In this document: in pieces, positions 1-64,000 of the stretch | Numbering within the stretch: the first letter of the stretch is position 1 | Layout: each line of letters opens with the position of its first letter | NCBI RefSeq assembly: GCF_035594765.1 | Contig: NC_085844.1 | Location: 184,714,107 to 184,778,106 of the forward strand | Direction: 5' to 3' | DNA: 64,000 nt | Origin: Anolis carolinensis | Taxonomy: Eukaryota | Made by a program: the position numbers and the translations under genes | The notes under the pieces: model-generated | Database searches by the model: none | What the model saw: only the letters and a program-made list of their open reading frames with translations | Told to the model about the DNA's origin: nothing

Positions 1-609
1 TTGCATTGTCTGATATGATTTTGGCCACCACTCTGGTCAGGAGTGGGAGCGGTGGAAATGCATATAGTAGTTCTGGTACCCACGTGAAGAGGAAGGCGTC
101 TCCTAAGCAGCCTGGGGATGTGTGAGGGCGTATCCGAGTGCAAAACTGAGGACACTGTTTGTTCGTCGGGGAGGCGAAGAGGTCAACCTGAGGAACTCCC
201 CAACGTCTGGTGATGAAGCGAAACTCCCTGTGGTGGAGTTTCCATTTGTGGTTGCTGAGGGGAGTTCTGCTCAGGGAGTATGCTAGGACGTTGTCCTCTC
301 CCGGCAGGTGAATTGCTATGAGAAAGATATTCTTGCGAATGCACCATTCCCAGATTTGTGATGCGATGGAGAGGAGAGTGAGTGAGTGGGTCCCTCCCTG
401 TTTGTTTATGTAGGCTTTCACTGTTGTGTTGTCCGTGACAAGTTGGATGGCCTGGTTTTTGGTAAGGCGGGCGAAGGATTTCAGGGCCTTTTCCACGGCT
501 AGGACCTCCAAGGCGTTGATGTGGAGCTTTTGCTCTTGTGTTGACCAATGGCCATGGGCTGTTAGGTTCTGTAAGTATGTGCCCCAACCTAGTGTTGATG
601 CATCTGTTG

Positions 610-1713
610 TCAGTGAGAGTGAGGGGCGAGGAGAAATGAACGGAAGTCCCGAGCACACATTGGACCTTCTTGTCCACCATGAGAGGGAGTTGAGGACGTC
701 CTGAGGAAGAGATAGGACGATGTTTTGGTGATCTCGGATTGGGTCGAATTTCCAGACGAATCAGTTTTGTAAGGTTCGGAAGCGGAGGCGAGCGTATGGT
801 GTAACCACTGTAGTTGAGGCCATGTGGCTAAGGTTGACTGGATTGTCCGGGCGGACGCTTGTCCATGGTGGCGCAATTCAGAGACCACAGTTCTTAAGTT
901 TCTAAATCTTTCTTCTGGTAGGAAGGCCTTTTGGGATTGCGTGTCTATAAGGGCGCCAATGAAGGTGATACGTTGGGTAGGGGAAAGGTGGGATTTTTCT
1001 CTGTTGACAACGAGACCTAAGGTCTGCAAAAAAGATAAAGTGAAATGAATATCAGATTGCAATTGATCGCGGGATTCCGCTGATAAAAGCCAGTCATCCA
1101 GATACAGAAAAATCATTATGTGGTGTTGGCATAAATGGGCTGCTACTACTGACATGCATTTGGTAAAGACCCTTGGGGCTGTGGAAAGGCCGAAGGGTAG
1201 GACGTTGAATGAGTAACATGAGTCTCCTATTGTAAAGCTGAGAAATCTACGGTGATCTTCCTTAATGGAAATATGGAAATAAGCATCCCTCAAATCAATA
1301 GACGCAAGCCAGGATCCTTTCCCGATAAGGGGAAGGATGGTGGGGAGTGTCACCATGCGGAATTTACATGGTTTGATGTACAGATTAATACAGCGTAAAT
1401 CTAGGATGGGGCGAAGACAGTCACCGCATATGGTTACTAAGAAGTAACGGGAAAAATAACAGGAAGAAACGTGATGAGGAGGGACGGGGGATATTGCCCC
1501 TTTGTCAAGTAAGGAAGTTATTTCTTCAAGGAGGGGGTCTGAGGGGGAAGTGGCAGAGATGTGTCCCACGGATGGCAGGGAAAGGAATTCTATAGCATAG
1601 GCTCTTTCTATAATGTTTAGCACCCAGGCATCTGATGTGATCTGTTGCCACTGTCCAAGGTATGGAGAGAGTCTATCAACGTAAGTGTGGGTGGTAAGGG
1701 GGGGGGGGGACAC
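610..1713 (-). pseudogene. DIRS reverse transcriptase ORF (frameshifted before RNase H)
   Basis: 367-aa ORF with RT motifs including YLDD. The RNase H and MT motifs continue in other frames to position 1. Confidence 0.9.
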
Positions 1714-1766
1714 ATAGTTTGAACTGGAAAGGAGTGAGTGGTAGTAGGGGGGAGGGGCTAAAAGCG

Positions 1767-3870
1767 CTATCTCCTATTGTCTGGAGGTTTTGTTCTGTGG
1801 TACTGACCCTTCGTGAAGAGGGGTGGTCTGCGGTTGCCTGTTGAGGCAGGTTGCTGGCGTTGTCTTCCTCGAAAGGGCAGGGGACTGTAGTGGCCCCAGA
1901 AGTATTGTGGTTCATAAGGCCATCGCTGATGCTGGGAGGGGTAGGATTGGTATTGATGTTGTCCATACTTGTTGATGGTTTGTTTCATTTTATGAGAATG
2001 TTCGAGTTGGGAGTCTGTTTCCGGGTTGAAAAGTCCCGCTTCTGTCCATTGGTAAGTCTTCAATGAGGGAGCGAGCGGAGGGAGACAAGATGGTGGCTCG
2101 GAGCCATGCGTGTCTTCATAGGGCCTGCAAGGAGTTTTCCCGATGCGTCGGCAGTATTCTTTGCTAGGTCCTTTTGCAAGGCCGTGAGAGATAATGCTTC
2201 TTGTTGAAAGGCTTTGGCAAGGGTTTGTTGGTGAAGGGAAAGAGAATCAAGGAAGGATTCCATTTTGTTCCAGAGAAATTTTTGGTATACACTCATGTAT
2301 ACCCCACAGTGAGCCATACGGGTGAAGAGGCAGGCTGAAGCGTAGAACTTTTTGGCCATTGCATCAAGTTTCTTACCCTCTCTGTCTGAGGGTGTAAGCT
2401 GTGCCCTTTGAGTTGGTTTAGGTTGGGCATCTGTAACAACTGAGTTGGCCTTAGGCATTTTTGCAAGCCAAGAGGCTGTAGAAAGGTCAACCTTATAAAG
2501 GTTTTCGGCTCGTTTTGGGGTGGCTGGTACCAATGATGGAGCCATCCCCACAGTTTTAATAACTTGTAGTAAGTATGGGAGGGTTGGGAGGGCCGTGGAT
2601 GATGGGGCTTGTTGTTCAGAGGAGGAAAAGCAGGGATCTTCCACAACATTGGATGGTTTGGGAGTGGGTAGGTTAAGGGCTTTTGAGAGTCTGATGAGGA
2701 GAGCTGAGAAATTTCTAAAGTCCTCTGCCTGTTGGGGGTCTTGATCTATTTCGGTCTGAGGGGGTGCCAGTGAAGGGGTATCTCCCTCAGATACATTTAA
2801 ATCCCTGTCTTGTAGTGTGTCAGGGATGAGAGTTGTTTGAATGTGAGCTAGCTCCCTTCCTTGCTCAGGCAGATTCGATTCAGTTGCCTGGGAGGGGATG
2901 GAAGGTAGATGAGTGGGAGGCAATGCCTGTACTGTGGCTTCTGGTCGGGAGGCTGAGGCAGAAGGAGGCTGCTTGGGCACTGGAGGAGGTAGTTGGTATT
3001 GGTTTGGGTAAAAATCATAATAACAAGGAGCCCCATAGGTGAAGGGGGGTGGAGGGGGATAGGGATAAAAGAAATCAGCGTAGTAAGGGCGGTTACGGCC
3101 AGGGGAAAAAGATCTGGAGTAGGAGGATACTCTGGATGGGCTCCTAGAGTGTGAGGCCCTAGATTCGAGGAAGGGGAAGCCCACGGTATCGAGCAGCTCC
3201 TCCTGGAAGCTTTGCCTGTCTGGGGTTGAGTGAGGAGGAGGAGAATGCCGCGTCTTGTGTGGGGGAGGGTTCCGCAATTTGGCCGAGTTCATCAGGGGTA
3301 GCTTTGCTGCTTGCTTCAGTGAGAGGCTGCAAAAAGTTAACTGGAGACAAGTGGGGAGGAGTCTCCTGCGGAGAGGGCAGGTTCGGAGAGCCTCGATCCC
3401 GAGGTGTGCTTTCTCCAGCCCGGTCTTGTGGCGGGGGACTCAAGGGCTCTTCACCAGTGAGTTGCCTTCCTTTCCTGGGCTTCTTATGGCCCCCTTTGCG
3501 CCTGGCCTCTTTGGTTTTGGAAGGTTTAGCCTTTTTGCGCAGCGCTTGAGGCGCTGGATAGTCCCCGGCGTCATTCTCCTCCCTGGCTGGGAGGGAAACC
3601 TGAGTCTGGGCGTAGGAGGGAGGGGGGGAAGGCTCAGGGAGAGCCTGTTTTTGGGTGCGGGTTCCATCCGGCGCCAGGGCTTGTTCATAGAGGACCACCT
3701 TAAGGCAGGCCTCTCTGTTTCGGCGTGCTTGGGGGGCAAAAGAAAGGCAGATTGGACAGGTTTGGGGAACGTGCCCTCCCCCAAGCACAAAAGGCACATG
3801 TTGTGCATGTCTGAATCGGGCAGCTTAGCTCCGCATGAGCTACATTAAAAAAAAAAAAGACACTGCCTGA
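1767..3870 (-). pseudogene. DIRS gag-like ORF1 (N-terminal Cys/His knuckle plus LAP2alpha-like domain), several frameshifts
   Basis: CSSCGAKLPDSDMHNMCLLCLGE/HVPQTCPIC at the N-terminus, split over ORFs 3440..3808 and 3159..3797. ORF 2060..3292 and the off-frame RHAWLR..LIEDLPMD motif resemble vertebrate DIRS gag. Confidence 0.75.
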
Positions 3871-4007
3871 TTCGTGGTCAAGGTCCGGTCCAGAAAGTGG
3901 GGCAGGAGAGGGCAGCAAGTCAAGGGCAGTCCAGAGTCAAAACCGTAAGAAATCCAATAGAGAGGAGTACTAAAGGTTCCTACTGTCTGCTGTCATGCAG
4001 AAAGAAG

Positions 4008-4066
4008 AACTGAGGCTTAGCCCCACCCACGGCTATATATATATTACATGGGGAGAGTGGGCGGGG
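4008..4066 (-). promoter_or_regulatory. Putative Pol II core promoter of the DIRS element
   Basis: GC box (~4058-4066), TATATATA (4034-4043) and an Inr-like TCAGTT (4008-4013) about 25-30 nt downstream on the minus strand. Confidence 0.55.
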
Positions 4067-6258
4067 CTCCCACCAATCTCTTTCACTTTTAAGCTTCTAG
4101 AAGGTTCCAAACTCTGCGCAGGCACACTGGGGAAACCCATATGTGTGCATTTCACAGACAACACGCAGAAGAAACTTAAGTATCATTCAACCCTATCAGC
4201 TAACAAATTTTGAAATTTTACAGTGCTCCCATGTCTGCACAATACTAACTGGTTCATTCTCAACACTGCAGATGATAATGTTCAGCTTCACACAGTGGCA
4301 ATTCAAGGAATATATTGGATCAAGTAGGTAAACAAGCTTGTTAAAGCTCCAACAAACAGTCTGAGCAGGAAAGTAATTCATTCTGATCCTCAGAATAGTT
4401 ACCTATTTATTAGTTTCACCATGGGAGGGGGCCTTAAAAGCCATTTGCCAACTATTCCAAAGGGAATGCTTCAACACCTTTTGGTATGGCATATCTGCAA
4501 AATGTCACCGAACCCCATTTTCAGAATCTTGGGGTTACAAACAAGATTTGGTGCTAAATCGTATCCCCACTATTACAGCTCTATCCATTCTGAAGAGCTG
4601 GAAAACCCTCAAAAGCAGATGGCTAGGAGGGGGGGGGGGAGCATTTTGTTGCAGGTATATAAAGACACATGGCAAAGAAAATCTTATTTCCTGAATTCAC
4701 AGCTGGAGCTTCTTCCTTTAATGGATGTACTCAGTTGGAACCTAGTCTCTGCTACTGAGCACCAAAACCAGAACAGGGTGTCTCATTCAAAACATTAGTA
4801 CAGGTGTCTCAGGTCAGCAGAGTTTGGGCGATACATCCCTGGGAAGGACCGAGAAAATGCCCCCATTATTTACACATAATGCAGGAGGTGCCTTTCCTTC
4901 TTGATAGAAGAATCTCTTTTACTATTTGTCTTCATTCCTGAAAGATGCTGGCTTAGATTCATGTGAAGGAATGCTGTATCTTCCCAGAAATTGGCAAGGA
5001 TTTTAATGTATTGTTTTCTAAGAGGCGTGTCCTCCATTTTGATTAATGTACATTTCTGTAGCAAAATATATTAAGAGCATTGTTCACCTGTAATTACAGT
5101 GGGTGGCTTATTTTGGCAATATGCCCTAGCTCCTGGTTGCCAAGTTATGAATAATGCAGCGTTCCATGGCCTAATTTCCATGTTCTCCGTTGAAAATTTG
5201 GAAAAGGTTGCATGCAAGGGTGCGTGCCTGCAAAGCAGAGGCCCTCTGTGTCGCAAATGCCTCTATTTTATACTTGCTTGCACAACTTGTTAATGCCACC
5301 AGCTGCTTGCCAAGTTTGGAGTTATCTGTTGACTAATTTAATCTCCATTCAAAGCAAAAGTGCTGTGTTGCTCTAGTCCGCAGAGGAATCATTCTTCGTA
5401 CACTTGCATGCTCTATTACAGTGGCACGGAAGGAAAGCTTCCTGCCACAAGAAGGCATTCTAAGCTGCATTTAGCAAGGATCTAGTAAAGATTCCCCAAA
5501 GAATTTCTCTACAGAAGAATTCATTATGCTGCTTTCACATCCCCATTCCCCTGCTGACAGGGAACACAAGAATATCGCTGTAGAAGCACAGATCGAGCAC
5601 AGGAGTTGGCATTTGGCCTCTGCTGTCTTCTGGATTCAGAAGCCTGGCCCGATCAAACAGATGGCACCATCGATCAATGGAAACAGTAAGGAGCCTCCAA
5701 GTCAGCATGATTACAGGCATCTGTGGGGTCGTGGAGCTGGCTTGGCTACTGGGGAGCATTTTTATTCATTTTAGAAAGAGGACAGGGAAGGTTGAGCTTG
5801 CACTAAAATTCTAAGTGCATAATTTGAAAAACTGTGCTCCAACACAATGGCTGGGAAACAGCCAAACTTGGCAAGTATCTGGTGATGAGAAGAGCTAATC
5901 CTCATGCAGTTGGAGCAGGAATGATAGGGTATTTTTAATATGATATTTTTAATCCCCTTTTCTGTTTTTTAAAAATAGGGGAGACATGTATTGTACTACT
6001 GGAAATTATTCAGAGACTAAATAATGGGCATGCTCACAAAATAATTAGGGGCTGTGTTGGGCCAGGAGAGTAGACTTGCTAATGCCTACGGTTAAAAAAA
6101 AAAGTTACAGTACACAAACTTCTGCAGTTGAATGTTGTACAACAAGGCAGTATTTGGCTGCTAAAATATTAACTCTATATTTTTAAAGTGAAAAGCAGCA
6201 CAGGAGCTGGGGTGCAGTGAAGACTTATGCTACGTACCATTAGTAAAGACTAATGCTT

Positions 6259-6500
6259 CAGGGGCGAGGAACCTGCAGCCTCAAGGCCACATGTGAACTT
6301 TTTGGTTCTGAAGTGTGGTCTTTTGACTTTAAAATTAACAAATAGTTTTCATTTTTTGAAATTATTAAGTACATGGTAGCTATATTTTACAAAATAATGT
6401 ACATTTTAAGTATATCTCATAGCAGTTTCTTGAATGTGGCCTTATTTGATTACAGCTAAATTAATGTGGCCTTCCAACATGAAAAAATTCCCCACCCCAG
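6259..6500. mobile_element. Old hAT-type MITE
   Basis: CAGGGG...CCCCAG degenerate terminal inverted repeats with internal TGTGGCC motifs; no TSD recognisable. Confidence 0.4.
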
Positions 6501-9299
6501 TTCAAAACATTCATAAAGTTGATTTTTTAAAAAAAGATTAACAACAGGCCACAGCCTGTTACTTCTGATGGCAAAAATTGTGCCACAGAGGAGAATAGGA
6601 ATGCAAAAGCCCAAGGCTTTCTAAAGTATTGTCTTGTCGTGATAAACTAGAGAGAATCCTACCCTTCTCATGTGTAACAGTGGGCAGAAGAGAGGAAAAA
6701 GAGATGGAAAAGCAGGAAGCTGCGACACAAGAGGTGTCAACAAGTCAAAATATTATTGACCACTTTTTCTCCATTTGTTTAAGCTACATTACTTGCCTAG
6801 GATAATACAGGCTCAGAGAGATGCAGAGAAATACACTCAGGTGCATCATTTAACCATGGTTTAGTGTTATGTGTAAAATGGTCAAGATTTTGTATTCTGC
6901 CCACTGGAATGATCAGAAGACTGGATGCATCAATTCTTGTTTGCCTTCATTTAAATGAAGACAAACTGTTTTTTCTATTAAAAAAAGTTTTGGCCCACAA
7001 ATCCAGAATTGCACTATATTGTGTCTTGGGTCAGACAAAATACATCTGCATGGACCCATTGGAAGAAGGAAAGGGAAGGATGTAAGGAACATTAAGTTGA
7101 GGTTTAACTGGTACATCCAAACCAGGTGCTAGTAATAGAGAGTGCTGTTGTATCTTACGGGCGAGGCATACAATTGGTCACAGAATGCTGACCTAGATAA
7201 GCCTTTACTCTGTTTTACAACAGCTCTTATGTTCTTAATATACATTGGCTTCCACGTATCACAAAATGCAAGAAAGTGATTCATATACTTACCTGATCTC
7301 CTTTATATAGTATTTAATGTATCTAAAGGTCTTCCCCTACAACGACATATGCAGGCTGTCTAATTGGTATTGCTACTTGAAGTACTGTGCATTTTTGGCG
7401 AACACTGATTCATTATCTTCCTATGCTGCTACAATATTTAACACCTCAAAATCGTATTTGGAAGTTCCTGTTGCTGGACACGATTTGCACCACAGAAAAT
7501 ACACTTGCTCCAAAGAGCTTCTACTCAATCTTACAACTGAGTAAAACTTCAGAAATGCCCCAAATTCTAAATGAAGAATTTGTAATTGGGTTTGCTTTAA
7601 AGGCAGTGTCCAGTTTTATAGTCAGCTTTTACTCCTGAACAGACACAGTTCAGGCTCTTTGGGCTCAAATGAGTTCTTCAGGAGGAACCAGTTGTATTTT
7701 CTAAGCTCTATTTCCCCTCACATGTGGGCTAACTCCAATATTTCACAGAGAATCATCATCTATCTAACTGAAATACTCTCTAACGGCCCATCAGCCTTGC
7801 CTTCTCTTTCAAATAGCCCAGCTGAGCACTGCACAGACTGTGATTTTTTTTTCCTTTCTAAGATGTCTTACTCACTCCATAAGCTCAAGACTGACAGTCG
7901 AATTTCACACTGTGATAGCCCCCCATCGATTTTTCACTTGCAAGGAGCAACTCTACAAATTAAAGTTAACAGTATTGTGGAAACTTTGAAATAACTGAGA
8001 AAAGGGACAGAAAGATACCTGGACTATATCATCCTTACAAAAAAAATCAACGTATTGGGAAGGAGGAACCTGAAGGCTAGTGGCATTCCACACAATTAAA
8101 AACCTATTTCAAAGAGGGTTCCTTTGAATGAAAAAGATTCTTTTGAGGTCCAGAACATGGCAGATTACTGCTACAGGAAAGAAACAGGCTTTTGGTTTTT
8201 TTTTTTTTTAACTCAGTGAAACTCAATGAGAATTTTTGCAATTTAGTGGGGCAATCTAGAATTTTTTGGCCTCCACAACAACAATAAAATAAAAATTCCA
8301 CAAAATAGTATGGGATAGGACCTGGGAAAAGCCCATGCACAACTCTCTGACAGAGGTCTCCTGAAACTGCTTTAACCATAAAAGTTTGTTACCAGACACC
8401 TGTCACCTAAGCTTTTAGTATCAGTGGAACATACATTTAGGGACATTATGGAGCCATAGTGTATGTGAAAGTAATCATAGCTACAATGAGTCTGCTAGGA
8501 GTAGAGAGGCAGATGATACAGTTCCAAGGCTTAGATATGAGATTGAATGGTTATAAATTGGCCACATAGAAGAGATGAGCATTAAGGTATCCAAAGTACT
8601 CTCCATTTCGGATTAAAAGGAACCTCTAAGCTTACCACTATTACGCACTTCTCTCCTCTGCTTAACCTCCTTTTCTGTGAACTGGAAGGTAGGGGAACAT
8701 TTGGCTCTTCAGGTGTTGAACTATCCTCATATCATTGGCTAGTTTGACTAAAGCTGATGGGAACTGGAGTTTAATACCCGGGAAGCCACATATCCCTCAG
8801 TGCTGCTATAACCCCTACTTATTGGTAAGGCCAATGATAGTATTGGTGCTCTAGTCACAGATAGAAGAATATATCAGTGTATCTAAGGCTTTATGATATT
8901 AGGGACTGGCAATTATTATTTCCACTCTGCTCTGTGACCATCACTGGTGTCAGGACTACCACTCTGAGTAGCATTGCTTTACATGACAGTGACAAAAGGC
9001 CCCAGTAGCCCTTGAGAAATGCAAGGGCTAATAATACTATAGTGAGCCTTCTGCTCTACTGCTGTAGAAAATACTGTAAGAATGAGTAAGAGAGACTCTA
9101 CTCCTTGAGGCTGAAGTGCTGTTGCTGTTTCATCCAATAAACTGAATTTAGAAAGAAAAGTTGAGAGGGAGGTTAGGTTTTATTCAGAATAAAATAGTCT
9201 TTGGTTTGGTAGAAATTCATTAACTTATTTTCAAAGCAGTGCTAATGCAAGATGTTTGGCTTGTCACTAACCTCAAAAAATCATTTAGCCAAGTTATTA

Positions 9300-9482
9300 G
9301 CCCTCTTTAAGGTTATGTGTATAAAGTTACATGAAGTACAAGCAAATGTAGTCATTCTAATTTGGTGCCATCTCCAAGATATCTCATTATGTATATGCAA
9401 ATATTCCAAACTCTGAAAAAAAATCTAAACATGGAACATCTCTGGTTCCAAGCCATTTGGATGAGTGATATTCAACCTGTAT
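9300..9482 (+). mobile_element. MER2/Tigger-like (TcMar) DNA transposon end
   Basis: ccatctccaagatatctcattatgtatatgcaaatattccaaa...gatattcaacctgTA resembles the MER2-type terminus; related sequence at 60080-60233. Confidence 0.6.
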
Positions 9483-12403
9483 ATAGAATCCTGGCTAACA
9501 GCGCCTGACAATCACACACTAAACAGAAAATTGAAGTAGATCAGAAGTACTTATGCTAGTAGTAAATATTTATTTTTGGCATATTTCTGCTTTTTTCTTT
9601 ATTTTACCCAATTAATCCCAATGCATGTATTGGAAATGCTTTTATTTATGGAGATGGGATGACTAAATTTCTATTAATTGATTTTTTCTCCCACTAAATA
9701 TTATATATATTAACTGTATTTTAATCTAAATCCACATTGTATAGTTTTTATTTTTTTTTTAGCTTGGTTTGAAATTGTGACAAAATGGGGGATTGTTAGC
9801 CGCCTTGAGTCCCCAAGGGAAGATAAATAAAGTAAGCAAACAAGCAAACACAAAGAAATCTAATTTTGTTCATGGATACTAATCAGTAACAACATTTAAA
9901 AGATCTATGACTCCCTGAAAACACATTTTGTACACTTCACGCTTCTACAGAGGTTTACACGGTAACTAGGATAGCTAAGCATGGAAAATATATTCTCATT
10001 CCATCCCTTTTATCCATATTTCATGACAAAGTACAAATAATATTTGAAACAAAATAATTACAGAACACTTAGAGCTATATTTGCTTAGAGCTATATAGTT
10101 TATTATGTATGTTACATCAGTATTTCCTACATATGGAGGTTTACTGAACCCTGGCAAAGCACATAAATGTCTCAGGTTGAGTATTATGAATGGTCAACCG
10201 AGGCCATAAAATTGACTTTAAATAAGAATGTTTACGAAAACAGATGGCAGAGACTTGCGATTTACTCTTTCACAAATGGAACATCACCCTATTGTATGTC
10301 TTTTCTTTTCTGATTGTTCAAGATATCCACATGCAAGTGTATGGTTTTCCAGATGCTGCTGGACTGCAACTCCTACTAGCCACAGTAAAGATGAATGGAT
10401 GGTGGAAGCTCTACTCCACCAACATCCACAGTTAAATATTCCCCATTCCTGGACTGAATCAATTAGCCGTTTCAAGCAGCACATACAGCAGCTCCCCTAC
10501 CTTGAACAACTTGATCTCCTCCTTGGAGTAGAGGGAAGTAATGCATTTCTTGGTTGGCTCCTTCTATCAAAAGAATGGAAGCCATCAGGAACTTGTTAGA
10601 AATGTACATGTATCTGAGCAGACAGCTATCTGGGCTGAAATGACCTCCTGCAGTCATTCCACATTCAATAAGGATGGCGATGTGATTTGATGTTCTTAAG
10701 TGAAATTATAGAAGCTAGAAGCTTCCTGTACTTTAAGAAGTTTAATTCTGCTTCAGAAATTCTATATTGCATTACTGTCCAGGATATTCTCAGCTTTAAC
10801 ATTTGGAATAGATTTAAGAAATGCTTCATATGTGCACGCACGTGTGTTTGTGCATACACATATACATGCACTGACCTCTCTCCTCTAAAACCCTCTTCTA
10901 AACCAAATAAGCACCTTGCCCAATCAACCATGAGCAGCATGAAGACTTATATAAAGAAGATAATTATAAAGGGATTTAATGCTTGGCAAGCGCAAATTGC
11001 TAAGGCTCATGACAAAGGTGGTGCACACACTTGCTTAACTGGCCTGGTGCCCTGGCTTTGCTCTTATGTAAGCAGCGCAGTCAGAGCCGCATCCCAAATG
11101 AGATTTGTTTTATGGAAAAGAAAAGTGTGTCCCTTTGCTCCTGGGAATGGCAGCCAGAGTCCCACCTCCCTCTAGTTTTGCTCCATCCTGATTAATGATC
11201 TTGTCTGCCTGATTTATGACTCACCCTGACAGATTAGAGTTTCCCCTTCAACCGCCCCCCTTTCCCCCCACAACCTCGGAAGACACAGCCACACTCGGCT
11301 GGAAATATTAAAGAATTATTAAATAAACATTCATACGTCATGTCTCTTCCCATCCTGAGCTCATCCTAGTCAACACTCGGCAGCCCCGGCCTGTTTGCTT
11401 TTCATGCTGACAACAAACAGCTGGAGTGATTCATGGAGAGGCTGGCTACAATGTTTCATGTCATATATCATGCTAGCAGGGCTCCCTGCCCCAACAGAGA
11501 TAAACTGATCAAGCACAACGGACTGGAATGAATTTATGACAACACAAAATTGAGGAAAACAAATGGGAGGTGACCCAGTGGGGCACTAACCCAGACTCTT
11601 TCCATGGCCTGCAATCTAGTTTGGTGGCAGAAAGCAAAATTGAACATTGGCACTGTGAATTAAGAGGCTGGCTTCTTAACCCCAGAAAGCCTTGATTTCA
11701 AGATGGCACAGACTACATGGCTTACGCCTTCAGGAAGAAAAAGTGAGGGAGCGTAGTTTCTGCAGCCAGCAGACAGGTGGGCTCATACAGCTGAGCACAG
11801 CTGTTAAGATTCAGGGACCAGTACCACATAAAGAGAAGGGCCAAAAGTGAAAGGTAAGGTTGATGAAGCCACAGGCATTGACAAAAAGAAAATATCATAC
11901 CAAGCCTTCATTTACTTTCTAAAGCTGTCAGAAAGGGGGAGAGAGAGACTGTTTCAAGGAAGGAACTGTTTCAGGCCATAGAACAAAACACAATGCATTT
12001 CAGTTCCAAAGTGGAAGGTCTATGGCAGAGATTCCAAGCTGAAGTTCAAGAGTCTTGAACACTGCTCTCACTAAAGTTCAGTTTTCAAGAACTACAGCTC
12101 TAGCTAATTCCAGTAGTTTGCTTGTGCATTACTTCCCTGCACTCATATTGAAGAAAATAAATCTCCATGGTATGGCACCATGAATAGATTCAGTCTCTGA
12201 CATGTGCAGATAGTGCTGATAAAGGTCTCTACCTGAAACCATAAAGAATCATCATAGGTCAGCACAGACAACTAACCTAGCTGGACAAATGGGCTGACTA
12301 ATTAAGACTTTTTGTTTCATACCAAAATTTTATTTCTGGCTTCCTACTCTACCCTTGTAGTCATTGCAAACTGACAAGATCTGTGTGCTGGACTGTCTGA
12401 GCC

Positions 12404-14317
12404 TTATTTATTTATTTATTTATTTATTTGACTTATATACTGCTACTCCCAGTTTGGCTCGGAGCGGTTTACAGAAATAGATTAAAACCATACACTTAGC
12501 TTTAAAATGACAATAAAAACAATAAAAACAACAATAAAAACAGAAATAGCCCCGAGTTTTTCACCCATCGAAAGCTTGTCGGAAGAGTAAGGTTTTGCAG
12601 GCTTTCCGAAAGGCAAGTAGGTCTCGGATAGTTCGAGTTTCAACTGGCAAAGCATTCCATAAATGAGGGGCTACAATCAAGAAGGCTCTCTGCCTAGTAG
12701 AAGACAAATGATAAGTCTGTATGTATGTATAAGGAGCCCCCGGTGGCCAAGGGGATAAAAGCCTCGTGACTTGAAGGTTGGGTTGCTGACCTGAAAGCTG
12801 CCAGGTTCGAATCCCACCCAGGGAGAGTGCGGATGAGCTCCCTCTATCAGCTCCAGCTCCATGCGGGGACATGAGAGAAGCCTCCTACAAGGATGGTAAA
12901 ACATCAAAACATCCGGGCGTCCCCTGGGCAACGTCCTTGCAGACGGCCAATTCTCTCACTCCAGAAGCAACTCCGGTTGCTCCTGACACGGAAAAAAAAA
13001 AAAAGTCCATATGTTAGGGACTTCAAGCAAATTTTGGTCTTCGGACCGAAGTAATCTCTGGGGTTGGTAGGGGGATAAGCGGGCCCTCAGGTATGCTGGC
13101 CCCAAACCATGTAAGGCCTTAAAGGTTAGTACCAGTATTTTGAAAGTAATCCATCGGTAGCCAGTGCAGCTATTGTAGAATTGGGGTGATACGCCACATC
13201 GCCGGCACCCCGGCGAGAAGACAAGCCGCCGCATTTTGCACCAGCTTCAGTTTCCGGATCACTGACAGAGGAAGGCCAATGTAGAGGGCGTTACAGTAGC
13301 CGAGCCTTGAGATGACGTCGCCTGGATCACCGTAGCCAGGTCGTTCCTAGATAGGTAGGGAGCCAGTCGCCTAGCCTGACGTAGATGGAAAAACGCAGAT
13401 CTGCTCACAGCAGAGACCTGGGCCTCCATTGTGAGCAGAGGATCCAATAAGACACCAAGACTTTTTACAGAAGATGACGGACGTAGTGTTTCACCATCCA
13501 GGGTAAGCAGCTGGATCTCCCTCCCACCCAGCCAGAGGATCTCCGTCTTCGCTGGATTCACCCTCAACCTGCTGGCATGCAACCATCCAGTAACGGCCTC
13601 AAGGCACTGATGGAAACTATTGGGTACGGAGTGCAGCCGGCCCTCCATCCTCAGAATGAGCTGAGTGTCATCAGCGTACTGGTGGCACTCAAGCCCAAAG
13701 CTCCGCACCAGTCTGGCAAGCAGTCGCATATAGATGTTAAATAGTAGAGGAGAGAGAATAGCTCCCTGTGGGACCCCACAAGTTAGCGGAGACCTCTCGG
13801 AAACCATCCCTCCCCTCACCACCCGCTGTCCCCGATTCTGGAGGAAGGAGGACACCCATTTAAGGGGTATCCCCCTAACCCTCGTCATGGCTAGGTGGTG
13901 GGTCAATAGATTGTGATCGACCGTATCAAATGCTGCTGTGAGATCCAATAACACGAGCAGCGCTGATCCGCCTTGATCCCTTTGGCAGCGAAGCTGATCT
14001 GTGATGGCAACTAGCACAGTCTCCGTCCCGTGCCCCCTACGGAAGCCGGACTGGAAGGGATCAAGTCCAGCTGTGTCATTGAGGAACTGCTGCAACTGTT
14101 CCGCTGCTGCCCTCTCAACCACCTTGCCCAGAAACGGAAGATTCTAGACTGGGCGGTAGCTAGAGGGAACCGAACGATCTAAGTCTGGTTTCTTCAGCAG
14201 CGGAGATACCATCGCCTCTTTTAAACCCTCTGGAAAAACTCCTTGCTCAAGGGAGCTATTTATTATATTCAACAGAGGTTCACGTAATCCCTCCAGGCAA
14301 GATTTTACTAGCCAGGA
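12404..14317 (-). mobile_element. L2-clade LINE, 5'-truncated, interrupted by a SINE
   Basis: ORF 13259..14122 has LDPFQSGFR, LLDLTAAFDTVDH, GVPQGAILSPLLF and YADDTQL. C-terminal RAF..APHLWNALP...FRKACKTLLF (ORF 12561..12872). (TAAA)n tail at 12404-12428. Confidence 0.9.
12733..13004 (+). mobile_element. tRNA-derived SINE (Anolis SINE2-like) nested in L2
   Basis: GGAGCCCCCGGTGG head, B box GGTTCGAATCC, 3' cagacggccaattctctcac...cctgacac and poly(A); imperfect TSD aagtcyrtatgt. Confidence 0.8.
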
Positions 14318-14556
14318 ACTCTTAAATGAAGTCTTGGCTTTTTGGAATCATGGGATTTCCTTCAAGTATTTTCATTAATCAACAGGGCTGTTGTTGCTGT
14401 TTAGTTGTACATCTCAAGAGGAGCCCTTTCACACTATATAATTATAGTGGGATATTCTGCTTTAACTGCCATGACAACATCCTAAGGAATCATGGGATTT
14501 GTCATTTAGCGAAGGGAATCTGAAATTCCCAGCCAGAGAACTCAAATGCCTCAAGT

Positions 14557-14789
14557 TTTTTTTTTCTGTAAGGAGCAGCTTGAGAAACTGCAACTCGCCT
14601 CTGGTGAGAGATAATTGGCCGTCTGCAAGGACATTGCCCAGGGGACGCCCAGATTTTTTGAAGTTTTACCGTCCTTGTGGGAGGCTTCTCTCATGTCCCT
14701 GCATGGGTAACTGGAGCTGACAGAATCCGCTCTCCCTGAATTCAAACCACTGACACAAGGGTTGAACCCATTGCGCCACCAGGGGCTCC
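14557..14789 (-). mobile_element. tRNA-derived SINE (same family as 12733-13004)
   Basis: Reverse-complement homology to 12733-13004; perfect 12-bp TSD AATGCCTCAAGT (14545-14556 and 14790-14801). Confidence 0.85.
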
Positions 14790-17030
14790 AATGCCTCAAG
14801 TGTAACCTACACACAGAAGGATTTTATAGGATGTTGCCATTATAGGTAAAAGTAGAAAAAAAGCTACAAGCAAAACTGCATCCTGAGCAACTTTCTAGAA
14901 CCAAGCTCTTCATTCATCACTTTTAGTGTTGTTCTTCAGTAACAACTTTTAGATTAAACTCCAGGATTTGTTTTTTTTTAAGTTACCTTAAAATATATTC
15001 AATTTTATAAGTCATGGACTCTTTTACATACAGTAAAAAGGGAGGGAAACCCTTCCTTTCTTTTGCTGCCACAGTGGCCCAGTTCAAATGTGATGCTAAA
15101 CCATGGTTTTGACTGAAATATGCTAATGGCATGTTATCGCATGAATTTCCAACACAAACTGGAAAGGATGGTCTACATGAGAAATTGGCAGTCTAAATCT
15201 GAGATTATACAAAGGAGGGACAGCCAAACATATATCTCTCTCAATCTGTCTCTAGCCAAGGCAAGTTGCTTGGCATGCAGGAGACTCAGCTACAAGAAGT
15301 CTGAAGCACATATTCCATTAACTTTCAACCCAAGTACATTAGCTGTGTGCCAAAACAAGGACAGTTTACTGTATTGTATTAGCTAATTAAAAAGATGCTC
15401 TCCATACCCAGGCTTTGTTTTGGAAAGGGAGAGAAAATGAATGTCATTCTTATAAAAGTAGGATCAATAAAGAGAATCACTGCTAACTCCATTAACCATT
15501 GTTCTAAATGGACAGCATAGCTGACACAGGTGATAAACCATGTGCTTCTAAACACTTTTTAAAATGCTAATCAGACGTTACATGGAGCTTAACACACTAA
15601 TCAATAATGCCCAGATTTAAAAGCAAAAATTAAAGTTATGAACAGAAGGAAGTGATCCCACAGAGTGCTTGCCACAAGCACCACCCAAAACAAGAAAAAT
15701 GAAACCAATTTAGCTCCAGATTAAGAACCAGGAACTGGAGATGAATCAATTTAGCTAGCTGGGCTGGGTCACCATATATCATGCCTTGGCAGTGCAGGTT
15801 GTAGCAGCTAGACAGTATGAATAAAAACCACCTTCCTTTTGTCAGGCCCCAAGGTCTGATCCCAGTTATCAATTAACTTAACAGAGCCCTCCTCTTCCCA
15901 CACAGCATTTTAGCTCCTTAACCATCACGACAAACTATTTATCACACAGAAATCCCTGAGGAGAAAGGAAAAGACAGCACAGTTGGAAGCTTTGTTTCTT
16001 GGTTTTTGTTCCCCCTATGGAAGTCAAGAGCATCTAACTAAAAGGGAGAGATCATTTTCTACAAGGTATTTCTTATCAACAAAGATAGAAACGCTATCCA
16101 GTGCAAAAAAATGGCTATTGACATTTGGAGGTTGAGAGCCAATGTGTAATTTTTGACTTTGGAAATCACGAGTTTTAAATGCTCCACAGCGGGTCATGAC
16201 TTGCCACAATGAAGGAGCAAAGACATATTTCACAACACTGAATTACTGTATGAGGCACTTGGGTAAAGTTTGGAGTCCCACAAGATGCATTGAATAAAGC
16301 TTTTTAAATAATCTAATCATGAAGATGATATCAATTCATCATTTGGACAAGTACTTCGAGAAACGTCAAGCTTTATTCTATAAGATATGGGGCAAAAATA
16401 CTACGGAGTCACAAATTAATGCAATTGATAGAAACTGCCAGGCAAAACTGAATTCTCTTATTCTCATGGAAGATGGCATTAACACCTTGCTGCACAATGA
16501 ATGAAAAAATGGCAAAATTAAGCTGTTGTTGCAACAGAAGGTAGTATGTGTTAACACAACTAACTCAAACTGCGTACATGACTAATTATTCCTTGATCTC
16601 CCCCTTACATACCCCTTTATTGATTTCTTCCTCTGAAGTCTCAGATATTCTATAATTCTAGACTTGAAGTCCTTGCTACATGAGTGAAAGAGGCTGAGAC
16701 AGGCAAATAACATCCTGATGTGCTGAATTTGGTTGGAAGTGTTAACCAAGAAGAGCAGGATTTAGAACTTTGAATTTCACTCTACCTCAAGTAGTCTGTT
16801 CTAACGTCGTACTCCTCATTATAACGCTTAGGTCCAGCAAAGGTTCACAATCACCCCAACTGCTGCTTCTGCTTCCCACTCATTTTTATTTTATTTTCTC
16901 TCTTTTTGCAAGGTGGCTAACAAATAAAGACACCTACAATTTAAATTTAATTTAAATTAAATACAATTTAATTTAAAAATAAGTTTCCTGTCAGTTTCTC
17001 TTTCCATTCTACTACAAAATAGATACTCAC

Positions 17031-17109
17031 TTCTCTATGTCACTGTTCTTGCAGGTCTTTTGCATAGGCTCCTGTTTACTGCTCTCCCCATTACTTGTTG
17101 ATGGCATTT
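17031..17109 (-). CDS. RNF220: RNF220 coding exon (79 nt): (E)MPSTSNGESSKQEPMQKTCKNSDIE(K)
   Basis: Matches recalled RNF220 sequence; tttttttacag acceptor, gtgagt donor; phases 1/2 fit the neighbouring exon. Confidence 0.95.
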
Positions 17110-18236
17110 CTGTAAAAAAACAAACAAATCCCAAAGAGTCCAGGGTCAGTGACAAAAGAGGAAAGGGCCAGAATTTATTCACAGATGTTTGAGTGAAACA
17201 CAAAAGTGAGTTAACTGTTCCAGTGCCGGTTCCAAAGAGAAAACTATCCCGAATGTGCAGTCTGAAGATGATAGGTGTTGAAGAATTATTCAAGATACAT
17301 TTATGACTGACCCGGTAAACTAGAACTGCAGAAATTATATTACACAAAGCTCCTCTGAAAATTATAAGGTCATGGATTATTCAAAAGCAAATTATAAGCT
17401 TGGGATACCAGATTCTGAACACTGTATCAATGTATCAAATTATTTTCTCCTGTGCAACAATAACTGGGCACCTAGAACTAAAGCACCCAGTCAGTTAAAA
17501 AACTGCATTTTAGTTTTTGGACACAGCATTACTGCAACTAATAATTTAGAGTGATATAGATTCAGCAAACAGTTTCCATGTGCAATTTGCTTCTTGACAA
17601 TTCTGCCAAATTGCACTTAGGATTCTGGGGCAATTATTCATGGAACCATCAGGAAGAAATGCATGCTTCCAGGCCAGATGTTTATGTACCCGTAAGAATC
17701 ACAAAGTCATGCCAGATCTGTAAACTAAACAAGCAAAGAAAGCTACCAAAGTTATCTTTAGGTTTTTCTAAAACTATCATGAACAAGACTTAAGGAAAGA
17801 ATATTACAGAACATTTAAGATCAAAACCTTTTTTGCAGTTGAACTGAAACTAATTTTTACTTGCCTACATCTTGTCCCAAATATATTAAATTTAACACCG
17901 CCATCATGAAGAAAGGCAATGATGCTGTATCATGCCAGCAAAACAAAAAAGCAAATCCATCTCTGTGTGCACAAACTGAAAGGCTGCAAAGTTTCTCCGT
18001 ACAATACCCAACAAGTTGGAAGACTCTTTACTTCAGTGCTCCACATGCCTTATGTTGTGGGCAATAAATAAAGTTGTCATTATTATTATTGCGAGAATTA
18101 TCCAGGAAAAACAAAATGCTGCCATAGGAATAACATCAAACTTTACCCTGAAACACCCACTATTGTCCTCCAATTGCCTATCCTCCAAGTGACTTGAAGG
18201 TATAGTAGACCCGCCGCATATATATTTTGCACTCAC

Positions 18237-18292
18237 CATCACTTGCCCATTTAGAAAATTCTGGTGTTATCCGGGTACTAGGTGTGCCACCG
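18237..18292 (-). CDS. RNF220: RNF220 coding exon (56 nt): (N)GGTPSTRITPEFSKWASD
   Basis: tccctcag acceptor, gtgagt donor; phases 2/1; too short for the ORF track. Confidence 0.95.
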
Positions 18293-18978
18293 CTGAGGGA
18301 ACAAAAACAAATAACAGTGAAAAGGATGACACAAGAACATTGCTTGGTATACTTTCTACTTATCTCAAAGTCTTAAAAGGCTTTATCATTTATGCACCAT
18401 TTAGAAATTAATTTAGTTTAACACCATAATAAATATTTGAGACAAATCATGCATATCTATGGCTTCCTGTACTGTAAAGCATAGTCCTTCTCAGCTACAA
18501 AGTTTGTATAAAGATTGATCAGGTTGTCATACCTGTTTATAGGAACTAAACTGGGTACCAATATCCTTCCAGACTGATTTCAAGGTGCTTGTGATGACTT
18601 TCAAGGACTTACGTTTGGGACCTTATTAATTGAAGAAGCACTTTATTCAGTGTATACCTGCCCAAGCATTGACATCTGCATGGCATATAAGAGACTTAGC
18701 TACAGCACTATGGGAAGAGGACCGTCTCTATTTTGGCAGCCCAGCTAAGGAATGCCTTGGAGCCCTGAGTGGTGCTGACACTTGATTTCATTCTGGTGCC
18801 AAGGAAAATATAGTAATAGCTTTCTAATTACATTCTTTAGGTCTAACTATTTCTATTCCAATATGTGCGCACACAATTTTTTTACTTTCATTGTTAGATC
18901 AGTTTTTAGTCTGTTCAAATTATTCTCTATTGCTTTAAATCATTTTGACTGATGTAAATAATAATAATAATAATAATA

Positions 18979-19309
18979 CAACAGGAAAAACTCAGCAGTT
19001 ATCAGGATCTCAAGATTGAACTGCAAAGCCTGTGGCATAAACCAATACAAGTGGTCCCAGTGGTAATCGAGACACTGGGTGCCGTGCCACAAGATCTCAG
19101 TCGGCATTTGGAAACAATAAACACTGACAAAATTACAATCTGTCAACTGCAAAAGGCCACCTTACTGGGATCTGCACGCATCATCCGAAAATACATCACA
19201 CAATCCTAAACACTTGGGAAATGTTCGACTTGTGATTTTGTGATATGAAATGCAGCATATAGATCTCGTTTGCTGTGTCATACTATGTCTTTGTGTTGAT
19301 AATAGTAAT
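18979..19309 (+). mobile_element. Dong/R4-clade LINE 3' fragment (restriction-like endonuclease C-terminus)
   Basis: Open frame QQEKLSSYQDLKIELQSLWHKPIQVVPVVIETLGAVP...LQKATLLGSARIIRKYITQS* (stop 19207-19209); flanked by (TAA)n on both sides. Confidence 0.85.
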
Positions 19310-19440
19310 TTTATTTCTCATCCGCCTCTCCTCTCCTCATGGCTCGAGGCGGGTTACAACATCATTAAAATACATAATCATTATAAATATTCTAAAAGAT
19401 ATACATATTAAAAGGTATTTCATACATATTAAAATGGTAT
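19310..19440 (-). mobile_element. LINE (L2-like) 3' end fragment
   Basis: Minus strand gtaacccgcctcgagcc...gaggcgg...aataaa followed by a (TTA)n tail, like other L2 ends in the window. Confidence 0.5.
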
Positions 19441-20601
19441 GCTATCCTGAGATCCAATGACATTAGGATAGGGTATAAATAAATGCAATATTTATATAGC
19501 TGGTTTTACTGAATTTAAATTACTGTGTTGCCACCTACTTTAATAGAACAGATCAGATCTCAGAATTTAAGCACTTGGAAAAAATACAAGCAAGGCTTTT
19601 GACGTTCTTTAAACATCAAATATTACTCACTGTTCATTCTAATTATCAAAGCAAAGAACTTCCTGAGGCACACAGGTGATTCTATAATGTGAAACTTGAT
19701 TTCAGGCTGCAACTTAAAATGTGCTAAACACTAGGAAAACTTCATTTCAATGCTCTATCAATCTTGACCTTCAAGACTCACACAGCCTAAGAGACTGGAG
19801 AAATGTAAGTGCTGTTTCTACATAGGGCAGAGGGCTTGAAAATCCATTTCTTAGCTCCCTGTTAACAACTGTTCAGTTATTTGCCTAGAGGCTTTCACAT
19901 GGAAAGCTCTGTCTAACTCCAGCTGACAGCTAATAGTAGTCCAAAATTCAGAATCAAGTATTACAAAAACCATACCCTACTAAGGTTGCCCACATCAAGA
20001 AATATATTGATGCCCACAGAAATCAGAATGTTCTAAGATTTTGTTTGTTTTGCTGCTGCTCTGAGCACAGCTACTACCAGACCTTTGAAAGAATGGCTTT
20101 CAGAGGAGTGATTAGTGTACTAACATCCAACTCTAGGTATCCACGCTATAAACCAGAAGTGGGTCAGTTCTTGAAAATATTGCATTAACTGCAGCAAGGG
20201 CTAAATGAAAGTTAGCAGTGAATTCTAAGCGTTGTAGATTTGGAAGTTTAAGATAGTTGTCTTTTCTGGAAATAGTTAACATGTCCTTCATCACATAGTT
20301 CTATTAGCTATAATAGAATTTATAGATTGCCTACTCTTTTCTTAGATAGCCTTAAAAGCCTTAAAAACCTGTGTTTGTTGGACTCTTTACCTTTAAAAAC
20401 CTGAGTCTGGGCTGATTCTTGAGTGTGGGCTAGCTGTAATTAAGGCTTGCTGTTCTGCCATTGTTGGGAAGGTGAGGCAAGGCTATTGTTATTGAAAGTG
20501 TTGGCTTCCTGTTGAAGCTTTCTGAGCCACCACTACAGTAAAACACATTCTTACAGTATATATAATAAACAAAACAACTTTAAAAATACACACACAGGAA
20601 G

Positions 20602-21927
20602 GTGGATAGCATTCTGCCCATAACACACACAATCCTCCTCGGTCACTTCACTCACCAAGAGATGGACCAACAGCAAATACTTGCCACCACATGCACCAGC
20701 TGTGGCATGTTCTGCTTTTTCACACAAAAACTAGTCAACTACATCTGCTCCAAATGCAAACAGATGACTCTGATGGAGCAGAGGATCCAACAGCTCGAGC
20801 ACCGTATTAAGACCCTTAAGGACATTCAGGCGCTCGAGCTCTTCTTGGACACTGCACAACACGCTGCTATAAATCTGCAGCCTGCATCACACCAACACCA
20901 CCATGATCAGGAACCTTATGGGGAGATCAACTCAAAGGTAGACAACCCTCAGGCTTGGAAGGAGGTCACCCATAGAAGGAGACACAGGACCAGGCAGCCT
21001 CCGCAGAACTCCTCTGCTCAGCTGCATTTACACAACAGATTTGAAATTCTAACACCATTAACATACAATCAGGAAACACATCTTGTGGAGGACCACAGTT
21101 TCTTAGATACCACTCAGTGGGCCACCCTTGATCAATGCGCAGGGGATAGCCCTGACGGGGACAGTGCATCACCACATTCACACTTATGTAATCATGCAAA
21201 TGCTCCATCCCCAATCGTAGACCAGGAGCAACAGGAACATCCTTGGGAGAGTAATGGGCTCTCGGATGTATCTCAATGGATTGTCATTGATGAATGCACT
21301 GGGGATGTTGTGGAGGAGGACAACACTTTACACCTGCATGATTCACTTCAACAGGAACACTCTTCAGGGGACATACACACTGTCTTGCACAAAAGGGACC
21401 CTGTCAATCCTCAAAGGAAACAGGTCTTGGTAGTAGGTGACTCCCTCCTTAGAGGAACGGAAGCCATCATTTCCAGACCGGATGGGATGGCTCGAGAAAC
21501 ATGCTGCCTCCCGGGGGCAAAAATACACCATATCACTCAGAGGCTCAGCAGGCTCCTAAAGCCCCATCACCCTCCCCACCTTATGTTGATTCATGTAGGT
21601 ACCAATGACACCGCTAGGCATACTTTTCAAAAGATCACAAATGATTTTCGAGCTCTGGGAACAAAGCTAAAACTGTATAATGTACATGTGATCTTTTCAT
21701 CCCTCCTCCCCGTTGTAGGACACGGCTCTACAAGGGCCAGAAAAATAGTACAGGTCAATAACTGGCTCAGAAAATGGTGCCAAGAGGAGCATTTTGGCTT
21801 CCTTGACCATGGTCTACTCTTCCAGGAGGATGGCCTATTGGCAAGTGATGGGGTGCATCTCACACAAGCAGGAAAACATCTTTTTGCACACAGACTCACA
21901 AACCTCATCAGGCGCACTTTAAATTAG
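20602..21927 (+). CDS. CR1 ORF1p (zinc finger/leucine zipper plus SGNH esterase-like domain), open
   Basis: CTSCGMF...CSKC, coiled coil, VVGDSLLRG, IHVGTND, DGVHL. A likely start is the ATG of MDQQQ. Confidence 0.9.
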   Translation: MDSILPITHTILLGHFTHQEMDQQQILATTCTSCGMFCFFTQKLVNYICSKCKQMTLMEQRIQQLEHRIKTLKDIQALELFLDTAQHAAINLQPASHQHHHDQEPYGEINSKVDNPQAWKEVTHRRRHRTRQPPQNSSAQLHLHNRFEILTPLTYNQETHLVEDHSFLDTTQWATLDQCAGDSPDGDSASPHSHLCNHANAPSPIVDQEQQEHPWESNGLSDVSQWIVIDECTGDVVEEDNTLHLHDSLQQEHSSGDIHTVLHKRDPVNPQRKQVLVVGDSLLRGTEAIISRPDGMARETCCLPGAKIHHITQRLSRLLKPHHPPHLMLIHVGTNDTARHTFQKITNDFRALGTKLKLYNVHVIFSSLLPVVGHGSTRARKIVQVNNWLRKWCQEEHFGFLDHGLLFQEDGLLASDGVHLTQAGKHLFAHRLTNLIRRTLN

Positions 21928-24853
21928 ATCCACTGGGGGAGGGGAACAACAGCCTGGCGAACACTATTACCCACGACCACAGGGAACCGCCAAAAGGCTA
22001 AACGGAGGGCTGCACAAACACAGCAAGGACCAAGTACGGAGAGCACAATAATCCCAAATAAACAGCTCAAGGGGAGGTCACAGGGGCTTACATGTCTTTA
22101 CACCAACGCTCAGAGCATGGGAAATAAGCAAGACGAACTCCAACTCTTAGCACAGCACCACACATACGATGTCATAGGCATCACTGAAACCTGATGGGAT
22201 GACTCCCATCACTGGAATGTAGCCATTGAGGGCTATAACCTCTTTCACAGAAATAGAACAAAGGGGAGAGGAGGGGGAGTAGCTTTATATGTCAAAAACA
22301 GTTACGTTGCAGAAGAAATGCAAGACTGTAATCCGGGAAACCAGCTTGAAAGCATCTGGATAAGAATCAAGGGAACCGGGACTCAAAAAGATCTTGTCGT
22401 GGGTGTCTACTACAGACCTCCGAGTCAGGATGAAGGACTTGATGAAGCCTTCTGTCAACAGCTGACCAAACAGGCACAAAGAAGAGATATAGTAGTCATG
22501 GGCGATTTCAATTATTCCGATATCTGCTGGAAAACAAACTCAGCCAAGAGTACAAAGTCCAACAAATTCCTCACTTGCCTTGCAGACAATTTCATGGTCC
22601 AGAAGGTAGAAGTGGCAACAAGAGGATCAGCAACTCTTGATCTAATCTTAACAAATGTGGAAGACCTGATCAACACAGTTGAAGTGGTTGGATCCTTAGG
22701 GGCAAGTGACCATGTGCTCCTGGAGTTTGCAATACAAAGGAATGCTGAAACGAAGACAAGTCAAACACGCATTCTCGACTTTAAGAGAGCTGACTTCCAA
22801 AAAATGAAGGAATTACTGAGCGGCATTCCATGGACGCCAATATTAAAAAAACAAGGGAGTTAAGGATGGATGGGAGTTTTTCAAAAGTGAAATACTCAAG
22901 GCGCAAATGCAAACAGTGCCAACAAAGAAGAAAAATAAGACAAGTGCAAAGAAGCCAGAATGGATGTCCAAAGAACTTCTAACTGAGCTAAAGCTCAAAA
23001 GTGACATGCACAAGAAGTGGAAAAGGGGAGAAATCACCAAAGAAGAATTCAAACGTATAGCCAACACCTGTAGGGAAAAGGTTCGCAAGGCTAAAGCACA
23101 AAATGAGCTCAGGCTTGCCAGGGACATAAAAAACAACAAAAAAGGCTTTTTTGCTTACGTTGGTAGAAAAAGGAAGAAAAAGGAGGCGATAGGGCCTCTG
23201 CAAGGAGAAGATGGGGTGATGGCGACAGGGGACAGGGAAAAGACAGAACTGCTCAATGCCTTCTTTGCCTCGGTCTTCTCACAAAAAGAAAGCCATCTTC
23301 AACCTCAGCAACATCGAATAGACGAAGGATTGGGGGAAATCCAACCCCAAATAGGGAAACAAGCTGTCCAGGAACACCTGGCCTCTCTAAACGAATTCAA
23401 GTCCCCTGGGTCAGATCAGCTACATCCAAGAGTATTGAAGGAATTAGCGGAAGTTATTTCAGAACCACTAGCAATTATCTTCGAGAGTTCTTGGAGAACG
23501 GGAGAAGTCCCAGCAGATTGGAGGAGGGCGAATGTGGTCCCTATCTTCAAGAAGGGGAAAAAGAACGACCCAAACAATTACCGTCCGGTCAGCCTCACAT
23601 CGATACCAGGCAAGATTCTGGAAAAGATCATCAAGGAAGTGGTCTGCGAACACTTAGAAACAAATGCGGTCATTGCTAATAGTCAACACGGATTTACCAA
23701 AAACAAGTCATGCCAGACTAATCTGATCTCTTTTTTCGATAGAGTTACGAGTTGGGTCGATACAGGGAATGCTGTGGATATAGCCTACCTGGATTTCAGT
23801 AAGGCCTTCGACAAAGTCCCCCACGACCTTCTGGCAAATAAACTAGTAAAATGTGGGCTAGACAAAACTACGGTTAGGTGGATCTGCAATTGGCTAAGCG
23901 AACGAACCCAAAGGGTGCTCACCAATGCGTCATCTTCATCATGGAAATAAGTGACAAGTGGAGTGCCGCAGGGCTCCGTCCTGGGCCCGGTTCTGTTCAA
24001 CATCTTTATTAACGACTTAGACGAAGGGTTAGAAGGCACGATCATCAAGTTTGCAGACGACACAAAACTGGGAGGGAGAGCCAACACTCCAGAAGACAGG
24101 AGCAGAATTCAAAACGATCTTGACAGACTAGAGAGATGGGCCGAAACTAACAAAATGAAGTTCAACAGGGACAAATGCAAGATACTTCATTTCGGCAGAA
24201 AGAATGGAAATCAAAGATACAGAATGGGGGACGCCTGGCTTGACAGCAGTGTGTGCGAAAAAGACCTTGGAGTCCTCGTGGACAACAAGTTAAACATGAG
24301 CCAACAATGTGATGCAGCAGCTAAAAAAGCCAACGGGATTCTGGCCTGCATCAATAGGGGAATAGCGTCTAGATCCAGGGAAGTCATGCTCCCCCTCTAT
24401 TCTGCCTTGGTCAGACCACACCTGGAATACTGCGTCCAATTCTGGGCACCACAGTTGAAGGGAGATGTTGACAAGCTGGAAAGCGTCCAGAGGAGGGCGA
24501 CTAAAATGATTAAGGGTCTGGAGAACAAGCCCTATGAGGAGCGGCTTAAAGAGCTTGGCATGTTTAGCCTGCAGAAGAGAAGGCTGAGAGGAGACATGAT
24601 AGCCATGTACAAATACGTGAAGGGAAGTCATAGGGAGGAGGGAGGGAGCTTGTTTTCTGCTGCCCTGCAGACTAGAACACGGAACAATGGCTTCAAACTA
24701 CAGGAAAGGGGATTCCACCTGAACATCAGGAAGAACTTCCTCACTGTGAGGGCTGTTCAACAGTGGAACTCTCTCCCCCGGGCTGTGGTGGAGGCTCCTT
24801 CCTTGGAGGCTTTTAAGCAGAGGCTGGATGGCCATCTGTCGGGGGTGCTTTGA
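21928..24853 (+). pseudogene. CR1 ORF2 (APE endonuclease plus RT) with three lesions
   Basis: CLYTNAQSMGNK, ITET*WD (TGA 22192), MGDFN, SDH; +1 frameshift in the A-run near 22845-22851; TAA at 23948; [15 protein letters not shown]. Confidence 0.92.
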
Positions 24854-25376
24854 ATGCGATTTCCTGCTTCTTGGCAGGGGGTTGGACTGGATGGCCCATG
24901 AGGTCTCTTCCAACTCTACTATTCTATGATTCTATGATTCTATGAATATTTCTTGTGCCTTACTCTGTTGAGTTGAAAATTCAGAATTTAGGTTTTGCAA
25001 AATGCAACCCGCAGATCCTTCTTTAAGGTTGTGTTACATATATATTTCATATTTTCATTGCTATCTATAATGGAAGAAATTATTTTTTTTCTAGCTCAAA
25101 AGGCCCCCAATAGTAGCAAGAAAATCCAGTTAACACTAAAAATTTGACAGAAAAAGGTAGCAAAAACCAAAACTAGTGTGGGCTTTTAATACTTACCATT
25201 TTACAGATAGTTAACTGTCTTCTTGGAATGTGCCTGGTTCTCAAGTTTTCTCTGCCCTGGCCATGTGTCTAATACCGAACTGAAAGGGTATGTACCTTTA
25301 GAAATCCTATTCATCTCACAAAATATGATGTAACGCACCATACTCCATCCCTATAAATAAATAAAGAGCCACTTAC

Positions 25377-25463
25377 TTTAAGACTGCACCTCTAAGTGCT
25401 TCTCTTTCTTTGGCTTCACCTGGTTCTTCTCCAGTGCATGGAATGATATCTGCCTCTGTATAT
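25377..25463 (-). CDS. RNF220: RNF220 coding exon (87 nt): (Q)YTEADIIPCTGEEPGEAKEREALRGAVL(N)
   Basis: Matches RNF220; gtaagt donor; acceptor preceded by a U12 branch point; phases 2/2. Confidence 0.95.
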
Positions 25464-26296
25464 CTAAGCATACAGTGTTAAGGAGAGCACAGGCTAATAT
25501 AAAGTTATTTCACTTCAGTATTTATTTCAAGCTATCAAGGTAGAGAAGCCAAGATAAACTCTGAAATGTGAATAACAGAACCAATGCATCATGCAATTGT
25601 AACTGTACTAGAGAGCACTAATTTGACATAGTGAAGGCTAACTTTCAATGGGTACTTGAAATCCCAAGATGAAAAGCAAACATCTGTCTGATAATAACAC
25701 ACTCACTTGAAAGAAGAACAAAGGGAAACTGCATCTCCACAGCAAGGAAAATAAGGTGCGAGGGAACAACCGAAAGTGGGGAGAATCACTAACTGAACAA
25801 CTCCAATTACCACCCACCTCTGACCGCAGAATTATCTTGTTTCTTGCTAGAACTTCTAAAACCCCCAATTCCATAAATTCAAGCCTAGTGAAAGGGACAA
25901 ATGCTTAAAAGTAAAGAATTCTGAGAGAAATTATTTCTGAGTATTTCAATAGACCTCTGTGATCTTGCATAAAAACGTACCCCAAATATTTCCTGATTTC
26001 AACATTTCACTTTAGATGAAAAGAAGAGCAATTTACAGCTATTATTATAAATGTATGGCAGTCAGAAATCTTAGTCAACCTATCCAAATAATCCTGAGAT
26101 CTATCTGTAGATATAGCTGTATTTTCTACCCTCTGATGATTTAGAATACATGCAACATATGTGCTGATCTCCTAATCCTTAGAAACAAAGAGATTTCAAA
26201 TCTGTGCATGTATCATCACACTTGGAGTACACCAAGGATCTGAATGGTTCAGCCACAACCTCACAGTGGGAGTCTAGGACAACTAGAAAAAGATAC
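25464..26296 (-). other. RNF220: U12-type (minor spliceosome) GT-AG intron, 833 nt
   Basis: Donor GTATCTTT; branch site TCCTTAAC (25477-25484) ends 13 nt before the exon; no polypyrimidine tract. Confidence 0.9.
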
Positions 26297-26393
26297 TGTG
26301 GTTTCCCGTATTCCAGTGTGTCGTCTCCATCCACATCAAGATCAGCATCACTGTCTGGATTCTCCTTGCCGCTGCACATGACAAACCCAGATC
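26297..26393 (-). CDS. RNF220: RNF220 coding exon (97 nt): (G)SGFVMCSGKENPDSDADLDVDGDDTLEYGKP(Q)
   Basis: Within ORF 26179..26421; ttccttacag acceptor; phases 1/2. Confidence 0.96.
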
Positions 26394-26711
26394 CTGTAAG
26401 GAAAAGAAATGTGTGGAGCATTTGTCACTATACTTAGTTCTAAATAGAGGGATACAAAGTTAGGGATGGGGGAGACTGGGAGAGAAACAGCAATTTTATC
26501 ACAGGCTTGCAGTAGTTTCCTTCCTCTGTAATAAGGCTATCTGATATGTGGGACGTACAATTACTTTTCTGGAATTCGCTAAAGTTTGTCACCATATTTA
26601 TGTCCACTGTCTGCACTTGTTTCCTTCTTTCCTGGCAACCTACAATTAACCAATGGTTTGGGGACTAATACTGCTCCAAGGACCACCACCCTGTGAAGCA
26701 CTGCTATAAGA

Positions 26712-27045
26712 CAGGGGTGGCAAAGCACAGTTCTTAGGCCATTTTTATAGCTCATTTTTTGCCTTCAAAATGCATTTAAAAGGCATTTTGCCTTCCTCCT
26801 GGCCATTTTAAGCCAAGGTAAAGCACAAAGTAAATAGAAAAGCAAAATACACCTTATAAAAAGGTCTATTCTGGGCCTACAATGATCTCAGCAGGGGGCC
26901 TCTAAACATGGTAAAAATGAGCCCCACAACCCCTGGCAGCAAAGACATGGGTGATTTTGGGTGAAAGTGCAGTTGACGTACAACCTTCCAGTGTCTCCTG
27001 AGGGACTAAGGAAGCCCACTAGTGTCTGACAGTTACCCATCCCTG
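26712..27045. mobile_element. Old hAT-type MITE
   Basis: CAGGGGTGGCAAA...GTTACCCATCCCTG degenerate TIRs; possible 8-bp TSD matches 5 of 8. Confidence 0.35.
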
Positions 27046-28199
27046 CTTTAGGGTCTGATGAGATTGTACCGGGTTGTGTGTAATAGCACTAGCTGAAATT
27101 ATTTTGAGTTGCTTAAATTTGACAGCATTTATTAAACAGCATTTATTCTCTATTTTGACTTATATTATCCCCTCCTTTCCAAACTACCTAGTAGGGAAAC
27201 AGAAAATTATGGGGAATAACAAGTCTCTCAGATGTTGGCACTGTATCATGCAACAGAAAAACATCACACTCAGGCAAGTACAAGCAGGCTTGTGATTTAT
27301 TGAAATTACTGTGGCAAGCAGAAGGAACAAAACATAATGAAATATTGAGGTATAACACAGGAAAAGCACAGCATAGAATATAATTTGTAATAAGTCCCTG
27401 CAGAGATGGTCAGGTGGGAAATGCATACATTGGAGTGATACCTGATGCAGAATGCTTGGGTTTTCAAGAAGGAAACAAATTCTAGGCATTACCATCATTT
27501 CTGTCATAATCTTTCATTCTTTCATAAAACTGAATTGTCAGTCTTCCCCCATCCCACCATTAGATTTGACCATTTCAGAAAATTTTAATGAACAAAGAGC
27601 AAGGGGGACCAAGGTGCAGTACAATGGAGGTACTTTAAAGAAAGGAATGCATTTAATATCAAGATGACATGATCAAATACTCAATAATATATAACAGAGA
27701 ATAATACGGCCCCAAATTATAACAGGGCAGAGACAGCATAATTTTGGGAACCAGACCTGAAGTACAAAAACAAAAATAGATCAAGTTATCTGAGGATTTC
27801 TTTCACATAAGTTTCATTAGTATTTCCCACATCTCTGAGGACTATTGAGGGGTGGGTTAGAATTCAATATTCCTATTCTGAATTCAGTAACCTAGTATTA
27901 TATGGCTCAAACAAGTAAGCAAAGCAAATCAATGAAAATTTATTCTATTTAGTGTCTTGACTACAATTTGGATATTATTTTACAATTAGAAATTCTGTAT
28001 TCAGAATTATTCCACTCCTTTGCAACTATAAAGGCTTGAATATTGCTTTCAAAAAATAAAGCAGAGATTTTCTGGACAGTGCAAGAGACATTTGATACTA
28101 TATGTACTAGACATTATGAAGAACTCAAAAACATTGACAGCCTAATTGGAATACCGACTGAAGTTTATCCTTTAGCTAACATGGTTATTCTCTTTTAAG

Positions 28200-28365
28200 T
28201 CAGTGTAGTATAGTGGCTTGAGCACTGGACTATGATTCTGGAGACAATCATGTGAATCTTTGTTTAGTCATGGAAAGTCATACCCTCTCAGCCTCATAAG
28301 AAGGCAATGGCCAATCTATGAACAACTTTTGCCAAGAAAAGTCCTTGATAGAATCGCCATAACAA
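28200..28365 (+). mobile_element. Old tRNA-derived SINE
   Basis: cagtgtagtatagtgg..gagcactggactatga..ctggagac head and aggcaatggc...gccaagaaaa tail. Confidence 0.45.
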
Positions 28366-28606
28366 CTAATAATCTCAATTAAATGCAAAAGATATCCAAG
28401 TTTTCTCAGTAATAACTTAACTAGCTACTCTATAACGCCTTAGAGATTTAGCAGGACAGAGGTGCCAAAAGACTGGGAAACTTCACTGAACTAGGTAATT
28501 TGGAAAGGAGGGGATTCTATAAAAACAGATTTTTCATAAATCAAAATATAGAATAAGGCTGGTAATGCAAATTCACATAGGCATAGATAAAAGACCACAT
28601 GGATAT

Positions 28607-29253
28607 TGGTCTCCAACTGGCTGCTGATATGTTTCCAGTCCCAGTTCAAGGTGCTGGTTATCACCTATAAAGCCATAAACGGTTTGGGTCCAGCCTATCT
28701 TTGCAACATTTTCTACTATGAACCTGCACAAACTTTAAGATCTGCTGGGGAGGCACTTCTCTCTCTCCCAAAACACAGTTGGTGGGGACAAAGGAGAGGG
28801 CCTTCTCAGTGGTGATCCCTGGCTCTGGAACTCCCTCCTGAGAGGAATTAGATTAGCTCCTACCTTGGCCACATTTCGTAAAGACCTGACAACCTGGTTA
28901 TTTCAATGTGCTTTTGATTAATTTGACACAATTTGATGGAAGTCCTTTTACCTCCACCTATACCCAGCCACTGCACTTTTTTACTGGGCCATCTTATTAA
29001 TGACCTTGCAATATATTGTACATGTATAATTTGTTGCCTTGCCTCCAATTTTAGAACACGTCCGGCTATTGGTTATTGGTTGTTGTTGAATTTATGCTTT
29101 TATGATTTTTATGTTTTTATGTATTAGTTCATTGTAATTGAATGTATCTTATGCTGTTGTATTTTATTGTTACATTACAGGGCTTGGTCTCCATGTAAGC
29201 CGTCCCAAGGAGATGGGGAGGGATATAAGAACAAAAGTTATAATAATAATAAT
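28607..29253 (+). mobile_element. L2 LINE 3' fragment
   Basis: FKVLVITYKAINGLGPAYL (L2 ORF2 C-terminus); 3' UTR homologous to 45244-45716; microsatellite tail. Confidence 0.85.
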
Positions 29254-29268
29254 ACAAGTTATAATAAG

Positions 29269-29350
<82 letters not shown>
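29238..29350. repeat. Compound microsatellite (AAT)n(GTT)n(ATT)n
   Basis: Read directly; derived from the L2 tail. Confidence 0.95.
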
Positions 29351-32300
29351 CCTCTCTTCAATCTCTTTTATCTGAAATGTTCAGCTCTGTACACCACCTC
29401 TTATTTTACACCTACCTTCCTCAAACACAAAGCAGAAGTTATGGCTGTATGAATACACAATAGAGGCAAAAACTGAGGATGGGGAAAATCTAGAAACAAA
29501 AAGCATTTCTTCACTTCTACAATACCACTTCCACAAAATGAAGAGGCCCTTAGTTAAGTCCTTACTATGATCTACTTTCCAAAGACTCTCCTTTTCCCAA
29601 CTTTTCACATGTGCTCTGGAAGCTTGGTATACAGACAAGAGTAAACCTGAGAAACAAATGTCATTACACTTTAAAACCTGGCATGCAGAATGTTCTCTCT
29701 TAGAAACACATTTAAGAAACTTATCAGATAGGATTACTTTCTCCCACTTGAATTTCTTAAATGTTTGTCTTACAATATCCTACATCCCTAATTAGTTACC
29801 ATTTTTAGCTGAGCCTGATAGAAATAACAGGCAAAACATCTGGAGGGACTCAGTCTGAGGAAAATGTGCAGTGATCATGACCACTGCTTCATTTTTACTT
29901 GTCCTAAAAAGAAGTCATACAGATGCAGTGGACAAGACTGATGTGGGACTCTGATGGAAAAATGAGGAGCCACAAGTAGGATTATGGTCAGACTTTCCTC
30001 AGTAAGCACCTTTATTTTTTATTTTTTTTCTTAGAAAATGCTCAGGATTTAGCTACAAAGATATGATGATTCAGAAGACAGGATAATTTTTGAACAATTT
30101 TGAAAAAGATCTGTTCAATTCTATCTCAAGACTCATAACTGCTCTACTACTAGGCTACTTTCTTAAAGTACTCTGTTGTCCCTCCTATAATGTTCTGATT
30201 CTTCTGAATGAATACTGCATTACCTGGCAATCTGCATATAATCATCCAAATTCTGCAGCCAAAACAAAAAGTAAAATTAAAAAAGCATTACATTAATTAA
30301 TTTGAATCAAATGTTGAATCAAGTCTGTAGGTCTCCTTTTGAAAGATTGTGAAATTTTGTCCTATTACAGAATCTCAGGGAGCATGTCACACTTTCTGGT
30401 CACCTTTGACAGAGAAAGGAAGACTATCAATTCTAAGAAAACATTCTCATGTTCCATCAGAGTGTTATGGATGGCAGAAGTGGCTTAGATTTTTTAGTGT
30501 GTGGAACAAAATAAGGTCCTACCCATGGGAAGACTTGATACATAAGCTATACTATCCACCAGCTTTAAACAGTCATGGATCCCTGCTCTAAGCTGTCTCG
30601 AAACTCAAGAGAAGAAAGCTTTTAATTCTTGAGCTGCCTAAGGTAGCATTGTGGCCATAGCATCTTAAGATGATACACATGGCTGAAAGTGCCCATAAAC
30701 AGATCTTGTGCTCAGCATAAAGATGTGCTTAAAGATGGTTTGAACAGGGTCAAAGCTTTTGTTGAACCTTGTGGCTCAACTCATTCACATTTCTTGACTA
30801 CAGAGCAGTGAAAACACCACAGCAGCTGTTTAAATATTTGAGGTCTAAACTGGTTCAAATTAATTATTCATTCTTGGTTCATTCAAACCAGATTTCTACA
30901 CAAAGTACAGCTATAAATGGATTAAATAGGATGTTCTCTTAAAGCACGACAACCCAACAGAGTCATACCTGATTTGTGTGTGCAGATGGAGATGAAATGA
31001 AAGGGTCTAAAAACTACTACTCTTTGACATAAATGCAATATCATCCTGCAATACGTGGACTGCCGAAAATCCAAGCGAGAAAAATGACCAACAAAAGTGT
31101 CTCAAAGTCATTCTATTATTGCCCTCTTCACAACTCTAGCACACATAAGTAACTGTTTGAGGCAACATATTTCAGGAAAGGGAGAATACAAATATCTTTT
31201 AACAAATTTAACCTTACTAGTCTTTACAGTTAAGGTCAATCTATCCTCCATGTTTTATGTCTTCATCTCCCTGCTTTATTTATCTCTTATTGAATGAGAG
31301 GGGAAGGATGAACACATTATTTAAGTGCACTTGTAAAGCACTTAAGTATTATAAAGAGAAACAGAACTTTGAAAGGTACGTGCAACTGTTAGGTGATCTG
31401 AGTCTTGGAGAAATGACCAAGACCAATAGAAGGAGGTCTTCTAAGGGAGGAAAAGGTGCATGAGATGGGCATGAACCTTTTACAAAATTTCTATATGGAA
31501 AGGTCTGTCAGTTACCTAACCTGTGGTTTGCTTACCAATTGTTAACGCTACTAACAAAGTGACTGGATACATTTTGATTTAGAATGCTTGTTGCAAATTG
31601 CTTTTTTCCCTTCAAATTCTATTATTTGTAACCAACAACAAAAAAGAAAAAACCTTGTTTTCTTATGCTGCATTTACCCTCAGAACCGCTTATCCAGCTC
31701 CCTCTTCCATTCTGAGAAATCTCTTCCATACCACCATAATATACTATCTTCCCAAGAGCTAGAATGTCATGAACTCTCAAGGTAAGAATGTGAAGGGATG
31801 TTGGTTCAGAGAAAAGTATGAGGTGACCCTTGGAAAGGGATGGCCCTTTGTTTTTAAAAAACAGATGAGCTAGGGCTAAAACTACTCTAGAAATTATACT
31901 CCTTAAGTTTAGGACGGGGTAATGAAGGAGTTGTTTCATGGAGATATAGGCAACACATACACAAATGTCTTTTCTTCTGATTTTACAAAAGGATGTAGCC
32001 TGGGAGAAAAGATTCTGAGGAAGAGTCTTGACACAGACCAAATTGCGAGATTTGTGGCAAACAGTGCCAAGTTGCCTCTTTCCAATGCCACTTTTTCTTT
32101 TTCAGCATTCATTATTTTAAATCCTGTCAAACATACATCAAAAAGAATCTGGAACAGACCAAGGATCCATTTAGTTCAGTAAATCATTTCACAAAGCTTT
32201 TCAACCAGTAAACTTCGGAACATTAATAAACTTTTTGTGGTACTGTGTTACTTCCAGAATGGCCCCTTGCAGCTACTATTAAGATACATTACTCTGGAGA

Positions 32301-33320
32301 TGAATATTTCATTCATCTGATAGCTGTCAATAGTCTCATTCTTCAGGAATCTATCCAATTCCCCTTTAAAGCCATAATCACTTATTCTAAATCTAACTAA
32401 TAAGAATGAAGTTCTCAGTATTTATACCCACTTAGATCACTATTCCAGATTAGAAGGTAACAGAGTATATAATATGAATGCACCATTGAACAATTAATTA
32501 ACAACACTATACCTAAATAGTAACTTAAGCAGTGTCAATAAGTAAGAGAATGCCAATTCTGAAACACCTTTTATCCTCAGAATAAGGGAAATGTATGATA
32601 GTTATTGGATTCATTCAAACATAAAAACTTGTGTTTTAAGTCTTATTTGACTCCCCCAATATAAAAGTAGAATTTTGCCGCCTTACACCTCTTATCTGCA
32701 TGATTTTGTCTGTATAACACTCATCCTTGGTGATACAACTAACTTTACTAAAACTAAAACACAGTTCTCTGACATTCTTAATCTAAGATGCCTCCTTGAA
32801 AGTCCAGACAAACAAGAGTGAGCATGCAGGTCAGACTCTGAGGCCATTAAGCCGGGAAAAAACAAAGTTACTGTTCTGTCTCTGATCCCCATTGCTCTTG
32901 TAGGCGGCTGCTCTGACAAGCAATTCCAGCACCGGTATTGAGTGGCACCTCTATAAACCCTGTGACAGTTCAGGAGACAAACTCTCTCATCAGTCAGAAT
33001 GTACCTATCAAGATCACTTACCTTGAGAGCACAGTAGCCCTCCAGCGCTGTGTACACAGCTCTGCTCCGCTTGCCCTCGGAGCAGCTGGCCCCAGCGCCA
33101 AAATCGAGTTAATGCTGAACATTCTAGGAGTTCAGAACAAGAAACATTCCTGCTGAGATATGAGTACAAAAGCTTGCAAAGAGCAATGAGGCCAATCTCA
33201 GAGGTGCAGCAGGCCAGCTTTAATCTGCACATATTATACAATTCTAGCCCTAGTTAATATTCACACTGAAAATTGATTATTTTAGATTGTACCACCTTCA
33301 ATAGCATAACACTTTTTACA

Positions 33321-33507
33321 GGCCTGATCTCATCTGACTTTGGAAGCTAAACAGGGTCAGTATTTGGTTAGTCACTAAGTGAGAGGCAGGTAGAACTAGG
33401 AAATAATCCTACCTGAAACCCCAGGAGCTCCTGCTGTCAGTCAGTTGACCATACTGGGCTAGACAGAGCAATAATCAGACTCCATATAAAGCAGCTTCCT
33501 ATGTTCA
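33321..33507 (+). mobile_element. 5S rRNA-derived SINE, degenerate
   Basis: gcctgatctcatctgactttggaagctaaacagggtcag...tggttagt matches the 5S rRNA internal promoter region; 3' end gcagcttcctatgttc. Other 5S-like fragments near 50070-50125 (+) and 60960-61045 (-). Confidence 0.65.
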
Positions 33508-36415
33508 TAGTTAATTTCTTCTAAGGAACATTTTTCCAGTTAACACCTACCTCTATAATGCTTAATGTGAGTAGAACATATTGCATGACTCAAGTGTTAG
33601 TGTAATTAAGCAGTTTCAAAAAATCTAATCGAGAACACTGACATATCTTCTAGTAAACTGTTAGAGGGTGTATTATGAAATTCATTTAGAGCTAAACACA
33701 AAGTCACCACTAGTCTGTGGCATTAACTGTTATGGAATATGATGGTGATCAGTTGAACACCTGAATTAAAACATTAATTAATCATCTTATTAACAAAAAT
33801 GATTAAGTCATTTAAGTCTCTTGTGGTCTGTCTTCTGAAAAGGAAAAGAGTTCATTTCTTGTCTATAATGCACAAATTTCCTCTCCATCATAAGTCAACT
33901 AGAATGTAGGGAACAATAGACATTGTTGTTCATGCGACAGTAAAAGATCAAAAGCCTCCCTGCTGGAAATTTCCACAGCACTGTTGGAGTAGGGAGTCCT
34001 TATGACCAGGAATGTCAATGATTTGAATCACCATCCTCTCAGAAAATCCCACGATTGAACTCCAAAATAATATTTTTAACTTTACAAGTGGAAACAAATT
34101 TTAGAAATGCTATTGAGTGAGTTGCTAGCTTCTCCCTTCCCCACTATATATCTTTTTGCCCTTTCAATGTTTTTAATGCCTAAAGAATATGTATTCTCTC
34201 TTGTCAAGACAACAGTCCACATCTCTTTTTAAAAAGAGACAAATGGATAGCTCTTGCAATGGTCCTACTAATTCAATAACATTTGGTGCGTTATTGCACA
34301 CTTTCATGGGATTGGGGCTCATGACACCAAAACAATAAGGAAGAAATTGTTTGACACCAAAATAACATTGCTAAAAACTGGAAGTCGCAATGAAGACTAG
34401 CGAAGCATTCCCTATTATTCTTACAAAACTTCCTTGAGTTATCTCAAGCTGTTTAAAAGCCCTTAGCCACGTTCATTTACAATGCTCCATAAAAATATTA
34501 AAATTCAAGCCTACTTCTCCAACAGTTTGATAACAAATTATTTAGGTTGACTCAAATCCTACTAGTGCAATGAAAATTATATAGTTTCTTGCATGACTGG
34601 GGCCAGGTAATAAATGTATGCCTCAATTCTGTGTAGAGTAGGACACAAAAACCAGGGATTCAGCTTGGAAATGTTACATAATGAAAAGGCCAGACACGAA
34701 CTATTTCTTTTCTGAAAAAAGCCATTTCCACAGCCATTTACTTCACTATTGCCAACCCTTTTATAATGACAACAGAGTATCAACTCCATCTTCAAATGAA
34801 CTAGTAAAAAGTGAACAGCAGAATTAAAGCAGTTAACAAACAGAATGTCTTTATACACAGTGCTTATTAATGGGGATGGCAACTTGCCTATTTTTCCTCT
34901 CAATAGCCAAGTGAAGTGATTGTCAAGTTAAAGAATCGAGTATACACCGACTTCAGAGTTTCACCACCTGGACTGTTAAAAATTGACTATTTGTTTTTAC
35001 TCATTGTCATTGTAAGACCCGTTATTTGCAGATGATATGTTCTAAGACCACATACTGTGGAAACGTGAAACCACCAAGAGTTCACCTTAAAACCTTATAT
35101 TTTCAAACTGCAGTTGACCACTTAAATGTAACCTACTCATCACAGTGTTATGGGGCTTGGAAACAATGCTTGCAGTGACTGGGAGGGAGACTCCTTTCAT
35201 TCAACTACTGCCTGAGGTCGGGGGAACTGTTCTCAACTTTCCTCTAATTGCTTCCTAAACATATACAACAATCAAAAGGTAGAAGAAGGTCAAGCTCCAA
35301 CCCAAAAATAGCATAGAATCACACTGGAGGAGAGCGAGATGACCACAAACATTTCTCTGTGTGCACGGAATACTCAGTCTATAACTCTTACCTTCCCTTT
35401 TTAAAACTACCATATATACTTGACCATTAGCCAAGAAATTTTAGGCTAAAAATTTATCTTGAAAACCCGAGTCAACTTATCCATGGGCAGTGCTGGTTTG
35501 TATATGGGTTGAGAGGCTGGAATGCCCAGCTTGGGGAAAAAGGAAGAAACAGAGGCTCCAAAAATGTCCCAGAGCCTGTCTCTGCATATTTCAAGGCACA
35601 AGGAAGCTTGCTGGGTTGCTTTTGGCCTTCTGTGCTCTGGTACCTCCTGCCCCGCAACAGCAGCAGCCACAGCCTTAAAAACCATCCAGAGCAACTGCAT
35701 CAGACTGGGCCTGCCAGGGTAGGGTGTGTGTATGTCAGGGGTGTTAACAGCCAAAAAGCAACCCAGCAAACTGCTCTTGGTTTGAGACAGCCAACTTCTG
35801 CATACCTCACGCTGTGAGGAATTTTCTGGGTTGCTTTTTGAAAGTCTGTTCTCTCCAAGTCCCTCTTCAGCCCAACACTGGGCATAGTACCTTTTATTCT
35901 CAGCTCACTTTGCAAGAAGTGCATGAAGTGAGTGGTCCAAAGTGAACCTTCCATCCAGTCAAAATGTAATTCTTCCAGCTTTGAGGATAAACACGATTAG
36001 TTATGTCTGCTGGAATTTTTGAAGTTCTTTGGCATTTTTCGCTTGCTTTGCGTTTTACATCTTTTGTTACATGCCCTTAGGTTTTACACTCAACTTTTCT
36101 ATGGGTCGTAGCAAATTCCATTGTGTGGACCCAAAACCTGCCTAGATAAACTTATAACAGAGTATATGCAATAAACCAAAAGCTTTGTAATCCAGTCTTG
36201 AATTCATTTCTACTTCTCGCCTGTTGCACAGCCTTGAAGGAAATCGTAACAGCCAGAACAAAATGTGTTTATAGTGCTTGTGGGTATTTTAGATAGATTT
36301 GGTGGAAAATAGTCTCAACTTAGAAACTGTTTTCTTAAAGTAGGTTTCCCTAATTTGTTTCCTCAAACCAACCCCTAGCTGAGTTCATTTACCTGTTTTC
36401 TTAAAGTGTTGCTTG

Positions 36416-36672
36416 TTTTTTTATCATGTCAGAAGTGAATTGAGAATATACTGCAAGTCGATTCTGGTGTGAGAGAATTGGCCGTCTACAAAGACATTGC
36501 CCAGGGGACACCCGGTTGTGTTACCATCCTGTGGGAGGCTTCTCTCATGTCCTTGCATGGGAAGCTGGGGCTGACAGACGAATGCTCACCCGCGGATTCG
36601 AACTGCTGACCTTCAGGTCTTCAGGTCAGCAGTTCAGCCAGCAAAAGGGTTTAACCCATTGAGCCACCGCGT
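36416..36672 (-). mobile_element. tRNA-derived SINE (Anolis SINE2-like)
   Basis: Homologous to 12733-13004 (gagagaattggccgtct, ttgcccaggggac, ggaggcttctctcatgtc, ggattcgaac). Confidence 0.8.
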
Positions 36673-37551
36673 CACTTTCTGGTTTCTATAAAAGGAATAA
36701 CCACCAAAAAACCAACTATAAAAAAGGTTCAATGTTGCCAGGCCACAATAATAATAATAATAATAATAATAATTATTATTATTATTATACCCCGCTTTAT
36801 CTCCCCTGAAGGGGAGATTTCCTGGGAACCAGTTTTGGCAGTACTTGTTTCCTCAGCTGCTGAAATATCCCTGAACTACCATAGCACCAAGAGAACAAAG
36901 TAGCACAGATGTGGCTTCCCTTTAAACATGTCAAGTGAGGTCTTTGATAGCCAGCACCTGCTGAAATTAATTATTAAATTGCAACTTTCTATTGTTATAT
37001 TGTACTATAAATGATAAAATAAACATGAAGTGAATCAGTAACAGTCATGGCTTCAGGCTGATCGAAAATTAATCTGACAACAGAAAGATAGTAATGTTGG
37101 TTTTTATTGGCTGCTATTAAAGCAATGAAATGCATTTGTGGAATTTATCAAACATAAATAGACCCATCTCCAGTGTACAAGGCTATGCACATGGACTATT
37201 ATAGCAGAAATACCATTCCAAAGTCATATTTCATTCCACAAGAAAACAAACAGAATATAGGCTGGAAATCTGCATCCCGATTGCTTTTAGTCAGCTTTAC
37301 TAACAAACTAGAACAGCAGGCTTTAAAAGAAGACTGTATAATTCTATGGTTATTAATTTATTGTAGTACTGATGTATGTCAATGTGAACACCATCAAAGC
37401 TATCCCTTACAAACTATTTGCCAGCAAAAAATCCTTTCTCTCCTGTAAACAGGACCTTAAAACTTGACTAAAAACATTAAACAAATTTCTTTTGTATCTG
37501 TATGGTACTTTGGATAAACTTGGAAAAGTTTCCTCTGTCCATGCTGCTATG

Positions 37552-40500
37552 AATGAATGAATGAATGAATGAATGGTTTATTGTACTAGCCATAGGCCAT
37601 GACATCAGTAATATACAACCTTTATAAACACTTTCCAATATAAACATTAAAACTTATTCAAAAATTAAAACTTGCTCTTTAAAATTATGAAAGCAGCAAC
37701 ATAACAATGACAGTGTCTGATTTGTATCATCCCAGACCATCACCATTTCCATTTCTGACCTCGAGTATGGATTTTGCTACTTTAGCTCTGATCTTTTGGG
37801 CTGCAATTGCAAATGTGGCAACCTTTAGTGTTATGTTTTTGGAATAATCTGCTAGCAAGTCACAGATCACAGCAGATTGTTGCCATGCTGCCCTTTCTTC
37901 CAAGAGTGTTCCCAGGAGATTTTTCCTAGGATCCTTATACAAGGGGCAGTGTAGCAGATAGTGTGTTAGATCTTCTTTTTCCCCTGTGCCACAAATGCAA
38001 AGTCGTTGGACATGGGGGATCCCTCTGTATCTTCCCTCTAGCCAGTTTGATGGCATTGTTTGGAAGCGCAGGGCTGTAAATGCTTTCCTCAGGACTGCAG
38101 ACGTTAGGTCTTGAAGATATTGCTGACAATATTGGTCACTCTTTAGTCGGGGATACCAGGTAGAGAAACCTTGCTGTTTACTAATCTGCAGGTTGTCAGC
38201 TGCGTCCATCTCAAAGATTTTATCTCTGATCGTCTTCTTGTCCAGATGCATTAGAGTTGTTGTTGACCCATCAAAATACTGATGGAGCAAGGCTTGCCAG
38301 TATTGAACCCACCCTCCTTGCTTATGCTGCTCCATCATGCATTGCTTTGTTATACGCTCATCCTCCATTCCCAGAAGTCTCTTCCCGTATGAGATGTTAA
38401 GCTTATGCATTCTGGCCTTAAGTGAGGGAAGATCCAATTCAAGCCTTAACAAGGCACCTGGGGTCCCAGGGGGAAGGGCTAAAAGAGCTCTTGCAAACTT
38501 GTTCTGAATACATTCAACCTGTTTTGTATTACCCTGTCCCCAAATTTCTGCTCCGTATAACAGCTGAGGTAAAATCTTAGCAGCAAAAATCTTTACTGTG
38601 GGACATACCAAGGAGCCTCCCTTTGTTTTCCCAAAGGCTAGGATTGATTTCACTGACCTCCAAGCAGATAATTTGGCTGCCTCTATATGGCTCTTCCAGT
38701 TCCCATTATATGAGAAGTGTATGCCCAGGTATTTAAAGCTATGACACTGCTCTATTGAGTGGCCATCCAATTTCCATGTATGTATTTGCTTCCTTTTGGA
38801 AAATACTATCACTTTGGTTTTAGAGTGATTGATCATCAGCTTTTCTTGTTCACAGCTTCTACTTAGTGACCTCAAAAGTCTCCTGAGACCTATTTGCGTA
38901 GTTGACAGGAGGACCATGTCATCCGCGTACAACAAGACTTGGATTTTCCTACTACCTCCTAATGGAGGGAAGTGGTCAGGGGAGCTCAACTCGGCAACTA
39001 GATTATTTATGTAGAAATTAAACAGAAAAGGTGCTAGCAAGCAGCCTTGCCTAACTCCTCTTTTTGTTTCAATGTTGCTCGATAGCTTGCCTGACAGACC
39101 TAACCTCACTCTTAGGTCTGTCCCCGAATATAGCTGATGCAATAATGACAACAGTCGTCTATCCACATTAGTCTTCGCCAACTTTTCCCACAAACGCTGT
39201 CTGTCAATTAAGTCAAAAGCTGAGGTAAAATCCACAAATGCCGTGTATAGGCGTCCCTTTGGTTTCTTCAGACTATTTTGGATTAGGTGTGAAAGCACAA
39301 AACATTGGTCTATTGTGCTTCTGCCTTGCCGAAATCCGGCCTGTTCTTCTGCAATAATATTATTCTCCTCTGCCCAGCTATGTAATTTATTTAACAGAAA
39401 CCTACCATAGATTTTTGACACTACATCCAACAGGCTAATAGGTCTATAATTGCGTGGGTCCATCCTATTGCCTTTTTTATATAAAGGGACAATTATACTA
39501 GTTTTCCACCCATTTGGGATGATTCCTGTCTGGTTGATATATGTAAACGGTCTGGCCAGGATGGGAGCCCACCAGGTGATGTTACATCTAAACAATTCGG
39601 GAGGTAGCATATCCTCTCCTGGGGCTTTTCCTGTTTTTAATTTTTGAAGCAGGCCTTCGATTTCCTCTGGAGAAACTGGTGTCCAATCAGGGGGGTCAAT
39701 GGGTCTAGACACATCCTTGGCAGTCTCTGGGTCACTGAATATTTCTCTAAAATAAGTTTCCCATGTAGGTGCTGCAATTTGAGAGTCTAAATGAGGTTGC
39801 AAGGGCCTTAGCCCTGAATGCACCATATTCCAGAATTTGACCTCATCCTTTTGCCTAACTGCCAGATCCAGCTTTATCCAATTTTGCCTGTTGAATTCAA
39901 GTTTCTTCCTTTTTAGTAGGGTTTTATATTGTGAACGGGTTTCACTCAGGCTTTTATAATTTTGTTCAGTCCCATTTTTGTTGGCTGCTCTGATGGCCAG
40001 GGATAGGATCTTTTTTTGGCTCCTGCATTCTGCATCGAACTAGCTTCCCTTACTGGACTTGTTGACTTTGGTTGGTTCTGTGTGAATCAGGTATGGTTTA
40101 AGGGAGGTAATAATTTGCTGATAACCCTCTATTGGGTCAATAGTACATTTGAGTATCTTCTCTCTGCAAGTTTCCAGAATAGGTCCATTAAGTAGGTCTA
40201 TAACCTTATCGCTCAAGGGCTCCGACCACTTGAGTCGTCTGGGTCCCATGGAGACCAGGTCCAGATGATAATTATTTGACACTCTGTGCTGCTCTACGTC
40301 TGTTTTTATGACTAGTTTAATGGGGTGATGGTCACTTTCCGGACGTATGTCCACTATAAAAGTTTTGACTGCTGGCAACAACCCAGGTGAGATTATAAAA
40401 TAATCTAGAACACTTCCCCCCCTTACTGAGTGATAAGTGTATAGTCCGGATGACTCCTCTAGATGGCTGCCATTCATGATTAATAAAAAATGTTTATAGG

Positions 40501-41410
40501 CTAGTAAGAAAAGTTCCAGCCCATTCTTATTAAATTTCACATCTCTTGAGTTTCTATTAAGTGAGAATTGATTTTCTAAATAAAACCCAAAATACTGAGC
40601 TAGATCCTCATTTGATTTTCCCATCCTCGCATTAAAATCACCTCCTAAAACAATGTTTGTATTTTCCAAGCCACTGGTCCTATCTTCCAAGGCTGTATCT
40701 AAAAACCGCCACACCTCTTTGGCAGAATATGCTGAATTTACTGGAGGCACATAAACATTAATACAAAATAAAACCTGGTTATCCTTGAGTTTTATCTCTA
40801 CAGCTAATATATTATTGTTAGACTTATTAGTCACAATTTGACACTCAGCATCTAGCTCGACTGAAACAAAAACTGCTAAGCCCCCACAGCAGCGCCCCCA
40901 CTTATGTCGCCTTGCAGCAGGCACTGCAAAACTTCTAAAACCCTGCAAATTAAGATTTGAGGTTTCTTCCACCCAAGTTTCCTGTAACATTATAATAGAG
41001 AACTGTAAATATTCTACAAACTCTTTATCCACTAGTTTTCCGGCCCATCCAGATATATTCCAGGACAGCATCTTTAGCTCCTTTGCTGTTTTCGTTTTTA
41101 TATGGTTGTTCAAGCCAGAATCAATTGGGTGTGATTCAGCATGCCTAAGTTCTACTAGTTTATTGTGCTGTCTCTTAGTCAGATTTGATAACCCTCCTGT
41201 CCTCTGACGACTGACTATCTGGATAACCCTATTTTTGAGTGAATGAATAGAGTTTTCCTCTGCAGGGACCTTTGCCTTATCCTCTTTATTTCCAGGCACT
41301 GTAGGTGGAAAGAATTGAGTGATTGAGGTCTGTTTCAAACCACAATTTCTGTTTGCTGGTGTAATTCTCATGTGCGGCCCTACCTTTTCAGCCCTCCTAT
41401 CTGGCCTTCA
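37552..41410 (-). mobile_element. RTE-X-like LINE, truncated just upstream of ORF2
   Basis: 7-bp TSD TGCTATG (37545-37551 and 41411-41417); AATAAA plus (CATT)n tail; complete APE-RT-zinc knuckle ORF2. Clade assignment from motif style only. Confidence 0.85.
37727..41371 (-). pseudogene. LINE ORF2 (~1214 codons) with one in-frame TAG at 40040-40042
   Basis: ORFs 40040..41371 (SWNISGW, LQETW, GGDFNAR, LDY, SDH) and 37727..39826 (QAGFR, FVDFTSAFD, GVRQG, YADD, CICG..ED..H....C) are in one frame; the 71 codons between them are open. Confidence 0.92.
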
Positions 41411-43028
41411 TGCTATGGCAATTCCTCCAATACCACTGAAGTCGAATGTTTAGCAGGCATTTGAGTTCTTATTTGGGGAAAGCTGCTACAACAGAAGGGG
41501 AAATATCCAAGCACAGACTTAGTAGTCTGGTGTAATTTCCATGAAGGTGGCTCATAGTTCCCAAGGGGAGGGAGTGAAAAAAAAAAGGAAAGGGTAGGAA
41601 TTAAAATAATCTTGAATTACTAAACAGGTTCACATCAGTGGATCAATAAGCACCACTGTCAGGGATCACAGTCACACAGCAATTCTGCCAATAACAGAGG
41701 AGGGAGAAAAGCTGAGAGGACGACTTTTCTAAAGCAGCAGAGCATAAACCAGCAACTTGGGAAAGGGACCAAGAGCACTGCCCTGGTTTACAGGTGCCAT
41801 GGGAAGCAGCAGGTCTTGCTGTCCACTTACTTAAATGTCAACAGTAAACTTTTGATACAGAGTGTCATGGGATAGAATAAAGGGATCTAAAGTTCATAAA
41901 CCAAAACATGTTTGCTCTCTGTAAACTAATTCTAATCTATAGCAGGAAAGTGAAAGAAAATCAGTGTTAATTTAATAAATTGATCAGGTTATTGATTGCA
42001 AAACTAGTGCTACTTGTTAGCCATATTCAGCAATACTTCTTTACTAAAGCTGCAACACACACTACTGACTTCTTCGCCTGCTACACCAATTTAAAACAGG
42101 GATGAACTTCCCAAAGCACTAACAGTGGGATGGAGCCGGATCAATTCGCAGCACGAGGACCGGAAGCGAGACACTCAACACACAGAGTCAGAAAAAAGGG
42201 GGCAGCACAATGTCTTTGCCAGTTTCAAACTGAAATTAGTTACAGATGCAGTCACAGTGTCTTGTGTAAACGCTATCGATTGGGCAGCTGACAGTCTTAG
42301 GAGCCTCAATGCTAAGACAATCAATCTGGCAACAGTGTCACCTGCCACTTTGCTGAATAGTTGACAATGCAATTATCCAGTGTGGAGGCAGGGAGTTGGC
42401 GTATGTCAAACGCAGTTAACTACTTTCCAGGCACTACCTGATAATGTGTTTCACCGCCTGGTGTGAGGGATGACATGCAAAGACAAGAAATGGCTTAAAG
42501 TCATTGAGAAACCAAACCTGCACTCTGTTAAACTATGGGGCGGAAGTGGTGGTGAGAAAAACAAATGTTGCATCTTCTTAACAAGTGTATTTAAAAATAC
42601 TACTAAAATTGTGTCAATCAAAACACTGGCAGTTGAGATTGAAGGGTACCTCAAAGCCCTGAACAGATAACTTTAAAAAAATAATCAAATGACTGACTTT
42701 GAGACTGGGATCTTGACACAGAGTAGAAAGAATGCAGACATGAATGTTTTAAAATGGATGTTCCAAACTTAAAGCCTGCTCCATTTTCAGTATGGAGCAG
42801 TATCAAATGTTAACAACCCCTTACTAAAGAATCTGTCCTGTTTATTGAGCTTAAAAGTCACATTTTCACTTCATCCCCTATCTGCCATCAATTTCATACA
42901 GCTATGTTTTCTTTCCTTCTTATGATTATGTGTTGCAAACACAAACTAAAATAGAAATGGATTACTCTAAATAAAATGCTAAGCACATGAAAAAGATGAC
43001 AACTTTTACAGGTTTCATTAATCCTGTC

Positions 43029-43711
43029 AAAGTAAAGGTTTCCCTTGACATTAAGTCTAGTCATGTCCGACTCTGGGGGTTGGGGCTCATCTCCATTTCT
43101 AAGCCAAAGAGCCAGCGTTGTCCGTAGACACCTTCAAAATCATGTGGCCGGCATGACTGCATTACCTTCCCGCCGGAGCAGTACCTATTGATCTACTCAC
43201 ATTTCATGTTTTTGAACTGCTAGGTTGGCAGAATCATAGAATAATAGAGTTGGAAGAGACCTCATGGGCCATCCAGTCCAGCCCCCTGCCAAGAAGCAGG
43301 AAATTGCATTCAAAGCACCCCCGACAGATGGCCATCCAGCCTCTACTTAAAAGCCTCCAAAGGAGGAGCCTCCACCACAATCTGGGTGAGAGAGTTCCAC
43401 TGTTGAACAGCTCTCACAGTGAGGAAGTTCTTCCTGATGTTCAGGTGGAATCTCCTTTCCTGTAGTTTAAAGCTATTGTTCCGCTTAGTAGTCTACAGGG
43501 CAGCAGAAAACAAGCTTGCTCCCTCCTCCCTATGACCTCCCCTCACATATTCATACATGGCTATCATGTCTATAGAACCATAGAATAATAGATTTGGAAA
43601 AAGTTGGGCTAACAGCGGGAGCTCATCCTACTCCCTGGATTTGAACCACCAACTTTTTGTTAGCAAGTTCAGCAGCTCAACGGTTTAACCCAATGCGCCA
43701 CCGGGGGCTCC
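43029..43711 (-). mobile_element. Sauria SINE interrupted by CR1 3' fragments
   Basis: GGAGCCCCCGGTGGCGC head, gggaaacctttac tail; 9-bp TSD AATCCTGTC (43020-43028 and 43712-43720). Confidence 0.9.
43232..43598 (-). mobile_element. CR1 3' fragment (~340 bp) plus a second ~28-bp CR1 tail
   Basis: Reverse complement of 24590-24945; a second atagaaccatagaataataga..tggaa tail at 43571-43598. Confidence 0.9.
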
Positions 43712-44449
43712 AATCCTGTCTAAAAGAATGAAATTTCAGTCATTCCCTTAGCTTAGACTACACACTTTTAATGAAACAGGGATGTCTCAAGTGTGTATCC
43801 ATGCTATATTGAACATGCTTTTCCAAAAATGATAAAAGGGTGGAGAAATTTATAACATAAACCCTCTTCTTTCTATATTCAAGTAAAGCCTATATTTCTA
43901 TGAAATAAATTGAGACATAATTGTCTTGAGACTACTGTAAAAACACCTCTATTGTTGCTCATGGTGACGGGTTAACCCATTTAAAAACAAAACAGGTTCA
44001 TCTAAAAATAAGGCAATGAGTTCTACATACCTGAGGATTCACTAAGTAAATAGCAGCATTTTTACAAGACACTATTAGATCATCCACAAGAGCTAACATC
44101 TAGAGTGTAGTGTATATTATTTTAGCTGTCTTAAATGTTTTTATAGGCTGTTTGATTAATAAAATACTTGTTTGTCAAGTATACAACTTAAGAAAAATAA
44201 AATTGAACAGTTTAAGAGAAAGGTACAATACAACAGGAACAGACTACTCTGAGTAAGAATATTTATTTTGGTGAAAAGGAGAGAAAGTAAAAATGTGCTA
44301 AAGTTATATCCATGTAACGGAATGATTGCACTCTTATCTTATAGATAGCTTTACCCTCTCTTTAAATTCATTCAATGTCACTTCCTTTTATCAAGCCAAT
44401 TCAGATTTACAAAAAAATCAACGTAGTTACTTTAGGTAATGTTAGTTAC

Positions 44450-45716
44450 TTTGGGTCTGGCTTATCTTTGAAATCGCATTTCCTACTATGAACCTGCGAG
44501 ATCCCTGAGATCTGCTGGGGAGGCCCTCCTCTTGCTCCCGCCACCATCTTAAACACGGCTGGTGGGGAAGAGAGAAAGGGCCTTCTCCAACTTTCGTCAT
44601 ATGGTTTAACAATCTGTAGCCATCTGCTAAATGGAGTCCATATTTCTTTAATTTTCTTCTGTTTGTCTGACCATGTTTTTTTTGTTTCTTATAATGTCCA
44701 TAATATCCAGCTGTATTTGATCCCATATATATTCATACCATTTTTCAAGTGTCCATTCCTTTTTATCCTTCCATCCCCACGCTATTACTGCATGTGCAGC
44801 TCTAAACATTATCATCATTAAGTCTTGGTCTTAGTCCTTAATTCTTCTGTCCCCATATATCCCTATTAACAGAATTTGCATATTTATATCAAATTTGGTT
44901 TTAGTATGTAATTCAACCTGGGTTAGAATTTGTTTCCATTTTTTTTTTCATCTCTTCACATTCCCACCATAGATGAAGAGTACCATGACTCCCTACTCCC
45001 ACAATGCCAACATTTGGGATTTAATCCCTGAATCATGTGTGCCAGCTGAACTGGTGTTCTGTAACATTTCGTAATTATTTTCACTTCTAATTCCTTATAT
45101 TTGTCTATTTTTATTTTATTTAAACCAACTGGGAGGGGGGTGGGTGGGGTGGAGAAGGGAATGGAAAAGGAAAATGAAACTATGATTATGTATTATAAAA
45201 TAACGATTAATTAAAAAAAAAAAGAGAAAGAAAGGCCCTTCTCGCCGGTAGCCCCCCAGCCTTGGAACTCCTTCCCGAGTGAAATTAGATTAGCCCTCAC
45301 TCTGGCCACATTCTGGAAAGAACTCAAAACCTGGCTACTGCAATGTGCGTTTGACTGATTTGGCACAATTGATGCTGTCTTTTTACCTCCACCTATACCC
45401 AGCCATTGCACTTCATTCTGGCCCAGCTCCAGACACTGCAAGATATTGCACATATATAAATTCTACTGTCTTACTTCCAATCCTGAATATGCTCACTGCT
45501 CCTTGGCTATTGGTTGGTTGAATATTTTTTATTATATTTTATATGTTGTTTTATATGCTTATATGTTTTAAATGCATTTTGCTGTTGTATTTTATGCTGT
45601 ATTTTGGGCTCGGTCCCCATGTGAGCCGCTTGAGTCCCTCCAGGGAGATGAGGCGGGATATAAGAATAAAGTTGTTGTTGTTGTTGTTGTTATTATTATT
45701 ATTATTATTATTATTA
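44450..45716 (+). mobile_element. L2 LINE 3' fragment interrupted by an L1
   Basis: 44450-44587 and 45244-45716 are colinear with the L2 copy at 28680-29250; (GTT)n(ATT)n tail. Confidence 0.85.
44588..45224. mobile_element. L1 3' fragment with 5' inversion
   Basis: Minus-strand L1 ORF2 C-terminus (44588 to ~45120) joined to a plus-strand G-rich 3' UTR and poly(A); 19-bp TSD, 17/19 identical. Confidence 0.8.
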
Positions 45717-47024
45717 GTCTGTACCAATAATCTGAACAGACTTGTTTCCTGGTTATATGGAAATCCTGATTGCCTCTTGCATTACTCCCACTTCTCTTTG
45801 ATATGATCTTAAATGCAACCTCAACAAAAAGAAGTTGATAGAAAGGCTTAAGAGTATTAGGTTAGTAGCTATCATAAAGAAAAGCACCTTCCTTCTTGTG
45901 CTCCAGGGATGAACCCCAGAATATATAGCTAATAATTTCACAAGTGGCATGCAACTGATCTGTATAGTTCATGATTCTCAGCAAAACAACTATTATGACA
46001 TCCACATTTTTCTAGAAGCACAATACTTCTAAAGATAATCAGATAAAGTAGAGTGAGGCAAGGAAGACAATGTGTTTCTATACTAGCATGACAAGGTTAC
46101 CGTTTCCACTGACCTCCATATTACTGAATGTTAGCATGCTTTAAGTTTTACCTTTGTTTCCTCAACTATAAGGACAGGGATCTGCCTCTTCTAGCTAAGA
46201 ATTCATAGGGCATTGAGGTTCCACATACATAAAAGTATAGTTGCTCTTGTTGGTGATATCGCTATTGCAGTTTATCTTATAGAAAAACGACTGTGATATC
46301 AGCACTTGCAGCAAAAAGCTGTACAGACAAATAGGCTGCAAGCCAAAAGGGAAACAAAAGCCATCTGCTGGAAATGCCAGCAATTTGTATTTTTAATCAG
46401 TGTGATTTTTTTTCAAACAGTCTTAACATGTACAGATATCATCAATACACACAAACTACTATGCAATGACAGGAAATTAGGACCCTGAGCTGGTCCTTGA
46501 GCTAACAAATGAAAAGGAACCTACAGGATCAGACCTACAGGATCAGACTTAGTTCAGCAACCTGTTTTCTACAAAAGCCAGTTAGATGAAACTAGATAGC
46601 AAGGCAAAAAGACAATAACTCTCCTTGTTTGTTAGCTTCCAGTGTTCTGAGTATAGAAATGACCTGAACTGGGAGGCTATACAGAACTGGAACTCAAGTA
46701 ACTGGAACTCTTAAATAAAAATGAAAATTAAATCAATTTCAGCAGAAATGTAACATTAAGTTAAGTGTATCTTTATTTGTTTTTAATTACTGTATTTTAA
46801 TATTAATATCAAATCAAGAGTATAAGGTATGGTATAGTATGAATTAATTTATGGTATGGTATGGTATGGGAGTATAGTATTAGTTAGGTCTATTTCTAAA
46901 AGCAACTACATTTATCCAGCATCTACCAATCCTCTTGGGAGCCGGTTAACAGTCTATTGTATTTAAGAACTTCTCCTGCTGTTTGCAAGGGGATATTGTA
47001 AAAAGAAGTTTGTAGCTCTTCACT

Positions 47025-47150
47025 CCATGCACCTGCTGAAGTAGACTCTGTCTACAAAAGCTTATAATACAAACTTATTTCTCTCAGTTATTATCAAAGT
47101 GCTACAATGTCCCCTTACATACTGATATTCCAGACTTACATAGCTATATA
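47025..47150 (+). mobile_element. Penelope-like element terminal remnant (old)
   Basis: ctgaagtagac-tct-gtctacaaaagctta...aagtgctaca...cagacttacatagctat resembles amniote Penelope ends. Confidence 0.5.
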
Positions 47151-49100
47151 GGTCTCTGAATTCCCTGCTCTTTGTTAGTCGTGCCAGAAGAAAGGCAAAA
47201 CAGTAGTCAGTGTAGGCTTACTCCTTTAGCAGGGACATCGGTACCTTCTGGACCCACACTGCGAGTTTATGCTGTGGTTCTTATTAAAGAAAATATTTCC
47301 AAAATCAGAATTGCCCATCAAGTTCATCTTGAGTTTCTTAGAAAGCCTGGCATCTTAATGACTGTTCACTGTTTTCAAGGCGATTGAAATCCTCCGAAGT
47401 GTCAAGTGAATATACAGCTGATCAGCTGTTGCTATACTTGACAGAAGATATAATGCAAGAAAAGACAAAGAGGTAACCTGACCACCGTTCTTCAACCCTT
47501 TCATATCTGGAGAGAACAGCAATCATGGTTCTATGAGACAACGCAGCTTAGAGATTCAATGGGACTTGCCGTTCGTTCGTTCACTTGCCTGTCTCTCTCG
47601 CTTTGAAGTTGCCTGGACAGCTTCCTCAAGCTGGCGTTATCACTCCCTCTAACCACTCTTGGCAGGCAATCTAATTCCCCCTGAAAAGGTCACCGCCATT
47701 TTAACTGCCTTTCAATCACATTAGGAGTGCTGCCGCTCGTGCCCACGGAGCTGTGCCTGCAGCTCTCCTGGCTGAGGTGCAATCGATAAACTGACATACC
47801 ACCTCCCCCTTTTCCAGTGGCTCCCTCCCTTCGCAATCCCAACTCCCCCACCTTTACTAACACCTCCTCCTTTAGCTAAAGGAATGACACAAGATGCTGA
47901 TTGACCAAAACTCTTCTAAAAGCGATATAACACAGAGGAAAGAGATAACCTATCATGCCTTAATCTACTTAGCCCATTTGCTCCAACAAAAAGGAGTGGG
48001 GGTTGGGCTCTCTCCCTAGATACACACAGGCAGCAAAAACCTGGGGACCAGCCGGCTCAGGCGCCTTTGAAGCTATGTTACTACAAAGAACGAGCCTGCC
48101 TCCAGCTCCCCTCCATGCAATCATTATTGTTATCTCTGTTGCATTCACCCTTTTTTCCTCACAGTTACCACTGCCGTGTTTCCTCCATCGATCCTCATGT
48201 AAGACACTGTTTTAAGTCTGCTCGCCTTTTGACTGTGCTAAGCCGTTTAAGAGATGACAGCAGCCTCTATCAGCACAAAGCCAATATGATTCTTTTCGGA
48301 TAAAGCACTTTTTCCTCACCCACACTCCCTCCCTCCCTCCCACCCGCTCACTCTTTCAAGTTGAAGTCACGTTTGCACAAAAAATGCTAAGCTTTCAAAG
48401 GGAAAAAAGCATTTTTGAACTTCTTTTGGCAATTCTTAAAAGGGATAACCTTACAATGTAAACAGCTAGAGAAAATGAGCAATGATTTTTCAGAACTGAA
48501 GAATGGCTACAAATGCTGGAATTTTTTAAGGAAAAAAGTCTATGAGAAAAATATATATAACACCTCTGACCTCAGAGCAGCAAGCTGAATGCAACTTGGA
48601 GCATCAGACACAAAGGGAATAATCCTTCACAATGTTTAGCCAATATAGATGCCCAACATGCCGATTCCCACTCTTGGGAGTTTTCAGCAAACTTTCAAGA
48701 TATTGCAGAATAAATTTGCATCTTCCAGCATGGATATCAATTGCTGCTATAGTTTTATCTCCAACTCATGTTTCATTTCAGAGCTGCTGGGTAAGCCACA
48801 GTTCAACAGGCTAAATATTTGAATCTCTTACTTTATTTACACCATGGTATATTTGAAGCATAACACTTATATTTATTTTTTTCATTTATATCCTATTTTT
48901 CTCCTATTAAAGGACCCAAGGCAACTGAAAGATTTCACAACAGTTCTCATTAATGGTTTATGCCAGTTAAGTTTTCAAGAATCTACAATAAACACTGGGT
49001 TAAGCACATCAATCTTTTTTCATCCTGTCTTAGCTTGGATTCTGTTTGGAAGACAGCACACTTCACTTTTTATTGTGCAAGCCATATTAGGCCTTGACTC

Positions 49101-49866
49101 TCATAGAATCATAGAGTTGGAAGAGACCTCATGGGCCATCCAGTCCAACCCCCTGCCAAGAAGGAAAATCGCATTCAAAGCACCCCCAACAGATGGCCAT
49201 CCAGCCTCTGCTTAAAAGCCTCCAAAGAAGGAGCCTCCACCACACTCCGAGGCAGAGAGTTCCATTGCTGAACAGCTCTCACAGTGAGGAAGTTCTTACT
49301 AATGTTCAGGTGGAATCTCCTTTCCTGTAGTTTAAAGCTGTTGTTCCACGTTCTAGTATCCAGGGCAGCAGGAAAGCATGCTTGCTCCCTCCTCCCTATG
49401 ATTTCCCCTCACATATTCATACATGGCTATCATGTCTCCTCTCAGCCTTCTCTTCTGTAGGCTAAACATGCCCAGTTCTTTAAGCCACTCCTCATAGGGC
49501 TTGTTCTCCAGGCCCTTGATCATTTTAGTCACCCTCCTCTGGACACATTCCAACTTGTCAACATCTCCCTTAAATTGTGGTGCCCAGAATTGGACCCCAG
49601 TATTCCAGGTGTGGTCTAACCAAGGCAGAATAAAGGGGTAGCATGACTTTCCTCGATCTAGACACTAGACTCCTATTTATACGGGCCAAAATCCCATTGA
49701 CTTTTTTAGCCGCTGCATCACATTGTTGGCTCATGTTTAATTTGTTGTCCACGAGGACTCCAAGATCCTTTTCACACGTACGGCTGTCAAGCCAGGTGGC
49801 CCCCATTCTGTATCTTTGCATTTCGTGGAGTATCTTGCATTTGTCCCTGTTGAACTTAATTTTGTT
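49101..49866 (-). mobile_element. CR1 3' fragment
   Basis: ORFs 49570..49869 and 49353..49553 match the CR1 ORF2 C-terminus; ATTCTATG tail. Confidence 0.92.
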
Positions 49867-52800
49867 CATTTGAGATGATGTTTGTGTAAGCCTAAAATTA
49901 ACTATTAGTCACAATTAGAGCAGATCACTCAGTCAACACATAAAATCCCACTAATTTAATTGGGCCAGTTTAGCTGAGACTAACACATGGATTTAGACCA
50001 CAGTCTATAAATCGTAGCTGTAAATACCCTAAAGATTCCACATACCATCCAATCATAGAAATCTATACAGGGATAGGTGTGGTTAGTACTTTGATAGGGG
50101 GCACCAAGGAATATGAGGTGCTATAGCAGTGGTTCTCAACCTGGGGTCCTCAGATGGCAATGGCAATCCACCTCTGCCCCCAGAGAAAGGCAATGGAAAC
50201 CCACTTCTGAGTATTCACTGCCTAAGAAAATCCTATAAAATTCATGGGGTTGTCACAGATAGGCAGGTGACTTGAAGACATGCAGACATACATCTTATTT
50301 ATCTCTCTCTACTGTGTTCTCTTTCATTCTAAACAAGGTACATAAGGAGTATGCACTTTCTTTTAAAGAAAAACTATGCTTCTTGAAGTATGATTCTCTT
50401 GTAAAGTGAGATGCATGCTTTGTTTTAAAGTAGTGGAGGATTTCCAGCTGCCAAACCAAGCAAATTGTCACTGTAAAGTGAGCAGCTGCTGACAGAGTAT
50501 AAAATAGATCTATTCAACCACTACTCTACAGTTTAGAAAAATCATGGGGCAAAAACTAGACAGTAAATATTCAGATCCGCAAAATACTGCAAGGAATATA
50601 TGAGAGGCATATTTTCAAGAAATTAAGGGTTTTTTTTACACCTATTCAAATGTATTCTTAGGCAACCGATCAACACTACAACAACAGCCTTTATTGGCAT
50701 ACACAAACAAAATCATGATGCAGACATGTTAAAAAAAGAAGAAGTCACAGATAAAGAAAAACATGATTAAAAATTACTAATTTCAAGAATAAAACTTGCA
50801 ACAGTCTCGCAAAATAATATATCAGAGTCCAATCAATACTATAAAAAATCCCTATCAAATTGCAGACATGGAGTACTACAAAATATTTCAAGAAAGGATG
50901 CAAAATTGCATAGAAAATGTCTCTTCTTGTTAGTGTCTGTCCGCTTGAGCAATAAGGCAGGCACAACTTAGCTTCCTTAACTTAAAAAGATCAATTGCAT
51001 GACATTCTTGTCCACTAAGTTAAAGATGCTACACCTACATTCTAGAGATGTGTATTTTTTACCTTAGGGAACCTACAACGCAACAACATAACCAACATCA
51101 GGTGAGAGCTGTGCATTAAAGTAAAGACATGCTTGGCTGACTATGAATACTGTAATTATACTTTTCTTCTCACACCTACAAGCAGAAAACAATGAAGTCA
51201 GATCCCAGCCATTCAAAAATTCCAAAGAAATATGAAAAGCAAGGCCTCTCCCAAGCAACCAATTGTGTTAAGGAGAACCATTAACTAGAGCTTCTAAGAC
51301 AAGAATCTCTTTAAACTTACAAAGGTTCCTGGTAAAGATTTACAAGAATTTACAAGGTACTGCACAAAAGAGGAACAAAATGCCCCCAAAACCCCCATCA
51401 AATTAGAACTTTGAATAAACAAATAAATAACATTGATATCTCAGAAGCAGACAAAGGCCCTAAAGACTGTAACTGAAAAATGCCAAAATTGCTTTGGTGT
51501 TGCCTGCTAGTAGGCATGCGTTTCAGAAAATAAGGATTTACTGGTATCGAATAAGCACACTTTCCCCTTACAGCTGAACTAATGAAGTATCTGTTATGGC
51601 ACTATCCAGCTCTTGATCACTACTCATTTTGCTTTTATCACAAAAGTATCCACAGAGAAAAGTACAGGGAAAACAGGAAAGGAGGATCCTCATTTAAAAA
51701 TCTAAGTCAACTTTTAAGCTTCTCCTTCAAATTGGATTTATTCTGGGAAATTACAAATTAAAATCTGGGGGAAGTATTAATTGTTATGCATAACAGGATA
51801 ATTGCTTTTACTTTGATGGGGCACTGTTCGAGGAATGCTGTTTCCAAGGGATCATAAGGCCACACTACTCAGTTTAGTCAATCCTGACACAGACCAAAAG
51901 AGAAAAGGGCTGACTGTAAGAAAGGAGCCAGATGCACAGCTAAAATTACATTCACCAATAAAACTCACAAAGGTCACATTTTGCCATAACTCATTATCTT
52001 CTTTGCAGCCATTTTTCCTGTCACAAGGGAAGGAACAGGAGGAGGAAAAATAAGATGTGTTTGTCTGGGAGCCCTCAGGGCGGCAGTGCTGGAGGTGTAT
52101 GGCAGGTTGCTGAATTCTCATTTATCAGCCTTAAAAAAGATGGAGTGATAAATGTATAACCGGCCCTTTAATATTTTATGCAGGTGTTAAAGTGACTTAG
52201 CTGTCAACTTCCATACATCACCAGCTGCTGATAAACCAGCTTTCGTCACTCCAGACTGGGCCTTTTTACAATTTCATTCTCCATTTCTATTTTTAAAAAA
52301 AATCAACTTGTTGAAACTGATTGGCCTGTGGTGTCTCCTGCTCTCTTCAACTTTGGGAAGCATTCTCCTAGTGTTAACTAAAGCAGCAGTTTGTTCGTAA
52401 TTTCTACAAGTTTTATTTGATTTCACAGGAAAATACATTTTGGAATTGGCAAAAATGTTAATTCCCACCTACAGTGATAGGTAAGCAACTAGTCTGCCAA
52501 ACAACATTACAATAACACCTCGACTAACCTGAAATAACCAAAGCACCGAAGAAAATTCTCTAAGCAATCTAATAGTGAAGAGCTACAAAGGGAAATCTAC
52601 AAGAAGAACTATGCTACCCCTGTTTTGTAGGATGTGATTATTCTGTGCACATAACTTCTAGTAGAAAATCCATTGGCAGGAGACAAGCAATAAACATTTT
52701 TGTTCATGGATGTATACCACACAGAAATACTGTTATGAAGAACAATTCTTTAGATAGATTTATATCTGTTTTTCCCTTGAGAGTTTGCCATCTGTGCCAA

Positions 52801-53065
52801 GCTGCTCATTAGCCATCATGAATGGATATGTATGTACATCATTATGAGTATGTGTGCATCATAGGAATGACCTGTAAGAGTGTCCTGGTGTGTACAAAAT
52901 GTAGTGTGGGAAGCAGCCATTAGTCTAAACTACAGGTTGGAGGACATGATTGCTACTGAAGATTAACAATTTTTTGTTCTTAAGCACCAAAAAGTGATAA
53001 CAACCGGACTGGGTAATTTTCCGTCTACAGCCCATCTCAGCAATACTCCACATTGGCCCTCTTAC

Positions 53066-53198
53066 CTCTGAAACCTCCTTCTAAGAGGGTAGTAGCACGT
53101 ATCCTCTTCTGTCCACACCATTCATATTCTTCAAAGCGATTACCATTCTCATTTTCAATGTCAACAGAGTCATCTTCCATCATGCATGAACCTTCCCT
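53066..53198 (-). CDS. RNF220: RNF220 coding exon (133 nt): REGSCMMEDDSVDIENENGNRFEEYEWCGQKRIRATTLLEGGFR(G)
   Basis: Diagnostic RNF220 FEEYEWCGQKRIRAT motif; cag acceptor, gtaaga donor; phases 0/1. Confidence 0.97.
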
Positions 53199-54168
53199 CT
53201 GGGTAGCCAAAGAAAATGAAACATCAAGCATCATCGCATGTTCTTGCATATAAGAAGGATGCTAACAGGTAGTATTTATGTTAGTGAAAACTGCAAAGAT
53301 CAAGTGGATGGTGGAGGACCTTGCAGGGACAATCATCCCCCTCCCCATTAATTGCTGCATTTAAAGTGCTAATTTGAAACTGGGGCTTCACATCATTTTG
53401 CATTATTACTGACTTTATAATCAAGACAAGTAAATGAATTTAGGATTTCTTGGCCCATTTTCAACATCCCACTGTCTAGTTAAAGCTTAAAGTGGTAGGC
53501 AAGGCACTAATTTTTCATCACTCTTCTACTTTAACAAAGAACTACAAGTTTAAGAACGTGAAAAAGTCAAGCTACTACAAGAAGGGGAACAGACACCATT
53601 TTTCAGGATCACCAATGCTAGGTTTCGCAAAAAAGGATTTAATTTTTTTTTCTTCCTAATGGCAAGACATGAATAGCCTGTCACTCTACTGCTATGTATG
53701 TTCAATTATACAGGCAAAATAGCTAAAGTAACTACAGTCACACCAGCAGTGCATTTCAGTCCCTGGTTACCAATATCAAAAGTTGCTATAAGATCCAACA
53801 GGACTAGAATAAGCTTTATTGATATATTCTCCCAAATTATTCCCCGATACAAAGACTAGAAGCACATTGTTAGAACATGTATTGTTGGGCACATTATATT
53901 CGAGGGCAATTCCATTTTTTGTAATGTACACCTTCAAAATTCTGGTGCGGATTACATTTGATGGTGCATTATACTTGAGTAAATACAGTAATTTAGCCAA
54001 AAAGAAAAAGAAGAAGACGTGAGCATCGGGCTTGAGTAAATATGGTATATGTCAACATGTTTTATCTTGAACTAAGAATAGCTGGACTTAACTTTCCTGG
54101 CCAATTCCTCTTCAATCCAGGCCTCAACTGAGTTTTGCTTCAGTACTGTTAAATCACAACCTAGCAAG

Positions 54169-54280
54169 TTTCCAATATACCTCACAACCTCTGAAGATGC
54201 TTGCCACAGATGTGGACGAAACATCAGGAGATAATGCTTCTGGAACATGGCCATACAGTCTGGAAAACTCACAACAACCA
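54169..54280 (+). mobile_element. Penelope-like element short insertion with a degenerate hammerhead ribozyme
   Basis: 11-bp TSD AACCTAGCAAG (54158-54168 and 54281-54291); cct-CTGAAGA-stemII-GAAA-catc-agg. Confidence 0.8.
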
Positions 54281-54509
54281 AACCTAGCAAGAGTTGAGAA
54301 CCTACTCCCCATTCTCATTTGAAAGGTTAGAAAGATCCTATTGCCATGACTGAGAGAGATTAAAGTCTTTAAGATAGAAAGGAAGTACGAAATAGGCATT
54401 CAAGCCTGTGTCCTTCAACCTGCTAACTTGGTTTCTGTCCAGAAAGCAGGCATAGCAGAAGGCAGGGAGAGAGAAGTGAGAAGAAGCAAAGATCTTTCAG
54501 TGCTTCTAC

Positions 54510-54631
54510 CTTTGCAAGGCATTGTTCGACATGCCCACTCCTCTCCTCCTCGGATCCTGAGAGAGGCTGGCTGCAGAGGGGACATACCTGTCCTTCGTCT
54601 TGCTTCCTCCGTTTCATTTTCCCAATTCGAG
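54510..54631 (-). CDS. RNF220: RNF220 coding exon with two donors: 44 nt (54588-54631, (A)RIGKMKRRKQDEGQ) or 122 nt (adds VCPLCSQPLSGSEEERSGHVEQCLAK)
   Basis: ctccttgcgcag acceptor; donors CAG|gtatgt (54587) and AAG|gtagaa (54509), 78 nt apart, both phase 0. Confidence 0.93.
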
Positions 54632-57600
54632 CTGCGCAAGGAGAGCAGAAAGAAAAGAAACAATAGTTTACACACATATATACACAAACACAGCCTTAGC
54701 ATTCTTGCGAGGGGAAAAATATTACATGTTTAATTAGAAAATTAAGTGTCCAAGTTTTATTTTAAACAGTTCAGAGCCTTAAATGCATGTAACCAAATTA
54801 TCACTGCAAACAAGTATGGTTCTGCCATATGCACTAACTCCAACACAAATCATGTCCCTCGTTCTCAAGAGGGAATAATTGCTTCTTTATTCTTAAACCA
54901 AATTAAAAATGATTTCTAATATTATTCATTATCCCCTGAAAAAAAGGCCAATATCTTAGTATAAGAATGCAGGATATTAACTGGAGCTTTTCCCTCCTAA
55001 ACCCATCACTAGTTTATGAGAAGAAATGTTAATCCTTACAAGCTGAAGGTTCCAGAGGCCTAGCAGTCGGCATAGCAGTGATGATGTCATGATGCAGGGC
55101 CTCTTTTAGAACAATTTCTATAGTACCTCAAAAGTGATGTAAGACTTTGAAAAATGGAAAGCACGCATATACATGTGATCAATTTTGAATAAATATTAGA
55201 AAGCCAAACAGGATTATAAGAGGCTAATACTGTCTGAAAGACTTCAGTTACAACTTCTAGTCTTCCACCCCTTGTGCAAGTCTATGCTTCTTTCCTAGGA
55301 GTCTGTATTCTCTGTCTTATGCTAAGCCTGTACCAAGCTGATTGAAAGTAGAAATGAAGAATATGCATGATGATTCCAGTCACAGAATTTGAGGGTGCGT
55401 TTAAGCCCATTTCCCTCCAGACTAAATACATGTCAGTCAAAACAGCCTGTTCCTTTTTCCAACTGCTGATTAATATGAATCATCATTAAATGTGGCAAAA
55501 ACATCCAGAATACATGCGTTAGAGAGCAACATCAATTGTCAAGATATGTTGCTTTAGGCAAATATCATCAAATGTTTCAATCACAGGCAGGGGAAAATGA
55601 GCAGCTTAATTAGTAAGTAAGGTCAACATGTTGATGGGGACCAAAGTAAAAGCCCAAGGAAATCCTGTATAGTAACAAGAGATGACGTGACTAAGAAATC
55701 ATTTAACATGGTAAGCATTATTGACATAATGGGTCTGGTTATATGCTGCAGAAATTGTAACATATTACAAAAACATTATCAAAATAGCTAAAACATAGCA
55801 TAGTAAGTGTGAAGAGACAATCCACAACTAAATTAAGAGAGGGAAATACAGGCTGTTAGTAACAACCTAAGGAAATTATACTAATTATATTAGCACATCA
55901 TTTTAGCTTTCTATTTGACCTGTTTCACTGATGTAATGCATTAGAAAACTCAAGCAGACAAAGATAGAACATATAATCTCCACAAAAATAACCAGGGACA
56001 ATTAACCAAGAACTACTAAAAACATCATCTTTCTCCTAACTAACTCCCCCTTTTTTAGACACTAGGGCTAAACTTCCTACATGTCTCTTCATTCAAGTAT
56101 ATATCCAACTTCCACAGACAAAATATTTCCAGTATATCACAGGAAGAAAAACAATTCTAATGCAGCCTTCAAGAACAGAATAAACTACTATGGAAGGGAA
56201 TACCTAACAGTTTCTTTCACTTATTTGCAAATGGGGAATAAAAACAATTATCTCCATTCTTTCATCTTGATGAAAGAGGACCATTCTCCTTTATCCCAGG
56301 AAAATGATAATTTGAATTATGAAAAACTGTTATCTTAAAACACCTTATCTGGATTCTCAATTGTTTACATTGAACCAGGCACAAAAATCTATGTAATGAC
56401 ATGCACACAGGGCCTCAAAAATAACCAAAGTTAAATCAGGAAGACTTCTTCCTGTTTCCGATTGGTTTATATTTGGTCATTTCTTACTATCCCTGAGATT
56501 ATGATGCATGTTCTAGATGGATGTTAACTTTATATTTCATTATCCTTGAGGAACATCTGGGGTAAAAAACCTGGCTGACTCCCAGTGGCATAATTTTAAA
56601 ACTATTTACTACAGATCATAAGACATCATGTAACCCATTTCAAAGGTGTGATGTGGGGACAGTTGAGGCATACATTCTAAAGCACTTTATAAAAACCAAG
56701 AGCCCATGTGTAATCATTTCTACACAAAGTCTACCTAATGAAAATCCTGATCTGGAGACCGTTTCAGGAAAGCTTTTATAGCCCTGCTGTTATAGTGATC
56801 CTATTACATGTTGGCAGATTTTTCTGACATCACTATGTATGTGTGTGAGCACAGAATACTCAATGGTAAAGCAAAGGATTTCAGTTTGCATCTGGACTGA
56901 AGAGTTTTCGGTGCCACTCATAAAATAAGAGGATCTTGTTATTATGCACTTTCAATAAAAGAACTGACCTTAAAAACCCATGAGAGGGATGGTAAAGAAA
57001 AATGCTATTGCTCACAAAATCAGAGTGGCATAAGTATAAAACAGTAAATAGAGTCAAGAGGAGCGTTTAAAAAGTTTCTGTTTCAAGACCTTTTGTAGCA
57101 GCTTGATACTAGATCTCAAGAGTGAGAGGGAAGAATTGGTGTTATTTGAAAGCCACAGTGAGCAGAATTTCCAATTGCAGCCATAGAGCTCACCTATCAC
57201 TTCTAATCAACGTAAGAGGGATGGAGCAGCCCCAGAGGAAGGGGGGTGACTGCTGAGCTGTCCCAAAGGAGAACAGCTCAAAAGAACACACAAGTGAGAC
57301 CACAGTATTGTTAATTAGTGCTGATAGATGCAATCATTTCTAATTAGCTCACTAATCCTTCTCCTCTGCACTTCAGTGGCAGGAGAAAAGGGGGAGGTGG
57401 GCTGCCTTGATTTTTCCTTACCCTTAAGTCAAAGATTTTGAAAATCTGTGTAAAACAGCAAGGAAAGAGAGCTTCCCTTGAACATCCCTGACTATTCAAT
57501 CTCTTTCTTTAACAAAGCTTCTTTATTCTATCTCTTAGGAAGAAAAGCAAGGAGTAACTCATTTTCATTAGTGCTACTGGAGGAGTTCACCAAACCAAGC

Positions 57601-58802
57601 TGTCCTTAATGTCATACAGCTTCCCACTTCTCTATACCCAGAACCTATCCTAGATTGCATCAATTCTGAACTCAAGTTGCAACCAATACTAGTTTTTACC
57701 TAATTCAAAGATACAAAATACTTCTTTTATATACCAATCACCTCACCATGATAGCCTGTTTTAGTAATCTCTCCTGTTAGAAGTCAGACCTGGCCTCACC
57801 CAAATCGATTTCTCCTACCTAGAATTCTATCTAGAACTCTTGGTTCAAGCCGAATCTATCTCTCCTGATAAGTAACTCGTGTGGAAGATCTCTAACCAGT
57901 CATACCTGCTTGCTAATCACCACTAAGAAGAGTTCTATGAAAATTCCGCTTGGTCTGTATTTGGAAGTAAACCAACATGATTCGCAACAAAAGTGCAGTT
58001 AAGTCTTCAATTTTCACACTTCAGTGAACTTTGTAGTTTATGTTCAGCTTTAAAAATACACATAAAACGAATCTTTCACCACAGAAGGCATACAATAATG
58101 TATATTTATAGTAACATGGGGGAAATGATCATGCAGATTACTTCTTCCCCTAATGCCCCATATTAATGTGAAAAGATGAACTGTGGAATTAACAGATGTG
58201 AAACTGGCAAAAATGAAAAAGAGACAAATAATTCCTAAGATGAAATATGCATTTCTATCACTTAAGCAATGTTGCTTGAATAGTTCCAAGGGAAGTGTAC
58301 ATTTATTTGATAAGCACAAGGTGAAGGAAGCTTTATCATCTGCAAACTCCAGCAGGGCTACTGTTTACAGGGAGTTTAACATGGAGAAGGTCTCAGTGGA
58401 TTTGGGTTAGCAGGCTTAGCAGTGCATATACTGTGGAGTAACAGGTTGCTTTAAAAGTAATATGGTGTTAAATCTAGCATAATAAATATTCATCTTTAGA
58501 TATAACTATTCTTAAGTGGAAGGATCTACATCAATACCTTTTAAAACAAGATAAATATTGCCAAAATCGCTTCAGATTCTACTGATGACAGAAGGCACTG
58601 TACCTTTTTATTCTATCACTGCTTACTAAAACAAACAAAAACAGAGGCATGGGATAACAAACCAGAAGCATCAGTGTCAGGTCTCTACATATTCACTTGT
58701 ACCTCTTCTGTATTAGTACTTAGTGCTATAGAGAATGTCCTAACTTAATCAGCTTTAGGGTCTCTACATATTCACTTGCATCTTTTTTGTATTAGTACTT
58801 TT

Positions 58803-59116
58803 GGAGCCCTGGTGGTGAAGTGTGTTAAATTACTGAGCTGCTGAACTTGCAGACCGAAAGGTCCCAGGTTCAAACCCCGGGAGTGGCAGGAACAGCCACT
58901 GTTAGCTCCAGCTTCTGCCAACCTAGCAGTTCAAAAACATGCCAATGTGAGTAAATCAATAGGTACCGCTCCAGCGGGAAGGTAATGGTGCTCCACGCAG
59001 TCATGACCGTGGAGGTGTCTACGGACAACGCTGGCTCTTCGGCTTAGAAATGAAGATGAGCACCAACCCCCAGAGTCAGACATGACTGGACTTAACGTCA
59101 GGGAAACCTTTACCTT
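58803..59116 (+). mobile_element. Sauria SINE
   Basis: GGAGCCC head, GGTTCAAACC B box, gggaaacctttaccttt tail; TSD TATTAGTACTT (58790-58800 and 59117-59127). Confidence 0.9.
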
Positions 59117-59245
59117 TATTAGTACTTAGTGCTATAGAGTGTCCTGACCTACTGCATCTGCACATAGTTCGGTAACTGCACAATGACAGATAGGAAGGCA
59201 CTCCCCAAAGGTCACCATTAAGAGATAGTTTTATCTTAGAGTTGT

Positions 59246-59555
59246 AACTAAACTGAACTCCATAGTTTCACACTGATGTGAACAACAACAACAATCCTAA
59301 TTAATTTGACTATCTCATTGGCCAGTAGCAGGCCCACACTTTCCATTGAAATCCTAATAGATTTATGTTGGTTAAAATTGTTTTCATTTTTAAATATTGT
59401 ATTGTTCTTTCGTTGTTGTTGTTGTTGTTGTTGCACTACAAATAAGACATGTATAGGAATTCGTTTGTATTTTTTTTTTCAAATGATAATTCGGCCCCTC
59501 AACAGTCTGAAGGATTGTGGACCGGCCCTCTGCTTAAAAAGTTTGGGGACCCCTG
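59246..59555. mobile_element. hAT (Charlie-like) non-autonomous element, one end only
   Basis: Ends aaaagtttggggacccctg (TIR CAGGGGTCCCCAAACT) followed by the typical hAT target ctctagag; other TIR not found. Confidence 0.7.
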
Positions 59556-59619
59556 CTCTAGAGTTTTAGAGGTTTCAAGGTTCCAAGATGCCAAACTGGT
59601 GCTAAAGTTTGAGCATTCC

Positions 59620-60233
59620 CCAGTTCAGAATTCCAAAACCCAAAATCATTCACATGGGTGGCTGAGATAGCAACAACTTTGCTTTCAGCTAGGTCAACTA
59701 ACTTTGTTTCATACACAAAACTGTTTAAAATATTGTATGTACAGTAGAGTCTCATTTATCCAACATAAATGGGCTGGCAGAACGTTAGATAAGCAAAAAT
59801 GTTGGATAATAAGGAAGGATTAAGGAAAAGCCTAAACGTAAAATTACGTTATTTTACAAATTAAGCACCAAAACATCATGTTTTACAACAAATCAACGGA
59901 AAAAGCAGTTCAATACACAGTAACGTTATGTAGTAATTACTGTATTTACGAATTTAGTATCAAAACATTGTGATGTATTGAAAACACTGACTACAAAAAC
60001 ATTGGCTACTAAAGAGCAGACTGCGTTGGATAATACAGAACATTGGATAAGCAAAGGCTGGATAAGTGAGACTCTACTGTATGTCTATACCTTTCAGGAT
60101 ATGTATAAGGTGTATGAGAAACCTGGGTCCCATCTCTAAGATAACTGTACAGTATATGCAAGCATTCCAAAATGTGAAAAGATCAAAATACAAAACATTC
60201 CTTTGCATTTCAGATAAGAGATATTCAATCTGT
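59620..60233 (+). mobile_element. Old MER2/Tigger-like element split by a younger MITE
   Basis: 59620-59741 and 60080-60233 read as one element ending gatattcaatctgTA; similar to 9300-9482. Confidence 0.55.
59742..60079. mobile_element. Tc1/mariner-superfamily MITE (338 bp)
   Basis: ~21-bp TIRs CAGTAGAGTCTCAyTTATCCA (one mismatch) and TA target duplication. Confidence 0.9.
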
Positions 60234-60254
60234 ATGCCTTCATTAATACAAGCA

Positions 60255-60700
60255 TAGCTTCCAAGTTAAGAGAAGTAATTGTCCCACTGTATTCTGCACT
60301 GGTTGTGACTCATCTGTAGTACTGTGGTCAGTTCTGGGCAACTCATTTTAGGAAGGATATAAACAAGTTAAAGTAGGTTCAGAGAAGGACAACAAGGTGA
60401 TTAAGAGATATAAAGAACATAACATATTAGGAAAGATTGAAGTGGCTGGACATATTCAGCTTGGTGAATAAAATACTGAGGAGTGACATGTTTGCTTCTT
60501 TAAATGCCTCAAGGGCTATCATAGAGAGAAAGGGGCAGGTCAGTTCTTGGCTTGCCCAGATGATAGCACCAGGCTAATGGCTTGAAGTTACAAGGGCCTA
60601 GATTTCAATTGAACATTAGAAGAAATGTCTTGCCAGTAAGAATGGTTTGGCAATGGACAAGGACTACGAAGCCCCTTCCAGCTCTATGGTTCTATTAACT
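60255..60700 (+). mobile_element. Old CR1 3' fragment
   Basis: Degenerate homology to 24360-24930 (ccactgtattctgcactggt, gttcagagaaggacaacaag, ctctatggttctat tail). Confidence 0.75.
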
Positions 60701-61639
60701 GCTTAGGCATGATTTCTGGAACGCACAAGCTAGAATATAATAGAAGACCAGAAATCAAAGTACAGGCATCTGTAATATTCTTGATGGGAACACAAAGTTA
60801 TCTATTCTCTTCTAGTCTGCAGCAATGGCAATAATTTGGTACAAGATATTCCTAACATAACTGTCATCTTCATTTTTAATACCAACCTGTGTGTATGTGC
60901 CTTCAAGTTAGGCAATGAATACGATGATTTTGTCCGTTCCTTCTTTTGTAATATAGCCTACAGCACCTGGCATTTATTGGTGGTCTCTAATCCAATTAGT
61001 AATCAGGAATGGCCCTGCGAGGTTCCAAGATCAGATAAGATCTTGGAATTGCCAAGTCTAACCCTACCAATCTTTTCTGCAACTAACCCATTTCCCTTCA
61101 TATATGCTACTACCACAGCAAACAATTTATTTTCATTTTCTTTAGAGTGGCATTCTATGTTGCTAGATACACACTGTCCATTTCACTCTTTCCTGAAGGT
61201 CACTTGTATGTAAAAGTGACCTTGCAGTTCTCCAAGGTTGTATGAAAATCAATGGTTTTGACCAAATTCTTACAAGAAACTATCTAGAAAAAGAAAGTGT
61301 CATGGGTCATGCCGCTGCCGACCCCAACGTTTCTGTGAAAACGGGCAGTACGATGTTTTCCCTCCAGTCATTTAAAAATGGGGTGGGTGGGAATGCACCC
61401 ATCCAGATTTAGTTGAATTGCAGCTCCCACAAGAACTAGCTAGCATAGCCAATGGTGAGATACTGACAGTTGGAGTTCAACAATATCTCAAAGGCTGAAC
61501 ATTTCCCATGCCCGAATTAGAGAATTCTTAAAAACATCCAAAAAGGAATGAAAGTAAAAATATATTCTGCCACTTACAACTGGGTGGTAACCTACAATCA
61601 AAGGAATCTGATCTACTTACATGCTATAACCAAGGGATA

Positions 61640-62780
61640 TGTTATGATTGAGCCTCATGGCTCTGTTACTGGCAGACGTGGGCGTAAGACTCCTCGAGAG
61701 TCAGATACTCTCGAGGAGCGAGAAAGAAAGAGACTGCGAGATATCTTTGCAGCACCATCTGATGAAGAGTCTTTTGAGGGGTTTACGGAGAGAATGGAGG
61801 AGGGGCTGGTTAGCTCGGAGGAGGATGAGATGGATTGGACTCGGGTGAGGGAGGAATTGGGTGCCACTGGCAATGATGGGATGGAAGATGAATGGGGACC
61901 TTCAGGATTAGACCCATGGACAAGCTGGAGGGATGGGACGGGATCCACAGCTGGGGATGCTGTGGGGCGTAGTCAGAGGTGTTCCAGCTCTGATGAGGAA
62001 AGTGATGAGGAAACGCCCGGGTTAAGGAGGGCAGCTGATAGTGATGAGGATTTGTAACTGGCATAAAATGAGGCTTGGGAGCAATTGCAAATTGCGTTGG
62101 GCAAGGTAATCTGGACGAACGCTTGGGATCTGTGTGGGACGCTTTCCTGAAGACTGGTGTGTTTTCGTGTGCTGATACGTAAGTTGTTTTGGAATTTGGG
62201 GTCAGACGGCGGGAGGAATTGTGTGGGCTTTTGTTTGTGCAAACTTGTGCTTAATCTCATTAGCTTTGACCTTCCGTCGTCTTCTTGACGGACGCCATCT
62301 CCTGCTTTGGATTTCGGACTGAACTGACCACGGCTTGACTTCCCCCCTACTCGGACTTGGTGAAACTACAAACGTCTGCTTCTGGCTTGAACTACGGAAA
62401 GGAACTGGGTCTACTCTACTGCTTCAATCCTCGGCTGACCTGTGTGTATTGGAAATCTTGCCTGCTGTGTGGAGGAGTGACTCAAGTTACTCAAAGCACA
62501 GTGCTGGCAGCAGAGAGGAATCTGCTGCCAATTAATTGCATTCTTTTGAACACTTTGTTCCCCGGCTTCTGTTTTGTTTATCCCCAGGCTGAAGCAAGCT
62601 GTTTTGTTTTTACCCGGATTAAACTCCGGTTTAATCCGGTTTATCTTTTGAACGTTTTTCCTTGCCCCTTTTTGCTTTTAAAGGCTAATACTGCCTGGCC
62701 CTTGTATTTTACGGGCATTTTGAGTTCTGTTATCCAATAAACTCTGTTATCTTTGATCTTGTGGCGTTCTGTCTTTGACA
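61640..62780 (+). mobile_element. Solo LTR (1141 bp), probably Gypsy/Metaviridae-type
   Basis: TGTTA...TGACA termini; perfect 5-bp TSD GGATA (61635-61639 and 62781-62785); CATAAAA box 62062-62068; AATAAA 62736-62741; CpG-rich, so young. Confidence 0.9.
61644..62057 (+). CDS. LTR (U3)-encoded acidic ORF, 137 aa, with basic patches and an FxGF LEDGF/TND-interacting-like motif
   Basis: Open from the LTR's first bases to TAA just before the TATA-like box; RRGRK and ERERKRLR, then DIFAAPSDEESFEGF, then several S-D/E tracts. Coding status is inferred. Confidence 0.6.
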   Translation: MIEPHGSVTGRRGRKTPRESDTLEERERKRLRDIFAAPSDEESFEGFTERMEEGLVSSEEDEMDWTRVREELGATGNDGMEDEWGPSGLDPWTSWRDGTGSTAGDAVGRSQRCSSSDEESDEETPGLRRAADSDEDL

Positions 62781-64000
62781 GGATATAACTAATTTAACTG
62801 TTTTCTGAATTAAGGCAAGGATGGTCCTGTTTGACCTGCAGCAGTATATAAGAAACAAACACATGTTCAGTGGAGTTTTTAAAAACTATAAATAAATATA
62901 ATCAAGCATAGGTATTAATAGGAGTAACATAGAGCAACAGCATAGCCTACCAGAATTTTAGACTCAAGTTCACTGTCATCCTAACAGCAAGGCTAGCTAA
63001 TGATTCTAAAATCCTATGATATTTAGCTGCCACAAAATAAAAGGCAAGTTTCACACCTGAAAGTTGGAAGAGATTCACGACAAAGTAAAAAGTACTGAGA
63101 TTATACTAGAATATCATTTAGACACGAAGAGCTGAAACAAAGACAAACAACTGCTTCAGATAACATTAGGCTACAATGTAAAGCTGGAAGTCCAAATTTT
63201 AAATAATTTGAGTCGGTGAACCACCTACTATCCAGGCACAGCCTTGAGGGCATCACTCTAGCTCATCCCTAATGAGCTTCTAAAGGTTAGCTAAGACTGA
63301 GTTATCTTGTATGGTCTTTGGTTGTTAACTGTTTAAAATTGTGTGTTGTTTTATTTCTAGTGTTTTAAACATTATTTATATGTGTTGTACACTGCTTCAG
63401 GAAACATGTAGGCTGAGAAGTAATAAACAAATATTTCAGTAATTAAAAAAGCAACTTCTATAGACTACAGCTCACAGTGTTCTGTGGAGCCAATTAAACA
63501 GGGATTAATTTTAACTACAGTTAGTGGGAAGGTAAACTTGAATGTTTAAAATGTTAGTTTGTTTCAATTCACTATAGTAGTTATGATAATCCACAGAAAG
63601 GGTTCACTTAATATGTTAGATGATAGTTAATTTAAAAAACAAGTGAACACTTCTAATTGACTCCTTGTGGGGATGGTATGGGGAGAGGGAGAATACAAGC
63701 TTAAGGCTTCCTGGGGTTCATTAACATTACACCACTATTTAGTATTATGCCTGATATGCAGTAAGTTTGGCAAAGGCCAGTCTGTTTTCAAAAATCACTA
63801 AGAGCTTTTTAAGCTCTTGGAAAAATATTAGTATTTCTGCAATACGCATTTTCAATAGCAGCGCCTAGTGTCACAAGGGAATATGTGTGAGACGATCAAT
63901 AGATGGAATGCAGCAGAAGGATTCATTAATCATATACCAAAATTATTCAGTAGGCGAAAGACTTTTGTGGTTTGTATATGTGAAAGGCAGATCACATGTA

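What the first reader, a model, noticed from the sequence alone, without database searches (positions are those of the whole stretch)
61734..61784. LTR-encoded mimic of the LEDGF/p75 IBD (TFIIS-N-domain) interacting motif: candidate host-tethering system
Seen: the LTR's open ORF contains LRDIFAAPSDEESFEGF, preceded by basic patches (RRGRK, ERERKRLR) and followed by acidic CK2-type tracts (SSEEDE, SSSDEESDEE, DSDED). Known: cellular partners bind the LEDGF/HRP2 integrase-binding domain and related TFIIS-N domains through a helix-acidic linker-FxGF motif strengthened by CK2. From memory, JPO2/CDCA7L has DIFNAPSDDEEFVGF (11/15 identical to this peptide) and IWS1 has DIFG...EEFTGF. LEDGF steers lentiviral integration into H3K36me gene bodies. 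Inference: this retrotransposon docks on LEDGF/HRP2 or elongation factors by short-motif mimicry, to target integration into transcribed genes or to boost its own transcription. This copy is intronic, which is weakly consistent. I know of no such description for an LTR retrotransposon.
Basis: partly seen in the sequence, partly recalled or inferred. Interest (0 to 1): 0.9.

Follow-up and report, generated by a model that had tools for sequence, protein, structure and literature searches.

The report
Lizard retrotransposon mimics LEDGF docking motif
The short reading frame in this lizard jumping-gene end-repeat is the tail of the element's integrase, kept by selection, and it carries a close copy of the peptide that host proteins use to dock on the chromatin reader LEDGF, which the element likely uses in place of its lost chromodomain to choose where to insert.

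Summary
The peptide is real (61734-61784) and lies in a young solo LTR (61640-62780, 5-bp TSD) of a Tf1/sushi-type chromovirus of Anolis carolinensis. It is not a free-standing LTR ORF: in full-length copies Pol runs through the PPT into the 3' LTR, so these 137 codons are the integrase C-terminal tail, in a lineage with no chromodomain. The JPO2 likeness is verified (11/15; sole PDB hit; profile E 0.022) and fits the published D/E-x-E-x-F-x-G-F consensus. The tail is under purifying selection (dN/dS 0.21), the module occurs in several diverged Anolis LTR types in up to three tandem copies, and it recurs in a separate clade (Podarcis and others, Pol about 43-46% identical) beside chromodomains that have lost cage aromatics. 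Against: binding could not be modelled; a strand-skew proxy shows no gene-body enrichment (14/47 vs 13/44 random); an equally active sister family also lacks the chromodomain but has no FxGF. Best reading: integrase-tail mimicry of the LEDGF/HRP2 docking motif, likely for chromatin tethering. Ten literature searches found no such report.

The parts
61635..61639 (+). Left target-site duplication GGATA
61640..62780 (+). Solo LTR (1141 bp, TG...CA) of a young Tf1/sushi-type Gypsy family (family A1)
61644..62057 (+). U3-coded last 137 codons plus stop of Pol; in full-length copies the C-terminal tail of integrase. Not joined to Pol in this solo copy
   Evidence: dN/dS 0.21
61674..61739 (+). Basic patches (RRGRK ... 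ERERKRLR), possible nuclear localisation signal (inferred) leading into the motif helix
   Evidence: R11, R28, K29 invariant in 6 of 6 types
61734..61784 (+). LEDGF/HRP2 IBD-binding-type motif (helix with I-F, acidic linker with CK2-type site S39, F-x-G-F)
61812..61847 (+). Acidic tract and conserved M-D/E-W block; in older LTR types this block opens a further motif copy, so here it is likely a remnant module
61983..62051 (+). C-terminal acidic, CK2-type tracts
62060..62070 (+). TATA-like box directly after the Pol stop codon (promoter role inferred)
62094..62104 (+). 11-nt stretch complementary to the primer-binding site after the 5' LTR of full-length copies: self-priming 5' end, marks the likely start of R
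62736..62741 (+). AATAAA polyadenylation-type signal
62781..62785 (+). Right target-site duplication GGATA
53061..53186 (-). Host RNF220 exon downstream of the insertion; an earlier exon lies about 60 kb beyond the window end, so the LTR is in an intron, antisense

Best explanation
The frame is the selected, LTR-coded C-terminal tail of the integrase of a chromodomain-less Tf1/sushi retrotransposon, and its JPO2-like motif likely binds the IBD of host LEDGF/p75 or HRP2, which would tether the integration complex to H3K36-methylated chromatin in place of the chromodomain. Shown: Pol (PR-RT-RH-IN-GPY/F) reads through the PPT into the 3' LTR and ends with this tail; no chromodomain; self-priming site places the frame in U3; purifying selection; motif fits the published consensus; tandem duplication of the module; recurrence in a second clade with cage-defective chromodomains; the host has LEDGF and HRP2. 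Inferred: that the tail stays on mature integrase, that CK2 phosphorylates the linker, that it binds LEDGF/HRP2, and that this biases insertion sites.
For: Architecture: (Pol 1214 aa, no PF00385; last 137 aa = window frame); about 119 of 150 listed internal hits have the full 1214-aa frame (counted by eye). Selection between two individual copies of subfamilies A1 and A2: dS 0.59, dN 0.12, 46 of 74 substitutions at third positions, 0 gaps in 418 coding bp against 36 gap openings in the rest of the LTR; other two frames have stops and dN/dS 1.7-1.8; in the 23 motif codons 13 silent and 5 replacement changes, none at the three F or the G. Six diverged Anolis types (37-76% identical) keep D40, S43, F44, G46, F47 (types were found by an FxGF-containing pattern, so partly circular; with the motif masked, 117-119 of 123 spanning hits keep each F/G, mostly near-copies). 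One to three tandem modules. Second clade: P0008, P0009, P0059 (Podarcis muralis), P0190, P0191 carry one or two such motifs after a chromodomain lacking cage aromatics; Pol 43-46% identical to A1; trees need at least 2 changes. FxGF in the tail in 5 of 68 homologues and acidic xGF in 4 of 115 scorable hits, one of them a host fusion. PDB hit 6EMO; consensus from PMC8022399. Host LEDGF, HRP2, CDCA7L with same-type motifs present. Neighbourhoods differ: A-type tails in 7/47 A flanks, 3/43 chromodomain-family flanks, 1/61 control stretches; chromodomain-family LTRs in 3/47, 11/43, 6/61 (interaction p 0.035); repeat content 0.26 vs 0.42, p 0.0095.
Against: No gene-body signal by the strand-skew proxy: |skew|>0.06 in 14/47 A flanks, 16/41 chromodomain-family flanks, 13/44 random, no orientation bias 23/47, although 7 of 8 slices of the window's own gene pass. 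A vs random repeat content not different (p 0.17). The neighbour tests are post hoc, small and uncorrected; the B-vs-control contrast fell to p 0.057 with 16 more controls. Sister family C (integrase region about 68-80% identical) also lacks the chromodomain, keeps basic patch, helix and acidic tract but has no FxGF, and has at least 130 identical tail copies, so FxGF is not needed for success and chromodomain loss did not require it. Other tail residues (W65, W84, D90, W92, W95, R96) are as conserved as the motif. In older types the helix F is often L/M. Single-sequence PDB E-value is only 1.5.
Confidence: 0.55

Rival explanations
1. The motif binds LEDGF/HRP2 (or another TFIIS-N-domain protein) but not to pick gene bodies: it would stabilise integrase, hold the integration complex on chromatin through division, or act as a decoy; site choice is set otherwise.
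For: Motif quality and selection as above; no gene-body signal; family C thrives with a helix-plus-acid tail, which the TND review says can be a complete motif for other TNDs.
Against: Position at the integrase C-terminus where chromodomains and CR motifs sit; repeated coupling with chromodomain loss or decay; weakly different neighbourhoods.
Confidence: 0.25
2. The tail is a selected acidic, disordered region with a nuclear localisation signal, and the F-x-G-F block serves another partner or an internal contact; the JPO2 likeness is convergence of composition.
For: Whole tail, not only the motif, is under selection (dN/dS 0.20-0.32 outside the motif); tryptophan blocks equally conserved; chromodomain family B also has an acidic LTR-coded tail with an L-G-F remnant.
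Against: 37 of 200,000 shuffles give the consensus and 1 the fuller pattern; top PDB hit is the IBD-bound JPO2 peptide twice; same spacing in a separate clade with unalignable flanks; module duplicated as a unit.
Confidence: 0.14
3. The LTR frame is expressed on its own (ATG at LTR position 5) and acts in trans, for example to recruit elongation factors to the LTR, or the conservation reflects U3 promoter DNA rather than protein.
For: An in-frame ATG or similar lies at the LTR start; solo LTRs keep the open frame.
Against: The frame ends just before the TATA-like box and lies upstream of the self-priming 5' end, so the LTR's own transcript omits it; silent changes are abundant inside the motif (13 in 23 codons), which argues against DNA-level constraint; other types start the LTR with V, not M.
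Confidence: 0.06

Closest known systems
Tf1/sushi (V-clade) chromoviruses of vertebrates (Sushi-ichi, Amn-ichi/ni/san; PMC6317226 passages)
   Same: gag with CCHC, overlapping pol with a GGGAAAA slippery-type site, PR-RT-RH-IN-GPY/F order, self-priming site, 5-bp TSD, nearest relatives carry PF00385.
   Different: No chromodomain; instead a 137-aa LTR-coded tail with a host-type docking motif.
Plant CRM group A centromeric retrotransposons with the CR motif (PMC3059260 passages)
   Same: Chromovirus whose chromodomain is replaced by an unrelated putative targeting domain coded in the 3' LTR; sister groups with a cage-defective chromodomain or no targeting domain.
   Different: The CR motif has no known host look-alike or partner and goes with centromeres; this motif matches a characterised host motif whose receptor reads active-gene chromatin; different clade and kingdom.
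Lentiviral integrase-LEDGF/p75 tethering (PMC9987994, PMC8149907 passages)
   Same: Predicted to use the same host domain (IBD) for the same purpose.
   Different: HIV integrase binds through its folded core (recalled); here a linear motif like the cellular partners'. HIV's gene-body bias (86% in genes per PMC8149907) is not matched by the proxy used here.
MLV integrase tail-BET ET motif; Ty1 integrase-AC40 targeting domain (PMC8149907 passages; PMC7459421 listing only); Ty5-Sir4 (recalled)
   Same: Short motif in a flexible integrase C-terminal tail that binds a host chromatin protein and is dispensable for catalysis.
   Different: Different host receptor; those are shown by experiment, this is predicted.
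Cellular IBD-binding motifs: JPO2/CDCA7L, MLL1, IWS1, DPF3a, ASK, and POGZ, a domesticated pogo transposase (PMC8022399, PMC7337902, PMC9987994)
   Same: Helix, acidic CK2-type linker, F-x-G-F; often in tandem; 11/15 to human JPO2 M1, 10/15 to the Anolis CDCA7L motif.
   Different: Here on an active mobile element's integrase. No DNA-level sign of recent capture from CDCA7L or CDCA7 (28/45 nt to each, best blastn E 0.15); old capture cannot be told from convergence.

Membership tests
Tf1/sushi-group Ty3/Gypsy (chromovirus lineage) | PR-RT-RH-IN order with GPY/F (SH3_Tf2-1) module, LTRs TG...CA, 5-bp TSD | tested here: met
Tf1/sushi-group Ty3/Gypsy (chromovirus lineage) | Self-priming: sequence after the 5' LTR complementary to the 5' end of R | tested here: met
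   11-nt complement at window 62094; feature per PMC6317226
Tf1/sushi-group Ty3/Gypsy (chromovirus lineage) | RT-RH-IN groups with chromodomain-bearing elements | tested here: met
   nested among squamate chromodomain elements, sister to P0005 (SH-aLRT 96, quick tree); no named reference elements were in the tree
Chromodomain-bearing chromovirus (strict sense) | Chromodomain at the integrase C-terminus | tested here: not met
   no PF00385 in A1 or A2 Pol at E<=0.1
LEDGF/HRP2 IBD-binding motif (FxGF-type TIM) | D/E-x-E-x-F-x-G-F consensus | tested here: met
   A1 D-E-E-S-F-E-G-F fits; A2 has D or G at the E position in most copies
LEDGF/HRP2 IBD-binding motif (FxGF-type TIM) | Upstream helix with hydrophobic anchors and an acidic linker of 8-16 residues with CK2-type sites | tested here: inconclusive
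   I-F anchor, 8-residue acidic linker and S-D-E-E site present by sequence; helix not modelled (fold machine busy)
LEDGF/HRP2 IBD-binding motif (FxGF-type TIM) | Lies in a disordered region | not tested
   no Pfam family on the tail and low-complexity acidic make-up suggest it; no prediction run
LEDGF/HRP2 IBD-binding motif (FxGF-type TIM) | F-dependent, phosphorylation-enhanced binding to the IBD | not testable with these tools
Integrase targeting domain (Ty1/Ty5/MLV/CR type) | Located at the integrase C-terminus and under selection | tested here: met
Integrase targeting domain (Ty1/Ty5/MLV/CR type) | Insertion sites biased towards the partner's chromatin | tested here: inconclusive
   skew proxy negative, repeat content and like-with-like neighbours weakly positive; no annotation or chromatin map available

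The most novel reading that the evidence does not exclude
Squamate chromoviruses have at least twice given up heterochromatin reading by their chromodomain and evolved, in the LTR-coded integrase tail, one to three copies of the host's LEDGF/HRP2 docking motif, switching integration to H3K36-methylated active chromatin: a vertebrate retrotransposon that converged on HIV's host cofactor by linear-motif mimicry, with living sister families (chromodomain, FxGF, FxGF-less) as a natural experiment in one genome.
Probability: 0.4. Interest if true: 0.88.

Novelty: new variant of a known kind. Interest (0 to 1): 0.72.

Why it matters
Host tethers are known for few retroelements, and none was found in the searched literature for a vertebrate LTR retrotransposon. 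This names a candidate receptor (LEDGF/HRP2), a 15-residue testable motif, and three very active sister families in one genome that differ in just this region, so the question of how vertebrate chromoviruses choose insertion sites becomes directly testable with peptides and with natural insertion maps. If true it would be an independent origin of LEDGF use outside lentiviruses, by a different binding mode, and would give a host partner for the kind of LTR-coded replacement domain that in plant CRM elements still has none.

Tried and rejected
Complex prediction of Anolis LEDGF IBD with the tail: tool not available, nothing folded. Fold of the integrase end alone and the protein atlas: machines busy, no answer. 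Free-standing LTR gene: rejected. Recent capture from CDCA7L/CDCA7: no DNA-level support in the five host loci examined. Position test along C1 (KS p 0.004-0.02): rejected as an artefact, since the 150-hit list for family A is cut at about 321 Mb. Skew proxy, GC and CpG: 12 pairwise tests, only A-vs-B repeat content (p 0.0095) and B-vs-random GC (p 0.002) under 0.05; L140 dropped for overlapping L101, and 2 B and 1 random flank dropped from skew for under 1500 unmasked bases. Exon detection in flanks by Pfam was judged too weak and not run. Trees are quick searches (careful search unfinished; 3 rows dropped); no one-clade test was run. L292 of family C has an internal deletion and was replaced by two other copies for the tail. 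Passer/pogo as a published LEDGF user: the paper shows a genic, 5'-biased preference but never mentions LEDGF. Earlier scan findings: none by sequence or words, four unrelated by place. A search for the tail in longer proteins returned 7 hits, all Anolis carolinensis.

Full report
Observation. Window 61734-61784 encodes the peptide as reported. It lies in a 1141-bp solo LTR, 61640-62780, bounded TG...CA with a 5-bp duplication GGATA. RNF220 exons on the minus strand lie on both sides, so the copy is intronic and antisense. The family is young and abundant: 2130 first-look candidates, the 40 scored about 100% identical; LTR pairs of three full-length copies are 99.5-99.9% identical. UniRef labels of the nearest proteins name Anolis carolinensis.

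What the frame is. Full-length copies are about 6.3 kb: a 279-aa gag frame with a CCHC knuckle, then an overlapping 1214-aa Pol frame (protease, RT, RNase H, H2C2, integrase core, SH3_Tf2-1) that runs through the polypurine tract into the 3' LTR and ends with exactly the window's 137 residues. About 119 of 150 listed internal hits keep the whole 1214-aa frame (counted by eye). The bases after the 5' LTR are complementary over 11 nt to window 62094-62104, the self-priming arrangement of the Tf1/sushi group (PMC6317226 passages), and a TATA-like box follows the stop codon at 62060-62070. The frame therefore lies in U3, upstream of the inferred start, and would be translated only as the Pol end from genomic RNA; this solo copy is a by-product. 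A1 and A2 Pol have no chromodomain, whereas most of the 68 nearest homologues do.

The motif. The tail's only PDB hit at E<=10 among 177,635 sequences is 6EMO, the LEDGF IBD-JPO2 M1 construct, 11 of 15 identical (E 1.5); a profile of six diverged tails ranks it first of 12 (E 0.022). The peptide fits D/E-x-E-x-F-x-G-F (PMC8022399 passages) and the helix, acidic linker, FxGF layout, whose FxGF part is described as specific to LEDGF and HRP2 (PMC9987994, parts 1-2 of 6 and passages). Shuffles give the consensus in 37 and the fuller pattern in 1 of 200,000 (post hoc patterns). The host has LEDGF and HRP2 IBD exons and CDCA7L/CDCA7 motifs of the same type; DNA identity of 28/45 to either gives no sign of recent capture.

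Selection and spread. Two individual copies of subfamilies A1 and A2 give dN/dS 0.21 over the tail (dS 0.59), no gaps in 418 coding bases against 36 gap openings in the rest of the LTR, and 13 silent against 5 replacement changes in the 23 motif codons, none at the F or G positions. Older LTR types in the genome carry the same module once to three times in tandem; six types 37-76% identical share D40, S43, F44, G46, F47 among 15 invariant columns (partly circular as they were found by pattern). A second clade, Podarcis muralis P0008, P0009, P0059 and unnamed P0190, P0191, has one or two such motifs right after a chromodomain that, read by eye, has lost one or two cage aromatics; Podarcis P0195/P0339 have a weaker FxGF and no Pfam chromodomain in P0195. 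Their Pol is 43-46% identical to A1, less than the chromodomain-bearing P0005 (54%), and quick trees put the two groups apart with at least two forced changes (no one-clade test). Elsewhere the motif is rare: 5 of 68 and 4 of 115 scorable hits, one a host fusion, 35 of 150 not scorable.

Results against. A sister family C also lacks the chromodomain and keeps basic patch, helix and acidic tract but has no FxGF; at least 130 of 150 listed hits are identical, so it is as active. A chromodomain family B is also active and also has an acidic LTR-coded tail. Tryptophan blocks of unknown role are as conserved as the motif. For targeting I compared 9-kb flanks on contig C1 of 48 of 110 listed A elements, all 43 listed B elements and 45 random places. 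Strand skew, a proxy for germline transcription that 7 of 8 slices of the window's own gene pass, was no higher for A (14/47) than for B (16/41) or random (13/44). The proxy is indirect and full-length intronic copies are probably purged, so this is weak but real counter-evidence to HIV-like gene-body targeting. Repeat content was lower near A than near B (0.26 vs 0.42, p 0.0095) but not different from random (p 0.17). Like neighboured like: A-type tails in 7/47, 3/43, 1/61 and B-type LTRs in 3/47, 11/43, 6/61 of A, B and control stretches (interaction p 0.035), post hoc and uncorrected.

Mechanism. Shown: a selected integrase tail in place of a chromodomain, bearing a faithful IBD-binding-type motif, duplicated and recurrent. 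Inferred: retention on mature integrase, CK2 phosphorylation, binding to LEDGF/HRP2, tethering to H3K36-methylated chromatin. I put real IBD binding at about 0.7-0.75 and its use for site choice at about 0.55.

Comparison and novelty. It works like known integrase-tail targeting devices: MLV-BET and HIV-LEDGF (PMC8149907 passages), Ty1-AC40 (listing only), and it copies the architecture of plant CRM group A, whose replacement domain is coded in the 3' LTR (PMC3059260 passages). POGZ is a transposase-derived IBD partner (PMC7337902 and PMC8022399 passages). Ten searches found no report of an IBD-binding or TND-interacting motif in a retrotransposon integrase; the library omits most subscription papers and Repbase reports, and no supplements were read, so an earlier remark on these Anolis elements could be missed. 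Verdict: a new variant of a known kind, interest 0.72.

Noticed in passing
L119, L294, L295 (family C): Very active sister family without chromodomain and without FxGF; its tail may be an FxGF-less motif for another TFIIS-N-domain protein; a natural control.
   Followed up: partly
window 61830-61847 and about 61890-61935; same blocks in L111, L115, L236: Tryptophan-rich blocks (M-D/E-W; W-G; D-x-W-x-x-W-R) are strongly conserved across tail types, including family C; role unexplained.
   Followed up: no
L040-L069, L284 (family B): Young chromodomain family whose Pol also runs into the LTR, with an acidic E-E-N-L-G-F stretch that may be a vestige or precursor of the motif.
   Followed up: partly
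L036 (G000:C2:143.718 Mb): Intronless LEDGF/PSIP1 retrocopy with a stop inside the IBD.
   Followed up: no
L035 (G000:C1:100.25-100.26 Mb); C1:259.76 Mb; C3:74.36 Mb: Head-to-tail tandem copies of family A elements sharing LTRs.
   Followed up: no
G000:C1:184.83-184.93 Mb: Four family A insertions within about 100 kb, a possible hotspot.
   Followed up: no
P0014, P0343, P0344: Anolis database gene models that include pieces of this element (dystrobrevin-like, glucosidase II alpha); possibly annotation artefacts or exonisation.
   Followed up: no
window 4000-58000: Marked strand skew along the RNF220 introns (7 of 8 slices over 0.06), consistent with germline transcription on the minus strand.
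   Followed up: partly

What the first reader, a model, noticed from the sequence alone, without database searches (positions are those of the whole stretch)
61640..62068. ORF fills U3 from the LTR edge to the TATA box: integrase tail or accessory protein
Seen: the frame is open from the first LTR base (..T GTT ATG) and stops at 62057, four bases before CATAAAA, so all of the putative U3 upstream of the promoter is coding. Inference A: in the full element pol reads through the polypurine tract into the 3' LTR, making this a ~138-aa integrase C-terminal targeting tail, as in Ty5-Sir4 or MLV-BET tethering. Inference B: a separate Nef/Sag-like U3 gene starting at ATG 61644. It lies upstream of the LTR promoter, so this solo copy probably does not express it.
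Basis: partly seen in the sequence, partly recalled or inferred. Interest (0 to 1): 0.7.

Follow-up and report, generated by a model that had tools for sequence, protein, structure and literature searches.

The report
Lizard retrotransposon tail mimics LEDGF partners
This open reading frame is the last 138 amino acids of the integrase of a lizard jumping gene that has lost its usual chromatin-reading domain and instead carries a short motif resembling those host proteins use to dock on LEDGF, the factor HIV uses to insert into active genes; the binding itself is untested.

Summary
Observation confirmed; inference A is right. Window 61640-62780 is a solo LTR (TG...CA, 5-bp TSD GGATA) of an Anolis carolinensis Ty3/Gypsy chromovirus-lineage family. 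In database Pol proteins the frame runs RT-RNaseH-integrase-SH3 through the PPT position into this ORF: 25 of 38 family proteins carry the full tail in frame, and one contains the window's 137 residues exactly. The family has no chromodomain, although it nests among chromodomain-bearing squamate elements, which also appear to read 96-116 residues into their LTRs. New here: tail residues 25-47 have the anatomy of a TND-interacting motif (helix, 8-residue acidic Ser linker, FxGF), the type that binds LEDGF/HRP2. They match JPO2 motif 1 at 12 of 19 positions (E 1.5, not significant alone), FxGF is kept in 24 of 24 distinct tails, and a related Anolis sequence family has two to three such units in tandem. 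Best reading: an LTR-encoded integrase tether that replaced the chromodomain and docks on LEDGF/HRP2, favouring active gene bodies. Binding and insertion bias are untested. The architecture parallels plant CRM group A; the LEDGF-type motif was not found in my literature searches.

The parts
61635..61639 (+). left 5-bp target-site duplication GGATA
   Evidence: sequence
61640..62780 (+). solo LTR (1141 bp) of an Anolis Ty3/Gypsy chromovirus-lineage family; 5' end fits Sushi att motif TGTYANR, 3' end fits CNTNACA at 6 of 7 letters
   Evidence: depth edges; motifs from PMC3601003 Table 3
61641..62057 (+). U3 ORF: 138 codons plus stop; in full elements the C-terminal tail of Pol/integrase
61674..61715 (+). 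basic, Ser/Thr-Pro segment (P0001 residues 11-24); possible NLS or chromatin-binding stretch (inference)
   Evidence: 96% mean identity across 24 distinct tails
61716..61784 (+). TND-interacting-motif-like segment (P0001 residues 25-47): predicted helix, acidic linker 36-43 with Ser39 in a CK2-type context, FxGF at 44-47
61836..61859 (+). second predicted helix with WTRV (residues 65-72); in the related sequences P0043/P0176 this helix leads into a further FxGF-like unit, here it does not
61917..61979 (+). conserved WxxWRD block (residues 92-112), role unexplained
62062..62068 (+). putative TATA-like box CATAAAA (unverified)
62736..62741 (+). AATAAA polyadenylation signal close to the LTR 3' end, as in Sushi LTRs
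   Evidence: PMC3601003 passage
62781..62785 (+). right target-site duplication GGATA
54510..54631 (-). host context: internal RNF220 exon about 7 kb from the LTR (LTR antisense, probably intronic)
   Evidence: Pfam PF15926 positions 100-135, E 1.8e-5; next exon near 53061-53186, E 2.4e-15

Best explanation
The ORF is the C-terminal tail of the integrase of an Anolis chromovirus-lineage Gypsy family, encoded in U3 of the LTR and translated from the 3' LTR of the genomic RNA as part of Pol (SHOWN at the level of annotated in-frame proteins). The family lost the ancestral chromodomain (SHOWN absent; loss inferred from the tree). The disordered acidic tail carries a host-type TND-interacting motif (helix - acidic linker - FxGF; anatomy SHOWN). 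INFERRED: the motif binds the integrase-binding domain (TND) of LEDGF/PSIP1 or HRP2/HDGFL2, probably tightened by CK2 phosphorylation, and so tethers the pre-integration complex to H3K36me2/3 chromatin, shifting insertion from chromodomain-read heterochromatin towards transcribed gene bodies. The window copy is a solo LTR that keeps the frame only because it is young.
For: In-frame fusion: (30 of 38 with junction, 25 with full tail; confidence in this step about 0.97). No chromodomain in 8 of 8; only 32 residues between SH3 and LTR start in P0002 against 94 and 100, holding a chromodomain, in P0046 and P0047. 88 of 116 non-family rows list PF00385 (counted by hand); the family sits inside a squamate group with chromodomain elements at SH-aLRT 99 (quick tree). 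Motif: matches the TIM definition in PMC9987994; AlphaFold2 helix 23-35 is the best-supported part of the model; sole PDB hit at E<=10 is LEDGF IBD-JPO2 M1, 12 of 19 identical, ungapped, again top with the profile. F, G, F invariant in 24 of 24 distinct tails (66-100% identical to P0001) and in the 38%-identical P0043. P0043 has two strict motifs (0 of 200,000 shuffles reach two) and P0176 three FxGF. Strict motif absent from 131 non-family proteins, 153,053 residues. Coding constraint: 0 of 12 listed common indels fall in the ORF (36.5% of the LTR; p 0.004), 6 of 12 listed substitutions synonymous against 22-28% expected (p 0.03-0.08).
Against: No binding or targeting evidence. The JPO2 match is not significant by score (E 1.5 and 0.72); P0043 alone gave 9 unrelated hits at E 0.27-1.9 and not JPO2. 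The motif pattern was chosen after seeing the sequence, so the 77 of 200,000 shuffle figure overstates rarity. Conservation does not single out the TIM: residues 11-24 (0.96) and 92-112 (0.97) are as conserved. The constraint tables are truncated: 5 indels and 54 substitutions were hidden; if all 5 hidden indels lay in the ORF, p 0.37; excluding homopolymer indels, 0 of 7, p 0.04. Gene models favour intact frames; 5 of 30 junction-bearing proteins have short or shifted tails. The DNA of a full element was not seen, so the PPT is read from the protein junction. The tail could be cut off by the protease. Found only in Anolis carolinensis.
Confidence: 0.55

Rival explanations
1. Integrase tail with a real TIM, but for another TND partner or purpose (IWS1, TFIIS, ELOA, MED26, PNUTS; or chromatin retention, protection from silencing, or a protease-released peptide), without a LEDGF-type effect on insertion sites.
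For: TIM helices are shared across TND partners (PMC9987994). Other blocks of the tail (basic 11-24, WTRV, WxxWRD) are equally conserved and unexplained.
Against: The review states that FxGF is the hallmark of LEDGF and HRP2 partners and that many other TIMs lack it; the closest solved motif is a LEDGF partner; the position replaces a targeting domain, as the CR motif does in CRM group A.
Confidence: 0.2
2. Functional integrase tail whose work is done by other features (nuclear import by the basic segment, general acidic histone-binding or DNA mimicry, the Trp motifs); the FxGF match is a by-product of a purine-rich, acidic sequence.
For: 28% Asp+Glu, G-rich U3; PDB match not significant; sister squamate tails have no FxGF but an RRSAR motif.
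Against: Two to three helix-acidic-FxGF units in P0043/P0176 with different x residues and linkers; invariance of F, G, F across a 38% identity gap; none in 131 other proteins.
Confidence: 0.17
3. Passive read-through: loss of the chromodomain left pol open into U3; the frame is kept only because copies are young and U3 is poor in stops.
For: Read-through seems older than the motif (P0046, P0047, P0050 extend 96-116 aa); tail diverges faster than the integrase core (63-86% against 90-97%); another Anolis family (P0122, P0138, P0140) has neither chromodomain nor tail.
Against: Frame and end point kept between subfamilies down to 63% tail identity with in-frame length changes only; indel and synonymous patterns; block-wise conservation with P0043.
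Confidence: 0.05
4. A separate U3 accessory gene from ATG 61644 (Nef/Sag-like), made from a spliced or internally started RNA, is the main product.
For: Met1 is kept in 24 of 24 tails; P0043 and P0176 gene models start at the matching Met.
Against: The ORF is in frame with pol with no stop between; the ATG is part of the att motif TGTYANR; in P0043/P0176 the first FxGF lies 9 residues after that Met with no room for its helix, which suggests upstream Pol sequence supplies it (inference).
Confidence: 0.03

Closest known systems
Plant CRM clade group A chromoviruses (CR motif; Beetle, CRM, CRR)
   Same: [quoted passage not shown]
   Different: Plant, centromere-directed, partner unidentified in those papers; here a vertebrate (squamate) lineage, a separate origin by the tree, and a motif resembling ligands of an active-chromatin reader. 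Sequence likeness to the CR motif was not tested.
Vertebrate Sushi-like (V-clade) chromoviruses, e.g. P0046 (Podarcis), P0047/P0050 (Anolis)
   Same: RT-RNaseH-IN-SH3 53-58% identical; Sushi-type LTR ends and 3'-proximal AATAAA; same G-D-[SG]-V-M junction with 96-116 aa extension. The name V-clade is recalled.
   Different: They keep PF00385; their extensions have RRSAR and no FxGF; this family lacks the chromodomain and has the TIM-like tail.
Cellular LEDGF/HRP2 ligands with an IBD-binding motif (JPO2/CDCA7L, IWS1, KMT2A, PogZ, MED1, ASK; Drosophila JIL-1)
   Same: Helix, acidic Ser/Thr linker, FxGF in a disordered region; 12 of 19 identity to JPO2 M1 of PDB 6EMO.
   Different: Those are host proteins with measured binding (PogZ is transposase-derived, recalled); this one is on a mobile element's integrase and is untested.
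Lentiviral integrase-LEDGF tethering
   Same: Proposed outcome: integrase tied through the LEDGF/HRP2 TND to H3K36me3 gene bodies.
   Different: HIV-1 integrase binds through a folded cleft between protomers, independent of phosphorylation; here it would be linear-motif mimicry, encoded in the LTR.
Ty1 IN-AC40, MLV IN-BET, Ty5 IN-Sir4 tails
   Same: Short motif in a flexible integrase C-terminal tail that binds a host chromatin factor (Ty1: search listing and abstract start; MLV: passage; Ty5: recalled).
   Different: Different partners and element classes; I recall none as being encoded inside the LTR.

Membership tests
Ty3/Gypsy LTR retrotransposon (solo LTR) | TG...CA ends, short TSD, no internal sequence at this locus | tested here: met
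Ty3/Gypsy LTR retrotransposon (solo LTR) | Cognate Pol order PR-RT-RNaseH-IN, no env seen | tested here: met
   P0002, P0007 Pfam order; P0073 adds Gag. Full element DNA not seen.
Chromovirus lineage (Sushi-like) | RT-RH-IN groups with chromodomain-bearing elements; GPY/F-SH3 module | tested here: met
   quick tree, SH-aLRT 99, 47 rows, no non-chromovirus outgroup, no bootstrap; PF24626
Chromovirus lineage (Sushi-like) | Chromodomain at integrase C-terminus | tested here: not met
   0 of 8 at E<=0.1; so chromovirus by descent only
Plant CRM group A | Coding region extends into 3' LTR and replaces the chromodomain | tested here: met
Plant CRM group A | Membership of the plant CRM clade | tested here: not met
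   groups with squamate elements, (no named CRM element was in the tree)
Plant CRM group A | CR motif sequence; centromeric location | not tested
   no CR profile and no genome available
TND-interacting motif (LEDGF/HRP2 type) | Helix with F/V/L/I anchors | tested here: met
   predicted helix 23-35 with L31, I34, F35; single-sequence model, mean pLDDT 59.6
TND-interacting motif (LEDGF/HRP2 type) | Acidic linker of 8-16 residues with Ser/Thr | tested here: met
   residues 36-43, Ser39 in S-x-x-E context
TND-interacting motif (LEDGF/HRP2 type) | FxGF | tested here: met
   residues 44-47; 24 of 24 distinct tails
TND-interacting motif (LEDGF/HRP2 type) | Disordered context | tested here: met
   no Pfam family, no strands, pTM 0.19; low confidence of a single-sequence model is weak evidence
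TND-interacting motif (LEDGF/HRP2 type) | Binding to a TND | not testable with these tools
   no TND protein was among the session's sequences
Nef/Sag-like separate U3 gene | Reading frame separate from pol/env | tested here: not met
   in frame with pol
Nef/Sag-like separate U3 gene | Own spliced or internally promoted RNA | not testable with these tools
   only assembled contigs were served; they cannot show starts, strand or splicing of a high-copy repeat

The most novel reading that the evidence does not exclude
A vertebrate Gypsy retrotransposon has independently hijacked LEDGF/HRP2, the HIV integration cofactor, by evolving (or capturing from a JPO2-like host gene) a host-type linear motif inside its LTR, multiplying it in a related family, and dropping its chromodomain, so switching from heterochromatin to active gene bodies. 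More widely, U3 of squamate chromoviruses would be an interchangeable cassette of host-motif mimics on the integrase (TIM here, HMGN-like RRSAR in sister families), because U3 is rewritten into both LTRs at every cycle.
Probability: 0.4. Interest if true: 0.88.

Novelty: new variant of a known kind. Interest (0 to 1): 0.72.

Why it matters
LEDGF/HRP2 tethering is described as a lentiviral trick done with a folded interface. A retrotransposon doing it by linear-motif mimicry would be a second, independent solution and would show that TIMs can be exploited by mobile DNA. It also names a candidate partner for an LTR-encoded, chromodomain-replacing integrase tail, the class whose plant example (the CR motif) had no known partner in the papers read. 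The Anolis genome holds a natural matched comparison: a large family with the TIM-like tail and no chromodomain (clusters of 46 and 75 proteins) beside a close family with a chromodomain (clusters of 366 and 94), so the prediction of opposite chromatin preferences can be tested from existing assemblies and one peptide-binding assay.

Tried and rejected
No whole genome is held for the window, so no full element DNA, copy census, LTR dating or insertion-site analysis. Pfam: no family for P0001 at E<=1. phmmer on 1.84 billion representatives: 4 hits, of which P0042 (icefish tandem repeat, E 5e-5, 6 stretches) was rejected as a compositional match. Profile search for the tail in longer proteins: 9 hits, all Anolis carolinensis; only the top 8000 candidates were scored, so absence in other species is weak. 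The Pol belonging to P0043/P0176 was not found; P0176 is fused to a LINE-type RT, so that these are LTR tails of a sister family is inferred from sequence likeness. ESM Atlas: nothing at 0.8 or above. No RNA holder on record was listed; no statement on expression is made. Run X2 has almost no cover in the flanks; not interpreted. My first conservation script had a faulty junction pattern (that part discarded) and was redone. The careful tree did not finish; the quick tree is cited (P0064 dropped for short coverage, 47 of 48 rows). The RNF220 location (n = 1, antisense) and the gene models that contain LTR pieces (P0009, P0010) are not taken as evidence of gene-body targeting. No complex prediction was made: no LEDGF/HRP2 sequence was among the session's proteins. 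Tesina et al. 2015 is not held. Scan notes: nothing found.

Full report
1. The observation. Window 61640-62780 is a 1141-bp solo LTR with TG...CA ends and a 5-bp target-site duplication GGATA; it has no second copy in the window. The frame beginning at 61641 is open to TAA 62055-62057, four bases before CATAAAA at 62062; AATAAA lies at 62736, near the 3' end. The other two + frames hold 4 and 18 stops; 24 of 20,000 shuffles and 22 of 20,000 Markov simulations gave an equally long frame. Contigs from 4 of 4 public runs pile up inside the LTR and fall to depth 50 or less outside it, and contigs from X1 and X11 cross both junctions without differences. The ends fit the Sushi att motifs TGTYANR and, at 6 of 7 letters, CNTNACA, and Sushi LTRs also have AATAAA near the 3' end (PMC3601003, passages). 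The TATA assignment is unverified.

2. What the ORF is. A search of longer proteins with the 137-aa product P0001 gave 8 hits among 827 candidates, all named Anolis carolinensis. P0002 (1110 aa; cluster of 46), P0007 (75) and P0006 (4) are Gypsy Pol proteins in which RT, RNase H, integrase zinc finger, core and SH3 are followed in frame by ...RGDS|VM... and then the tail. Of 38 family proteins examined (out of clusters of which one search listed 34 of 125 members), 30 have this junction, 25 have a tail of 130 aa or more (24 distinct), 5 have short or shifted tails, and 8 lack the junction (some end early, shift before it or are LINE chimeras; three were not inspected). P0024 contains P0001 exactly. 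Gene model P0017 carries the tail sequence at both ends of one element, with one difference in about 82 residues, as expected for an LTR. The ATG that prompted inference B lies within the att motif.

3. The chromodomain is gone. None of 8 proteins has PF00385 at E<=0.1; P0002 has 32 residues between SH3 and the LTR Met, whereas P0046 (Podarcis) and P0047 (Anolis) have 94 and 100 with a chromodomain. Of 116 non-family relatives listed, 88 carry PF00385 (hand count). In a quick IQ-TREE of 47 RT-to-SH3 regions the family nests with P0046/P0170, a partial Gekko protein and P0047/P0050 (SH-aLRT 99; no bootstrap, midpoint root, careful search unfinished). P0046, P0173, P0174, P0047 and P0050 share the G-D-[SG]-V-M junction and run on 96-116 residues (5 of 7 squamate relatives checked). 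So read-through into the LTR appears older than the chromodomain loss (inference from protein junctions).

4. The tail. It is 28% Asp+Glu, has no Pfam family and is modelled as disordered with helices at 23-35 (best confidence), 41-54 and 65-74 (single-sequence AlphaFold2, mean pLDDT 59.6). Residues 25-47 fit the TND-interacting motif as defined in PMC9987994 (passages): an anchoring helix, an acidic Ser/Thr linker of 8-16 residues (here 8, Ser39 in a CK2-type context) and FxGF, which that review says is present in all known LEDGF and HRP2 partners. The only PDB sequence of 177,635 matched at E<=10 is the LEDGF IBD-JPO2 M1 fusion 6EMO, over exactly these residues, 12 of 19 identical without gaps (E 1.5); with a five-sequence profile it is first of 2 (E 0.72). 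These scores are not significant: P0043 alone gave 9 unrelated hits at E 0.27-1.9 and not 6EMO. The weight comes from elsewhere. F44, G46 and F47 are invariant in 24 of 24 distinct tails (66-100% identical to P0001), and the strict pattern [DE]x[DE]xFxGF occurs in none of 131 non-family proteins. Two further Anolis sequences, P0043 (38% identical) and P0176, carry the unit in tandem: FxGF at residues 9 and 63 in both, and at 103 in P0176 (FVEF in P0043); 0 of 200,000 shuffles of P0043 1-143 gave two strict motifs. Their Pol was not found. Against a special role, residues 11-24 and the WxxWRD block 92-112 are as conserved as the motif and remain unexplained.

5. Constraint on the frame. Tails diverge faster than the integrase core (63-86% against 90-97% relative to P0025) yet keep frame and end point; gene models are biased towards this. 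In run contigs, 0 of 12 listed common indels fall in the ORF, which is 36.5% of the LTR (p 0.004; 0 of 7 outside homopolymers, p 0.04; 5 rows hidden, worst case p 0.37), and 6 of 12 listed ORF substitutions are synonymous against 22-28% expected (p 0.03-0.08; 54 rows hidden). This is moderate support.

6. Mechanism. Shown: fusion to integrase, absence of the chromodomain, motif anatomy and conservation. Inferred: genomic RNA ending in the 3' LTR is translated through U3; the tail stays on integrase; the motif binds the TND of LEDGF or HRP2, whose PWWP domains read H3K36me2/3; the pre-integration complex is thereby held on transcribed genes. Overall confidence 0.55 (fusion alone 0.97). Rivals: another TND partner or purpose 0.20; function in other parts of the tail 0.17; passive read-through 0.05; separate accessory gene 0.03. 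This copy lies antisense about 7 kb from an internal RNF220 exon; none of 99 minus-strand frames of 25 aa or more between 54,700 and 64,000 (15 overlapping the LTR left out) matched the earlier part of the RNF220 profile, so it is probably intronic, though small exons would be missed. One site says nothing about targeting.

7. Comparison and novelty. The architecture is that of plant CRM group A, where pol extends into the 3' LTR and a CR motif of unidentified partner replaces the chromodomain (PMC3059260 and PMC3605345, passages); this family is not a CRM member. The proposed outcome is that of lentiviral LEDGF tethering, but HIV-1 integrase uses a folded cleft, not the unstructured motif of host partners (PMC10854676, PMC8149907, passages). 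The FxGF-LEDGF-domain link is conserved to Drosophila JIL-1/JASPer (PMC6877644, passages). In searches, judged from listings and abstract starts (some listings showed only the top 15-30 of many papers), I saw no report of a TIM or FxGF motif in a retrotransposon integrase or of this Anolis tail; 'TND-interacting motif' had zero occurrences in the 30 retrotransposon/integrase papers listed, and the TND review has no 'transpos' word. The library lacks most subscription papers and repeat-database notes, where the LTR overlap may be recorded. No supplements were read. Verdict: new variant of a known kind; interest 0.72.

Noticed in passing
proteins P0046, P0173, P0174, P0175 (Podarcis), P0047, P0050 (Anolis): Chromodomain-bearing sister elements end in 96-116 aa extensions, probably LTR-encoded, with an RRSAR motif resembling the HMGN nucleosome acidic-patch core RRSARLSA (PMC12480509 passages). 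A second candidate host-motif mimic on a squamate integrase tail.
   Followed up: partly
proteins P0043 (XP_016852620.1), P0176: Related Anolis sequences with two to three tandem helix-acidic-FxGF units; presumed LTR ORF of a sister family whose Pol was not found.
   Followed up: partly
proteins P0122, P0138, P0140: Another Anolis Gypsy family that stops 21 residues after the start of the HPVFH motif, with neither chromodomain nor tail, on a separate branch near Crotalus chromodomain elements: a second chromodomain loss.
   Followed up: partly
window 61917-61979 and 61836-61859: WxxWRD and WTRV blocks are conserved as far as P0043 and have no assigned role.
   Followed up: no
window 62175-62266: A common LTR variant lacking about 85-90 bases here is seen in contigs of all 4 runs.
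   Followed up: no
window 62782 to 61638 (run X2 contig): A contig joins the LTR end back to the LTR start with a few letters between: tandem LTRs or a circle-type junction.
   Followed up: no
window 53061-54631, minus strand: Two RNF220 exons; the gene runs on the minus strand and probably spans the LTR.
   Followed up: partly
window 1-4000: G-rich block (GC skew about +0.3) whose minus strand looks like a DIRS-type retrotransposon (recalled resemblance, not tested).
   Followed up: no
window 20584-24853 (+), 37727-41407 (-), 13259-14143 (-): LINE copies: one with a GDSL esterase ORF1, endonuclease and RT in pieces; one with long endonuclease and RT frames; one RT fragment.
   Followed up: no
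proteins P0009, P0010: Host gene models (glucosidase II alpha; OGFRL1 isoform X4) that include pieces of this family, implying insertions in or beside those genes.
   Followed up: no
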